NCBI RefSeq assembly: GCF_006345805.1
Contig: NC_043008.1
Span: 35,650,001-35,714,000 of the forward strand
Direction: 5' to 3'
Length of the DNA stretch: 64,000 nt
Source: Octopus sinensis
Taxonomy: Eukaryota
A program made the position numbers and the translations under genes. This document shows positions 1 to 64,000 of the stretch, one piece after another. How positions within the stretch are numbered: the stretch's first letter is position 1; every line of letters starts with the position of its first letter. Under the pieces are notes generated by a model. The model worked only from the letters and a program-made list of their open reading frames with translations, did no database searches and had not been told where the DNA came from.

Positions 1-222
1 GTCATCAAGTGAAAATTCATTTAGGCAGGTGATCCGTCATATCAACAATGGTGATGCCCACACATGGTGAGTTATTATCATTCTCTCCTCAAAGAAAACC
101 CACATGGGAACCACAAGGAAACTTCAAGGAAGTGAATAATCATTATCTCTGCCACTTCATCATTATTAAGGGCTTCTCCTGACTGCCATAGATTGTATAA
201 TTATATATATACATATATATAC

Positions 223-280
<58 letters not shown>

Positions 281-1344
281 TCTCCCTATGTGGAGATGAA
301 ATGCAAATACAACTCATCACCCCCCGACCGTTCACATTCTCTTGCCTCCATCCATAGTCCTGACAACACTTACTCATCATTACTCAGACTATTACAGCAA
401 TGATGAAACTTCTTTGCTCAGCTTCCAAGCTAACCACCCCACCCTGTGCCATGGAATCTACCACTGTCAATCCTTTCCCCACTTCTACCATAGAGATAGC
501 CTCGCCCCAATTACCTCACAAAAAAATATGGAGTAAACTGCAACATTTACAAGTAATTAAATATATTACCGTGTCGTCATAGAGGGCTGATGTGATGTTT
601 GCAAGTCACTGAGAAACAGGGAAGAAGGCAACCTGCCTAAGACAGCAGGAACTCTGAATAAAATTCTTCACAGGAGAGATGTTGCCTCAGAAAGCTACAG
701 TGAAGAAAACCTGGCAAAGAGGGAAGCACACAGAAAAAAAAATTGATTCAGTGTTGAGGAGATACATCAGCCCCTACCAGACAATATTTTTAATGAAGGT
801 GGGATGATCAAATGCACTTGTACTATGCTATAAAGTGGTTTGTGAAAGGAAGGACATAACAACTGTATAAAAACAAAGTGATGCTTAAAACATAACAGTA
901 AAATCAATAATTGTGAATGCATGGTTAACACTTACCATGTTAATTCTATACATAGTAGTTGGGTGGCCAGGCTGGAGCAGCTGGTCGTATCATCATCATC
1001 ATTTTAATGTCTGCTTTTCAATGCTTACATGGGTCAGACAAAATTCCGTGAGGCAAATTTTCTACAGCTGGATGTCCTTCCTGTAGCTAGTCAATTCTTT
1101 CCAAGAAAGGTAACATTTCCCCATGGTCAAAAATTTCTTTCACATAAGATTGGAAACAAATGACACTACTTATTAGATATTGACATTTGTTTGCAATTAT
1201 CATGTGATGCTGAAGAAAGGAGGCACACATACACACACACACGTGTGTGTATGTGTGTGTGTGTAACAGGCTTGTTTTTAGTTTTTGTCAACCAAATCCA
1301 CTCACAAGGCTTTGGTCAGCCTAGGGTTATAATTATTATTTATT

Positions 1345-1650
1345 TATGCCCCTTTTTCAAGCCTAGCCAGGCTCATGGTTCCAGTTTCCCGGTTTCTGAG
1401 GCGTATGTGTTCCCATCAGCTGGATGGGATGCCAGTCCATCGCAGCGTTACTCAAGAAACAGGAAAAGAGTGAGAGAGAAAGTTGGGGCGAAAGAATACA
1501 ACAGGGGTCGCCACCATCCCCTGCCGGAGCCTCGTGGAGCTTTTAGGTGTTTTCGCTCAATAAACACACACAATGCCTGGTCTGCGTATCAAAACCGTGA
1601 TCCTCCAACCGCGTGTCCACTGCCCAAACCACTGGGCCATTGCACCACCA
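1345..1650 (-). mobile_element. tRNA-derived SINE (family C, V-domain-like middle)
   Basis: tRNA-like head at ~1580-1650 on minus; near-identical to 28275-28586; target-site duplication AGGGTTATAAT at 1323-1333 and 1653-1663, splitting an older SINE. Confidence 0.85.
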
Positions 1651-2020
1651 CAGGGTTATAATAGAAGACATATAAATATGAATGAGTCAGTTATTGGTGG
1701 TGAGGAGTGTAAATGTAATGAATATCCTTCCCTGACATGGACAGAAAAATAGAAGTGCGGAAATGCTGCCCTGCAAGGTTGGTGAATGAGAGGGATGTGT
1801 AAGAGAAAGAAGGTCAACACCAACTTGACCCAACAAAAAAGATGACCAGTCATTTAAAGTGAGAGCTGTATGACATAACTAAAGTAAATGATGTATGAAT
1901 AAGAGATACAAAAGGACCACAAACTGGAAAGGCTTTGAATGTAGAAGGTGGAAAAAAATTTGTTAGAAAGAAGCACAACCATAAAATATATTCCTTCACA
2001 ATCAAAATTTAAAATTCAAT

Positions 2021-2494
2021 GACTGGCGTCCATGCTAGCGGGGTGCAAAGAGCACCATACAAGTGTGAGCGTTGACAGAGCAGCTAAACGGCCTCTGTGC
2101 CAGTGGCACATAAAAGGCACCATTTGAGTATGATTGTTACCAGCATCGCCTTACTGGCACTTGAGCCCCATGCTAGTAGGGTGTTAAGAGCACCATCCAA
2201 GTGTGATCATTGCCAAAGTGGCTATCTGGCCTCCATGCCAGTGGCACATAAAAGACACCATTCGAGCGTGACCGTTACCAGCATCACCTTACTGGTACCT
2301 GTGCCAGTGGCATGTAAAAGCAACCACTACACTCTCAGAGTAGTTGGCGTTAGGAAGGGCATCCAGCTGTAAAAACTCTGCCAGATCAAGATTGAAGCCT
2401 GGTGCAGCCATCTGGTTCATCAGCCCTCAGTCAAATCGTCCAACCCATGCTAGCATGGAAAGCGGACATTAAACGATGATGATGATGATGATGA
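2021..2494 (+). mobile_element. RTE-clade LINE 3' UTR fragment with (GAT)n tail
   Basis: Ends CCAACCCATGCTAGCATGGAAAGCGGACATTAAACG(ATG)n; the same tail follows RTE ORF ends at 17156-17815, 21841-22430 and 27613-28650. Confidence 0.8.
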
Positions 2495-3829
2495 TTTGGA
2501 TGCCCTTCTCCACCCAAATTAAGATTGACCTAACTAGTAGTAGAGAAGGGGATTTTGAAAACGTAGCAACCAGTGTAATAAGGGAGAGGGATCAGTCCAG
2601 GGAGTTATTTACCTCTGTTGGCAACAGAAGCATTTTTTCTGTGAATGAAAGACAAACTGCACGACACTTTATGCAGAGTGTACCATTGGTAGATTGGCAC
2701 CGGATGCAAAAACAAAAAAAAACAACAACAAAAGAAAAGTAGGAAAGCTGAAAAGAAATGAGATGAGAATGCTTCACTGGATGTGTAATATTAGTGTGCA
2801 TGAATAGAAAAGCAAATATGAGCTGAGTGTAAAAAAATTGGTTGTTTGAAGGATTAGATGTAATATCAAGATAGGGGACTCCAAAGACACAAACAAGATG
2901 CTTACAGAAGACAACAATTGGTAAATAAGTATCAGCCATTACAACTGTGAAGAACTTCTCCCTCTCTCTATCTCTCTCTCTCACACACACACATACACAC
3001 ATTACATACATGCATGCATATGTGTATACGTGCATACATATTTATAATCTTTATACAGTACTTAGGATATACAAATGTACAACATGCTAAATAAGTTTCA
3101 TGGAGCCAATATATTTACAAAAAGAGAATTCCCTGTGAGCCCAAATTCCTACAAATAGTGACAAATTTAAATTTCCATAAGTATTTCAACTCTCTTCCTT
3201 CTTAAACTCATCTGTAAAGTGGTTGGCATCCAGCCATAAAAGTCATGCCAAAACAGACAGTGGTGCATGGTGCAGTCCTCTGGCATTAGACACCTGTCAA
3301 CCCATCCAACCCATGCCAGCATGGAAAATGAATGTTAAATGATGATGATGATGACGGCTGGGGATATTAAAAAAATTAGGTCCTCTAATAATATTTTATC
3401 TTCTCTTATGATACGAACCAATATAAAGTAAATAACAGTAAATATAGGCAGTTTTTCATTTCATATGAAATGTAAGAAACCAATGCTAAAACTTATTACA
3501 AAATTAACAAAGTAGCTAATCAATTGCTAATAACATCAAAATGGATCTGAGAATAGACTGTCTAGCTAAGTGGAAAGCATTCATTAGTTTAAAAGTCCAC
3601 AAGGTAGACTTTGCTAATAACTGTAGCTGTAAATTCACCAGAAACAGAAATAGATTTGATAAATAAAAAGATCTTAAGAAATAGAAATAATAGCATTAGG
3701 AACAAAACTAGGCTCCAATTAGACCTATTAAAAGAAAGTTCTCTAGTTCCAACATAGGTTTGTATGAACAGACACTCGCAATCTAGGAAGAGACCCCAAA
3801 AAATCATCTGGTTCACACAGCCTTTTTCC

Positions 3830-4026
3830 TTAACCTTTTTGTTACAGTATTTCTCATGAAATATACCTTGCTCTTTTCAGTTAATTTCATAAAATAACTT
3901 AATGTCTGGAATATAAACTAACATAAAATTTTAATAGGAAATTTTAATTTCAGTCACTTTAAACAGGAACAAAAAAACCATAGAACCAAGGGCGGTTTCA
4001 GGTAGATTGCTATCAAAAAGGGTTAG
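3830..4026. mobile_element. Degenerate piggyBac-like MITE (family 2)
   Basis: TTAACCTTTT...AAAAGGGTTA ends; related copy at ~26648-26870. Confidence 0.45.
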
Positions 4027-4080
4027 ATTATTAAGAAGAACAATCTGTAATACCACGTTTGACTGCTGGTGGTATTTCTT

Positions 4081-4310
4081 ATTTTTTATTGCCCACAAGG
4101 GGCTAAACATAAAGGGGACAAGCAAGGACAGACAAAGGGATTAAATCCATTAGATCGACCCCAGTGTGTAACTGGTACTTAATTTATTGACCCCAAAAGG
4201 ATGAAAGGCAAAGTTGACCTCGGTAGAATTTGAACTCAGAACGTAACAGCAGATGAAATACCGCTAAGCATTTTGCCCAGCATGCTAACGTTTCTGCCAG
4301 CTTGCCAAAA
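4081..4310 (-). mobile_element. tRNA-derived SINE (family B, Nin/Deu-domain-like middle)
   Basis: Homologous to 8528-8752 and 45393-45625; 17-bp TSD TGCTGGTGGTATTTCTT at 4064-4080 and 4311-4327. Confidence 0.85.
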
Positions 4311-4580
4311 TGCTGGTGGTATTTCTTTCGGGTTACAAGAACTGTAACTGATTTTCATAGAGCATTTGTTGAAAATCTATGATTTAGGAGAAAATACTTA
4401 TCTTAAAGGGCTAGGAATTTCCTAACATGCTACAAATGCCTGATGACTTATAGCAGAGACTTCCAATCAAATTGGACAGATTGGCAACAGCCAGATACAC
4501 CATGTCCCTTCATCTTCACCCATGGGATATCCTTGATCATCATCAACAACGATGGATAAACTAATGTATGTATGTATGTA

Positions 4581-5444
4581 TAAGGCCTGATCAATAAGTA
4601 TCTGAATAGTTGCCATAGTAACAAAGCTAAAGCACGCAGAGTAAAGCTGCTTGGCACAGATTGACCTTGAACTCTGCTGTGCATGCACACTAAGTTTCAA
4701 TGTACTAGCTCACTTCTGCTGTTTACAGCTGTGCTTGGAAGGAACGTGTGTAGCATGTCATCATCAAATTGACCCTGATAGAGGAAGTTGTCGTGGTGAT
4801 ACCTACTCAGAGACCTATGCAAAGTTGCAGAAAGTGTATGGAGAGGAGCATATGAGCCACAAACAGGTGTACGAATGGTTCAGACATTTCTGAGATGGTA
4901 AAAAAATGTCAATACTGATGAACATTCTGGGAGACCTGCAACCAGAAGAACTGAGAAAAACATTGCAGATGTGCATGCAGCTGTGAGGGAAATCGTCGAA
5001 TCACCATCCGTGAGTTATCAGAGGATGTACAGATTAGTTACGGTTCAGTTCCGTCCATTGTCACTGAAGATTTTGGTATGAGACCTGTTCTGCCAAGTTT
5101 GTGCCAAAACTGCTTTCAGCTGACCAAAAATCACTTGGACTTCAGTTGCACAAGATCTTGATTGTGTTGAGAATGATGAAAACTTTTTGAAAACTTTGTG
5201 TAGGCCTTTGAGCAGGTATTGCCAAGCTTTTCACAAAATTTGATGCAGTTTCCCTGCTCAGCTTTCTCTGTCATGGTCAATGCAATGATCACATACTACA
5301 CACGTTCCTTCCAAGCACTGCTATAAACAGCAAAAGTGAGCATGCACAGCAGAGTTCGAGGTCAATCTGTGCCAAGTGGCTTCACTCTCTGTGCTTTAGC
5401 TTCGTTACTATAGCAACAGTCTGGATACTATTAATCAGACCACA
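4581..5444 (+). mobile_element. Non-autonomous mariner derivative with long inverted ends and a decayed N-terminal transposase (HTH) fragment
   Basis: Inverted ends AGGCCTGATCAATAAGTATC / GATACTATTAATCAGACC with TA flanks; internal translation ETYAKLQKVYGEEHMSHKQVYEWFRHF..SGRP..RRITIREL..KFVPKLL; no DDD domain. Confidence 0.85.
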
Positions 5445-5911
5445 TATGTATGTATGTATGTATGTATGTGTGTATAGGCATGGCTGTTTAGTTAAGTTCC
5501 TTTCCCAACCATATGGTTTGGGGTTTAGAAAACCATTGTGTGTGTGTGTATGTGTGTGTGTGTGTGGTGTGTGTGTGTCTATGTGTGAGCATGTGTATGT
5601 GTTTACAACTGTCACTTATACAAAATATCACAACAGTTTGTGCAGTGTTCTGTTAGCATTTCTCCTGTCAATAAGCCATAAAACTGCAGCATACCTTTAA
5701 AACCCATCAGGAAAAAGGATCCCTAACTAAAAGAAGCAGGCTAGGATTCTTGTCAGGATGGACATCCGGCTGTAAAATAATGCCTCAATAACATATTTTT
5801 TTAACCCATACTAGCATGGAAAAATGAACATAGAATGAATGAATACATAAATATTTTATATTTGTGTGTGCATATATATATAGTTTGAAGTGGTGTACAA
5901 ATTTTATTTAT

Positions 5912-6040
5912 TAAGAAAAAGGAAACAGTCAGGATTTTTGCTTCTGTCCCTTTTAGGGAATCATCATTCATGATGAACCCCTAAAGGGACAAAAGCACTA
6001 AATAAATATTTTTTATCCAAATCCTATTTTCTTTTCCTTT
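5912..6040. repeat. Small fold-back element with two degenerate hammerhead-like cores
   Basis: TGCTTCTGTCCCTTTTAGGGAATCATCA mirrored by TGATGAACCCCTAAAGGGACAAAAGCA; TA tracts on both sides. Confidence 0.55.
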
Positions 6041-6476
6041 ATATATATATATAGTCTATTTGAGTTTATCTTATCCTCATTAGGTATTAATAAATCCAAA
6101 ATTTTACTGGTTTAATCTCCATCACATTAGAAGAAAATTTCTGCAATGCTTTATGGATTATTATAATAGGTAAAATTAATAATGTAAGAAAATGAGGTGT
6201 TGAGGATGTATAGTTAATTTATTTATATCTAGTTGTAGATGTGCATCCCTTCAAGAAAAATGTAACCTTCATTATTATTAAAACAAAAACTCTAAAGAGA
6301 TTCTACCCCTTACAGCTTAAATTCTTAACACTGGATTTAACCCAAATGCTTTGAATTATGCATTACCAAGGGGCCAGATTCGAAACATATGTAGGTTTTG
6401 TTTTAGTCTTCTATTATGTTTTTTAAAAATTTATTTGTATTTATATCTTAACAACAAACTAACTATGATACAAATA

Positions 6477-6509
<33 letters not shown>

Positions 6510-7359
6510 CAGTATAGTCTATTCAAAAAATACAGAGAAAAGAAAAGGAAAAAAACAAACAAACATTTGGCCATGGCACAAGCAATGTATTGACCCTCAG
6601 AGAAAGAAAAGAATAGTAGTTTTACATTATGAGCATAGCTCTTCTTCAGAAACAGGAAAAGCAAGAAAGTCCAAGATGAAGAAGGAAAAAAATTGCTAAC
6701 ATATTACAGAGACAGGGTGACAGATAGATAGATATACATTATTTTATTTCTTGTGATGAACAGTACATAGAAAGTGGCTATGTTTGAAAGCTAAGGTAAT
6801 TGGAGTTTCTTCGTGAAGGTTAACAAGGTGGAAATCCAGAAAACCAGATGAACTGTAGACATCTGATTGACTAGGCCAGGTGTTACTGTGTTGAGAAGTG
6901 ATTGACATAAAGCGGAAAGACACCAGATATGAAATATATATATTTGCTGCCCCAACCATTTACATTAATGCTTAATTTTACAGATATGTTCAATCAATAT
7001 CATTTGTCTCTTATACTCTGTGTCTGTGTGTGTGGGTGTGTGTGTTTGTGTGTGTTTGTGTGTGTGTATGCAACAGTGTCTGTCTGAGTGTATGCATTTG
7101 AGTGTAAATATGTGCTTGCATGCAAATGTCTGTCTGCGAGTATAAGGTAAGATAATCGGATAGTACACGTAAAGGATTTTATTGATTTTAATCCTTTATT
7201 TGCTTCAGACATAGGACTGCTGCCATGTTTGGACACCATCTTGAAGGGGTCAGTCAATCAAATTGACCCTGGAACTTATTTTTTAAGTCTGGCATTTACT
7301 GATTGCTAAGTGGTGGGAGGCAAACACAAAGACGCACACATATGTGTGCGTGTGTATAT

Positions 7360-7613
7360 TATATACTCTTTTATTTGTTTCAGTCATTTGACTGCGGCCA
7401 TGCTGGAGCATTGCCTTTTAGTCGAGCAAATCAACCCCAAGACTTATTCTTTGTAAGCCTAGTACTTATTCTATCAGTCTCTTATGCCGAACCGCTAAGT
7501 TATGGGGATGTAAATACACCAGCATCGGTTATCAAGCGATATTGGGGGGACAAACACAGACAACACAAACACACCACACACACAAAACACACACACATAT
7601 ATATATTATATAT

Positions 7614-7660
<47 letters not shown>

Positions 7661-7816
7661 ATGATGGGCTTCTTTCAGTTTCATCTACCAAATCCACTCA
7701 CAAGGCTTTGGCCGGCCTGAGGCTATAGTAGAAGACACTTGCCCAAGGTGCCACGAAGTGGGACTGAACCCAGAACCGTGTGGTTGGTAAGCAAGCAACT
7801 TACCACACAGCCACTC
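7360..7816 (-). mobile_element. tRNA-derived SINE (family A, dominant; CR1-type 3' tail)
   Basis: Full reverse complement of the family consensus seen at 47752-48152 and 61183-61600. Confidence 0.9.
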
Positions 7817-7987
7817 CTATACCATATATGTATACATACATAGTGTGTGTGTATGTATATATATATGTATGTATATGTAAAAAATAATAATAATATTTTA
7901 TAAGCTTAAAGCTTGTAGACGACCACTGTGCATTGGCAAAGGTAAATAGTCTAATATTAGGGCATATAAACCCTCAATGGAAAAAAG

Positions 7988-8397
7988 AAGGAGTGGCTGT
8001 GTAATAAGAAGCTTGCTTATCAACCACATGGTTCCAGGTTCAGTCCCACAGCATGGCACCTTGGGCAAGTGTCTTCTACTATAGCCTTGGGCCAACCAAA
8101 GTCCTGTGAGTGGATTTGGTAGACTGAAACTGAAAGTAGCCCATTATGTATGTGTGTGTGTGTGTCTGTGTGTGTGTGTGTGTTGTGTGTGTGTGTGTGT
8201 GTGTGTTTCTGTTTGTCCCTTCACCATTGCCAGACAACCGATGTTGGTGTGTTTACATCGCTGTAACTTAGTAGTCCAGCAAAAGAGACTGATAAAATAA
8301 GTACTAGGGTTACAAAGAATAAGTTCTGGGGTCAATATGTTTGACTAAAGGTGGTGTGCCAGCATGGCTGCAGTCAAATGATTGTAACAAGTAAAAT
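7988..8397 (+). mobile_element. tRNA-derived SINE (family A)
   Basis: Head AGGAGTGGCTGTGT..GGTTCAGTCCC, internal (TG)n, tail GGTGTGCCAGCATGGCTGCAGTCAAATGA. Confidence 0.85.
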
Positions 8398-8527
8398 AAT
8401 ATGTGTGTGTATATATAAATATTATATATGTATGGAAAACAGACTTTAAATGATGATGATGTATTTAGATGGATGGATTGATTGATTGATTGATCGATTG
8501 ATATATATATATATTTACATATTTTTT

Positions 8528-8752
8528 TACTACCCACAAGGGGCTAAATACAGAGAAGACAAACAAGGACAGACAAATGGATTAAGTAGATTACATCGAC
8601 CCCAGTGCGTAACTGGTACTTAATTTATCGACCCCGAAAGGATGAAAGGCAAAGTTGACCTCGGCAGAATTTGAACTCAGAATGTAACAACAGACAAAAT
8701 ATGGCTACGCATTTTGCCTGATTTGCTAACGATTCTGCCAGCTCGCCGCCTT
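8528..8752 (-). mobile_element. tRNA-derived SINE (family B)
   Basis: Homologous to 4081-4310 and 45393-45625. Confidence 0.85.
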
Positions 8753-8974
8753 CAAATTGATATATATATATATATACAGTGGGCTTCCACACAGTATCTA
8801 TCTTCTAAATTCTCACACAAAGCATTGGTTAGCTCTGGTCTATAGTAGAAGACATGACGTAGATATAAAACAAAAGTGATTTGGATAGGTTTTGAACTCA
8901 AAGCACAGAAAGCCAAAACAAAAATCATGCAGACAGTTTAACCAACACTGTAACAACTCTGCCAACTCACTGCC

Positions 8975-9706
8975 TTATGTATATGTGTAGGTAGGTAGGT
9001 AGGTAGGTAGGCATGCATTCAGTTCAATCCAGTCCTTTTCTGTTAATGCATGTTGGGTGTGTGTATATATAATATATACATATATGCATGTATGTATGTA
9101 TGTATGTATGTATGTATGTAGTATGTATGTATTTATGTTTGTGTGTGTATGTATGTGTGTGTATATATATATATATGTGTGTGTGTGTGTATGTATATAT
9201 ATATATGTATGTATATGGCACATGTTCACACAGATGGTTGGATGGATATATATATAGTTAAATGGATGGGAAGAATGGAAGTGGAAGATAGATATAGATA
9301 TATGTATATATAAAGAGAGAAAGAAAGCGAGACTAGTTAGAGGCTGTTGCCATAAGCACATGCAAAAGAGAAAGAAGAGCAATCAATATTAAACAGAATG
9401 TAAGGGTAGTGGGGAGAGGTATGACATGGAAATAGGCAAATGGAATGGGGGGGGAGTAAGAAGGCTAAGTAAGGTTGGTGAGGGTTGGTGGAGGAAGAGG
9501 AGGAAAAATAAGAAGAAGATAAAAGAGTTGAGTGTGCCATAGTTATTCTTCTTATGAAGAAAGCCTGAGCTTTAGGAAGCTGCAAAGATATCGGAAGATA
9601 TCTCTCTGACGGATTATATTTATTAAAAGATTAGAGAAAGAGAAAGGCAAAATATATTTGTATGCACATGTGTGCGTGGGTGTGTTCAATGAACCTCTGT
9701 GAGTGT

Positions 9707-9741
<35 letters not shown>

Positions 9742-9943
9742 TGTTTTGTGCAACTTATGTGTATATGTGCAAGCATGGCTTGGAAAAGTGCATGGTGGAT
9801 GTGTGAGTATAAAACATATATATATACATATATACACACACATATATATATATGTATATATATATATACATAGATATATATATATGTATATATATGTATA
9901 TATATATACATATATATATATATGCATTTATATGTATGTATGC

Positions 9944-9992
<49 letters not shown>

Positions 9993-10045
9993 ACATACAT
10001 ATGTGCATATATATACATAAGCACATATATATAAGCATATATATG
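8975..10045. repeat. Compound microsatellites (TAGG)n, (TATG)n, (TG)n, (TA)n
   Basis: Directly visible; source of YI/VC/HT pseudo-ORFs. Confidence 0.9.
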
Positions 10046-10588
10046 TTTGAAACTCTATGAGGATTACTTAATACAGTTTTTGAAGTGTAAAGGTGATTTT
10101 TCTAAAAAAAAATAATCTTTTTTTAAAAAATGTTATGGAAAAGAGGATGTTACAAACACTTTTTCGAGAAGCTTTTTTCCAGTGTGTGAACCCTTTCATT
10201 ATACATTCATATATATATATATATATATGAATGTGTGTGAGAGAGAGACCACGTGATGTTTGTTTGCATAGGAGTGGATTAAAAGTGATGGAACAGTAAC
10301 AACAACAAGAGCTTCAAAAGCAACAACAGCTGTGGCAACATTCTAAAAAACAATAAAAAAATAAATCAGAAATTAAGGCAACAATATTCTTTTATCTCTT
10401 TACTTTATTCATATATTGGGCTGTGGCCATACTGGGGCATAGCCTTGAATGGGTTTTGGTCAATAGAATTGAGCTGAGAACCTTAGTTGTAGTCTGGCAC
10501 TCAGTGAATTGATCTCGTTTTTGCTGAACATCAAAATTATGTGGACAGAAACAAACCAACTCTAGTTTTCAATCAGTGTCCAACAAAA

Positions 10589-10911
10589 CACATCCAGACA
10601 TGCACACACATATACATGCACACAAACAATGGGCTTCCACATAGTTTCCATCTAATAAATTTACTCACAAGCCACCAATAGGCTCAAGGCTAAAGTAAAA
10701 GACATTTGCCCAAGGCACCACACAGTGGGATTGAACCCAAAAGCCCGTCTGTTCACATCCACACACACATACATGCACATATACAATGGGCTTCCACATA
10801 GTTTCCATCTAATAAATTTATTCACAAGCCATCAATAGGCTCAGGGCTAAAGTAAAAGACATTTGCCCAAGGCACCACACAGTGGGATGGAACCCAAAAC
10901 CCCGTCTGTTC
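10589..10911. repeat. Tandem duplication (~160 bp x2) of a decayed SINE segment
   Basis: AATGGGCTTCCACATAGTTTCCATCTAATAAATT...CCCGTCTGTTC occurs at ~10628-10754 and ~10785-10911. Confidence 0.85.
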
Positions 10912-11271
10912 CTAAGTTATGAAAAGGGGCAGAAGAAAAAAGTAAACTGAAAAAGAAAGAATAGAAGGGATTTAATAGTTTCCATGATTATGATGATGAT
11001 GATATGACTGAGAAGTTTGCTTTCCAACCACATGATTTTGGGTTCAGTCCCGCTATGTGGTACCTTGGACAAGTGTCTTCTACTACAACCCGAGGCTGAT
11101 CAAAGCCTTGTCATGGGATTCAGTAGGCAGAAACTGAAAGAAGCCCATTGCATGTGTGTATGTGTGTTTGTTTGTCTCTTCTGGCCTTGACATTGCATGA
11201 TAGTTGTAAAGGAGTATCACTGTCATGCATGATGATGATGATGGCCAAAGCCTTTACAAATGAATAAAACA

Positions 11272-11302
<31 letters not shown>

Positions 11303-11777
11303 TCTCATTTGCCAAACTGCTAGGTTACAGGGATGTAAACAAGCAACACTAGCTATTAAGCAGTGGTGGGGGACAAACACAACCACACACAAGCACACAC
11401 ATATATACGACGAGCTTCTTTCAGTTTCTGTCTACCAAATCCACTCACCAGGCTTTGGTCGGCCCGAGGCTATTATTGATCACACTTGCCCAAGGTGCTA
11501 TGCAGTGGGAATGAACCCAGAACAATTTAACTGTATATAAAGTACAAAGTAAGATAGGGGTTATGAGGGTAACCCACTATGGGATATCAGTTGTCCAATA
11601 TCCTATTTATATAATTAATAAATAATATGAAATTATAATATCTGTAAGTTGATGATTGAAATGAATTTGTTCCTCCATTTTCTTATTTGTATTTATATAT
11701 ATACATGTATATATATGAACTCGGAACAATTTATCTCTATATATATATATATATATATATATAAATATTTATTTATT

Positions 11778-11811
<34 letters not shown>

Positions 11812-13299
11812 TACATAGACATATATACAATGGTCTTCCACACAGTTTCTGCCTATCAAATTCACTCACAAGGCTATAGCAGCAGACACTTGCCCACATA
11901 GTGGAACTGAACCCCTGACACCACATGGTTGCCATGTCTGACATAGCAACTTGGATTGCCATTCTGCAGATAAAAATCTTACAAATAAGCACAGAAACAC
12001 TGACTCGATAGAAAAGTGTATATGCACTGCTTGCTCGTATATATATCACGTACAAACTTTATGTAAACTGCCTCAACCAATTTCTCCAAGACCATTGTGA
12101 GTCTAACAAAGCAGTGATTGATGGGTAAGTGGGTGGAAAAAAATGGTGTGTGAGGGTGTATCAAAGAACTTTTGATAAAATGCTGTGCTGTCTGAAGAAA
12201 CTGAAGAAACCTTGTGGCAGTATAACTTGATTAAAGAAAAGCATTTGGTTCTTTTCCTCACTCATGACCACTGAAATAATTGCAATTGGCAAAAGTACCT
12301 GCTGCTTTGGTTGCTGCCATTGAAAAGCTCATAAAGATCTGACCAACAATCTTCTTACTTGTAACTGAAAGTGGAGAGATTGTTTCTAATGTAATAAATA
12401 TTTCAAAGAGAATATTCCAAGTACACTGTCAGTGCCTCTGTTTATTTTGGCACTAAATCTGCTATTATTTCTTGTATGGAAATCCATTTCTAGGATCTAC
12501 AACAGGCAAGAGTCAAAAATGTCAAACATAATTTCTTGGTGGACTATCAACAAAACTTTACTCAAAATATTTACAATGCTGAGAAAACAGCAGGAGTAAA
12601 TGACAGAATTTTCTGCGGATACAAAGATGAAATTTGGCCAAAAGAAATAATCTTATCTGAATGAAATTTTTCTATCTAAGCAAACATGAAAAAGCTGTAT
12701 CCCATATTCAAAACCTTTGAATCAATGGTCTCTCTGTTTTCCCTGTTGTTGAACATGAGTTTTAGAAATACCTAAGATATTGATGAAAATCTATCAGACA
12801 ATGGTATTGTGCACAAAGATTTTGCGACCCAAAAAAATATTACAGCAGATTTTGGCATGAGAATGGCTATGAAGACAACAAGTTTGCTTTCCAACTATAT
12901 GGTTCTAGGTTCAATCCTACTGCTTGAGGCTTTGGACAAGTGTCTACTACTATAACCCTGAGCCAACCAAAGGCTAGTGAGTGGCTTTGGCAGATGGACA
13001 CTGAAAGAAGCCTGTATGTGTGTGTGTATTTGTCTCCTTGTCTTGACATCATGTGAAATTTGTAAAATGATTGTCCCTGTCATAGAAGCAGTGCCATTCA
13101 TTTCCACTATTCTGTGGGAACATCTCTGGCCAAGGGGAATTATTACCTTACTTGGAAACAGGTGAATGTCGGTGACAGGAAGGGTATCCGCCCATACTAA
13201 ATCTACCTCAAATAAACTCCATCTGATGCATGCAAGCTTGGAAAAGTGGACATTAAATGATGATGGTGATGATGACTTTGAATAATATGTATACATATA

Positions 13300-13443
13300 T
13301 ACATTCATACATACATACATACATACATACATGCATACATACATACATACATACATACATACATACATACATACATACATACATACATACATACATACAT
13401 ACATACATACATACATACATACATACAAACAAACAAACAAACA
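13300..13443. repeat. (TACA)n grading into (AACA)n microsatellite
   Basis: Directly visible. Confidence 0.95.
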
Positions 13444-14378
13444 AAAATGAGAAATAGTGGAAGAACATTCCAATCAAAACTTATGCCAAGAGCAAGAATA
13501 ACAGGCTTGATATTGTTATTTGGGATAGAAATGATAAAGTAGTCATAAAGATGAGTTGCCCAGTAGACGTGAACATCATCATCGTTATTTAATATCTGCT
13601 CGCCATGCTGGCATGGGTTGGTTGGTTTGACAGGATCTGGCAAGCAAGGGGACAGTACCAGACCCCCTACCTATTTTGGTACGATTCCAATGACTAGATA
13701 CCCTTCCTAATGCCAACCACTTATCAGCATGTACTGGGTGCTTTTTATGGAGCACCAGCACTAGTGTGGTTGCCAAGTAACTGGCAAGACAAGATCCCTT
13801 GACTGAGCAGGGTAGAATAATATTGCGGGAAGTGGCTTTTTACCTGGTAACGAGAGGTTAGAATATCAATAGAGAGGAACAGAGACAGGTGTCTTGCAGC
13901 AGCAAACAACTTGTGTCATCTCTACTGTAAGGCACCTGTTTTTGCTTGTCCCTTCCATCGTACTCTAACCTCACCTGACATAAAAAGGACAGCTTTTCTA
14001 CCTTGATTACAAATTCACTTTTATAACAATAATTATTGGTGCACATGATTATCTTACTAAATGCTTGGTAATCTGAAAAAGTTAGGTTTTTCAGGCAAAA
14101 ACAGCTAATGTGCATTATATCTACTAATACAATTTCTAAGCAGAACAGTAGAAATATGCAAAAATATGCAATTGTTATACATTATACATCAGGTATTGAA
14201 TATGTTTGATTCAGTTATATTCTAAAGTTCAACCTGTAATACTTATCATTGTTGTTATCTAAATTACAGAAAAGGTGCTGTGTTTCTTTGTTAGAAAGCA
14301 GCTCTTTCCCCGTAGGAAGAATTCACATAATTAACAAGAAACATACATAGATACACACATACATACATATCTATACAC

Positions 14379-14417
<39 letters not shown>

Positions 14418-15174
14418 TATATACACAAGTACATATATTATATATATATATATATATAATATATATATATATGTGTATGTATGTATTTATGTATGTATGT
14501 ATGTATGCATATATACACATATGTACATATGTATATATACATATATATTTATATATGTATATATGTATATATGAATGATGTTAAATGATGATGATATATA
14601 TATAGATAGATAGATATATTTACATATATATGTATATACATAGGTGTATAAATGCATGCATACATATACATATATATACATATATATATATATACCTTTG
14701 TACATGTGCATACCTTTGTACATGTGCACACACACACCTGCATACATAAACGCCTCCATACACAAACATACATATGTCAATATCTATACATACAGACATA
14801 TACATGCATGCATACATATGCACGTACACCTACAAATGCAAGCATATATACATAGATATATACATGCACACACACACGCAGAGATCAATATACAATTCTG
14901 TAATCACACTATAAAAGCAAGTGAGAACAGCAGACATGTCGTAGCGTCATCAAAGTTGGCAGTGCTATAATGGTGGTGGAGAGGATGGTGGTGGTAGCAG
15001 TGGTGGCAGTGATGGAGGGAGAGGAGGAGGTGGAGGAAGCAATTCAGGAGGGAAAGCTAATAATTTACAGAAATTCTTTTGTTTATATTGGCATTTATAT
15101 ATTTTTTTTTAATATTTTTGTCATTCTCCCAGGTGGAGGTGGGGGTGGGTTCATTCATATTTTCTTTCTTGTTG

Positions 15175-15252
15175 TGGTTGTTAGAAATAGTTATTGTTGT
15201 TGTTGTTAGAAATAGTTATTGTTGTTGTCGTTAGAAATAGTTGTTGTTGTTT
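15175..15252. repeat. ~26-bp minisatellite x3 (GTTAGAAATAGTTATTGTTGTTGTT)
   Basis: Three consecutive copies. Confidence 0.85.
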
Positions 15253-15874
15253 TACCGGAGCATGTGAACTTATAAATTACAAAACAAAATGAAAGCAAAA
15301 ATATCAGCATGTCTGCATGTGTGTTTGTGTGTGTGTGTGTGTGTGCATGTGTGATAGTGTGCACGACTACAAATGCACCCATGCATGTGTTGCAATATGC
15401 ATGTAAACATAACAGTATACTCAGACGTACTTAAAAGAGTGTGTATGTATATATAAATATAAATATATACACACAAATATATATATATTCATATACATAT
15501 ATGCATGTATATATGCAATATGCCTATGTGTGTGGTGTACATAGATGTGTGTGTGTGTGTATGTATGTATATAGATATAGACACTCACAAATACTATATA
15601 TATTTTATATTCATATTATAAAAATATTTTTTTATATTTTACGTCTATTGTGTGTATGTATGTGTGAGTATGCATAATTGTACAATGCATATATTCATAT
15701 AATCATATATATATATATGTGTGTGTGTGTATGTGTGTGTATGTGTGTGCATATATATATATATATATTCTATATAATAAATACATACTACATATATACA
15801 TACATATATGCAAGCACATACTGCCTACACTAAAGTAGAGTGTGAGAGAGCGAAAGAGAAAGAGACTGACTGAT

Positions 15875-16100
15875 AGGGAAAGAGAAGGAAGATGAAGAGA
15901 AGGAGGAGGATGAAGAGAAGGAAGATGAAGAGAAGGAGGAGGATGAAGAGAAGGAAGAGGACGATGAGGAGAAGGAGGGGGAAGGGGAGGAAGTGGATGG
16001 GGGGAATAGGAGGAGGAGGAGGAGGAGGAAGTGGAGGAAGTGGATGGGGAGGAGGAGGAGGAGGAGGCAGAAGTGGAGGAGGCAGAAGTGGAGTAGTGGT
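15875..16100. repeat. Purine-rich low-complexity (GGA/GAA)n tract
   Basis: Directly visible. Confidence 0.85.
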
Positions 16101-16232
16101 AGAGATGCTGGGTGGTGGGCAGTGTGAAATTGAATGGAGAGTTGATGAAGTTACAATACAGAGTAGATGTTCACTGACTGTGATATTAATAGGAGAGCTG
16201 TCTGAATGAGGTTTGACAGTTGTTTCACCATC

Positions 16233-16280
<48 letters not shown>

Positions 16281-16308
16281 AAGACAGACAGAGGGTACAT
16301 ATACATAC

Positions 16309-16381
<73 letters not shown>

Positions 16382-16647
16382 CTTACATTTATATATATTT
16401 ATACATACATACATATGGGGAGGTGAAAATTTGCGTGGGTGTGTATGCACGTGTATATGTGGAGGAATGTCTATGTGTAGGTGTGGCTGTGTGCGTATGG
16501 GTGTATGTGTGTATGGGTGTGCATGTGTGTGCACATGAGTTTACATGCGTATGAGCATTTAAGGATGTCTCTGTGTGCATGGACATGTATGTATGCATGT
16601 ATGTATGTATGTATGTATGTATGTATGTATGCATGTTTGTATGTATG

Positions 16648-16679
<32 letters not shown>

Positions 16680-16811
16680 ATTATGTGAGCATATATGCAT
16701 GTGTATGTGGGTTTGTTTGCATAAGTGTGTGAATATGTGCGTATATGAGCATTTTATATGTGTATATGTGTGAACCATCATGTAAAAACAAAGAAAACCA
16801 GGGAGAATATG

Positions 16812-17036
16812 TAACCCTTAGCATTTATATTGGTCATATCAGGACCAAATATCCCACCTCTATATGTTCAAACCAGCCACATCCATCCTCTCACACCTAC
16901 CCTACAATGTCATTCTAAAATTAAACAAATACATCAATGAAATCTGAAGGCTACGAGATGATGCATGATTAATTGAAAACAATGTGAATAAAGAAGCATT
17001 ACATTTGACAGAATAATCTGATTGCTAAAGGGTTAA
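16812..17036 (-). mobile_element. piggyBac-like MITE (family 1)
   Basis: Ends TAACCCTTTAGCA / TGCTAAAGGGTTAA (TTAA-like flanks, CCC termini); reverse-complement copy at ~28782-29010. Confidence 0.7.
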
Positions 17037-17155
17037 AAGACTTTATTTTGATACCTTAACCGAACCAGTTCTCTTCCAAATCACTAACATTAGAATAAGT
17101 CAAGCTTACACACCATACCTTCATCTTCCATGCTTGGATCATCATGTAGTATATA

Positions 17156-17815
17156 TCATCATCATCATCGTCATCGTTTAACGTCTGTTTTCCATGCTGG
17201 AATGGGTTGGAGGGTCTGACTGAGTACTGGCAAGCCGGGAGGCTGCAACCAGCTCAAATCTGATCTGGCAAGGTTTCTACAGCTGGATGCCCTTCCTAAC
17301 ACCAACCACTCCAAGAGTGTAGTGGGTGCTTTTTATGTGCCACCAGCATGAGGGCCAGTGAGGCAGCACTGGCATCAATCACACTTGAATGGTGCTTTTT
17401 ACATGCCACCAGCATGAGAGCCAGTCTGGTGGCACTGGCATTGACCATGCTTGAATGATGCTTTTTCATACCACCATCATGGGTGCCAGTCAGGCAGTAC
17501 TGGCATTGGCCATGATAATGATTTCACTTGACTCAACAGGTCTTCTCAAGCACAGCATATTGCTCGACTATTGAAGAGTACTCTGAAAAGGGCCGGTTAT
17601 GCAACACTGGCATTGGTCACGGCTACAATCTCACTTGGCTTGCCGGATCTTTTCAAGCACAGCATATCTCCAAAGGTCTTGGTCACTTGTCATTGCCTCT
17701 GTGAAGCCCAACGTTCGAAGGTCATGCTTCACCACTTCATCCCAGATCTTTCTGGGTCTACCTCTTCTACAGGTTCCCTCCACTGTTACAGCATGACACT
17801 TCTTCACACAGCTCT
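17156..17815 (-). mobile_element. 5'-truncated RTE-clade LINE (ORF C-terminus + 3' UTR + tail)
   Basis: Minus translation RGRPRKIWDEVVKHDLRTLGFTEAMTSDQDLWRYAVLEK; (GAT)n tail. Confidence 0.85.
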
Positions 17816-17894
17816 GATATATATATATATATATATATATAAATTAGAAAAAAATCACGATTATGTAATTCAAGCAATGATAGACATAAACCAA

Positions 17895-18066
17895 ATCAAA
17901 GAAAAAATAAAATATATTTTAAAACATATAACTAGATCACAAAAAGTACAAAAAAATTAATAAACGATATATAATAAGTACTAATTATATATTATTTATT
18001 CATTTTTTTGTGCTTTTTGTGATCTAGCTATATGTTTTATAACATATTTTATTTTTTCTTTATGAT
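17895..18066. repeat. AT-rich inverted repeat (~70-bp arms)
   Basis: AAAACATATAACTAGATCACAAAAAG vs CTTTTTGTGATCTAGCTATATGTTTT; just downstream of a (TA)n tract. Confidence 0.8.
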
Positions 18067-18329
18067 TAGCATTAGTATCCCTTCATTCAACTAAAAACAA
18101 TGCTTCAAGACAGTACCCTAGTATGACTAGAGTCAATTGACTGAAACAAGCAAAAGGTAAAGGATAAGAGCTTCTTTCAGTTTCCATCTTCTAAATCAAT
18201 CTCAAGTCTTTGGTCAGCCTGGGGCTCTAGAAGGAGACATTTGCCCAAGGTGCCATGCAGCAGGACTAAACCTGCAATCATGTGCAAATTTGAGAGGCAA
18301 ATTTTGTACCACACAGCTGTACCTGCACC

Positions 18330-18355
18330 TATACATACATACATACATACATACA

Positions 18356-18389
<34 letters not shown>

Positions 18390-18423
18390 CATACATACAT
18401 ACATACATACATACATACATACA

Positions 18424-18457
<34 letters not shown>

Positions 18458-18753
18458 CATACATACATACATACATACATACATACATACATACATACAT
18501 ACATACATACACACATACATATGATGATAATGATATATATGTGTTTGTGTGTATATATACATATATATATATATATGCACACACACATACATATACAGCA
18601 TCATCATCATCATTTAATGATATATATGTATGTGTATACATTTTATAAATATATATATATATATATACACATACACATATATATGTATACACACATACAC
18701 ACACATACCATCAACATCATCATTTAATGATATATATGCATGTGTATACATTT

Positions 18754-18797
<44 letters not shown>

Positions 18798-19080
18798 TAC
18801 ACATATATATGTATACACACATACACACACACACATACCATCAACATCATCATTTAATGATATACATGTGTGTGTATATATTTTATATATATATAAATAA
18901 ATATATATATATACACATTTTTACATATATATGTATATATATATAGATATATACTTACACATATGTGTATATATATATGTGTGTGTATGTAATATATATA
19001 TATATATATATATATACGTATATATATATGTATGTACATGTATGTATGTATGTATGTATGTATGTATGTATGAATGTATG
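18330..19080. repeat. (TACA)n microsatellite followed by a ~120-bp higher-order tandem repeat x3
   Basis: CATCATCATTTAATGATATA anchors at ~18605, ~18715 and ~18845. Confidence 0.85.
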
Positions 19081-19520
19081 TACACTCATTTGCTAACAAG
19101 ATTTTCATTTTGGGTTTCTTTTTATGAAATTGATCTAAGGATTCTGACTTTGGTTGTCATTATTAATTTTTTTGCTTGAATGAAGTTTGATATTATTAAA
19201 ATGTAAGAAACTGTTTTTTTCTCTCTCTCTTTGAATGAAGCTTGACAGTTATGTCAGCATCTGCCCACACACACAACACACACACACACGCACACATATG
19301 CAAATAGTTATGTAGCTACGAAAGACATTCCACCCATGACTGTACTGTCCTATATCTGGTTATTGTGTATGCAGAACCTAATACACAACAGAACATTATG
19401 TATTGCACTTCAGAAATTTGTTACATCAACAGTGATACTCGTGAAATATAAGAGATTATCTCAACTCTAGAATAAATGTGTCTATGTGCGTGTGCAAACA
19501 TGCATGCACACACACAGACG

Positions 19521-20060
19521 TAGGTGTGGCTGTGTGGTAAGTAGTCTGCTTGCCAACCACATGGTTCCGGGTTCATTCCCACTGCATGGCACCTTGTGCA
19601 AGTGTCTTCTTCTATAGCCTCGGGCTGACCAAAGCCTTGTGAGTAGATTAGGTAGACGGAAACTGAAAGAAGCCTGTCATATATATGTATATATGTGTGT
19701 GTGTAAGTGTGTGTGTGTGTAAGTGTGTGTGTGTGTGCATGTTTGTGTGTCTGTGTTTGTCCCCCCCAACATTGCTTGACAACCGATGGTGGTGTGTTTA
19801 CGTCCCCATAACCTAGCAGTTCGGCAAAAGTGACCGATAGAATAAGTACTAGGCTTACACAGAATAAGTCCTGGGGTCGATTTGCTCGACTAAAACCGGT
19901 GCTCCAGCATGGCCACAGTCAAATGATTGAAACAAGTAAAAGAATAAAAGGTTGCTGTAGGCTTACAAAGAATAAGTCCTGGGGTCGATTTGCTTGACGA
20001 AAGGCGGTGCTCCGGCATGGCCACAGTCAAATGACTGAAACAAGTAAAAGAGTAAAAGAG
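19521..20060 (+). mobile_element. tRNA-derived SINE (family A) with duplicated 3' tail
   Basis: Full SINE to ~19950, then TAGGCTTACAAAGAATAAGTCC...AAAAGAG repeated at 19958-20060. Confidence 0.85.
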
Positions 20061-20179
20061 TATATATACACATATACTTGTGTGTAACTGAAATACTGAA
20101 ATACAAAGTAATAGTACAAATGATTGACCTGTAGTCTTTCTTCTAATTTGCATTGTTTAGACTTTGTAACAAAAAATGT

Positions 20180-20430
20180 GGAGGTGCATGGCTTAGTGGT
20201 TAGGGTGTCAGCACCATGCTCGTAAGATTGTGGTTTCGATTCCTGGACCGGGCGACATGTGTTCTTGAGCAAAACACTTCATTTCATGTTGCTCCAGTTC
20301 AGTCAGCCAGTAAAAATGAGTAACGCTGCAATGGACTGACGTCCCATCAAGCTGGGGAACATATACGCCATAGAAACCAGGAAACCAGGCCCATGAGCCT
20401 GGCTAGGCTTTAAAAAAAAAAGGGCACATT
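20180..20430 (+). mobile_element. tRNA-derived SINE related to family C
   Basis: A-box TGGCTTAGTGG, B-box GTTTCGATTCC, tail CCCATGAGCCTGGCTAGGCTT. Confidence 0.75.
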
Positions 20431-21778
20431 TATCTTTTTTTTTAACAAAAAATATAATCCTTTTAACTGTAGGTATGAGGCCTGAAGTTCTGGGGGAGTA
20501 AGTGAATTGATTCCATTAACCCCAGTGCTCAACTGGTACTTATTTTATTAATCCCATGAATGGATGAAAGGCAAAATCGACCTCATTGGAATTTGAACTT
20601 TAAACATGAAACCAGAAGAAAAGCTGTGAAGCATTCTGTCCAGTGTGCTAATGATTTTGCCAGCTCACTTCATGTAAACTATACCACTCAAATGAATGTA
20701 TGTATCCAGCCAGCCACGGGTTCTTCACTTGTGAACAATTCATAGGAGCGCTATTGTAACATACAACATATACTGCACATTTTAAACATCTCCGGGTTTA
20801 AAAATCTCCAGGTCTGAACACAACAGATTCCTCCAGAGATAAAAATAATGAGAGAAGAATTGACTCCAGTATTTGACTAGTTCTTTAAACATTAACCCTA
20901 CAAAGATAAAAAACAAAATTGACCAGGGCAGGAGTTGAACTCAGGAACATATACCACATGGCCTTGTATCTGACACTCCAACAGCTATGCCAGATTGTTC
21001 CCAATTTCTGTGTGTGCATGAATGAGTCTTTTTTTTGTTTTGTTTTGATACTAACATGGATCATTTTTACTTTTGTTTTTGCTTTTATTAAAGCAACAGA
21101 TTTAACAGTAAATTCACTTTCCATCATTAACAATAGAACTGTGGTAAGAGAAACCTTAAGAGTGAAACCTAAGCTTATTTTCTTTGCGACTATTGGAGGC
21201 AAATGGAAGCATGTGCATGAGATGAAGCTGTTCTTGGTTTACACTGTTGCTTTGTTTAGTTCATGCAGCATTGTTCAAAATCGAATTATTAACCATTTGG
21301 ATTACAAACAGAAATCCAATGGAACAATCAAAATAAAAATCACAGCAAAGTGTTGTAGTTGTTGTTGTTGTTTAAACTCCAACTCAGCCCTGATGTAGCA
21401 GAATATGATCAAAGAGATTCCAGCCATGACCATCCAAGACAACACACTTTATGTGTTGTTTCTTTTATCTTTCACCTTTCATTTTGTTTCAGTTATTGGA
21501 CTGTGATCATGCTGGGGGCAGTGTTGAAGGGTTCACTCAAACAATCATCACTAATACTTGGTTTCTTTTCTATGCCTAGTACTTATTCTATCGATCTCTT
21601 TTTGCTGAGCTGCTAAGTTTTGCAGACAAACAAACTACCACCAGTTGCCAAGCAGTGGTAGGGGACAAACACAACACACACACATGCAGACTTATACAGG
21701 CTCATATAACAATATACAAGTACATGTATATCCATATACACACATACAGACACACACATACACACAACACACACACAC

Positions 21779-21840
<62 letters not shown>

Positions 21841-21842
<2 letters not shown>

Positions 21843-23030
21843 TCATCATCATCATCATCATCGTTTAACGTCCGTTTTCCGCGCTAGCACGGGTTGGACG
21901 TTTCAACCGGGGTCTGGGGAGCCAGGGGCTGCCCCAGGCTCCAGTCTGGTCTGGCAGTGTTTTTACAGCTGGATGCCCTTCCTAACGCCAACCCTCCGCG
22001 AGTGTAGTGGGTGCTTTTTACGTGCCACCTGCACAGGTGCCAGAGGGGTCTGGCATCGGCCACAGTCGGTTGGTGCTTTTTATGGCCACCTGCACAGAGC
22101 CAGTCGGGGCGGTGCTGGCATCGGCCACGTTCGGATGGTGCTTTTTATGTGGGGGGGAGGGTGCAGAAATATAGGGGAGGCACCAGTGGGGAGGGGTGTT
22201 CGGAGTGTTCATGTACTTGACTCAACAGTCTCCTCAAGCACAGCGGGACGATTCTGGATCCGGTTACTTTGAATGGGCAGGGGCTATGCGGAACTGATGC
22301 AGGAAGCGCCCGGGTCTTTGCAGTCACAGCATATCTCCAGAGATCTCGGTCCTTCGCCATTGCCTCAGTGAGGCCCAACGCTCTGAGGTTATGCTTGACT
22401 GCCTCATCCCATGTCTTCCTGGGTCTGGGGGGGAGTCCAGCTGAGAAAGGTTCCACCAGTGAGAAGAGAGGGAGAGAAAGTGGGGGGGTGCAGGTAATAT
22501 AGGGAAGCACCAGCGGGGAAGGTTGGGGTAAGGAGGAACGATGACAGGGAGGGGTTGGAACAGGTTCGTAAGAGATAAAAACGTAGGATATCACGAGGGG
22601 GGGGACTGGAAGGAGATAGCCGGTTGAGGCGGTGACAGATTCAAAACAGGAGGAACGTAAGATCAGTGGGGTGGTTGATGAGCTGCGGCGCTAGCTGCTT
22701 GTCTTGGTGGGGGGAGGTGTAGTACACAGTGAAAGCATGTGAGGAGGAGGGGTAGGAGGGAGAGACACGTAATGGTGGTGGGGAGGAGGAGGGAGGAGGG
22801 CATATCCGGTGTAGATGGTGTGAACAGTGTTCACCGGTATTGGTGGTGGAGGTGGGAAAGGGCAGGAGCACCGCGAATGGCGAAGATCGAATTAAACTTC
22901 GTAGAGAAAGATAAAGATAGGGAAAGCATGGCGAAGATCAAGTTAAACTTCGTAGAGAAAGATAGAGGGTACCTTAAGGGATTAAATTTCGTAGAGAAAG
23001 AATAAGATAGGGAAGGCAAGCTCGTTAGTG
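21841..23030 (-). mobile_element. Young internally deleted RTE-like element (putative 5' UTR joined to ORF C-terminus and 3' UTR)
   Basis: CpG-rich; PRKTWDEAVKHNLRALGLTEAMAKDRDLWRYAV on minus at ~22310-22430; (GAT)n tail at 21841-21862; GC-rich non-coding block 22430-23030. Confidence 0.7.
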
Positions 23031-23421
23031 TATAAGTTCAAACATTTAAAACATATATATATATATATATATAAGTTCAGGATTCAAGTGAATCAGGTCC
23101 TTAAATAGTAAAGCACCAAGGTCAGGTCAGTGAAATCACTATCATGTACAAAACAGAATTAGAAGAACACATACATACATATTGAGGTAAAGACGGTTTA
23201 TATTCCAGTTGCATGTATGACCATAATCATCTGACTGAATATACCATGAGTCTCAAGGCTGCACCTAGGTACAAACATTGCAGCAATTGTACTGCATTCA
23301 AATGACTCCAGATCCACACTAATTACGGGTTTTGAATAAAATCAAAAATAAACAAATAACAACAGACTGAAATGCCTGAAACAGCTGTTGTGAGTGAACC
23401 ACTATCTATCTGTTTTCCACT

Positions 23422-23484
<63 letters not shown>

Positions 23485-23541
23485 ATATATATATATTATT
23501 ATTATTATTATATTATATATATATATATATGATGTAAATAT

Positions 23542-23944
23542 AGGTGCAGGAGTGGCTGTGTGGTAAGTAGCTTGCTTACCAACCACATGGTTCCAGGTTC
23601 AGTTCCACTGCATGGCACCTTGGGTAAGTGTCTTCTACTATAGCCTCGGGCCGACCAAAGCCTTGTGAGTGAATTTGGTAGACGGAAACTGAAAGAAGTC
23701 CGTTGTATATGTATATATATGTATGTGTGTGTGTATATATGTTTGTGTGTATGTTTGTTCCCCCAGCATCGCTTGACAACCAATGCTGGTGTGTTTATGT
23801 CCCCATAACTTAGCAGTTCGGCAAAAGAGACCGATAGAATAAGTACTAGGCTTACAAAGAATAAGCTCTAGGGTCAATTTTCTTGACTATAAAGGCAGTG
23901 CTGAAACACGAAATGACTGAAACAAGTAAAAGAGTAAAAAGAGT
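23542..23944 (+). mobile_element. tRNA-derived SINE (family A)
   Basis: Matches family consensus; small deletion in tail. Confidence 0.9.
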
Positions 23945-23961
23945 ATATATATATATATATA

Positions 23962-24383
23962 TCGTGCTTAGCAGTCGTCGCGGGAAGACATTTTTTTCTC
24001 TCTGCCCTAAGGCATTTTTCTAACATGCCAGCTCAAAGTTTACTCGTCCTGTCGAAAGACGCCTGTCTGTGACATCCTGTTTTTGTATTCTTGTTCGTGT
24101 TATCATTATTGTTTTTACGTATTTTTGTATTCTTATTCGTGTAACAACGTCCATTTTTCTGTCCTTGTTTTGTATACATTCGAGGCTTTCTTCCAAGGAA
24201 TCTAATATGCTTGGCTTAGATTTTCCTTTGGGGCTGGCCAGATCGGAGCAATCTCAAGATTAATCAGCCGAAATTGCGAGGATGATCCGGTTCTTGACTG
24301 TCAATTGAAGGCTTCGAATGTCCCGTCCGTGTTTTTTGTATTGTCTTCTAAATGTTTTGCGTTCTTGTCCCAGTTTGTATTTT

Positions 24384-24388
<5 letters not shown>
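23962..24388. mobile_element. Unclassified CpG-retaining insertion in (TA)n
   Basis: Bounded by TA tracts on both sides; many CpGs; strongly T-biased plus strand; no recognisable protein. Confidence 0.5.
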
Positions 24389-24412
<24 letters not shown>

Positions 24413-24414
<2 letters not shown>

Positions 24415-25205
24415 GACAAGGTATAAAAACGATCATTGTATATTTTTCCTTTATTAGAGCAAATTTGGTTTACACCTGTTTCCAGTAGTCATTATAGGTA
24501 TGTTACCAACAGGTTTACTCAACTGGTCAATTGATCAGTTGAGAAAAGTGGAATGACCTAAAAAAACTTAATGCTACTTTATATCATCATCATCGTCGTT
24601 TAACGTCCGTTCTCCATGCTAGCATGGGTTGGACGGTTCGACCGGGGTTCTGGGAAGCCAGAAGGCTGCACCAGGCTCCAGTCTAATCTGGCAATGTTTC
24701 TACAGCTGGATACCCTTCCTAACGCCAACCACTCCGTGAGTGTAGTGGGTGCTTTTTACGTGCCACCTGCACAGGTGCCAGGTGAGGCTGGCAACGGCCA
24801 CGATCAGATTGGTGTATTTTATGTGCCACCGGCACGGAAGCCAGTCAAGGCGGTGCTGGCATCGGCCACGAGTCGGATAGTGATTTTTACGTACCACCAG
24901 ACCAGGGATCCTGGCTGGTTCAATTCGATTTCGATTTCGCTTGCCCCAACATGTCTTCACAAGCAAAGGGGGTTGGCATGGGTGCCTGTCGTACGGTCGC
25001 ATTGGAGTATTTTACGTGCCACGGCCACGAGTCGGATAGTGCTTTTTACGTACCACCAGACCAGGGATCCTGGCTGGTTCAATTCGATTAAGTAGCATTA
25101 ATGTTTTTAGGTCATTCAATAACTAGGGGAAACAGCTGTGAGACAAATTTGCACCAATAAAGGATAAATATGTAATGACCATTATTTTTAACTTGTTTCT
25201 TACAT
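24413..25205. repeat. Fold-back element whose centre is occupied by an RTE-tail insertion (24584-25088, minus)
   Basis: 24413-24484 is the reverse complement of ~25128-25202; 24551-24579 is the reverse complement of 25090-25118. Confidence 0.7.
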
Positions 25206-25432
25206 ACCACTCTGTGTAAAAACTAGTTTGTCTGGAGCCCACTCACGGATTTACAATATAGAATTGTGATGATCCATAACCTTGGACCCTGCCATAAGAA
25301 TATTAGGAGTTCTTCACTAATCTAAACAATATTGTTAGCCTGGTGTGCCAACAGAGAGCTTATGGAGTATTTTGCCTGGATTGATAATCCCTCACTATTA
25401 GCTATATATATATATAATATATATATATATAT

Positions 25433-25490
25433 GCAGTGCCCCAGCATGGCCACAGCTCATAAGCTGAAACTAGAATCAATCAATCAATCA
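25433..25490 (+). mobile_element. Extremely 5'-truncated copy of the CR1-group LINE 3' end
   Basis: GTGCCCCAGCATGGCCACAGCTCATAAGCTGAAACTAGAA(TCAA)n is identical to the reverse complement of ~53765-53821. Confidence 0.9.
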
Positions 25491-25727
25491 TATATAAATA
25501 CACATATATATGTGTGTGTGTGTGTATATATGTGTGTGTATATATATATGTATATACATATATATATATGTGTATATATTATATGTATAGATATATATGT
25601 ATATATATGTAAATATGTATATGTATATGTATATATATATAATATAATATATATATATATATGATATATATATATGTATGTATATATGTATATATATATA
25701 TATGTATATTGTTATGTATATTATTAT

Positions 25728-25764
<37 letters not shown>

Positions 25765-26411
25765 ATACATATATATATTCATGTGCATAGACATATACAC
25801 ATCACATGTTTACAAATACATATTTCACATATACATCTGTGCACAAAGACAGAGTTAGTTTTTGAGAAGTAATACAAGGAAAATGAAAGTAAGACAGTGA
25901 GAGAAAGAAAGCGAGAAGAAAGAAAGACAGATAAAATAAAGAGAGACAAAGAGAGAAAGATGTTGATACACAATGAAACAAGCCTGTTGTTAGTTCTAAT
26001 CTTAAGAATTCACCATAAATGGGAAAATATGCTCAATAGAACATAATGCAATGCTTAAATTTCTGCTTACTTTTAGAATTTGAACATTAAAGGAGAACAA
26101 TGTTTTTTTGTAATAATAATAATAATAATGATAATAATGATAATAATAATAATAATAATAATGATAATAATAATAATAGTAATAGCTAAAAAATAGACAA
26201 AAATACAAATTTATAAAGAGAAAAATTTCTTTTCATTAGAAAAAAATACAATAAATGTTTTTGTCTGTATTATCATTATTATTGCAATTATTATTATTAT
26301 TGCTGCTGTCGTTGTTGTTGTTGTTGTTGTTGCTGTGTTAGTTAATTGCTTTAAAATCATCGTCTTATCATTCTTATTTACAAGATTAATCAATTTAAGA
26401 TTCAAGTGCTA

Positions 26412-26453
<42 letters not shown>

Positions 26454-27274
26454 TAGTTTGGTTTATTTTTGCTTCTTACATTATTTTTTTATAAATGTCA
26501 TTATCATTATTATTGTTGTTGTTGTTGCTGTTGTTGTGAATAGAATGTTCTCACATTGACATGTTTAGCACACATATCAACTCAATAGAAGATGCATACT
26601 TCGATTCATGTCAAACGATAAGTAAAATAAAAACAAAAGAAGACATTTAACCTTTTTCTTACCATATTTCTTTTGAAATGCACTGCCTCTGTTTCAATTG
26701 GATCTGAAAATAATAAAGAATTTATTAAAATAACTTTGTCTTTTTTAATCTGGAGTTTAGAACAAAAATTACTAAGAAATTCTAATGGAAGGTTTTACCT
26801 TAAATTATTTAAAAAAAGACAGGGTTTGTATCATAGATCCGGAGACAGTTTCAGGCATGTGGGTACCAAAAACATGAATCAAAGAAGAGAAGGGCATTGC
26901 TTGAGATCCCTTATCCTTTCAGAACCACAATGGTAAAAGGAAGGGAGGAAGATAACTTCAAATGAATTGGGGACTTAGCTTGACTGTGTGGTCATTCAGC
27001 TTGTTAGAAATAAGGGTTGGTCACAAGTGGAGCACCAGGATGTAAAATCCTGCCTTGAAATAACTCACCATCAAAACCCATTCGAGCATGGAAAGAAAAA
27101 TGGATGTTAGACGAACAATCCTGGGAAGAAGTTTGTTTTCCAAACACATGGTTCTGAGTTCAGTTCCACTGCATGGCACTTTGGACAAATATCTTCTACT
27201 ATAGCCCTGAGCCAACCAAAGCCTTGTGAGTGGATTTGGTAGACAGAAATTGAAAGAAGCCCATTGTATGAGTG

Positions 27275-27311
<37 letters not shown>

Positions 27312-27313
<2 letters not shown>

Positions 27314-27550
27314 GTAAAATATGAAAAATCAACGGAAATGCACATTGCAAATAAAAAAAGGCTATTTATGACAGGTAATGACAAATATATACATTTAGAT
27401 GGACTGAGGTAGTAATAAGAGTCATAATAAGATGGACTGGGGTAGTAATCTACCTCAGTCCATCTAAATGTATATATTTGTCATTACCTGTCATAAATAG
27501 CCTTTTTTTATTTGCAATGTGCATTTTCGTTGATTTTTCATATTTTACCC
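27312..27550. repeat. Near-perfect inverted repeat (~100-bp arms)
   Basis: 27312-27412 is the reverse complement of 27449-27550 with ~1-2 differences; starts at a (TA)n tract. Confidence 0.9.
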
Positions 27551-27612
27551 TTACATTTCCACGTGTATTTTATATTTTCTTTCTGTAACATATTTCTACT
27601 ATATATATATAT

Positions 27613-28655
27613 ACAGCTATGCTACATGGCAGTGAAACATGGACTTTGACTACAAAAGACTTGCAAAGGTTTGAAAGATATGAAGCTAGCAAGCTCTGCT
27701 GGATGGGTGATGTCAGTGTGCACACACGATAAAGTGTAAATAATTTAAGATGAACACTGGTTGTAACAGGCATCAGATGTGTGCAAGAGAGAAGACTGCA
27801 CTGGTCAGTCATGTGATATGTATGGATGAGGACAGGTGCATAAAGAAGTGCCGAGCTCTAATTGTGGAGGAAACCTGTGGAACGGATAGGCCCAGGAAGA
27901 CTTGGGATGAAGTGGTGAGAAGGAATCTTTAGATGCTAAGTCTCACTGAGGAAATGACAAGGGACCGGGAGATGTGGTGATTTGCTGTACTTGAGAAGAC
28001 GCCTCAAGCTAAGTAAAATCACAGTCATCCATCCATACAGGCTTATCCTTTACAGGTGCCAGTACCACATAAAATGCACTCATGCTGGTGCTGTGTAAAT
28101 CCACCACTAGTAGTAACAAGTAAAAAAGCACCCACTATACTCTGTAAATTGGTTAGCATTAGGAAGGACATCCAGCCATTGAAACATGGTCAAAACAGAC
28201 AATTGGAGCCTGATGTAGCTCTCTGGCTTGCCAGCTTCTGCCAAACCATCCAACTCATGCTAGCATGTAATAAAAAGAAACGTCGCCCTTTTCAAGCCTA
28301 GCCAGGCTCATGGGCCTGGTTTCCCGGTTTCTGTAACGTATGTGTTCTTCCCAGCTGGACGGGACGCCAGTCCATTGCAGTTTTACTCAAGAAACAGGAA
28401 GAGAGAGTGAGAGAAAGTTGTGGTGAAAGAGTACAACAAGGGTCACCACCACCCCGTGCTGGAGCCTCGTGGAGCTTTTAGGCGTTTTCACTCAATAAAC
28501 ACACACACAATGCCCGGTCTGGGAATCGAAACCGCGATCCTCCGACCGCGAGTCTGCTGCCCTAACCACTGGGCCATTGCACCTCCTGCTAGCATGTAAA
28601 ACTGACGTTAAATGATTTGGTGATGGTGGTGGTGGTGGTGATTATGATGATGATG
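27613..28655 (+). mobile_element. Decayed RTE-clade LINE 3' portion, interrupted by a SINE
   Basis: AMLHGSETWTL...HVICMDEDRCIKKCRALIVEETCGTDRPRKTWDEVVRRNL; tail ACGTTAAATGAT. Confidence 0.85.
28275..28586 (-). mobile_element. tRNA-derived SINE (family C)
   Basis: TSD TGCTAGCATGTAA at 28258-28270 and 28587-28599; homologous to 1345-1650. Confidence 0.9.
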
Positions 28656-28781
28656 ACTTATACACCAAAATGACTTTAGAGGAACAAAAATTCCAAATCA
28701 AATGGTAAAATAATGATGATGTTTAATCAACATGTTTACATAATATCCTATGTCAATTTGTATGCAGGAATCCCTGGTACT

Positions 28782-29010
28782 TTTAACCCTGCAGCATTCA
28801 GATTACTCTGTCAAATGTAATGCTTATTTATTCACATTGGTTTTGAATTAATCATGTCTTATCTCATAGCTTCAAGATTTTAATGATGTGATTGTTTTAG
28901 TTTTAGAATGTCATTTTAGAATGTAGGTGCAAGAGGCCTGACCTGGTCGGTTGGAATATAAAACAGGCAGAATATTTGGGCCTGATATGACCAGTTTGAA
29001 TAATAAAGGG
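28782..29010 (+). mobile_element. piggyBac-like MITE (family 1)
   Basis: TTAACCCT start; reverse complement of 16812-17036. Confidence 0.65.
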
Positions 29011-29679
29011 CAGGGCTGAAGCTTCAAACTTTAAAGCAAGCAAGTAACACAGATCAAGAAAATAGTAGATTGCAGTCCTAAAAAGGTGTGTAATCTGCTA
29101 CAGGTAACCAAGTCCAGCAACACCTGATTCACATTTAGTTTAATAAACATGAATTTGGTTTCTCAGATGTTTTTTTGTTGTTTTTTTTTGTTCAGGGTGG
29201 TCTTTAAATCCTCGCTCCAGTGAGCTCAATAAATATTAAAAATTTACTCACCCTTAATAATATGATTAACTAACTCCAGGTACCTTCCAAAGTTTTTAGA
29301 GATTCCAGAAATAAGAAAAATTTACAATGGGAGCACTTGAAGAAGGAAGAATGTTCCATGCAAAATCAAAATATATAAAACCTGGTTTCTAACAACTCTT
29401 GGAGGGACAGCTGTTTCCAAATAACTAAACTTTGACACAATCAAAGAAGAAGTCAAACCGTGCAGATATATTTAAGAATAAATAAATGAATGTTTAAAAC
29501 TACTGCTAATTACTACATTCTTACAACAAACAATTTGTTTGGTTTCATGTTTTTCTTTTTATCTTTCAGCCATTATTTAAAATGTTTTGTGGGTTTTTTG
29601 TTTTATTTTTATTTCTTTGTGTATACATTTATATATCTGTGTGTATTTGTTTTTGTTGGTAAAATACATACATATAGAT

Positions 29680-29711
29680 ATATACATACATACATACAAA
29701 TATTATTATAT

Positions 29712-29743
<32 letters not shown>

Positions 29744-29958
29744 AATATATATATACATACATATATATACATATATATATATACATATATACGCGGAAAA
29801 CGGACATTAAACGATGATGATGATGATGATATATATATATACATGTATATATACACAATATACATATATATATATATACACATACATATATATATATATA
29901 TATACATACGTATATATACATATATATATATATGTGTGTATATATATATATTATATAC

Positions 29959-30009
<51 letters not shown>

Positions 30010-30032
30010 AGAGAGAGAGAGATGTGTGTGTT

Positions 30033-30082
<50 letters not shown>

Positions 30083-30188
30083 GTATATATATGCATGGGT
30101 AAACTGAAGTTTATATGTACAAACATGGATATGTATACAATATATACATATATATAATATATATATGCATACACACACATGCATGTGT

Positions 30189-30231
<43 letters not shown>

Positions 30232-30282
30232 ACCAAATGTATACATGTGTAAGTGGAGACAAAGAGAGAGAGAGAGAGAGAT
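29680..30282. repeat. Compound (TA)n/(CA)n/(GA)n microsatellite containing a ~40-bp RTE tail stub at 29792-29830
   Basis: Directly visible; CGCGGAAAACGGACATTAAACG(ATG)n. Confidence 0.85.
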
Positions 30283-31437
30283 GCACATACATGATATGCC
30301 AGGAAGGTACAGTTGAAATGATTCAAGAAAGAGACACCCAATTAAAAAGTTAACGAAATGTCTATCGTATTATAAGCTGCTGCCTTTCCATGCTCGCCTT
30401 CTCCTGTTGACAGCTCCACTAAGCAAAAGCAGGAATTAATTAACAAGGACGCTAATCTCAGTTATCTCCTGTAATTACTGATTGAGTCGTCGAGAGGAAA
30501 TGTATAATTTGATGGTGAGTTCGGTGCAGCTGTACCAGGCTTGCCCAGTGCTGGCAGTGAGGTTATTGTTCTGGCTGTATAACCCCAGGTTGGCCCTGAT
30601 TGAAAAGATAAAGTTATGATCAAAGGCACTCTACCCATGACTGTTCTGTCCTTTTTCACCAGGTATTTTGTGCTTCACACTATTTCATTCAAACTATCTC
30701 TTTGCCTTTAAAGATGTGACTGGAGAGAGATTTTGCAGCTATTTCTAGTAAATCGAGCGACCACATACAGGCTCCCTTGTTGTTTACATTATTGTTATAG
30801 TTGTTGTTGTAGTTATTATTTAGCACCAGGTCAACTCTGACTGAGCAGACCAATGATCAAAGGCATTCCAGCTGTGACCATCCTATCTTTTTCTTAAGCA
30901 TTTTTATGATAGGAAGTGTGTAATTTACCCCACCCCAACTTCCACCTGTTGCTTCTACTCATTCTTTTCCAGCTGAGTGAACAGGAGCAATGTGGAATGA
31001 AGAACCTTGCTGAAGGATGCATCATGCTGCCTGGTTCAAGAATCAAACCCATCACCTAGGGATCTTCAGCCTACACTTTGACCAGTTAGCCACTTGTAAA
31101 TTGAAGATTTGGTTGCTATTTCTAATAGTTTAAGTAATCACAAAGGGGTTCCCTCATTGCCTCATATTGATTATAGTAGTTGTTTTTGTTGTTGTTGTTG
31201 TTTCACTCCCAAAGCAATCTTGACTAATCAGATTTATAATTAAAAGAATTGCAACTGTGCCCAAACCATCTTTTATGGGGTATACAGGACAAAATGTACA
31301 GGTAGCTGTGGGTGCAACAGTACCCTCTTCAAGAAACTTGTTTTAAGAAAAGCTAAGGAGTGCCTAACTCCCAACAGCTTTACAGCATCTCCTCATACAC
31401 ACAAACACATCACACACACACACACACAACACACACA

Positions 31438-31473
<36 letters not shown>

Positions 31474-31516
31474 ACACACACACACACACATGTATATACA
31501 TGACAGGTTTCTTTTA

Positions 31517-31851
31517 CATTATTTACATTTGGCGGATATTTGTCCTCATCTTGTTTGTTGCTAACACAATGCTTCGGCTGATATACCCTCCAGCCTTCAT
31601 CAGGTGTCTTGGGGAAATCTCGAACCTGGGTTCTCATTCTTAAGGTATTTTTCGATGTTATTATTATTAATATTATTATTATTCAGGTCACTGCCTGGAA
31701 TCGAACTCGGAATCTTGGGGTTTGTTAGCCCACGCTCTTAACCACTATGCCATATGCACATGGGCAACAAACAAGATGAGGACAAATAGCCATCAAATGT
31801 AAATAATGTAAATAATGTACATAATTCCTCATCTCTTAAATATAGAACTGT
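31517..31851 (-). mobile_element. Composite element: inverted tail copy + tRNA-like Pol III head + hammerhead-like motif + tail
   Basis: TSD AGGTTTCTTTTA at 31505-31516 and 31852-31863 inside a family-A SINE; A-box 31742-31752; B-box 31697-31708; inverted arms 31514-31561 / 31764-31812. Confidence 0.8.
31563..31608 (-). ncRNA. Minimal type I hammerhead ribozyme-like motif (degenerate in this copy)
   Basis: Minus strand GACAC-CTGATGA-A-GGCTG[GAGGGTATAT]CAGCC-GAAG-CA-TT-GTGTT; stems I and II pair; GAAA box reads GAAG. Confidence 0.7.
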
Positions 31852-32655
31852 AGGTTTCTTTTAGTTTCTGTCTACAAGATCCACTCACAAGCCATTGATC
31901 AGCCCGGGGTTACAATATAAGACACTCATACAAGGTGCTACTGAGTAAGACTGAACCTAAAAGCACAGGGCTGGGAACAAAACTTCTTAACCACGCAGCC
32001 ATGTCTGCTTCTCTGTGCCAAGAGCCATGCCATCCAGACAATACTTGTACAAGAAAATAGTTTGGTTAAATCATTTCCTTACAATAAACTATAAAGTTTC
32101 TCTCCTCTCTCCACCCCTCTTTCCTCAAAGTTAATCAAAAGGAAAGATGATGGTGGAAGGGTGACAAGGGGGTAACAGAAAAATTAATTACCAAAAAAGA
32201 AAAAAAAACAATTACTTAATAAATTGTGGAAAAAAAAACAACAATAAAACAATATATATATACTTTTTAAAAAAATTAATGATTCATTAATTTTGTTGAT
32301 TTCAATATCTCTATTGCTTAATTATGCTCTCAAGTTCACTGACATACAACTTTTCTTGTAATATGGTAAGTAATATTGCACATTAAGATACTTCATTTTC
32401 TCTGACCATATTTCACTTCCACACACCATTAAATTTCTTATATCGTCTTCCCATAAATATTTTATCCAAAACAACGCTACGATTAACATGCAGATTATAA
32501 AGTGAAACTTTGTAACAACAGCCTGTATCTACAGGCAGTTGTGGTGCATCATTGCGCCAAACATATTCTGTCATATCATTCTACACACTGATCACAAAAC
32601 AAAAACCTTACATCAACAGCTGTGCCTGTAGTTATGAATGCCCCTGTACGAGCGT

Positions 32656-32947
32656 CTTATATTATAACCCCGGGCTGATCAATGGCTTGTGAGTGGATCT
32701 GGTAGACAGAAACTAAAAGAAACCTCCAGTTCTATATTTAAGAGATGAGGAATTATGTACATTATTTACATTATTTACATTTGACAGATATATGTCCTCA
32801 TCTTGTTTGTTGCCCATGTGCATATGGCATAGTGATTAAGAGCGTGGGCTACTAACACCAAAATTCTGAGTTCAATTCCAGGCAGTGACCTGAATAATAA
32901 TAATATTAATAATAATGATATCGAAAAATACCTTAAGAATGAGAACT
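32656..32947 (+). repeat. Inverted duplication of 31630-31923
   Basis: Reverse-complement match spans both the composite element and its flanking host SINE. Confidence 0.85.
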
Positions 32948-34349
32948 CATTCTACATGTTGATTACTAGCCAAAACCTTACATCAACAGCCATCAATATG
33001 TGCATCAAACACATTATTCTGTTGCATCACTCTACACAATGATTACCAGACAAAATATTGCATCAGCTACCTCTAGTCCAAATCGGGATGGCAAGTGGCC
33101 AACTGGTCAAGGTGTAGGCTGAAGAACACTAGGTCATGGGTTTGAGTCTTGACCAGGCAGCATGCTGTGTCCTTTGGCAAGATACTTCATTCCACATTGC
33201 TTCAGTTCACTCAGCTGGAAAAAACGAGTAGAAGCAACAGGTGGGGGGAGGGGGCGGTTAAGCCAGGATGCCAGTGAACTGGCATCCTGTTCAGGAATGA
33301 GTCTTATACCCTCAGTTGCCAAAAACGCCTTGAAAATCTAGACCAGCTCTGCAACCATGGGTCTAAATTAGAACCTGGTCTCATTGCCAGTGTAAGAGCA
33401 GGTAGGAATGATTGAGCATCTTCAGACATTTTGGTAAGTGCTGGAACGGTTTACCTAAATGCCATCTTTAGGTCTATAGGCAGAATTGGATTCAATGCTT
33501 TGTCATTTGTACAGTATCTTGTGCTTGCTTGCACTTCACAATTCACTGTAGTTCCTACTATTCATGGTTGGGTAGACTAAGGCCAAAGCCAGTAGCAGTT
33601 TATTGTCTTGGAAAACAGGCAAGACATGGTGCCAGTGGTGACTAATGAAGTGCCATTTCTTTGACTCGACCAGCAATAACACACAGCAATAACACAGAGC
33701 AATAACTACGAAACACAAATCTGAAGTTAATGCTTTTACTTAACCTAAATTTAACAACAGAAAAATAGAGTTCAATATTTAACAAGGGCACTAAATCCAA
33801 TATGCATACATAAATGTGTGTGTGTGTGTGTGTGTGTATGTGTGGGAAGACGTGAGGAAGTGTATGCATGTGTGTAAGGCGGTTGTGATGTGGTCGGTGG
33901 TGAGAGGTGAGGGAAAAATGTAATGAATCTGTCTTATCTGTCAATATAAATGGAAAAATCACAATAAAAACAACGTAATCTTTTCCTTCAAAACAGGATT
34001 ACAAGCTGAAACAGTAACCTACTCTCTAGCAGAGATTTAGCTCACTGCCAGCACCTTTCAAACATGAACCATCAAGAATTTCACTGATTCACATTTGAAC
34101 AGCTGCACATGGTATTGCAGCTGCTGCTGCTGTTGTTGTTGTTGTTGTTCCTGCTGCTGTTGTTGTTGTTGTTTTCTACAGCAGCAAAATCAACAACAAT
34201 CAATAAACAGCAACAGAAAAATGCACAACAACAACAACAACAGTTTAAGTGGCAAAAAAAATAAATAATGACAGGTGCAGCAGCAACTGCTAAAACAACG
34301 GCAACAATTACAACAACAACAAGAACAGAAAAAGCAGCAGCAGCAATCT

Positions 34350-34567
34350 ACTCTTTTACTCTTTTACTTGCTTTAGTCATTTGACTGAGGCCATGCTGGA
34401 ACACCGCCTTTTAGTTGAGCAAATCGACCCCAGGACTTATTCTTTGTAAGCCTAGTACTTATTCTATTGGTCTCTTTTTGCCAAACCGCTAAGTTATGGG
34501 GATGTAAACACACCAGCATTGGTTGTCAAGCGATGTTGGGGGGGCACAAACATACACACACAGACAC

Positions 34568-34598
<31 letters not shown>

Positions 34599-34778
34599 TA
34601 TATACAACGGGCTTCTTTCAGTTTCCATCTACCAAATCCACTCGCGAGGCTTTGGTCAGCCCGAGGCTATAGTAGAAGACACTTGCCCAAGGTGCCACTT
34701 GCCCAAGGTGCCACACAGTGGGACTGAACCCAGAACCATGTGGTTGGTAAGCAAGTTACTTACCACACAGCCACTCCT
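34350..34778 (-). mobile_element. tRNA-derived SINE (family A)
   Basis: Full length; 16-bp internal duplication CACTTGCCCAAGGTGC. Confidence 0.9.
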
Positions 34779-36484
34779 ACACTACGCAATACAAGAAAAT
34801 AAAGAAAATAATATTAAAATCAACTTCTAAAAAATACCATCAACAAGAGTGCAATACAAATGCCAACCAGCGTAGCTATGTAGCTACTTGATCTACAAGA
34901 AACAGAAGCCAAGCCTCCCTCAAATCATATTCCAAAGTTGCAAAACAAAAATGGAGAAATTCATTGGCCAATGCAGTCTTGATCATATGAAAAGACAGGA
35001 TGGGTGGTCAAAGCTGGAAAGTTTTTAATAATAGGCCAGATTTATCAAGGATGACCTAGGGTTAAAACAATAACAACAAGAATAATGAACGTCAACAATG
35101 AACCGATGAGAAAGCCAGTATGTGGTCAGTAAAGGTTTTAGAAATAACAGCTAAGAACACATTAGATAATGTGTTCCGTACATCCAAAAATAATGGAGGT
35201 TGGATCGGTTTTGGTCATAGTTTTACTCGATCAGGGTCATGCTAAGTCTAATCAACAACAGCAACAGTGCCACCACCACCTCCACCACCAAGTAATAACA
35301 ACTAAAATAACAACAACAAGAACAAGAATAACAGCTTTGCAATATTTAAAGATAATTGGAAAAGAGAAGTTTCTGTGCAGAAATGTTGAGAAGATTTGAC
35401 ATGTGATAGAAGATGAAGATTTAATCCAGATTTAAGAATCTCAGTAAAAACAAAGCACAACCATGGCGGTGGTGGTGGTGGTAATGGTGGAGGTGGAGGC
35501 TGTGGTGGCGGAGGTAGTGTTGCTGCTACTGGGATAGTGAAAATGGTGATAGCAGTGTTAGTGACAGTGATGGTGGTGGTGGAGATAGTGGAGCTGTGTG
35601 TTAAAGCAATGGTGGAGGTGGAGGTGGTGGTGGTGGTGGTGCTGCTGCTACTGCTGTTGTTGTTGCTGGAGATGATGATGTTGATGGTGGTGGGATAGTA
35701 AATGTAGAGCTGGTGGTTTCAGGTAGGGGTAAAAGTTGTTGGTGGTGGTGGTGGTGGTGTGGTGGTGGTGGTGGTGGCAGTGGTGATATAGTAGTATTTA
35801 TCAGTTGTAATATTCCATGATGGCGGTGGTGGTGTTGGTGGTGTCTGGGGGGGTGAGACAGTGGTGGTAGCAGTAATGGTTTGGTAGCGATGAGGATGGT
35901 GGTGGTGGTGGAGGTGGCAACGGCAGAGATGGTGATGGCGGTGAAAGAGGTCAATGGGTGAAAGTGCTTGTTGAAGTTGTTGTTGGTATCGTTTACCACC
36001 CCACCCCCACTGCAGTCAATCCTGATCAAACACACCAATGAACAAAGATATCCCAGCCATGACCTTCCCATCTGTTCCTCCTAAGTGTAGGACAACATTA
36101 TCCAATGAGTCCTCTATTAAGACTTGAAGGTGTGATTGGAGGGAGATTTGGTTGCTAATTCTAACAGACCGACAGACCATGTAGAGGCTACCTCATTATC
36201 TTAGCGTTGGTTGTTGTAGAGTGGTATAGATGGCATGGTTAGGCTACTTGGTGGTAGAAAGCCTGGTACTGGCGTTTTGGCAGTAGTAGTAGAAATAGTA
36301 TACAATGTTGATAAGGTTGGGTGGGGAGCTATTTAGAGGTTCCAGTTGATAGGCATGGATGGAGAGAGTGATCTCTGGTGGTGATAGTCTGAAAGTTGCA
36401 GGTATAAGGGGTAATGAGGATGGTGAAGGTGGTGGATGTGATGGTGATGGTGGTGGTGATGGCTGAAACTGTAAAAGTGGTGGT

Positions 36485-36690
36485 GGTGGTGCCACAGGGT
36501 GGTGGTGGTGCCACAGGGTGGTCGTGGTGCCACAGGGTGGTCGTGGTGCCACAGGGTGGTTGTGGTTCCACAGGGTGGTTGTGGTGCCAGTGGTCATGGT
36601 GCCACAGGGTGGTCGTGGTGCCACAGGGTGGTTGTGGTGCCAAAGGGTGGTTGTGGTGCCGGTGGTCGTGGTGCCACAGGGTGGTGGTGG
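36485..36690. repeat. 19-bp G-rich minisatellite (GCCACAGGGTGGTYGTGGT) embedded in a (GGT)n region spanning ~35465-36960
   Basis: About 11 full or partial units counted by eye. Confidence 0.9.
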
Positions 36691-37569
36691 TGATGACAGA
36701 GGTGGTACAGTGGTGGTGTTGAAAGAATGAGATGGGGGAGTGGTGGTGAAGGTGGTGGTGGAAGTGGTGGTGGTGGTGGTGGTGGTGTTGGTGGTCGTGG
36801 TGGATGTGGTGGTGGTGGTGGTGGTGGTAGCGGTGATAGCCATGGTAAACAGCAGTGGTGATTGAAACAGCAAAAGTAGTGGTGGTCGTGGCAGCAGCAG
36901 CAACTGCAGCAGTGACAGTGGAAATTAGAAACAGCAGCAGTAGTAGTTGCAGTGGTCGTGACAGCAATGATGCTGCTGAAAGCTTTACATCTAATGGAAT
37001 TATTTTTGGTGCTTTTAAAAGACATTATTACAGTTGTTTCAATTCTATATTCCAGACATACGAGTCACTCCTTCCTTATACCTTTCACACTATTTCAATC
37101 ACTTCACACTTGTTACATCTTCAATATTATAGTCTTAATAAAAACTACATACCATTCTGATGCCGTCGCCGGTAGCGGAGATAGGAGTGGTGGTAGCGGA
37201 GACAGAAGGTTGGGTTTGGGGTGGAGGTGGCAGGGGGGTAGCTGTGAGGGTGGGGTTGGGGTTGGGGGTGAAGATTTCTTTATATTTTGTAGCATAGGTA
37301 ACAATGAAATGAGCATTAATACTAAAATATAGCTTACATGACTACTATATTTCACAAACATGAGACATAAAACAGTATATGATACGTGCATACATCAGTG
37401 TAAGTATGTGTGTGTACTTTTGTCTATGTAAATGTGTGTGTGGTGTGTGCATGCATGCATGTATAAGTATATACATTTGTCTGGCACATATGTATACATG
37501 TAAATTTGAATGTATGTATGTAAGTATGTATGTATGTATGCATGTATATATCTTGTGCTTTTGTATTTA

Positions 37570-37718
37570 TATATATATTTATATAATAAGAGATATATAT
37601 ATATGTGTGTGTGTGTGTATATATATATATGTATATATATATATAAGTGTGTATATGTATATATATATATGGTGTATATGTATATACATATATATATATA
37701 TATATATACATATATATG

Positions 37719-37763
<45 letters not shown>

Positions 37764-37793
37764 GCATATATATGTATATATATATATATATAA

Positions 37794-37840
<47 letters not shown>
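37570..37840. repeat. (TA)n-rich microsatellite
   Basis: Directly visible. Confidence 0.9.
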
Positions 37841-38121
37841 AATATCTAAATGTGTATACGTATATACTTTTGTCTTAATAAGTATGTATGTGTGTATGTA
37901 GGATGGATGTATATTTATATCTATGTAAGTATGCATCTTTTACGTATGTATATGTATACTTATGCCTGTGCATGCATGTATGTGGGTATGTATGAGGATC
38001 GCAAATAAATATCAGTATGAAATGCTACATGGTATGCCACAAAACACAAAACATGTAAGTGTGTGCATGTGTATGTGTGTCTGTGTGTGATAATATATAT
38101 ATATAAATATGTATATTATAT

Positions 38122-38181
<60 letters not shown>

Positions 38182-39953
38182 GTATATAGGTTCCCTGAAA
38201 GTTAATGACAGGAACCAAATGAAGATAAAGCCATGCCTCCTTCCAGCCTCCTCATCAAAGACAAAGGTACCTTAATCCTGCTCTTCCCTAAATAAATCCA
38301 TTTAGGCCTTCTCTGGCAGATATGCAAATCCAGGATGCTGAGCCATTCATACAATGCAATGCTTTCACTTCAACCCATCATCATCATCTTCATCATTTCA
38401 AAAAACAGCAATGTTCTCCTCCTACTCGCCATCGTCATCATCATTGTCATCATCATCATCATCAATTAACATCCACTTTTCCATGCTTGCATGAGTTGGA
38501 TAGAATTTGTTAAGGTGAATTTTCTACAGCCAGATGCCAATTATCATCTGTTTCCAAATAAGGTAATATTTTCCCCATGTTTTGACTCAAGATTGGAAAC
38601 AAAGGACATCACCTGCATGGTAGTGACATTCATTTACAACAATCACAAATAGTGGAGGCAAGGAGACAGTAACCCACCCACACACACAGAAACATATGTT
38701 CTTTACTCCCTGGATAGGAAGCCAGTCCATCGCATGATTGCTCATTTTTGCCAGCTGCAAAGACTGAAACAACATGAAACGAAGTGTTTTGCTCAAGAAC
38801 ACAGCACATTGCCTGGTCCAGGAATCGAAACCACAATTTTATGATCATAAGTGTAACACTCTAACCACTAAGCCATGCACCTCCACATACACACACCACA
38901 CATGCACACACACACACACAAAAAGTTTATTTTCAGTTTCAATCTATCAAATTCATTCACAAGGCTTTGCTTGACCAGAGGCAAGACATGACTCAGCATT
39001 GGGCTGGCCACATTACTGAAAAAATTCAAGGTAATTTTTCATTTAATCCTGCCATTCAGAAAGACCACTCCAGGGCTACAGTTTGCCCTTCACTGACTTA
39101 GATTTCAAATCATATTCTATTAACTTTAAAAACAGAAGTATCCTTTGGAAAACGGGAAAATGTTAGTATTCAATACAATGTACCTGAAAAGAAGACAGAA
39201 GCATTATGGCTGGAACACTTTTAACCTGTTTTACTGCATGATTAAAAATCATGGTTATTCCAGTAATGATGTTAAATATCTAATGAAATATAGAATTGGT
39301 AATTTCTGAAAGTCACATTGCCTCAATAAACTTGACATATCTCAACAAAAAATAGTTTTGAAAATAGCATTCCTCAACGAATGATAGACTGGTATAGAAA
39401 ACTACTTTTTACAATTAAGGGTAATGAAATTTCTGGAGTGGATGTATTTGATTTCTGCTGTAGAAGAGTTAATGATAGGTTTGTCCTAGGGATAAACACT
39501 AATAACAAATACCTGACAGAAACGTTTGTGTGAAAGCTTATGTCTTGCCTCGTTGCAGTAAAAACTCTTAAAGAAAATGAATGGCATAAATCAAGAAAAT
39601 GTTTTGAGATTGCTGAAACAGCAGGAAATACTTTCAATAACAGAACAGGGAGGAGGAATTTTCTTTAAGGAGTTGAATGAGGGGGGGGTGGTGCCTTAAA
39701 TAAAGGTAGGTGTGTGGGTGAGGGTCAAAACAAAGAATTATTCTAATGACAAAACTGACCTGGAGACACAAAATTCTGGCTGTGTTTCAATAAGCATTAT
39801 CTAGAATTAATTGGAATTGTCTCTGAATGAGATCGGAATTTTATTCATAGAAAGATAAGGAAATACCAACAGACACAAAATGAAAATGCCAAAGTGATTC
39901 TCTGAAAAACCATTTGGTTTGGATCATTAATTGTTTGTATGGTTTAATTACGT

Positions 39954-39989
<36 letters not shown>

Positions 39990-40234
39990 TATATAAAGAT
40001 ACTTAGTAATTGTATTGATAATGCAGTATTGATACTGAAACTGACTATGTTAAACATTTTGATAAGTTAAACTTGAATATTGTTTTATAAAATATAGGCA
40101 CAGGTATAGCTGGGTGGTTAAGAAACTTGCTTTGAAAACATAGGGTTTTGGGATTCAGTTCCACTGCACACATCTTAGACAAGTGTCTTCTTGTGACCCC
40201 AAACTTACTAATAATACCTTGTGAGTGAATGTTA

Positions 40235-40420
40235 TAAACAGAAACTATGCTGAATCTCAGCTGCAGGAAAAAGCTCACAAGCAGGAAAAGGATCTCTGTG
40301 TAGTATTTGTTGATCCCACAAAGGCTTTTGTCATGGTATGTTGTGATGCATTATGGAAGGTCCAGGCAAAGTTTGGAGTACTTGAACAAATGATGAAGGT
40401 GATAATAGCATTGCACAGAA
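40235..40420 (+). pseudogene. RTE reverse-transcriptase fragment
   Basis: QLQEKAHKQEKDLCVVFVDPTKAFVMVCCDALWKVQAKFG resembles the RTE/BovB QLQEK..E....L...FVDL.KAFD.V....LW..L.KFG segment. Confidence 0.75.
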
Positions 40421-40523
40421 TATCAATCTGCTGGGAGCTGTCCACAGATATGCAACCAGACAAATTCCCTGTCATTCCTAGATTCCATTAAGAATTATAT
40501 CAATTATAAATGAAATTTGAGTA

Positions 40524-40524
<1 letters not shown>

Positions 40525-40555
<31 letters not shown>

Positions 40556-40945
40556 TTAGCATCCTCTTTCCATGCTAGCATGGGTTGGATGTTTCGACTG
40601 GGGTCTGGGAAGCCAGAAGGCTGCACCAGGCCCAGTCTGATCTGGCAATGTTTCTACAGCTGGATGCTCTTCCTAACACCAACCACTCTGTGAGTATAGT
40701 AGGTGCTTTTTACATGCCACCGGCACAGGTGCCAGACGAGGCTGGCAAACGGCCACGGTCGGATGGTGCTTTTTACGTGCCACCGGCACGGGAGCCAGGC
40801 CAGGCTGGCAACGGCCACGATCGGATGGTGCTTTTTACATGCCACTGGCACAGAGGCCCATCGGGGTGGCACTGGCAATGGCCACATTCGGACGGTTCGC
40901 TTACGTGGCACCGGCACTGGTATCACAGCTACAATTTCCATTGAT
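40525..40945 (-). mobile_element. RTE 3' UTR fragment with internal tandem units and (GAT)n tail
   Basis: Same family as 2021-2494, 24584-25088 and 60446-60899. Confidence 0.8.
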
Positions 40946-41709
40946 GTTGATCAATTTCGAGTACTGTTTCATAAAAATAATAATCTCTCTGTAATTGACA
41001 TTGTGTTCATAAATAAGGAAGAAATCTATAAAAAGATGATCATACCTAATTATCAGAAAGAGTTTCACAAACCAATGAACCTGCTAAAAATAACAGCCAA
41101 ATTTTTCTTGATTTACACTTTTGGGTAATGTAGCCAGGATTTAACTATTCCTGAAAAATACAAAAAGAAGAAAATTGAGGAATGGGTACACTTGAAAGGC
41201 AATGATCATAGATCTGTTGAATTAGGAACAAACTTGGGTAGGGGGGGAGGGGGGCTAAACAACAGCAACAACAACAGGTTTTATCATTTATGTGAAGCAC
41301 AAATACACAGCAAAGAGAGAATGGAAAGAATCCAAGATAACCTTTCCAAGATGGAGATACAATGTCATGTCCCTGCAGGACTTTGTGTCCACACACTTTC
41401 CATCTACTCAATTTCACTCCCAACAATTGCTGAAGGGGGCCATGCAATGGGATAGAGCCCTGTATTAAATGTATTTGAGAAGTGAACTTCAGAATTGTAA
41501 GAATGTGGCACAAAACAATCCAAGAACCCATTGTGCAAACTCTGAAGCAAAGGGAGGTAACTCAATCAAACGTAAAGCATTTTTGTCAGATGCACCAGTT
41601 GTTGTGTGGTCAAGAAATTTGCTTCCCAGTGACATGGTTTCAGATTCAATCCCACTGCAGCACCTTGGGAAAGTATCTTCTGCTACATCTGTGGGCCAAC
41701 CAATGCCTT

Positions 41710-41866
41710 GTGAAAGAACTTGGTAAACAAATGATTCAGGAACCCATTGCATAGGTGTGTGTATGTGTGTGAATGTGTGTGTGGTATATATATATATATA
41801 TAATATATATATATATATATGTATGTATATATATATATATATATATATAATAATATATATATATGG

Positions 41867-41900
<34 letters not shown>

Positions 41901-41946
41901 GTATAATAGTGTATATATTACATATATATATATACGTATATATATA

Positions 41947-41997
<51 letters not shown>

Positions 41998-42004
41998 CAT
42001 ATAT

Positions 42005-42035
<31 letters not shown>

Positions 42036-42130
42036 GATATATATATATTATATATATTTACACACACACATTCACACACATACACAACCTATGCAATGGG
42101 TTCCTGAATCATTTGTTTACCAAGTTCTTT

Positions 42131-42133
<3 letters not shown>
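41710..42133. repeat. Inverted duplication (~73 bp) bracketing a ~270-bp (TA)-rich tract
   Basis: GTGAAAGAACTTGGTAAACAAATGATTCAGGAACCCATTGCATAGGT vs ACCTATGCAATGGGTTCCTGAATCATTTGTTTACCAAGTTCTTTCAC. Confidence 0.9.
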
Positions 42134-42205
<72 letters not shown>

Positions 42206-42699
42206 TAGTCATTAGTTCTAATATCTGAAAAAGAAGCACACTCTAAAACATTAGAACAGTAATGTATCTTTTACAAAGTTAAAAGTTATAGCCACTCACA
42301 GAGTAACCATTGGTTTCACACCTATAAAGTGCTTATCAGTATAGGCGACTTGTCAGACACAAATGACTGAAGGAACATAACATCCCTAGAACTAGAGGAA
42401 GAAATATGTAACAGTTAGTTGGTTTTGTAAACAAAAAATAATTGTCCATGGTTTGGGATGGAGTTAGCGAGATGGGGTTATCCCCTTTACATTGGCTCCA
42501 GCTATGGCAATATTCGGAGCTATGGTGGGAATATTCAACAAATGGAGAATTCCAAGTCTGAAGTAGGAAATATTTTAGATGGGAGCATTGACTGAATACC
42601 TCTTTCCTGAAGTTTAAAAAGGTTTCTGGGTCAAGCAAGTTTTTAGAGGGCTGAGTAGGCAATAATCTCACTCAACCTGGGGACCTTTTTAAAGTCATC

Positions 42700-43272
42700 A
42701 GCAATGAAGGAGATGTCATACCTGTTCAGTTTTTTCACATGGCTTGAGAGTCAATACTGTTGTCAACACAGAGATGTTGGAGAAAGTAGTGAGGCCCTGT
42801 ATAGTCAGAGTATACAATGGAAGACCATACATCTTCCAATGAAACTTTGCACTGTCTCATAAAGCTAAGACAACCCAAGTATGGATACATGCCAATCTCC
42901 ATAATCATGCTTTCCCAGATACAAGGCCTCCTAGCTCACCAGACCTCAATCCACTGGACAATTACATATGGGGCATAGTTGAGAGAGAGGTGCATCAATG
43001 CCCTCATAACACCATACAACCTCTTGAGGCCAACATAACCAGCACTATGTCCAACGTTGATGAAGATCATCTGATTTGAGCATGTGAACACTTCCAACCT
43101 TATACTGAATGAAGCAGCATTTGATGCTAACCATAGCTTCATTGAATAGGCGGGATAAAAGGATTCTCAAGATTATTTCTACCAATTTGTTTTCTAATAC
43201 AGATTTTCTTGGATGAGCTATGCATCTTTTTCAAAATTCATACAAACAACCCAAAAAAACTGACCCACCCTG
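42700..43272 (+). mobile_element. Decayed Tc1/mariner-superfamily (DD37D/maT-like) 3' fragment
   Basis: NGRPYIFQ*..HKAKTTQVW..PPSSPDLNPLDNYIWGIVE; terminal CCCACCCTG followed by TA. Confidence 0.75.
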
Positions 43273-45098
43273 TATATATTATACTTAATCTGATTAGCAC
43301 TATCTAATTCAAAAATGTCAACCAGGAAATCTTGAAGCAATGACAGGCAGTAAAGCTTTTCCTTCAAACTACAAGAAATAACAAATCATCTTAGCTTTAT
43401 TTTGCTATTTATATATCCAAATAGACAGCACATTGTATATAGCATATTGCAGCATATTGTCTACTCACACACACAAATATACAAACGTGGTGGTGGTGGA
43501 GGGGTTAGCTTCTGGTGGTGATTTATGTATATATTTATGCAAGTACAGAGGCTATACACAAATATAATTCTATTTTCTTCTAAACACTTAAGCTAATGTC
43601 TGCCACATATAATAACTTATACATCATTGATATTTAAAAGTACTTAGGATTACATTATCTTGTATATCGTTCTCAATGATTTTTTTTTGCTTTGTTTTTG
43701 AAGACAAGGTGTTGCAGATGATTCGGCTGCTATTTCTAGCAGGTCAGGTGACCCCACCCGCCCCACTCCCAATCAACTCCCCTCCTAGTATTACATACTC
43801 AAATGTATTGTTCCCTTTTTTTTTTTATCATGATTGTGCTATATTAAAAGAGAACTTCTATATGGTCACCAGATCTGCTAGAAATACAAGCCAAATCTTC
43901 AAATTACATCCTACCACCTTAAAAAAGAAAACAAATTGGTAAATATAATGTAGCGCTGGTTTCACAGAACATAGTAAAAAGATGGAATAGTCACAGCTGG
44001 AACACTTTTGAATATAGATCTGCTCAATCAAGCTTTTAATCAAAGACTGCACACCTTGCTTGGCCTGAATATAAATCCATAACTAAGTTTACGTAACAAA
44101 TAAAATGAATAACAGTTTGCCTGTTTCAAATGATGAAAAATGTTTCAGCTGTTCCAGTGATGCAAAAATTTCCATTCAATTAACCTTTTCCCAACCACAG
44201 CAGGTAATAACATCAAAAATTACATCACTTAGAGATACACTGACCCAGATTGTTGTTTTGCTTCTTTTTATTCTTATTTTTAACCTTTTAAATACAGATA
44301 ATATGGTAGATATTATATATGGTAGCCATTAGCACAAGAGAACCAGTCTGGTTTAGGAGAAAATAGGATTATATTTGTGTATAACTGCTGTATTTGTGTG
44401 TGTATGTGTGTTTCTACATAATAAGCTACCATGTGCAATTTGGATATATGAATACCAAAACCAAGTGTAGATAATATATTCTTCTTATTTATTCTTGTTT
44501 GATGTGAAAGCATCACTGTCTCTCACTGGACCAAGTTTCCATGGATGCATTTCTCAGTTAGATAGGGCTAACCTGAGCACACACACATACACACACACAC
44601 TGAACAATAATTCAAATTATGAAGAACAGATGATAATAGAAAATAAATCAGACCATCCAATCATTTCAAGCAGGTAACTAAAAAGGCAGAGCTTCTATGT
44701 CTACAATGCTTTCTAACCAACATGAATAGTAAAGCGTTGTGGAAAATATGTGCATTGAAAAGGGGCCTCACTCTCCAGTCTACCCTTTTTGCAATCCTGA
44801 CACAGGTCAGATTACTGAAGATCCCAAAGAGTATGTAGAACTTGTTGCTTAATTCTATGCATCCAGAGTCTTAGCATCACTCAGTAAAACCTTTGTCAAT
44901 CCCTAACCAGTTATCTATTACGTTGAGGAATAATTCGTGAGTGTTTATTTCAAATTTAAAAATGCAAAAAATGCATACAGAAATAAAATGCACTGGCAAA
45001 ATATTCTATGTTATTTAAAAGAGAATTTTTTGCTCTACAAGATAGTGTGTTTTGATTTTATAATTTTATTGACTTTTGTGTATTTTCAGATCATTAGA

Positions 45099-46400
45099 AT
45101 GGAATGTCAAGTGGACAAAACTGAGCATTTTTGCCACCATTTGCTTTTTGCATTTAATTGAGGTGTTAAGCCCACCAAAGCTGCTCATGAGATTTGTGCT
45201 GCATATGGAGAAGGAGCAATGCCTCAAAGTACCACCTGCCATTGGTTTTCACATTTCAAAAATGGGAATTTTTACCTCAAGGATGGATCACATACTGGTT
45301 GACCAATTGAGTTTGATGAAAAGCAATTGAATCAACTTCTTCACGAAAATTCAAGTCAAACAACCAGAGAATTGGCAGAGCAGATGAATTGTTATTTCTT
45401 TATTGCCCACAAGAAGCTAAACATAGAGGGGACAAACAAGGACAGACAAAGGGATTAAGTCGATTAGATCGACCCCAGTGTGTAACTGGTACTTAATTTA
45501 TCGACCCCAAAAAGATGAAAAGCAAAGTCAACCTCGGTGGAATTTAAACTCAGAACGCAACAGCAGACGAAATACCGCTAAGCATTTCGCCTGGCATGCT
45601 AATGCTTCTGCCAGCTCGCCACCTTCAGCAGATGAATTGTGATAAAAAAAACTATGGTGAACCACCTTCACTCAATGGGCAAGGTTAAGAAACTTGGCAC
45701 TTGGGTACCACACACTTGGAGTGAAAACAAGAAAAATCTACACCCCACAATCACCACCAGATTACTTGCTCGACATCACTAAAGATATGGTTACAAACAG
45801 CGTTTCCTTTACTGCATTATTACTGGTGATGAAAAATGGTGCCTTCACATCAATGTGAAGCAGCAAAAAGAATGGCTCAGCCCTGACAAACAAGCGATTC
45901 TGTGATCAAAACAAGACCTTCATCCTCAAAAGTCCTTGTTGCGTGTATAGTGGGGCTGGGAAGGAATGATTCATCACAAACTGCTTGAGTGCAACCAAAC
46001 ACTCAATGTGGAGCTCTACATTCAATAACTGCACCAGCTTAATGAAGCAATTCAGCAAAAAAGACAGAATAGGCGAAATGACATTCTTCTGTAACACGAC
46101 AATACCCATCCTCACTTCGCCAATGTGACCAAAGCCATGATTCAAGAAATCAAATGAGAAGCACTGCCTCATCCTCCATACTCTCCAGACTTGACATCAT
46201 CAGATTTTCATCTCTTTCGACTGCTTTCAAACGTTTTGTGTGGTGTATCATTCAGTAATGACATGGAATTGAGGGCTTGGTTTGACAAATTCCTTGAGTC
46301 AAAACAGGGAGATTTCTATTACCAAGGAATTGAAAAACTTATTGAATGATGGGAGGCAGTTATAATCAACAACGGAGAGTATATTATTAATTTGTTGTAG
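45099..46400 (+). pseudogene. mariner transposase pseudogene
   Basis: WVPH, ITGDEKW, HDNTHPH and YSPDL motifs present; several stops and frameshifts plus a SINE insertion. Confidence 0.9.
45393..45625 (-). mobile_element. tRNA-derived SINE (family B) inserted in the mariner
   Basis: TSD AGCAGATGAATTGT at 45379-45392 and 45627-45640. Confidence 0.9.
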
Positions 46401-47090
46401 TTTTTTGTTTAAAATAAATTTGAAAAAATGCTCATGAATTATTCCTCAATACAATATTTAAAGCTATATTTGGTTATGGTACATGCACATTTGTAACAGT
46501 ATGCATTTCCTGAATTCCACACTAGGGATCCAAATCCAGAACTTCAATCAGCAGGAAGCTGTCCACAGAAATACAACCAGCCTAGGTGTGGTGTAAGTAT
46601 AGAATAACAGACATGAATGGAGTTTAAAATTTTCAACAGCAGAGTAGCAGTTTGCGAAGATTTTTTTCAGCTTTGATAAATGGCGTGTGTGTGTACACGT
46701 GCATGCATGTGTGTGTGTAAAATGTTCCCACCAATATGAAAATGTCCAGATGTTTAATCAACTGAACTCTCACTCACTAGATTAGTAAGTGGCTGAGTAT
46801 CCCTCAGTCATGTGTACTCTTCATGTAATTCCCCAGTATAATTATCCTTTCTACTCTAGACACAAGACCTGAAATTTGGTGGGGAGGGTGATAGTCGATT
46901 ACATCAACCCCAGTGTTTCATTTGTTCTTAATTTATCGACCCCAAAAGGACAAGAGGTAAAGTCAACGTCAGCAGAATTTGAACTCAGAATGTAATGACG
47001 GGGCAGAATACCACTAACCATTTTGTCCAGCATGCTAACAATTCTGCTAGCTCACCATCTTATTCCCCATAATAAAATAATAATAATAAT

Positions 47091-47688
47091 AAGTAAGAGA
47101 TGTCATGACAATATAGCCAGGCTTGTCCATTGGATACTTTGCAAGAAGTATGGACTTGAAAAAAACAAAAATTGGTATGACCACAAACCTGAAGGCATTG
47201 TCAAAAATAGAAATGCAAAGATCCTATGGAATTTTATGATTCAATGTGACCATGAGATTGAGAATAGGAAGCTGGACATAATCTTAATTGAAAAGGAAAA
47301 CAAACTATGCTGGATCACAGATATAGTATGCCCAGCTGACAACAAGGTATGCGATAAGGAAGAAAGAAAAGTCGAGAGATATGACAGGTTAGCTTGGGGA
47401 GTTAAGCAGTTGTGGTTGATGAAAACGGTAGCAGTAGTACCAATAATTGTTGGAGCTCTGGGAATAGTGAGCAAAAATCTCGAGAAGTACGTGGAACAAA
47501 TAGGGGCTGCAGTAAGGGTGGAACACTGCAGAAAACAGCACTGCTTGGAACCGATCGAATACTCCGGAAGGTGCTCGAAAAATAAGAGGTGTTACCTTGG
47601 TTCGCTGGTAATGAACAGCTGACACTGTAGTAAATCTCCATCATTAGAAGCTGTGCAAAGGCAATAAATAATAATAATAATAATAATA
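47091..47688 (+). mobile_element. 5'-truncated R4/Dong-clade non-LTR element (restriction-like endonuclease C-terminus)
   Basis: KRCHDNIARLVHW..KILWNF.IQCDH.IENRKLDII..DIVCP..K..K..RY..L..VVPIIVGALG; (TAA)n on both sides, the known Dong target. Confidence 0.85.
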
Positions 47689-47751
47689 TACATTGAGTGC
47701 AACCAAACACTCAATGTGGAGCTCTACATTCAATAACTGCACCAGCTTAAT

Positions 47752-48152
47752 AGGCGCAGGAGTGGCTGTGTGGTAAGTAGCTTGTTTACCGGCCACATGG
47801 CTCCGGGTTCAGTCCCACTGCGTGGCACCGTGGGCAAGTGTCTTCTACTATAGCCTCGGGCCGACCAAAGCTTTGTGAGTGGATTTGGTAGACAGAAACT
47901 GAAAGAAGCCCGTTGTATATATATATATATATATATATATATGCGTGTATGTGTTTGTCCCCCTAGCATTGCTTGACAACCGATGCTGGTGTGTTTATGT
48001 CCCCGTTACTTAGCGGTTCGGCAAAAGAGACCGATAGAATAAGTACTGAGCTTACAAAAGAATAAGTCCCGGGGTCGAGTTGCTCGATTAAAGGCGGTGC
48101 TCCAGCATGGCCGCAGTCAAATGACTGAAACAAGTAAAAGAGAGAAAGAGAA
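47752..48152 (+). mobile_element. tRNA-derived SINE (family A), young copy
   Basis: CpGs retained; tail GGCGGTGCTCCAGCATGGCCGCAGTCAAATGACTGAAACAAGTAAAAGAG. Confidence 0.9.
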
Positions 48153-49491
48153 TACCTATTTCACCCTGCTCACATGAGTAGAATTGATGTTGTTGTTGAG
48201 CCTAAGACACAACTACAACATCACCGTACAGTTTCAGGTGGAAACTGTCTCATTGAAATATTAGCAAGAGACAGGAAGGTGCTGATTGCTTCCTAGCAAC
48301 TAAGGAATCCATTGATTTTGACTAGCAAGTGTGCGACATAGTAAAAATGACAATTCAGGGAGAATACGCCATATCAATTGTTGTTGAGTTGACTTCAGTG
48401 GAAAATATTAGCAGTAAATTGCAGGTACAATATCAGATTATGAAAGTAAATGGTTACAAACATTTACAGACATATCTCTGTGATCTTTGATTTGTTCCTT
48501 ATTTGACTGGCATTACCATAACTAGAACTGTGAGAGGAAGAACTACTGCTCCATTAATTCTTCTCAGATGCCAGTCCATTATCTAACTGCCGCTCTCAAT
48601 CTTTTCATTCATTACAACTTAACATGCTATGTCTCTAAAAACCACAAAGAAACACCAACAACAATAGAATTCCTGTCCGTTTAATATGGGCAAAGCTATC
48701 AAAGAGAAGCATGTGTTATAAATCACAAGGATATAAACAGTAATTAGATTTTTATAACTGCCTTCAGTGTAACAGTTTTCATCTGATTGTATAATGAAAG
48801 CTAAAGTTGAATTGATACTATTTACTTTTACGTGATCAAAGAACTTCAATTCAGAGAAAAACAAAAAAATAAATAAAAGCTTAAAATAAACGAATGACAT
48901 GAAAAAGCAATTTTTTAAAAAAATTAACATATTTACTAACCAATAATAGATCTGTAAGCCACAATAAATTTGCGGGAAAACTGAACTCAGAGAAGGCTAA
49001 AATAATTAGCATGAAGAGAACAGATAAAAACTATAGCAGAACAGAAAGAAATTTGAAATTCGAGGCTTATCATACAAGCAAAAATGATATTTTTGCACCT
49101 CTAAGCATGAAAATTTAATTTTCTGTAAATTTAATTCTTAATTTTTTGGAAATTATCTTCGTTCTTCTTTCAGAATTACCTGAAATTGTCAGGTTTTTGT
49201 TTTTTATTTCTGTCTCTAAGTGGTAAATTTCAAACCATTAAGAATTTTTTTTTTATATGCCAATTCTTTTTTTTTTTTTTATCACATACCATATCACAAC
49301 CTACTTGAGCACAGTGACTCTACTCAGTTAGCTGAAGTTTCACATATATACATGCATCTTTTACTAGTTTCAGTTCAGGCTATGCTGGGGCACTACCTTG
49401 AAGGTTTTAGTCAAACAAACCAACACCAGTTTTCAAGCAATGGCAGGGGGATGCAACAAACACAAACACATACATACATATATATATCTAT

Positions 49492-49542
<51 letters not shown>

Positions 49543-49609
49543 CACATATATAGATACATATATATTATATTTGTATGTGCAGGTGCGCATATATATATAT
49601 ATATATATA

Positions 49610-49647
<38 letters not shown>

Positions 49648-51052
49648 ATGCACAAACTTCTTTCAGTTTCCATCAACCAAATCCACTCACAAAGTTTTTG
49701 ATCAGATTTAGAGTATAGTAGAAGACACTCGCTCAAGGTGCCACACTGTAAGACTGAACCCGGATCCATGTAGTTGGAAAGCAAATATTTTTACAACAAA
49801 GCCATGCCTATGCCTATATCTATATCCTTTTCTAGTCTAGGCACAAGGCCTGGAATTTTAAGGGAGTGGAGCCAGTCGATTTGATCAACCCCAGTATGCA
49901 ACTGGTACTTAATTTATCAACCCCAAAACGATGAAAATCAAAGTCAATCTCAGTGGAATTTGAACTCAGAACATAAAGACACATGAAATACTGCTAAGTA
50001 TTTCGCCCAGCGTGCAAACATTTCTGCATTTCTGGGATCAGGAAGTGAACTCACACACACACACCATCAAACACACACACAAACACACACACACACACAC
50101 ACGTGTGTATCAATGCACATTCCTCATGCTATAAAAGAATTGCATTCATGAAAACCCTACTGAAATGTGGAGTTCCATCTTTCCATTGAACAGAATGTAT
50201 TTTCTTTCTGACTTCCATATAAATTCACTTCCCTGTAATATAGAAATCAGCTTGAATATAAAACTCTTATTATATAACTCTACATTATGAAGAGCTCAGT
50301 GCTTCCATAAGGCAGAAGATGGCCAGATGTACCATCAACCAGATTCTGTTCAAGGTGGTCCACAGTGGAATTGAATTCAGAGCCACATAATTGCTAAACA
50401 AACCTCTTAACCAAACCAGCCCCCACTTACTCATAACTCATTCCTTATTATTCCTCCTGTTACTCCCAATGTGTTATATTTTCACAGACCCTTTCCAATC
50501 TTTCTTCTACTGTATGGATCCTACTGGAGCTCCCATTCAAACCATATTTTTTCCTTCCACATTTCAAATCAAATATCAGCTTTGATAATGTCACTTTATT
50601 ATTTCTATCCCTTCAAATTCTACCAAGGTCAACTTTTCCTTTCATTCTTTTAGTGTTGATGGATTAAGTAGCAGTTAAGCATTAGGATCAACGGAATTGA
50701 CTCGACCCCTCTCCCAAAATTATAGGCACTGTGTTTGAAATAAAGCAATAAGATGAATAAAAATACAGTGTTTTGGTCACGTTATTAGAATGACTGAGTG
50801 ACACAAATATAATCCTGCCAGGAAAAACAAGAGAAAGAGATGAGTAAAGCGAGAGAGATTGTTTGAAAGATGTGCAGATATGGACAGGAATAAGAACATT
50901 TAGATTCATAAAGAAAACCTGAAACCAAGACAAGTGGAAAAAGATTAGTAACAAAATTCAGGTGCCACAGTGACAGAAATACTGTTCTGTTGAATCTGGT
51001 AGCAGGTAATATCCAACAATGAAGAACTCTTTTCTCCTGCTGGAAATAATTA

Positions 51053-51765
51053 CCATATTTTCTGGCATACAAGATGCGTCCCCAAAGTCCATCCCCTCCT
51101 CACCGTGGTGTGGACACTGGCAACGGGTAGTGTCAGAGCTATGCCGTCGGGAACTTTGGTTCCTGGTAGGGCCACCCAAGGCGGATTGGTCTGACACCGA
51201 GTGGTATTAGGGCCACAACCCGGCAGACGGGGCTCTGGTGAAAATCCTCAGAGTGTCTGTTTCAGCAACTGGCGGCTCCTCAGCCATTCTGTCCCTGCGT
51301 CTGCGGACAATCTGCGGCAAATAGGATGTCTCTACATGCGGGATTGTTGAGGACCGCTTGTGAAATCCACATATTCCCACGAAACTTCTCCCATGAATTC
51401 TCAATAGCGAATACAATGGCAACATCGGCCTGCGCCGATGGAACCGTGACTGGCTCGCTATCTCCAGTGAACTGGTGCAGGACCATCATGCGTGGGCTGC
51501 CATGGTTCTAGATGCCTCGAGGGTGGTAGAAGAAGCTGACTCAACCCACCTAGGGTGAATGTTGCCACAAGTACAAGTAGTAAGCATACAAGATGACATG
51601 GTATGTAATGTAAACATTCAAACATTGTCATTAGCTTCCCAAATCCTGCTGCATTTCACATGGAATTTTAAATCCTCCAAAGTCATCTTTGTGTGTAAAT
51701 CAACTTACCATTTTTGCCTGTAAATTTGGGTCTGAAAAATTTGACTTGTATGCTGGGAACTACAG
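51053..51765. mobile_element. Decayed pogo/Tigger-like MITE hosting an RTE insertion
   Basis: TA-CCATATTTTCTGGCATACAAG left end and CTTGTATGCTGGGAACTACAG-TA right end are imperfect inverted repeats. Confidence 0.55.
51077..51583 (+). mobile_element. Bipartite non-autonomous RTE (5' UTR + 3' end), different family from the (GAT)-tailed RTE
   Basis: TSD GCATACAAGATG at 51065-51076 and 51584-51595; 3' part encodes DWLAISSELVQDHHAWAAMV..STHLG*; (CAAGTA) tail; RTE-like 5' motif GTAGGGCCACCCAAG. Confidence 0.75.
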
Positions 51766-52400
51766 TATATCAGTTTGGACCTAACTGTACAATAAAATCT
51801 CTTGGAAATTTTAATATAAGGGACATATTGTCTCTGAACTTTTAGGATTTCATATTTTTAGGTTGTATCGTACTTTTTTCTTCAAAACTGAAGAATACAG
51901 CTGCAGCATCTTTGGCAATAAACACATCTCTTATGTATATCAGATGATTGATGGTTCTTCACTGACTCTTAAATATCAGTGAGAATAATATTTTGTTCAA
52001 TAAACCAGACCAGTCCATCATTAATCATTTATTCAAAAGTATTTTACATAAGTAGTTTGACTGATAAGAGATTGGCCTGTAACTTAAAGGGAATCAGTAT
52101 GATGGTTTCTTGGTTTTGGTCTGGTGGAAATAATGATAGATTCCTTCTAAGGAAGAGGATAATAATATCTTTCAGATAGGATGGGTTAAAGAAAAATAAA
52201 AGAAGTTTACTCATTTCATATTGCAATTTGGAGACAATACAGGCTTCCAACAAGCCAATTCCTGATTCATTACATTTCTGGTGGCAAGAATGATAAGGAA
52301 GCATCTATAACTCAGAGGCCTTCATACAAACAGCATCTGCATTTTTGCCAATGTTTACATCTTTCATTGATATTTACCGCCTTTATCAATATACAGTGAC

Positions 52401-52448
<48 letters not shown>

Positions 52449-53864
52449 AACAGAGACAGGAGAAACACACACATACACACATAGACACAACAGTCATCTT
52501 TTAGTTTCCATCTACCAAATCCATATCTGGAACAATAGCAAAAGACACTTGCCCAAGGTGCTGCACAGTGGGGCTGAACCCAAGACCACATGGTTGGGAA
52601 GCAAACTTCTTAATTACGCACCCATGAATGATATTAAATGCTTCTCCCCAATTAAGTAAAATGGAGATGATGTTGACGTTATGGCTGGTTGCTTCGTGCT
52701 TTCAAAGACCAGTTAAAGAAAGAAATCCTTTTCTTGAAAAACAGTTTAGGATTTGCATGTTTCTGGGCCTTAACCCAGAAACATGCATGTCCTCAGGTGT
52801 GAATCTTGGCTGGTAGGGGTGCTTGCCTCCCCTTCACAAATATAAGGACACAGAAAATGTGTCAAAGCCGACAAGAAGCGTTCAATGCTTCCTAGGGCTA
52901 AACAGCAGTGGTGTAATTCCCATACGGGACTGTCACGTTAAGTTGACAGTATACAACCACTCTATCACTCCACCACCGCTCATGTCACTTTGAAACATTT
53001 AAAAATTCAATATTTCTGAGTTTAGGATTGGTGACAGAAAAAGCCTCCGGTTGTAAAATCCTTCCTTAATAACTTTCATGGTTATTTAGAAAAATGGATG
53101 TTAAATGAATGAATGAACAAAATATGCATACAAAGGGCATTCTATCAAATTTCACACACAAGATGTTGGTTAATCAAAGATAAAAAGTAAAAGAAACTTA
53201 CTGAAGGAGTTAAACAATGAAACTGAACCCAAAGCATCTAGATTGCAAAACAAAGTCCACAACTGTCCTATGATACCCTACCAGGTTGTTGGAAAATGTT
53301 GGGTACCATGTAAAAAGCACCCAGTCCGATCTGTAAAGTGATTGATTTCAGAAAGGACATCTAGTCGTAAAAAACTCTACCAAAACAGACTTTGCCTGTG
53401 CTGGTGCCACTTAGGTTGGTTCTGGGAATGGCATCCAACCATAAAAACCATGCAAAAGTAGACAGTGGAATTCAGCACAGTCCTCCAGCATATCACTTCC
53501 TGTCAAACCATACCACCCGTGCCAGCATGGTGGACAAATGTTAAATGATGATGATCATCATCATCATCATCATCGTTTAACGTCCGTTCTCCATGCTAGC
53601 ATGGGGATGATAATGATGATGATGCTGATCATGATGGTGATTAGGATGATGATGAAGAAGAACATAATGCTACCATCTCACAGATAGATTTTTGAGTGAT
53701 ATTGTTCAAAGGAAAATGAAAGGTTGTATTGTTCTCTATTATTTGAATTAAAATTTTGCCATTGATTGATTGATTGATTGATTCTAGTTTCAGCTTATGA
53801 GCTGTGGCCATGCTGGGGCACCGCCATTTGGTGTTGCTACTTGGTTTCACTTCATGGAGGCTTT

Positions 53865-56803
53865 CTAGCAACTGCTATTTGGTGAAGTTGGTTCATCTGG
53901 GACACCTGACAGGAAGAGATCCAGCTTCATTTTAAAGACATCTGTATCCACCCCATCCAGGTCTCTCAGGTTCTTTGGGAGGATATTGAAGAGCTGTGGG
54001 CCTCGGAAGCCCAGGCTATCACAGAATCTTGTCCTACATCTTGATGGCAGGTTTGGAGTCCTAGGCACCACGCAGTGGCGCCCAGTTCTGGCATTTGCGT
54101 AACTCTCGATGCCAAAGTTCAGGACACTTCCCTCCAGGATCTTCCAGATGTATATTATGGCATATCTTTCCCGCCTACGCTCCAGGGAATATAATTTTAA
54201 TCTCTTGAGTCTTTCCCAGTAGCTTACATTCTGCATAGAGGCTATCTTCTTTGTGTAGCTTCGTTGGATCGCCTCAAGTTCTGTGATCAACTTGACACTG
54301 GATGGTGACCATAGCTGAGAGCAATAGTCAAAGTGGCTTAGGACAAGTGTCTTCCAGAGGACCATCATGGTTTCTTGTTCTCTTGTTCTAAAGGTTCTAA
54401 GAATCCATCCAGCCAGCCGTCTACATTTCATTGTCAGTTTAGCAACATGTACATGAAAGGTCGCGTCATCACTCATGTGAATACCCAGGTCACGCACTGA
54501 TTGTGCCTCTGGGATTGCAATCCCTCCGGGTCCAGTGTATTCATTGGGTATTGCATTCAGTTTTGCATGCTGATAGTATAAAGCTTGAAACTTTCCAGCA
54601 TTGAACTGCATGCTTTTCTTTTCAGCCCACTTGTATATTTCGTCCAGCTCACATTGCAGGTGTTTAGTGTCCTCAGGGTTCTGTATTGCCTGTGAAACTT
54701 TTGTATCATCTGCATAACTTGTGATTGTGGCTCTCTGCGTGGCTGAGGGCATGTCTGAGAGGGCCATTATGAACAGTAGTGGTCCCAGAACAGTGCCCTG
54801 CGGACACCGCTCACTATTTGTGTGTTAATGGAGGTGGCCCCATTGGCTACTACCACTGACTTCTATCCTTCAGAAAGTCATGAAGCCATTCTCCCAGTTT
54901 TCCAACTATGTTGAGATCATGCAGTTTGTGACATATCATTCCATGATCGACTTTATCAAAGGCCTTTGCAAAGTCGAGATATATCACTTCCACATTTGAG
55001 TGGTTGAGCAGCCGTTTCAGCACCCAGTCATAGTGTTGTAGGAGCTGAGTTAAACAGCTTCTCCCTGGTCGGAAACCATGTTGGGTGTCGGGCAGCAAGT
55101 CATTCTCTTCAAGGAAGGTGATCAGCTTCCTTCTGACTATTCGTTCCATGACCTTGCTGATGTGTGAGGTCAGAGAGATAGGTTTATAGTTCTTGGCTTC
55201 CGCTCTGCTACCTCCTTTATGAATGGGGCATATTTTACCTTCCTTCAGTTTTCCTGGAAGTTTGCCAGCTGCAAGGAAGCTCTGAAGGAGGAACTGCAGT
55301 GGTCTTGCTAGGACTCTCTTACATGCTTTTAGGAGGATTGCCGGGAATCCATCGGGGCCAGTAGCTGAGTCTGTTTTCATTTCATCTATAGCCTTGGTTA
55401 CATCGTCTTCCTTTATATCGATGTAATCTATCGTCGCCGCCTCTGATTTTATATCTGCAGTGGTAAAAAAGTCAGTTGGATTGGTGATTTGGAGATGCCC
55501 AAGGGGTGGAGTGAAAACACTCTTGAATTGCTCATTCAGTATTTCACTTACCCTCATTGGTTTTCCTGTAAGTGTGCCATCCTTTTCGAGGAGTGGCCCT
55601 ATTCTACAGTGCACTGTAGCTGTTTCTTTGGCCATACCTGTAGAAAGCTCTGGGGTTAGATTTTATGTTTTCTATAGCCCAGGCTTCTTTGTCTGCTCTT
55701 TCTTTTCTTTCATGGGAGAGTTGCAGACATTTTTCGATTTCCAACAGTTTTATTTTTAGGCGGGACTTTTCACTGCTTTCAATCTGTTTGTTTAGGCGAT
55801 TTGAAAATTTCGTATGCCGTCTCATTAAAATTTTCCTCTCTCTGGGGATTTTGTTCTTGTGTACAGTGGCCTTTCTCTCTGGGACACATTTGTAGCATAT
55901 GGCTTGCATTACAGACATGAATTGTTGAAGTTTCACGTCGATGTCTGGCGAGGAGAGACATTTAGGCCAGTTTTGTTTGAGGATCTCTTTCTCAATTTGT
56001 TTCCAGTTTGCCTTATGGTAGTTCAAGCTGGAAAGATTTTGAGGGTTTCTTGTAGGCTGCATGTCCGTGCTCTCTTTTGGCCCGTACATGGTCAGCTCTA
56101 TCATGTTGTGATCCGAGAGTAGTGTCGGTGTCACTTTCACATTATGGATGAGATCCATGTCATTTGTGAAGCAGAGATCCAGTGTGTTACCTGCCCTGGT
56201 TGGTTGGAGTATTACCTGCTCCATGTACAGGGTGTTGATGAGGTTCAGGAGGGACCTCGCCTGTCCTCGTTCACATCTTGTCATTCCTGGGAGAGAAAGG
56301 CCCTCGGGCCATCTGACATTGGGCAGATAGAAGTCTCCCATAAGAAGCACACCTATGTGTTGTTCTAATGTGGTTAGAATTTCTTCTATTTTTATAAGGC
56401 AGTCTTCAAACTTGCCCACATGGCTTGGGGCATCTGAAGGGCGATATGTAGCACACACAACTACATCAAGTTGCCTAATATGTACAATTAGTGTGTCACA
56501 CACCGAGTTTGAGTATGACAAGAGGACCTGGGGTGTGAGGTCCTCACGGATGTACATAGCAACACCTCCATGACTCCTTTCTTTCCTGTCGGTCCGTAGT
56601 ACAGCATACTGTGGTATGTGTAACTCCGCATCTGCTATGTCCGGTTTCAGGTGCGTTTCTGTAAGTGCTATGCATAAGGCTTGATTGCATGCAACAAAGT
56701 ATCTCAGGAACGGGATCTTTGTCCTGTTACTGAGTGTTTGCAGTCCTCTGATGTTCAGTAGGAGTATCGAGGTGAGGTGTACGTTGTTGCCGGCGGTGTC
56801 CAT
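53865..56803 (-). pseudogene. LINE ORF2: AP endonuclease + reverse transcriptase, split by single-base frameshifts near 55633, 54856 and 54803
   Basis: EN motifs NIRGL, LTETHL, GDFY, LDL, SDH; RT motifs GPDG, YKPISLTS, QHGFRPGRSC, YLDFAKAFDKVDH, (P)QGTVLGPLLF, YADD, DLG; CR1-like C-terminus LEAIQR..YWERLKRLKLYSLERRR. Confidence 0.92.
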
Positions 56804-57665
56804 CCTGTGTCTGTTTGCTGTGGTGGTCTGGTATATAGTGGGTAGTCCCACCTGCGGGCTTGGGTTTGATGAAGCCAGGTCAGCTGCTGTACAATCTTTT
56901 GTGCCATGCACAAAAAAGATTGTTGCTCAGCAGCTGCTCTTTCGGCAACATCATGTTGGCTGTTTGTGGCGCGCACAACATCTGCGTACCTCCGCTTTGG
57001 GGCAGGTGGTGCATAGTCCATCCCTTTTCTTTGTGTTGATGGTTTGTCCATCTGCCTCGTGTCTCTGTGGCAGGGTCCCCGATGTGCAAAGCGGCAGCCT
57101 GCACCTTCCTTTCCGTGCCAGCAGGAACCTCTCAGGTAGAACATACACACCCGTGTGCGCTGTTTGGTTCCATCCTTTGCGGTTCCACTTCTATTCCTGG
57201 TTGTTTCACTCTTTGGTCCTGCTTGAGCTTTTTCTTTTCCTTTAGCTCTTCCAGTCCTTCTTTTAGTTCTTCTTCCTCCCTCTACCTCTTCACCGGGTTC
57301 TCCGTCTCCATGGCCCTTGCTGCCGGTTGGAGAACTTGCACCTGGGTTCACTTCCCGGGCAGGTTTCTCATTCAAAACCTCCTCCTGGGCGTCCACCAGG
57401 TGGGGTGACTTCTTTCATCGTCTCCATTCTTGCCATCTTTGCCCCGCTCGTTCTCAAAGATGGCATCAAGTGCGCCAATGTGCGACCGTACAAGCGCATA
57501 TGAGCGCACGAATTCCTGTCGCTTTCGCTCCATCTGAGCCGCTGTCCTCTTGTAGCCTCTGCTCTTCAGCGCAGCCGCAATCACCTCGCTAGGGCTATCT
57601 CCGCTGGCGCACTCCCATGCTCGTACGAATAAATCCAGCTCGTCACGTCTCCATGCTCTGGACAT
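56755..57665 (-). pseudogene. LINE ORF1 (~300 aa if one frameshift near 57400 is repaired): Myb/SANT-like domain + CCCH zinc finger
   Basis: N-terminal W-x3-E-x3-F-x3-W..EVIAAALKSRGYKRTAAQMERK..F..Y; CMFYLRGSCWHGKEGAGCRFAH (C-x7-C-x8-C-x3-H); overlaps the start of ORF2. Confidence 0.75.
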
Positions 57666-57726
57666 GCTGGATAATCCGTCTATCCGTTTATCTATCTAAT
57701 TATGTTCGAGAGAAGACAGGATGATA

Positions 57727-58875
57727 TTACGGCTAATTAGAAGATAGAGTACTTGAAAAAGAAATATTAACAATATTAAAGTTTGTGTAAAAACGTTATT
57801 TGGGTAAAAACGTTATTTAATCTTAAGGCTAATTAGGAGATAGAGTATCTGAAAATATATTAGCAATATTAATATTATATAGAGTGTGGTAAAAAACGTT
57901 ATTTAATCTTAAGGCTAATTTGGAGATAGAGTATCTGAAAATATTAGCAATATTAATATTATATTAGAGTGGGTAATATTAACGTTATTTAATTTAATCT
58001 TAAGGCTAATTAGAAGACAGAGTATCTGAAAATATATACAATATTAAGCAATATTAACCGTTATTTAATTTAATCTTAAGGCTAATTAGACGTTATTAAT
58101 ATTAAACGTTATTTAATTTAATCTTAAGGCTAATTAGAAGATAGAGTATCTGAAAATATATTAGCAATATTAATATTATATTAGAGTGTGGATAAAAACG
58201 TTATTTAATCTTAAGGCTAATCAGGAGATAGAGTATCTGAAAATATATTAGCAATGTTAATTTATATTAGAGTGTGGGTAATATTAAACGTTATTTAATT
58301 TAATCTTAAGGCTAATTAGAAGATAGAGTATCTGAAGAATTATTAACAATATTAAACAATATTAAACGTTATTTAATTTAATCTTAAGGCTAATTAACAA
58401 TATTAAACAATTAACGTTATTTAATTTAATCCTAAGGCTAATTAACAATAGTTATAACAATATTAAACAATATTAAACGTTATTTAATTTAATCTTAAGG
58501 CTAATTAACAGTAATTATTAACAATATTAAACAATATTAACGTTATTTAATTTAATCCTAAGGCTAATTAACAATAATTATTAACAATATTAAACGTTAT
58601 TTAATTAATCCTAAGGCTAATTAGACGTTATTAATATTAAACGTTATTTAATTTAATCTTAAGGCTAATTAGAAGATAGAGTATCTGAAAAATTATTAAC
58701 AATATTAAACGTTATTTAATTTAATCTTAAGGCTAATTAACAATAATTATTAACAATATTAAACAATATTAAACGTTATTTAATTTAATCCTAAGGCTAA
58801 TTTGACGGTATCAATATTAAACGTTATTTAATTTAATCTTAAGGCTAATTAGAAGATAGAGTATCTGGAAAATTA
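57727..58875. repeat. Modular AT-rich tandem array in the LINE 5' leader
   Basis: 17 copies of GGCTAAT by eye, core AACGTTATTTAA(TTTAA)TCYTAAGGCTAATT, spacing ~48-96 bp. Confidence 0.92.
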
Positions 58876-59297
58876 TTATATCGAGAACAGTTATTGAAAA
58901 TGTAAACAAACCAAATGACGATCGCAACTTTAACTAAGATGTGGGCCTAAGTGAAAGATAAAATAGAATAATAAATAAAATATGAAATAGATGAAATTGA
59001 TACTTAATCCAACAATGTGGTCTGGATTATTTTTTTTTTGGTTTACGGGATTTTTTCAGGAGAGATGCTTCTTTTTTCTTTCTTGCAGGAGATAACTTGA
59101 TTCAGTTATTTTTGCACCATGTGCGTTTCGGCGAAAATGAAAATTACTGTGTATATGTATATATTTATATATATATTTTTAAAAATATTTTTAACCAAAG
59201 TGTTGTAGTGATCTCTATGACTTAGAGTTTTACGTTTTGCAACTACAGTGGGTTATTTCGCCGTTCTATGCAGACTTTTTCACAGAGCAAAGGCAAT

Positions 59298-59337
59298 CAC
59301 GTCTTTCTCTGCTGAAAACGGATTTTTTCTCAGTTGA
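59298..59337 (-). promoter_or_regulatory. Candidate LINE internal promoter (Inr-like TCAACT with downstream AGACGTG)
   Basis: AGACGTG at 59304-59298 lies ~31 nt downstream of TCAACT on minus; coincides with the end of ATG depletion. Confidence 0.3.
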
Positions 59338-59637
59338 AAAAGATGAAAATAATTGCTTGATGAATAGTTTTAACCAACCATTTTATCTAGTTTATTTCAT
59401 AGGCTATGGGCTATGATTAATATCATGGGTCCATTTTTGTGATATTTTTTTTCAACAAGATTTACTGTCCTTGTGTTTAAACTAGTTTTTAATTTTCATT
59501 TCATATCATGTTTTATACTTTATTTAAAAAGTGATATTATCCAGCATAAAACAAAAATAGTTTGCTTTTCACAGATTCTGTTATCATAGAATCTAATAAT
59601 GTAATATCTCATTAAATATCACATTATCTTCACTTCA

Positions 59638-59711
<74 letters not shown>

Positions 59712-59716
<5 letters not shown>

Positions 59717-60072
59717 AGAAAAAGTTAAGGTAGAAAACGCTGAAATAATTTTATCATAAAAAATATTTTAGTACCGGTTTCAGTCATTGGGACTTTTTCA
59801 ACTCTTCAAATATGGAAGACAAATTTTGGAAAAATTAAATGCAAAGTTTTTTAAAAAAGATATCTGCATATTATTCAAATACAAGGGGCATTTTCCTAGT
59901 ATTTGAATACTATGAAAATATTCTTTTGAAACACTTTACATTTAATTTTTCCAAAATTTAATTGTTTTCCATACTTAGAGTTGAAAAAGTCTCAATGACT
60001 GAAACCGGTACTAAAATGTTTTTTATAAAAAAATTATTTTAGCATTTTCTACCTTGACATTTTTACCTTATA
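59712..60072. repeat. Fold-back element (~170-bp arms), each arm with a variant hammerhead-like core
   Basis: Plus 59981-60010 TTGAAAA-AGTC[TCAAT]GACT-GAAA-CCGGT-A; mirrored on minus at ~59771-59800; flanked by TG/TA tracts. Confidence 0.75.
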
Positions 60073-60104
60073 CATATCAACTTGTGTGTTCCTTTTCGAC
60101 CTTC

Positions 60105-60149
<45 letters not shown>

Positions 60150-60151
<2 letters not shown>

Positions 60152-60432
60152 CCCTCTTAGGTCATGAATAACCACAGGGTTGCACCTAAAAAGTTCCCCT
60201 CTGAGGAACAAGTCTGGGCAAGGTTGTTTATGGAAGACCAGCAATCGTCCATGCATACCAGCCTCACTTCTCCATGCCACCAATGTTATCCAAGGTAAAG
60301 CCAAAGACCAATACAGCTTGGCACCAGTGACATTGCAACTCATTTCTACAATTGAGTGAACTGGAGCAACATGAAATAAAGTTTCTTGCTCAAGAACAAA
60401 ACACAAAGCCAGGTCCAGCAATTGAACTTACA
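60150..60432 (-). mobile_element. SINE with partial tRNA head and probable Vingi/Ingi-type 3' part
   Basis: TTCTTGAGCAAGAAACTTTATTTCATGTTGCTCCAGTTCACTC shared with 20260-20305; distinct 3' half; origin of the 3' half recalled from memory. Confidence 0.5.
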
Positions 60433-60444
60433 GTATACATACAT

Positions 60445-60445
<1 letters not shown>

Positions 60446-60483
<38 letters not shown>

Positions 60484-60899
60484 GTTTAACGTCCACTTTC
60501 CATGCTAGCATGGGTTGGACGATTTGACTGAGGACTGGCGAACCAGATGGCTGCGCCAGGCTCCAATCTGATCTGGCAGAGTTTCTACAGCTTGATGCCC
60601 TTCCTAACGCCAGCCACTCCGAGAGTGTAGTGGGTGCTTTTAAAGTGCTACCGGCATTAGGGCCAGTCTGGTGGTACTGGCAATGGCCACGCTCGAAAAT
60701 GGTTTTTTTTACATTTCACCTGTACAGGAGCCAGTCCAGCAGCACTGGCAATGACCTCACTCAAATGTTTTGTTCACATGCCAGTGAGGGAACGCTGACA
60801 ACGATCACGCTCAAGTGGTGCTCTTTACGTGCCAGACAGCTGCTCTGGCAGTGATCCTGCTTGGATGGAGCTGTTAGCGCTCCACTGGCATGGGTGCCT
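60446..60899 (-). mobile_element. RTE 3' UTR fragment with (GAT)n tail
   Basis: Same family tail. Confidence 0.8.
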
Positions 60900-60911
60900 A
60901 TATATATATAT

Positions 60912-61158
60912 ATTAAAATTATACCTCCACGCTAGAAATAGTAGCCAAAACTTGACTCTAAAACCACATTAAATGTTCATACAGCACTAGGAGAGAAGAC
61001 AAAAGGACAAGATGAACTAGCAAAAAATTACTGGCATGCATATAATTGCATATTTCTCCTAGTGCTGTATGAACATTTAATGTGGGTTTAGAGTCAGGTT
61101 TTGGCTGCTATTTCCAGCGTGGAGGTATCCCTTAGATACCCTAAATTATAATTTTAAT
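60912..61158. repeat. Inverted repeat (~75-bp arms) next to (TA)n
   Basis: 60919-60993 is the reverse complement of 61055-61128; outer TTAAAATTATA / TATAATTTTAA. Confidence 0.85.
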
Positions 61159-61182
61159 AATAATTATTACCTTTGAAGGTTT

Positions 61183-61599
61183 AGGCACAGGAGTGGCTGT
61201 GTGGTAAGTAGCTTGCTTACGAACCACATGGTTCCGGGTTCAGTCCCACTGCGTGGCATCTTGGGCAAGTGTCTTCTGATATAGCCTCGGGCTGACCAAA
61301 GCCTTGTGAGTGGATTTGGTAGACAGAAACTGAAAGAAGCCTGTCGTATATATGTATATATATATGTATGTGTGTGTATATGTTTGTGTGTCTGTGTTTG
61401 TCCCTCTAGCATTGCTTGACAACCGATGCTGGTGTGTTTACGTCCCCATCACTTAGCGGTTCGGCAAAAGAGACCGATAGAATAAGTACTGGGCTTACAA
61501 AGAATAAGTCCCGGGGTCGATTTGCTCGACTAAAGGCGGTGCTCCAGCATGGCTGCAGTCAAATGACTGAAACAAGTAAAAGAGTAAAAGAGTAAAAGA

Positions 61600-61600
<1 letters not shown>
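61183..61600 (+). mobile_element. tRNA-derived SINE (family A)
   Basis: Full consensus with (TAAAAGAG)n tail. Confidence 0.9.
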
Positions 61601-61636
<36 letters not shown>

Positions 61637-62964
61637 GTGCCCAAGATGTCATGCAGTGGAACTGAACCCCAAGCTACATGGTTAAGAAGCAAATTTCTTA
61701 CTACATAGCCACATCTGCACCTATGTAGAATTGATTTTTTCTTTTTTTGTTCTGTAGAGAAATATAAGAGAAGCACCATTAATTCTGTCACCAGGGATAC
61801 AGGTGTTACTGTGTCCATTATTGAAATTATTGAAGTTATTGAAATTATTTTTTTAAAATTTCTTATATGTTAATAATACATTAGAAATAATATTTTTAAG
61901 TAGGAGATTTAGTTTTGTTAAGCTGATCAATAAATTTCAGCAGTTCTAATAGATTATTTATCATTACCATTCTGGATTTGATGTTAGTGAAACAAGATTC
62001 ACTCTGCCACAGTTAAAATCCTAGTTTTTCTCTCCTAAGAAATTTAAATATCTCAGGTCTGTATTCATGAGTGATGGAAGGCAGAGGGCTGAATTACATG
62101 TTAGAATTACAGGTGCTTGCAGACACACACACACACACACAGAGACACACACACATGCGCTCACACATACGCTAACACACATACACACACAGCAGTTTTT
62201 ATTTTGGTTTCTGCCTTCCAGATTCACTCACAAGGCTTTGGTTGGCCATGAGATGGAAGGGCATCCTGGCATTAGGAAGGGCATCCAGCTGTAGAAACAC
62301 TGCCAGATCAGACTGGAGCCTGGTGCAGCCTTCTGGCTTCCTAGATCCCCAGTCGAACCGTCCAACCCATGCTAGCATGGAGAACGGACGTTAAACAATG
62401 ATGATGATTTCCCTGAGGAGCTGTGCTGTGGGACAGAACCCAAAATCTTATGGTTGAGAAGGAAACATCTTAACCTCACAACCAGTCCTTCACACACATG
62501 CATGTCTGTATGTCATTGTCCAGTTTTATTTCAAGATTTCTTGCCAATAGAGAAAGAGCCGGTTTCTAACCTAGATTCAAGGCTCCTTCATAGGAATTTC
62601 AACATCAACAGGGTATTTTTGTTTGTTTGTTTGTTTGTTTGTTTGTTTGTATGTATGTATGTATGTATGTATGTATGTATGTATGTATGTATGTATGTAT
62701 GTATGTATGCATGTATGCATGTGTGTGTGCAGATTTGTATGATTTGTTTTATGTATGCATTCTCATGCATATAGTTGCATCTCTAGACATGCTCATATAT
62801 ATTTAAATGATAAACTTCTGGAAAGTTTTACAGATTTTTACAGTTCCGGTGATGGATTGGATCTGTAGTCTTCAAATTAGCTTTCTCCTTTCTGGTTTTG
62901 AGAAGCCTAATTTCTCAAGATTGGTATTTAGGCAGTATGCTACATATCCCAGGGCCCCATACAT

Positions 62965-63260
<296 letters not shown>

Positions 63261-64000
63261 AATATATTTGTAGACATGTATATGATAACATAATAATGAA
63301 CTTACTTTATACAATGCTTAGGAAAAGTAGGCAAAACTGCATGAAAAGTACATAAAATATATACAGGAAACGAACAGTGAACAAGTCTTAAAAAAAGAAG
63401 AATCAGGGTTGATGGCTGGGGGGCATCAGATGTATTGTTGGCAAATTTCAGGAAGCATGGAAATTTTGAAGGATAGTGTGTCTCAACAGCTAACAACTGA
63501 TGCAGGTAGCTTATTCCATTCTTCAGCAAATCAAAGCATGAAAAATATGTTCCTGAAAGACCTACAGTAACTTCCAAGACGTATGCGGTCTACAGGTGCA
63601 AATCAGTCAATGACTTTGATAAAGCCTATCCAGAGTTGCCTCTCTTGGGTATTTCCCATTGATAAATATGTCACAAACAGATTTTAACCAACCTAAAGTT
63701 CACACACACACACATACATATATGGAGTGAGAGAGAGAGGGAGAGACAGACAGACAGACAAACAGATTGACTAGGATGAGTTATTTTGCAGATATTTTCT
63801 GTTTTATCTAGTTATATTCTAGGAATGTCGTACAAGTAATAAATGCATGCATTAAGTGCAGTTTGCTTGTGCAAATTTATGGTAATAATGATTCTTTCAG
63901 AATATAATAATTCTGATTTCAACACAGTTTTGGATTAAAATTTATGCTGAACGAATTCTGTTTTGTACTTATGCAGGAAAGTGAACAAATATGTTCGTTT

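What the first reader, a model, noticed from the sequence alone, without database searches (positions are those of the whole stretch)
56755..58875. LINE whose ORF1 encodes a Myb/SANT-like DNA-binding domain directly downstream of a 17-unit repeat array: candidate self-recognising (autoregulatory) retrotransposon
Seen: the first ~60 aa of ORF1 (MSRAWRRDELDLFVRAW...EVIAAALKSRGYKRTAAQMERKRQEFVRSY) follow the trihelix-type Myb/SANT-like pattern W..E......W....E.IA..L...GY.RT..Q...K. The ATG lies ~60 bp from an array with a conserved ~26-31-bp core. Established: CR1/L2/Jockey ORF1 proteins usually carry RRM, PHD, esterase or CCHC-knuckle modules and act as RNA chaperones. Myb/SANT-like domains are typical of trihelix factors and Harbinger accessory proteins, which bind repeated subterminal DNA motifs. 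Inference: ORF1p may bind the element's own array (core contains TAACGTT and GGCTAATT) to regulate its transcription or targeting, which would be a DNA-transposon-like protein/array pair inside a LINE. I do not know of this being described but cannot search.
Basis: partly seen in the sequence, partly recalled or inferred. Interest (0 to 1): 0.85.

Follow-up and report, generated by a model that had tools for sequence, protein, structure and literature searches.

The report
Octopus LINE with Myb-CCCH ORF1
A high-copy jumping-gene family, likely of octopus, encodes a first protein with a predicted Myb-type DNA-binding fold joined to a CCCH zinc finger, behind a 17-unit repeat array; the Myb part likely tethers the element to host DNA rather than regulating its own array, which is untested.

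The parts
53761..59128 (-). LINE copy, full-length or nearly so; 5' end not fixed (at or beyond 59128); no target-site duplication found
58881..59128 (-). non-repetitive 5' leader, multicopy, bridged to the array by overlapping contigs
   Evidence: tables 2 and 8 (records 16, 24, 32)
57720..58880 (-). 17-core AT-rich array (21% GC), likely the 5' UTR/promoter; unit number varies between copies
   Evidence: joints table 5c
56755..57665 (-). ORF1, 303 aa when read through with X at the single break (one base missing in the G run at 57402-57405 in this copy)
   Evidence: collinear with intact P0006 (E 2.5e-49)
57438..57665 (-). Myb/SANT/trihelix-like domain, residues 1-76; predicted helices 7-19, 25-35, 42-76
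57082..57147 (-). CCCH zinc finger, C-x7-C-x8-C-x3-H, residues 174-195
   Evidence: same motif in P0006, P0021, P0022
56860..56946 (-). conserved C-terminal amphipathic helix, possibly for oligomerisation (inferred)
   Evidence: H295-335 in P0006; 21 of 34 identical to P0006
53865..56803 (-). ORF2, APE endonuclease plus reverse transcriptase; overlaps the ORF1 end by 49 nt; frame breaks near 55635, 54857 and 54803
53784..53864 (-). short 3' UTR; last ~40 nt form two predicted hairpins and are shared with a SINE family in the window
53761..53783 (-). (AATC)n microsatellite tail, not poly(A)

Best explanation
This is a dead copy of a young, high-copy LINE family, likely CR1-clade and octopus, whose ORF1 joins a predicted Myb/trihelix-like domain to a CCCH finger and a C-terminal helix; the finger likely binds the element's RNA, and the Myb domain likely tethers the particle to host DNA or chromatin rather than reading the element's own array. 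Shown: the domain order, the one-ORF state in other copies, the conservation pattern, and the array-ORF1 link in another copy. Inferred: the array is a 5' UTR promoter of variable monomer number driven by host factors, as in mouse L1. ORF1p would be made from the bicistronic RNA and coat it in cis, and the Myb domain would fill the N-terminal slot that a PHD chromatin reader fills in many other CR1/L2 ORF1s.
For: One more base in the G run: X1 depth 120809 of 203223 (16 contigs), X8 125621 of 176357 (11 contigs), X2 12.1 of 41.5 (1 contig). P0006 matches both window frames and the read-through ORF1 over residues 8-300. Identity to P0006 by part: helix-3 region 17 of 24, finger 13 of 23, C-terminal helix 21 of 34, linker 12 of 68, the pattern of purifying selection. 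Mean pairwise identity over 19 rows: 0.50 for residues 38-62 versus 0.37, 0.32 and 0.14 elsewhere; 7 K/R versus 2 D/E in residues 38-60. A conserved helix across relatives only about 30-53% identical suits a constant host ligand, whereas L1 5' UTRs show little homology and are often replaced (PMC5381506, passages). PHD sits in many CR1/L2 ORF1s (PMC4120745 Table 1). R2 uses its Myb domain on target DNA (PMC12503042, passages). Arrays occur in elements without ORF1.
Confidence: 0.5

Rival explanations
1. Autoregulation: ORF1p enters the nucleus and its Myb domain binds the repeated core in the element's own 5' array, boosting, repressing or shielding its promoter, as the Harbinger Myb-like protein binds its element's subterminal motif.
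Against: Arrays exist in mouse L1 and in CR1-group elements without ORF1. The array is full of TAATCC/TAATCT (16) and TAATTA (18) words, which are homeodomain sites by recalled consensus, so host factors could explain it (no control, AT-rich DNA). No co-variation data. Harbinger needs DNA ends bound for cut-and-paste; a LINE does not (inference).
Confidence: 0.2
2. The Myb-like domain binds RNA (or RNA/DNA intermediates) and replaces the missing RRM, so ORF1p is an ordinary RNA chaperone built from new parts.
For: No RRM, CCHC, PHD, esterase or transposase-22 hit in either ORF1 piece. Cdc5 Myb with 'two distinct nucleic acid-binding surfaces' and spliceosome chains appear in the fold list (ranks 25, 43, 48). 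Helix 3 lacks the usual Trp (consensus recalled; alignment).
Against: A CCCH finger is already present for RNA. The higher-ranked matches are DNA-binding or SANT domains. The array RNA is no more folded than shuffles (z 0.01).
Confidence: 0.17
3. The domain works as a SANT-type protein-protein module that binds ORF2p, histone tails or chromatin enzymes for nuclear entry or anti-silencing.
Against: Helix 3 is basic (7 K/R versus 2 D/E), whereas histone-binding SANT surfaces are acidic (recalled).
Confidence: 0.1
4. The array and Myb piece belong to a separate repeat or DNA transposon that merely abuts this LINE copy.
For: The 5' end and target-site duplication were not found. No listed contig spans the whole stretch.
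Against: Intact P0006 carries the Myb domain, the finger and the C-terminal helix that overlaps ORF2 in one chain. Record 15 bridges linker, Myb, spacer and array with 4 differences and 1 gap. Depth in the unique leader (28k-108k) is no higher than over the Myb region (49k-147k).
Confidence: 0.03

Closest known systems
CR1-lineage LINEs (Jockey superfamily), ORF1 types I-V of Khazina & Weichenrieder / Metcalfe & Casane 2014 (PMC4120745)
   Same: Two ORFs, APE plus RT ORF2, short 3' UTR with hairpins and microsatellite tail; ORF1 modules are known to be shuffled in this lineage.
   Different: ORF1 has none of RRM, CCHC, PHD, esterase or transposase-22; it has Myb/trihelix-like + CCCH + helix, which is not in their Table 1 and scores 0 for myb, SANT and CCCH in text and 3 supplements.
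PIF/Harbinger Myb/SANT/MADF accessory protein (Harbinger3_DR; PMC9710019)
   Same: Myb/trihelix-like domain at the start of a roughly 300-400-aa accessory protein, in an element with repeated motifs near its end.
   Different: Partner is an RT/endonuclease, not a DDE transposase; no terminal inverted repeats found; has a CCCH finger; binding to the repeats is untested.
R2 retrotransposon Myb domain (PMC12503042); TRAS1 Myb-like region (recalled)
   Same: A Myb domain in a non-LTR retrotransposon protein.
   Different: There it lies in the RT-containing protein and reads a fixed target site; here it is in a separate ORF1 and no target specificity was examined.
Mouse/rat L1 5' UTR monomer arrays (PMC5381506) and 5' subunit arrays of ORF1-less CR1-group elements (PMC13343379)
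   Same: Tandem units of variable number upstream of the first ORF.
   Different: Units here are short (48-96 nt), AT-rich (21% GC) and more numerous (17).
Trihelix GT-1, Zeste, DNAJC2 SANT, TEAD domains
   Different: 9-22% identity, below Pfam's cut-off, and no Trp in helices 2 and 3.

Membership tests
LINE (non-LTR retrotransposon, APE type) | APE endonuclease followed by reverse transcriptase in ORF2 | tested here: met
   Exo_endo_phos_2 E 1.2e-9; RVT_1 E 3.4e-14 and 4.1e-10 in two pieces
LINE (non-LTR retrotransposon, APE type) | 3' simple-repeat or poly(A) tail and 5' depletion across copies | tested here: met
   (AATC)n tail; a 58-bp 3'-only copy at 25433-25490; summed contig depth falls from about 6e5 at the endonuclease to about 1e5 at the Myb region (not a copy number)
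LINE (non-LTR retrotransposon, APE type) | Target-site duplication | tested here: inconclusive
   None of 9 or more bases near the presumed 5' end; the 5' end is not fixed
CR1 clade | Placement in an RT/APE phylogeny | not testable with these tools
   No labelled reference LINEs were available; ORF2 motifs look CR1-like (recalled)
CR1 clade | No RNase H or C-terminal CCHC knuckle in ORF2 | tested here: met
   Only RVT_1 in the C-terminal piece at E<=1; no CCHC in the translation
Known CR1/L2/Jockey ORF1 types I-IV | RRM, CCHC knuckle, PHD, esterase or transposase-22 | tested here: not met
   No such Pfam hit in either window piece or in 21 of 21 relatives; the P0006 model shows only helices and the finger
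CR1-Zenon | No ORF1, and a poly(A) tail (PMC13343379 section 15) | tested here: not met
   ORF1 present, tail is (AATC)n
Myb/SANT-like (Pfam Myb_DNA-bind_4, trihelix) | Pfam gathering score of 27 bits | tested here: not met
   20.2 bits, E 7.9e-4; 4 close relatives score 13.5-17.9 bits; 5 of 21 hit the family at E<=0.1, one of them a distant 1114-aa protein
Myb/SANT-like (Pfam Myb_DNA-bind_4, trihelix) | Three-helix bundle superposing on Myb/SANT structures | tested here: met
Myb/SANT-like (Pfam Myb_DNA-bind_4, trihelix) | Conserved tryptophans in each helix (consensus recalled) | tested here: inconclusive
   W5 in 11 of 14 rows and W17 in 14 of 16; none conserved in helix 2 or 3; Y56 in 19 of 19
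Myb/SANT-like (Pfam Myb_DNA-bind_4, trihelix) | Sequence-specific DNA binding by helix 3 | not testable with these tools
   Basic, conserved helix; no binding assay
CCCH zinc finger | Three Cys and one His, conserved | tested here: met
   C-x7-C-x8-C-x3-H in the window, P0006, P0021 and P0022; atypical spacing; Torus 25.8 versus 29 bits, zf-CCCH 17.6 versus 20.5; pLDDT only about 50-58
PIF/Harbinger DNA transposon | DDE transposase gene beside the Myb gene | tested here: not met
   The downstream gene is APE-RT; no ORF of 70 aa or more within the array or leader on the element's strand
PIF/Harbinger DNA transposon | Myb protein binds a repeated motif in its own element | not testable with these tools
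   Needs EMSA, SELEX or ChIP

The most novel reading that the evidence does not exclude
An octopus LINE lineage captured a Harbinger/trihelix-type DNA-binding domain into ORF1 and co-evolved a 5' array of binding sites for it, making a retrotransposon that encodes its own transcription factor and tunes its expression by array length: a protein/site feedback loop not described for LINEs in the papers searched.
Probability: 0.2. Interest if true: 0.85.

Novelty: new variant of a known kind. Interest (0 to 1): 0.55.

Why it matters
What ORF1 proteins do beyond coating RNA is still open, and the known module list (RRM, CCHC, PHD, esterase, transposase-22) has no Myb-type fold. A Myb-CCCH ORF1 conserved across diverged octopus subfamilies adds a new type with a small, soluble domain and an obvious candidate site, so DNA binding by an ORF1p is directly testable. 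If it reads its own array, it would be a LINE-encoded transcription factor whose sites are scattered by every full-length copy. The family is young and abundant, shares its 3' end with a common SINE, and several of its ORF1 fragments are annotated as hypothetical Octopus genes.

Full report
Observation. The minus strand carries a LINE from an (AATC)n tail at 53761-53783 to at least 59128. ORF2 starts at 56803 and encodes an APE endonuclease and a reverse transcriptase, broken by at least three frame changes. ORF1 starts at ATG 57665 as quoted. Upstream lie 17 TTAGCC-anchored cores (58848 to 57736) in units of 48-96 nt; 16 of 17 keep a 22-27-nt core in four variants. The array is 21% GC against 48% for the element body, and its core word occurs nowhere else in the window. 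The host is inferred to be an octopus from named relatives; no genome is held.

ORF1 is one protein in the family. In this copy the Myb piece (97 aa) and a second piece (219 aa stop to stop) are in different frames. I laid 4 of the 24 listed runs. One more base in the G run at 57402-57405 has depth 120809 of 203223 in X1 (16 contigs), 125621 of 176357 in X8 (11 contigs), 12.1 of 41.5 in X2 (1 contig), but only 1179 of 34684 in X3 (5 contigs), where a loose end at 57405 reads as the same base. Read through with X, ORF1 is 303 aa and overlaps ORF2 by 49 nt. A natural intact protein, P0006 (371 aa, unnamed ENA record), aligns over residues 8-300 (E 2.5e-49) and hits both window frames. P0021 and P0005, both Octopus vulgaris, also join a Myb part to an intact or degenerate finger.

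The array belongs to the family. Record 15 of run X2 covers 57253-57837 with 4 differences and 1 gap, bridging linker, Myb domain, spacer and the first units; its last 77 letters appear to map to a further unit (depth 9.22 = 12.1 x 77/101). At 57722 and 57730 all depth in three runs shows the other letter, so the junction is family sequence and this copy's letters are private. Multicopy depth continues through the array and a unique leader to 59127, and joints such as 58198 to 57801 and 58915 to 58262 show different unit numbers in other copies. Depth is not a copy number, but values of 1e4-1e6 against 25-200 for single listed contigs, with 5411 of 7176 laid X1 contigs at least 95% alike, indicate a young, abundant family. 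The 5' end and a target-site duplication were not fixed.

Mechanism. Shown: anatomy, conservation and linkage. Inferred: ORF1p coats the element's RNA through the finger and basic linker, may oligomerise through the C-terminal helix, and contacts DNA or chromatin through helix 3. I favour a host-DNA tether (0.5) over self-recognition (0.2), RNA binding (0.17) and protein binding (0.1). PHD readers occupy many CR1/L2 ORF1s (PMC4120745, parts 1-2 of 6 read). R2 uses Myb on target DNA (PMC12503042, passages). 5' monomer arrays act as promoters in mouse L1, where 5' UTRs share little homology (PMC5381506, passages), and subunit arrays occur in CR1-group elements with no ORF1 (PMC13343379, section 15). 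For self-recognition speak the GT-1/Zeste likeness, the strongly kept palindromic core and the Harbinger3_DR precedent (PMC9710019, passages). No call here can separate these.

Comparison and novelty. It works like a CR1-type two-ORF LINE; CR1 membership rests on recalled motifs and the absence of RNase H and a CCHC knuckle, not on a tree. It is not Zenon by the published criteria and matches none of ORF1 types I-IV. Ten full-text searches (listings and abstract starts seen) showed no LINE ORF1 with Myb or CCCH. Term searches gave 0 for myb and CCCH in PMC4120745 (text and 3 supplements), PMC13343379 (text and 1 supplement), PMC5203782 (text), PMC9115989 (text; it reports RTE and Dong elements in octopus), PMC11203168 (text) and PMC10294476 (text). 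Subscription journals, Repbase, Dfam, bioRxiv supplements and the supplements of the other papers were not seen and could hold an annotation.

Verdict. A real, apparently undescribed ORF1 architecture in a known LINE group: new variant of a known kind, interest 0.55. The autoregulatory reading is open at about 0.2 and is cheap to test.

Noticed in passing
window 53784-53828 versus 61530-61575, 20000-20044, 48090-48134: The LINE's last ~40 nt are about 83% identical to the 3' end of a SINE family in the window. Both fold into the same two hairpins, the second with compensatory changes (z -2.7 and -1.3). This LINE or a relative is likely the SINE's partner; LINE-SINE tail sharing is known in molluscs (PMC4824008, PMC4758252, PMC11481361, passages).
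   Followed up: partly
window 25433-25490: A 58-bp, 98% identical 3'-end-only copy of the same LINE, with its tail, inside a (TA)n tract.
   Followed up: partly
proteins P0001, P0002, P0003, P0005, P0008, P0014, P0021: ORF1 fragments of related subfamilies are annotated as hypothetical or uncharacterised Octopus genes in public databases.
   Followed up: partly
window 59719-60063 and 60921-61128: Two elements with long inverted arms (87 nt at 91%; 74 nt at 95%), MITE-like.
   Followed up: no
window 60472-60613 versus 62266-62408; 61182-61338 versus 61638-61723 and 62199-62247: Inverted copies of other interspersed repeats, some with (ATC)n tails or SINE-like heads.
   Followed up: no
window 17325-17506, 22010-22151, 40702-40853: Three related 62-66-bp tandem arrays starting GGTGCTTTT, likely internal minisatellites of another repeat family.
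   Followed up: no
protein P0018: An unnamed 1114-aa protein with about five Myb/SANT-like repeats is the only relative above Pfam's cut-off (E 1e-4 to the query); a possible lead to the domain's origin, but hhalign gave 4.7%.
   Followed up: partly

Follow-up and report, generated by a model that had tools for sequence, protein, structure and literature searches.

LINEs outside the L1 clade must carry a promoter through a mode of copying that is prone to truncation, and how that promoter survives is poorly known outside mammals. The question is raised by a locus in Octopus sinensis where a tandem array of ~1.15 kb, composed of 17 AT-rich units, lies directly 5′ of the first open reading frame (ORF1) of a LINE: is this array a working part of the element, and possibly its promoter, or is it a minisatellite of no consequence? 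We analysed the array and its surroundings in a 64,000-nucleotide stretch of contig NC_043008.1 (hereafter the window, in whose coordinates all positions are given), following up an earlier note that had described the array from the strand opposite to that of the LINE and had interpreted it as a tunable promoter/enhancer built of shuffled modules.

Units and turnover of the array

Two features describe the repeat itself.

57727..58880, minus strand (the LINE sense strand): variable-monomer tandem array of 16 full cores and 1 diverged proximal core, 21% GC
57809..58412, no strand: block of four units (BD, BD, BC, short unit) duplicated as a higher-order repeat, with copies of 296 and 308 bp and 277 of 294 aligned bases identical

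A pattern search of the 64-kb window matched the core (core A) 16 times, at 57809-58849 and always on the plus strand, against a mean of 0.02 matches and a maximum of 1 in shuffled sequence, and found it nowhere else in the window. At the ORF1-proximal edge, where the most diverged unit is also located, the array opens with a diverged 17th core (57731, GGCTAATT) and, at 57792, an additional stub reading AACGTTATTT; the constant core that the earlier note had ascribed to every unit is thereby borne out. The repetitive character is equally evident in the 12-mers occurring at least five times, which cover 545 positions compared with at most 6 in 1,000 shuffles.

The 16 full units were parsed into four with modules B, C and D, three with B and C, five with C only, three short units ending in E and one with a terminal B. 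Module B is present at nine places and missing from half of the full units (8/16), D occurs in 4 of 16 and is confined to the six of the 16 nearest ORF1, and the short AGACGTTATTAATATTA ending that we call E, which is similar to the start of the core, closes 3 of 16 (two exact, one variant). The order is fixed in all 16 units, running from the core to B or E or neither, then to the C repeats and then to D; units differ through gain or loss of modules and none of the 16 has them permuted, so the modules described earlier are real and the term 'shuffled' overstates what they do. Unit periods measure 47-92 bp when cut at AACGTT and 48-96 bp when cut at TAATTAGCC, in keeping with the ~48-96 bp first given, and the reported lengthening of units toward ORF1 holds as well (Spearman −0.56, p 0.03, 15 units). 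Decomposition with TRF, which the earlier note had proposed, recovered the array and with it a higher-order duplication that the note had overlooked (period 308, 2.1 copies, 91%), in which units 1-4 correspond to units 5-8; unit similarity at an offset of four units exceeds that in permutations (p 0.012).

The core is the best conserved part of the array, with 2 singleton changes in 432 positions versus 6 in 189 in module B. Module D and a 5-bp short-core variant were lost at repeated words, the loss of B being less clean. Head-to-tail units of 10-100 bp with interspersed variants are what defines a variant-repeat minisatellite, and the array is of this build: it displays minisatellite-like turnover around an invariant core. 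One alternative is a neutral origin, in which an AT-rich stretch of the leader was expanded by slippage, before or after insertion, the number of units has no effect, and any promoter lies within the unique segment at 58876-59119 or within the tether between array and ORF1. The turnover of variant repeats is typical of such loci, the genome has an extreme tendency to form repeats (135 TRF rows), 6-bp palindromes are in excess in the monomer (7 vs 3.2, p 0.04) and regulatory motifs are not robustly enriched, as detailed below; homogenisation could by itself explain why the core is better conserved. Against this stand a core that stays constant from unit to unit although every other module can be missing, and the exact position of the array in the leader of ORF1, where it is the only array of its kind in the window. 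We regard the neutral explanation as unlikely, though it is the most serious of the alternatives.

Further searches of the array were negative. TRF found no other array of this kind and no second copy was found in the 64-kb window, the core had no match among GTDB contigs nor the array among phages, and Rfam returned nothing in the window at gathering scores. A coding role was rejected, ORFs of at least 60 codons being absent within the array, as was RNA structure, the folds of three units being no better than those of shuffles (z −0.12 to +0.16); z-scores elsewhere were +1.43 and +0.41 in the flanks and −1.04 at the 3′ end of the LINE.

The remainder of the window is rich in other repeats, and no host gene was identified in it (150 of 225 filtered ORFs scanned); a PHD_5 match at 63331-63567 scored under the cut-off and looks accidental. 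Three short arrays in which a related unit of 62-66 bp is repeated in tandem lie at 17325-17506, 22010-22151 and 40702-40853, apparently inside a dispersed repeat, and a G-rich 19-bp minisatellite of ~12 copies lies at 36479-36692. A MITE-like foldback at 59719-60063, between microsatellites, has 87-nt inverted arms that are 91% complementary and inner inverted repeats, and Mariner/Tc1 remnants were recognised at 4645-4890 (plus strand, Mos1 HTH, E 1e-6) and 42843-43076 (plus strand, DDE_3, E 3e-5).

The LINE and its ORF1

The element adjoining the array comprises the following features, all read on the minus strand.

53761..53864: short 3′ end with an (AATC)n tail
53865..56803: ORF2, APE endonuclease and reverse transcriptase, with frameshifts near 55633, 54857 and 54803
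56755..57414: C-terminal part of ORF1, CCCH zinc finger, one frameshift from the N-terminal part
57402..57665: N-terminal part of ORF1, three-helix Myb/SANT-like domain (PF13837 E 6.6e-4, below cut-off)
57666..57726: unique tether of 61 nt between the array and the ORF1 ATG
58876..59119: unique segment on the 5′ side of the array, without ATG, in which the true 5′ end of the element may lie; no target-site duplication found

ORF2 encodes an APE endonuclease followed by a reverse transcriptase (PF14529 E 1e-9; PF00078 E 3e-14 and 4e-10) and is 86% identical to an intact relative (P0001) over 988 residues. The copy carries four frameshifts, some of which may be assembly errors, but its 1,182 aligned codons contain no in-frame stop, which bounds neutral drift at ~2.3%. 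Of 109 columns that are invariant in 17 relatives, the copy departs at 5, a number within the range seen when the intact relatives are themselves compared by leave-one-out (0-7 of 112-119 columns in 16 of 17 cases and 18 of 130 in the remaining one). We take the copy to be full-length and young, though frameshifted.

LINEs of the CR1/L2 lineage have a short 3′ end that terminates in a microsatellite tail. The order of APE and reverse transcriptase in ORF2 and a short 3′ end with a microsatellite tail are both found here, and we assign the element provisionally to the CR1/L2 type from this architecture and from such general features rather than from a tree. An L1 affiliation was rejected: Pfam shows no coiled coil, RRM or CTD (Transposase_22) in ORF1, the tail is (AATC)n and not poly(A), and there is no target-site duplication above the null. 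A 3′-end motif did not occur among the literature matches listed. Within the window, a 58-bp 5′-truncated copy of the LINE 3′ end lies in a (TA)n tract at 25433-25490 (plus strand, 57/58 identical). Dispersed SINE-like repeats at 20000-20044, 48090-48134, 61532-61576, 19897-19918, 34385-34415 and 7377-7422 share ~45 bp with that 3′ end (79-84%); the sharing suggests a LINE-SINE partnership.

The identity of ORF1 was approached from several directions. Its N-terminal part scored 20.5 bits against PF13837, under the 27-bit Pfam cut-off, with 5 of 19 aligned members matching at E up to 1, and Pfam searches of ORF1 gave only Myb_DNA-bind_4 and CCCH-type matches. The predicted structure of the domain (pLDDT 80; helices at residues 7-19, 25-35 and 42-77) was most similar to the DNA-binding domain of the GT-1 trihelix factor (Z 7.7, rmsd 2.6 over 59 residues, with no match at Z of at least 8), followed by MYB, SANT, TEA and Zeste domains; Foldseek with the same model returned no match at E 0.001, and ESM Atlas gave Myb-type leads for the N-terminal piece (at most 0.84). 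The Myb/SANT-like assignment accordingly derives from three weak but concordant results, namely the sub-cut-off PF13837 match, the Atlas leads and the structural match to GT-1. The first 88 residues matched 22 proteins among 1.84 billion representatives, and the 18 relatives that we aligned share the conserved domain at their ORF1 N termini (P0075, P0076, P0078 and P0079, which have long or unrelated extensions, were omitted). An intact relative of 371 residues, P0064, for which ESM Atlas found nothing, matches both halves of ORF1 (51% and 40%, E 7e-29), and P0080 and P0063 have the same Myb-then-CCCH order; from these three arrangements we take a Myb/SANT-like domain with a CCCH finger to be the ORF1 of the family. 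Muscleblind is a weak match for the CCCH finger (E 0.018). The C-terminal piece had no match in the word-indexed protein search, and a profile search with ORF1 found three proteins. In P0004, an Octopus vulgaris-labelled protein with 36% identity, the CCCH finger stands ahead of the endonuclease.

Metcalfe and Casane (2014) distinguish ORF1 types I-IV, characterised by RRM/CCHC, Tnp22, PHD and esterase domains (PMC4120745). No domain of types I-IV was matched in the present ORF1, which would fall in the unclassified type V, and Myb, SANT and CCCH do not appear in the main text of that source. Neither a Myb/SANT-like plus CCCH ORF1 nor repeat leaders in CR1-type or invertebrate elements were found among the literature listings searched. 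That search covered titles and the starts of abstracts, with Repbase, Dfam and subscription journals outside its scope, and so it is weak evidence of ORF1 novelty; the family may already sit in deposited repeat libraries, one supplement (PMC13282606) having been searched by term. The combination is seemingly an undescribed type of ORF1. LINE expression is debated in this lineage, for which Table 1 of PMC13282606 lists 13 CR1 families and 787 recently active insertions in Octopus vulgaris; CR1 does not occur in the searched passages of PMC9115989.

The array as probable leader and candidate promoter

The relationship of array and LINE can be judged from their junction. The array ends 61 nt before the ATG of ORF1 and does not resume past the 3′ tail of the LINE, which argues that the LINE was not inserted into an older array. 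The LINE strand is free of ATG for 1,454 nt (59119 to 57666), whereas the opposite strand holds 10 ATGs, and together with the proximity to ORF1 this makes the array most likely the 5′ leader of the element. Since the 244 nt beyond the array are also free of ATG, the leader may reach ~59100; none of 65 AT-rich background tiles is ATG-free over this length (shuffle p 0.02), an endpoint that was picked post hoc, and over the first 125 nt alone the absence of ATG has a p of 0.20. The array probably belongs to the LINE. Otherwise it would be a satellite or other element in its own right, with the LINE inserted next to it by chance, or a host enhancer read by homeodomain factors. An unfixed 5′ boundary and a best target-site duplication score of 7, no better than the null (5-9), would fit such an origin, yet it requires a LINE broken 61 nt above its ATG that landed exactly at the edge of the array; there are no terminal inverted repeats around the array, and homeodomain motifs are at chance level. 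We consider it very improbable. A stretch of 57 nt just 5′ of the array (58947-59003, minus strand), AT-rich, bounded by GT and AG and with a good pyrimidine tract, could be a mini-intron in the leader or due to chance.

The analysis rests on a single array-bearing copy of the LINE. Relatives were sought in the GTDB genome set, in which ~680 stretches match LINE reverse transcriptase patterns and 373 of 601 scanned encode relatives; these matches are probably eukaryotic contamination of MAGs. Among 80 such contaminant loci there was no match to the array or ORF1, and a comparable array was absent from all 39 that have at least 1 kb upstream, a few having other tandem repeats; the loci, at 25-40% ORF2 identity, are too distant. 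At one of them (L013:2061-2413) a 26-bp unit is repeated 13.6 times 1.4 kb upstream of ORF2, and this may likewise be a leader built of repeats.

Our preferred reading, at about even odds, is that the array lies in the 5′ leader of the LINE and serves it as an internal promoter that is redundant and renews itself, as mouse L1 monomers do. A single ancestral A-B-C-D monomer would have been amplified via unequal crossing-over or slippage, with modules lost at shared AATATT(A) words and the invariant 31-bp core as the functional unit. Transcription would begin within the array; since copies are made from the 3′ end and lose sequence at the 5′ end, a large number of cores would enable daughter copies to retain a promoter. 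The variation in B, C and D would more likely be a side effect of turnover in the array than a code for tuning. The superior conservation of the core, the ATG-free sense strand and the position-restricted D units favour this promoter, and the 21% GC, the short units and the absence of a YY1 core count against it.

Two supports that had been offered for function proved not to bear weight. The CpG in AACGTT is indeed retained, with none of 18 ACGT sites decayed and about one CpG per unit, but its survival is uninformative in a copy this young: at 2.3% drift all 18 would survive with a probability of 0.43 without hypermutation and of 0.015 with five-fold hypermutation at the upper bound, and retention is to be expected in a young copy in a host whose transposons are reported as poorly methylated (PMC9476566). 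Homeodomain-type sites, from which tissue-specific control had been proposed, are not enriched when tested on one non-redundant 92-bp monomer, which removes the effect of amplification (TAATT 3 vs 1.8, p 0.29; TAATCY 1 vs 0.4, p 0.35). Across the 24 tests TAATCY reached p 0.04-0.06 in the 31-bp core alone and TAAT was borderline per monomer (p 0.03-0.07); TAATT and TAATCY occur together in 4 of 53 AT-rich background tiles, and TATA motifs show no enrichment in the monomer.

Read on the LINE strand, the array also contains sequences that resemble signals of RNA processing.

57849..58872, minus strand: 8 YYYCAG acceptor-like sites (6 of them TTTTCAG), one per intact B, and 28 ATTAAA in the cores

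Module B on this strand is TTTTCAG followed by a constant 14-mer, and the array accounts for 6 of the 18 copies of TTTTCAG on the minus strand of the window. The array might serve as a promoter trap in which ATTAAA, an AT-rich spacer and TTTTCAG lead to cutting or splicing of host read-through RNA, so that the LINE borrows a capped 5′ end. The enrichment of TTTTCAG in the monomer (p 0.003-0.009 vs shuffles), the eight acceptor-like sites and 28 ATTAAA on a sense strand that has no ATG and no GTRAG donor, and a TGCTAAT branch-like word upstream in four D units are all consistent with such a trap; A[AT]TAAA itself has a p of 0.07-0.09 per monomer and 0.02-0.045 in the core. The enrichment nonetheless reflects one ancestral event that was amplified and was seen post hoc among 24 tests, TTTTCAG also occurs in 4 of 106 AT-rich background tile-strands, half of the full units lack B, and there is only a short polypyrimidine tract. 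A scan of 150 of the 225 filtered ORFs in the window identified no host exon, and spliced-leader trans-splicing is described as unproven in molluscs in PMC3795323. We judge an RNA-processing role to be improbable.

The predicted Myb/SANT-like domain of ORF1 might itself recognise the array, binding the repeated core and feeding back on transcription of the LINE, which would be compatible with the promoter reading. The conservation of the domain at the N terminus in the aligned relatives, its resemblance to GT-1 and the 16 identical palindrome-containing cores that adjoin ORF1 would suit this feedback. Conversely, a Z under 8 may reflect the common three-helix fold only, the Pfam score is below its cut-off, SANT-like domains also bind histones or RNA and could serve in the choice of target site or chromatin, and a specificity of the domain for the core is hypothetical. 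We rate such feedback as improbable, slightly behind the RNA-processing role. An equally speculative extension would give the LINE its own operator-repressor or operator-activator pair, in which the Myb/trihelix domain binds the 17 cores, the CCCH finger binds RNA and array length sets the autoregulatory gain, while B may add splice acceptors that capture host transcripts.

Known systems and the meaning of the array

Mouse L1Md elements (A, Gf, Tf) carry tandem monomers 5′ of ORF1 behind a tether (PMC6454616; PMC9022269) and have position-restricted unit subtypes (PMC6454616), and in both respects the octopus array is alike; long mouse L1 arrays are attributed to unequal crossing-over in PMC6454616, and PMC5381506 describes recurrent tandem motifs in the L1 5′ UTR of several mammals. 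The differences are considerable. Mouse monomers are ~200 bp long, CpG-island-like and provided with YY1/AP-1 sites, in 3-4 copies on average with a tether of ~250 bp, whereas the octopus units are 47-92 bp long, internally modular, of 21% GC, and present in 17 copies with a tether of 61 nt, on a sense strand without ATG and with a single plus-strand ATG in the array that is not ATGG. The analogy to mouse L1 drawn in the earlier note consequently stands as regards position and anatomy and loses its homeodomain and CpG supports, and the scaling of mouse promoter strength with copy number on which it drew is too simple, the relation being described as complex and nonlinear (PMC9022269). As the LINE is of a different clade, any likeness to mouse L1 is convergent at best, and the array is best read as a monomer-array leader and candidate promoter convergent on that of mouse L1.

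Variant-repeat and higher-order minisatellites have interspersed unit variants, block duplication and a degenerate edge unit. The array shares all three, but its variants are whole modules of 14-45 bp around an invariant core, in the leader of a retrotransposon. A Myb-like protein of Harbinger/PIF binds subterminal repeats, and R2 has a Myb domain. Like the present LINE, both encode a Myb/trihelix domain that lies next to repeated DNA motifs or is directed at them; Harbinger/PIF is a DNA transposon, however, and R2 a site-specific element with a single ORF, whereas the putative domain here belongs to ORF1 of a two-ORF APE LINE. Within the CR1/L2 lineage (Jockey superfamily) the Myb/SANT-like plus CCCH composition likewise differs from the described types I-IV (PMC4120745).

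Should the array be neutral, it would be a minisatellite of the common sort, within a transposon copy that is dead or was mis-polished. Taken alone it is a variant of a known theme, and it is the pairing with a Myb-like ORF1 that is worth following, since a Myb-like plus CCCH ORF1 makes self-regulation directly testable. If the promoter reading is true, an AT-rich modular array on a CR1/L2-type element would represent an independent origin of the solution found in mouse L1.
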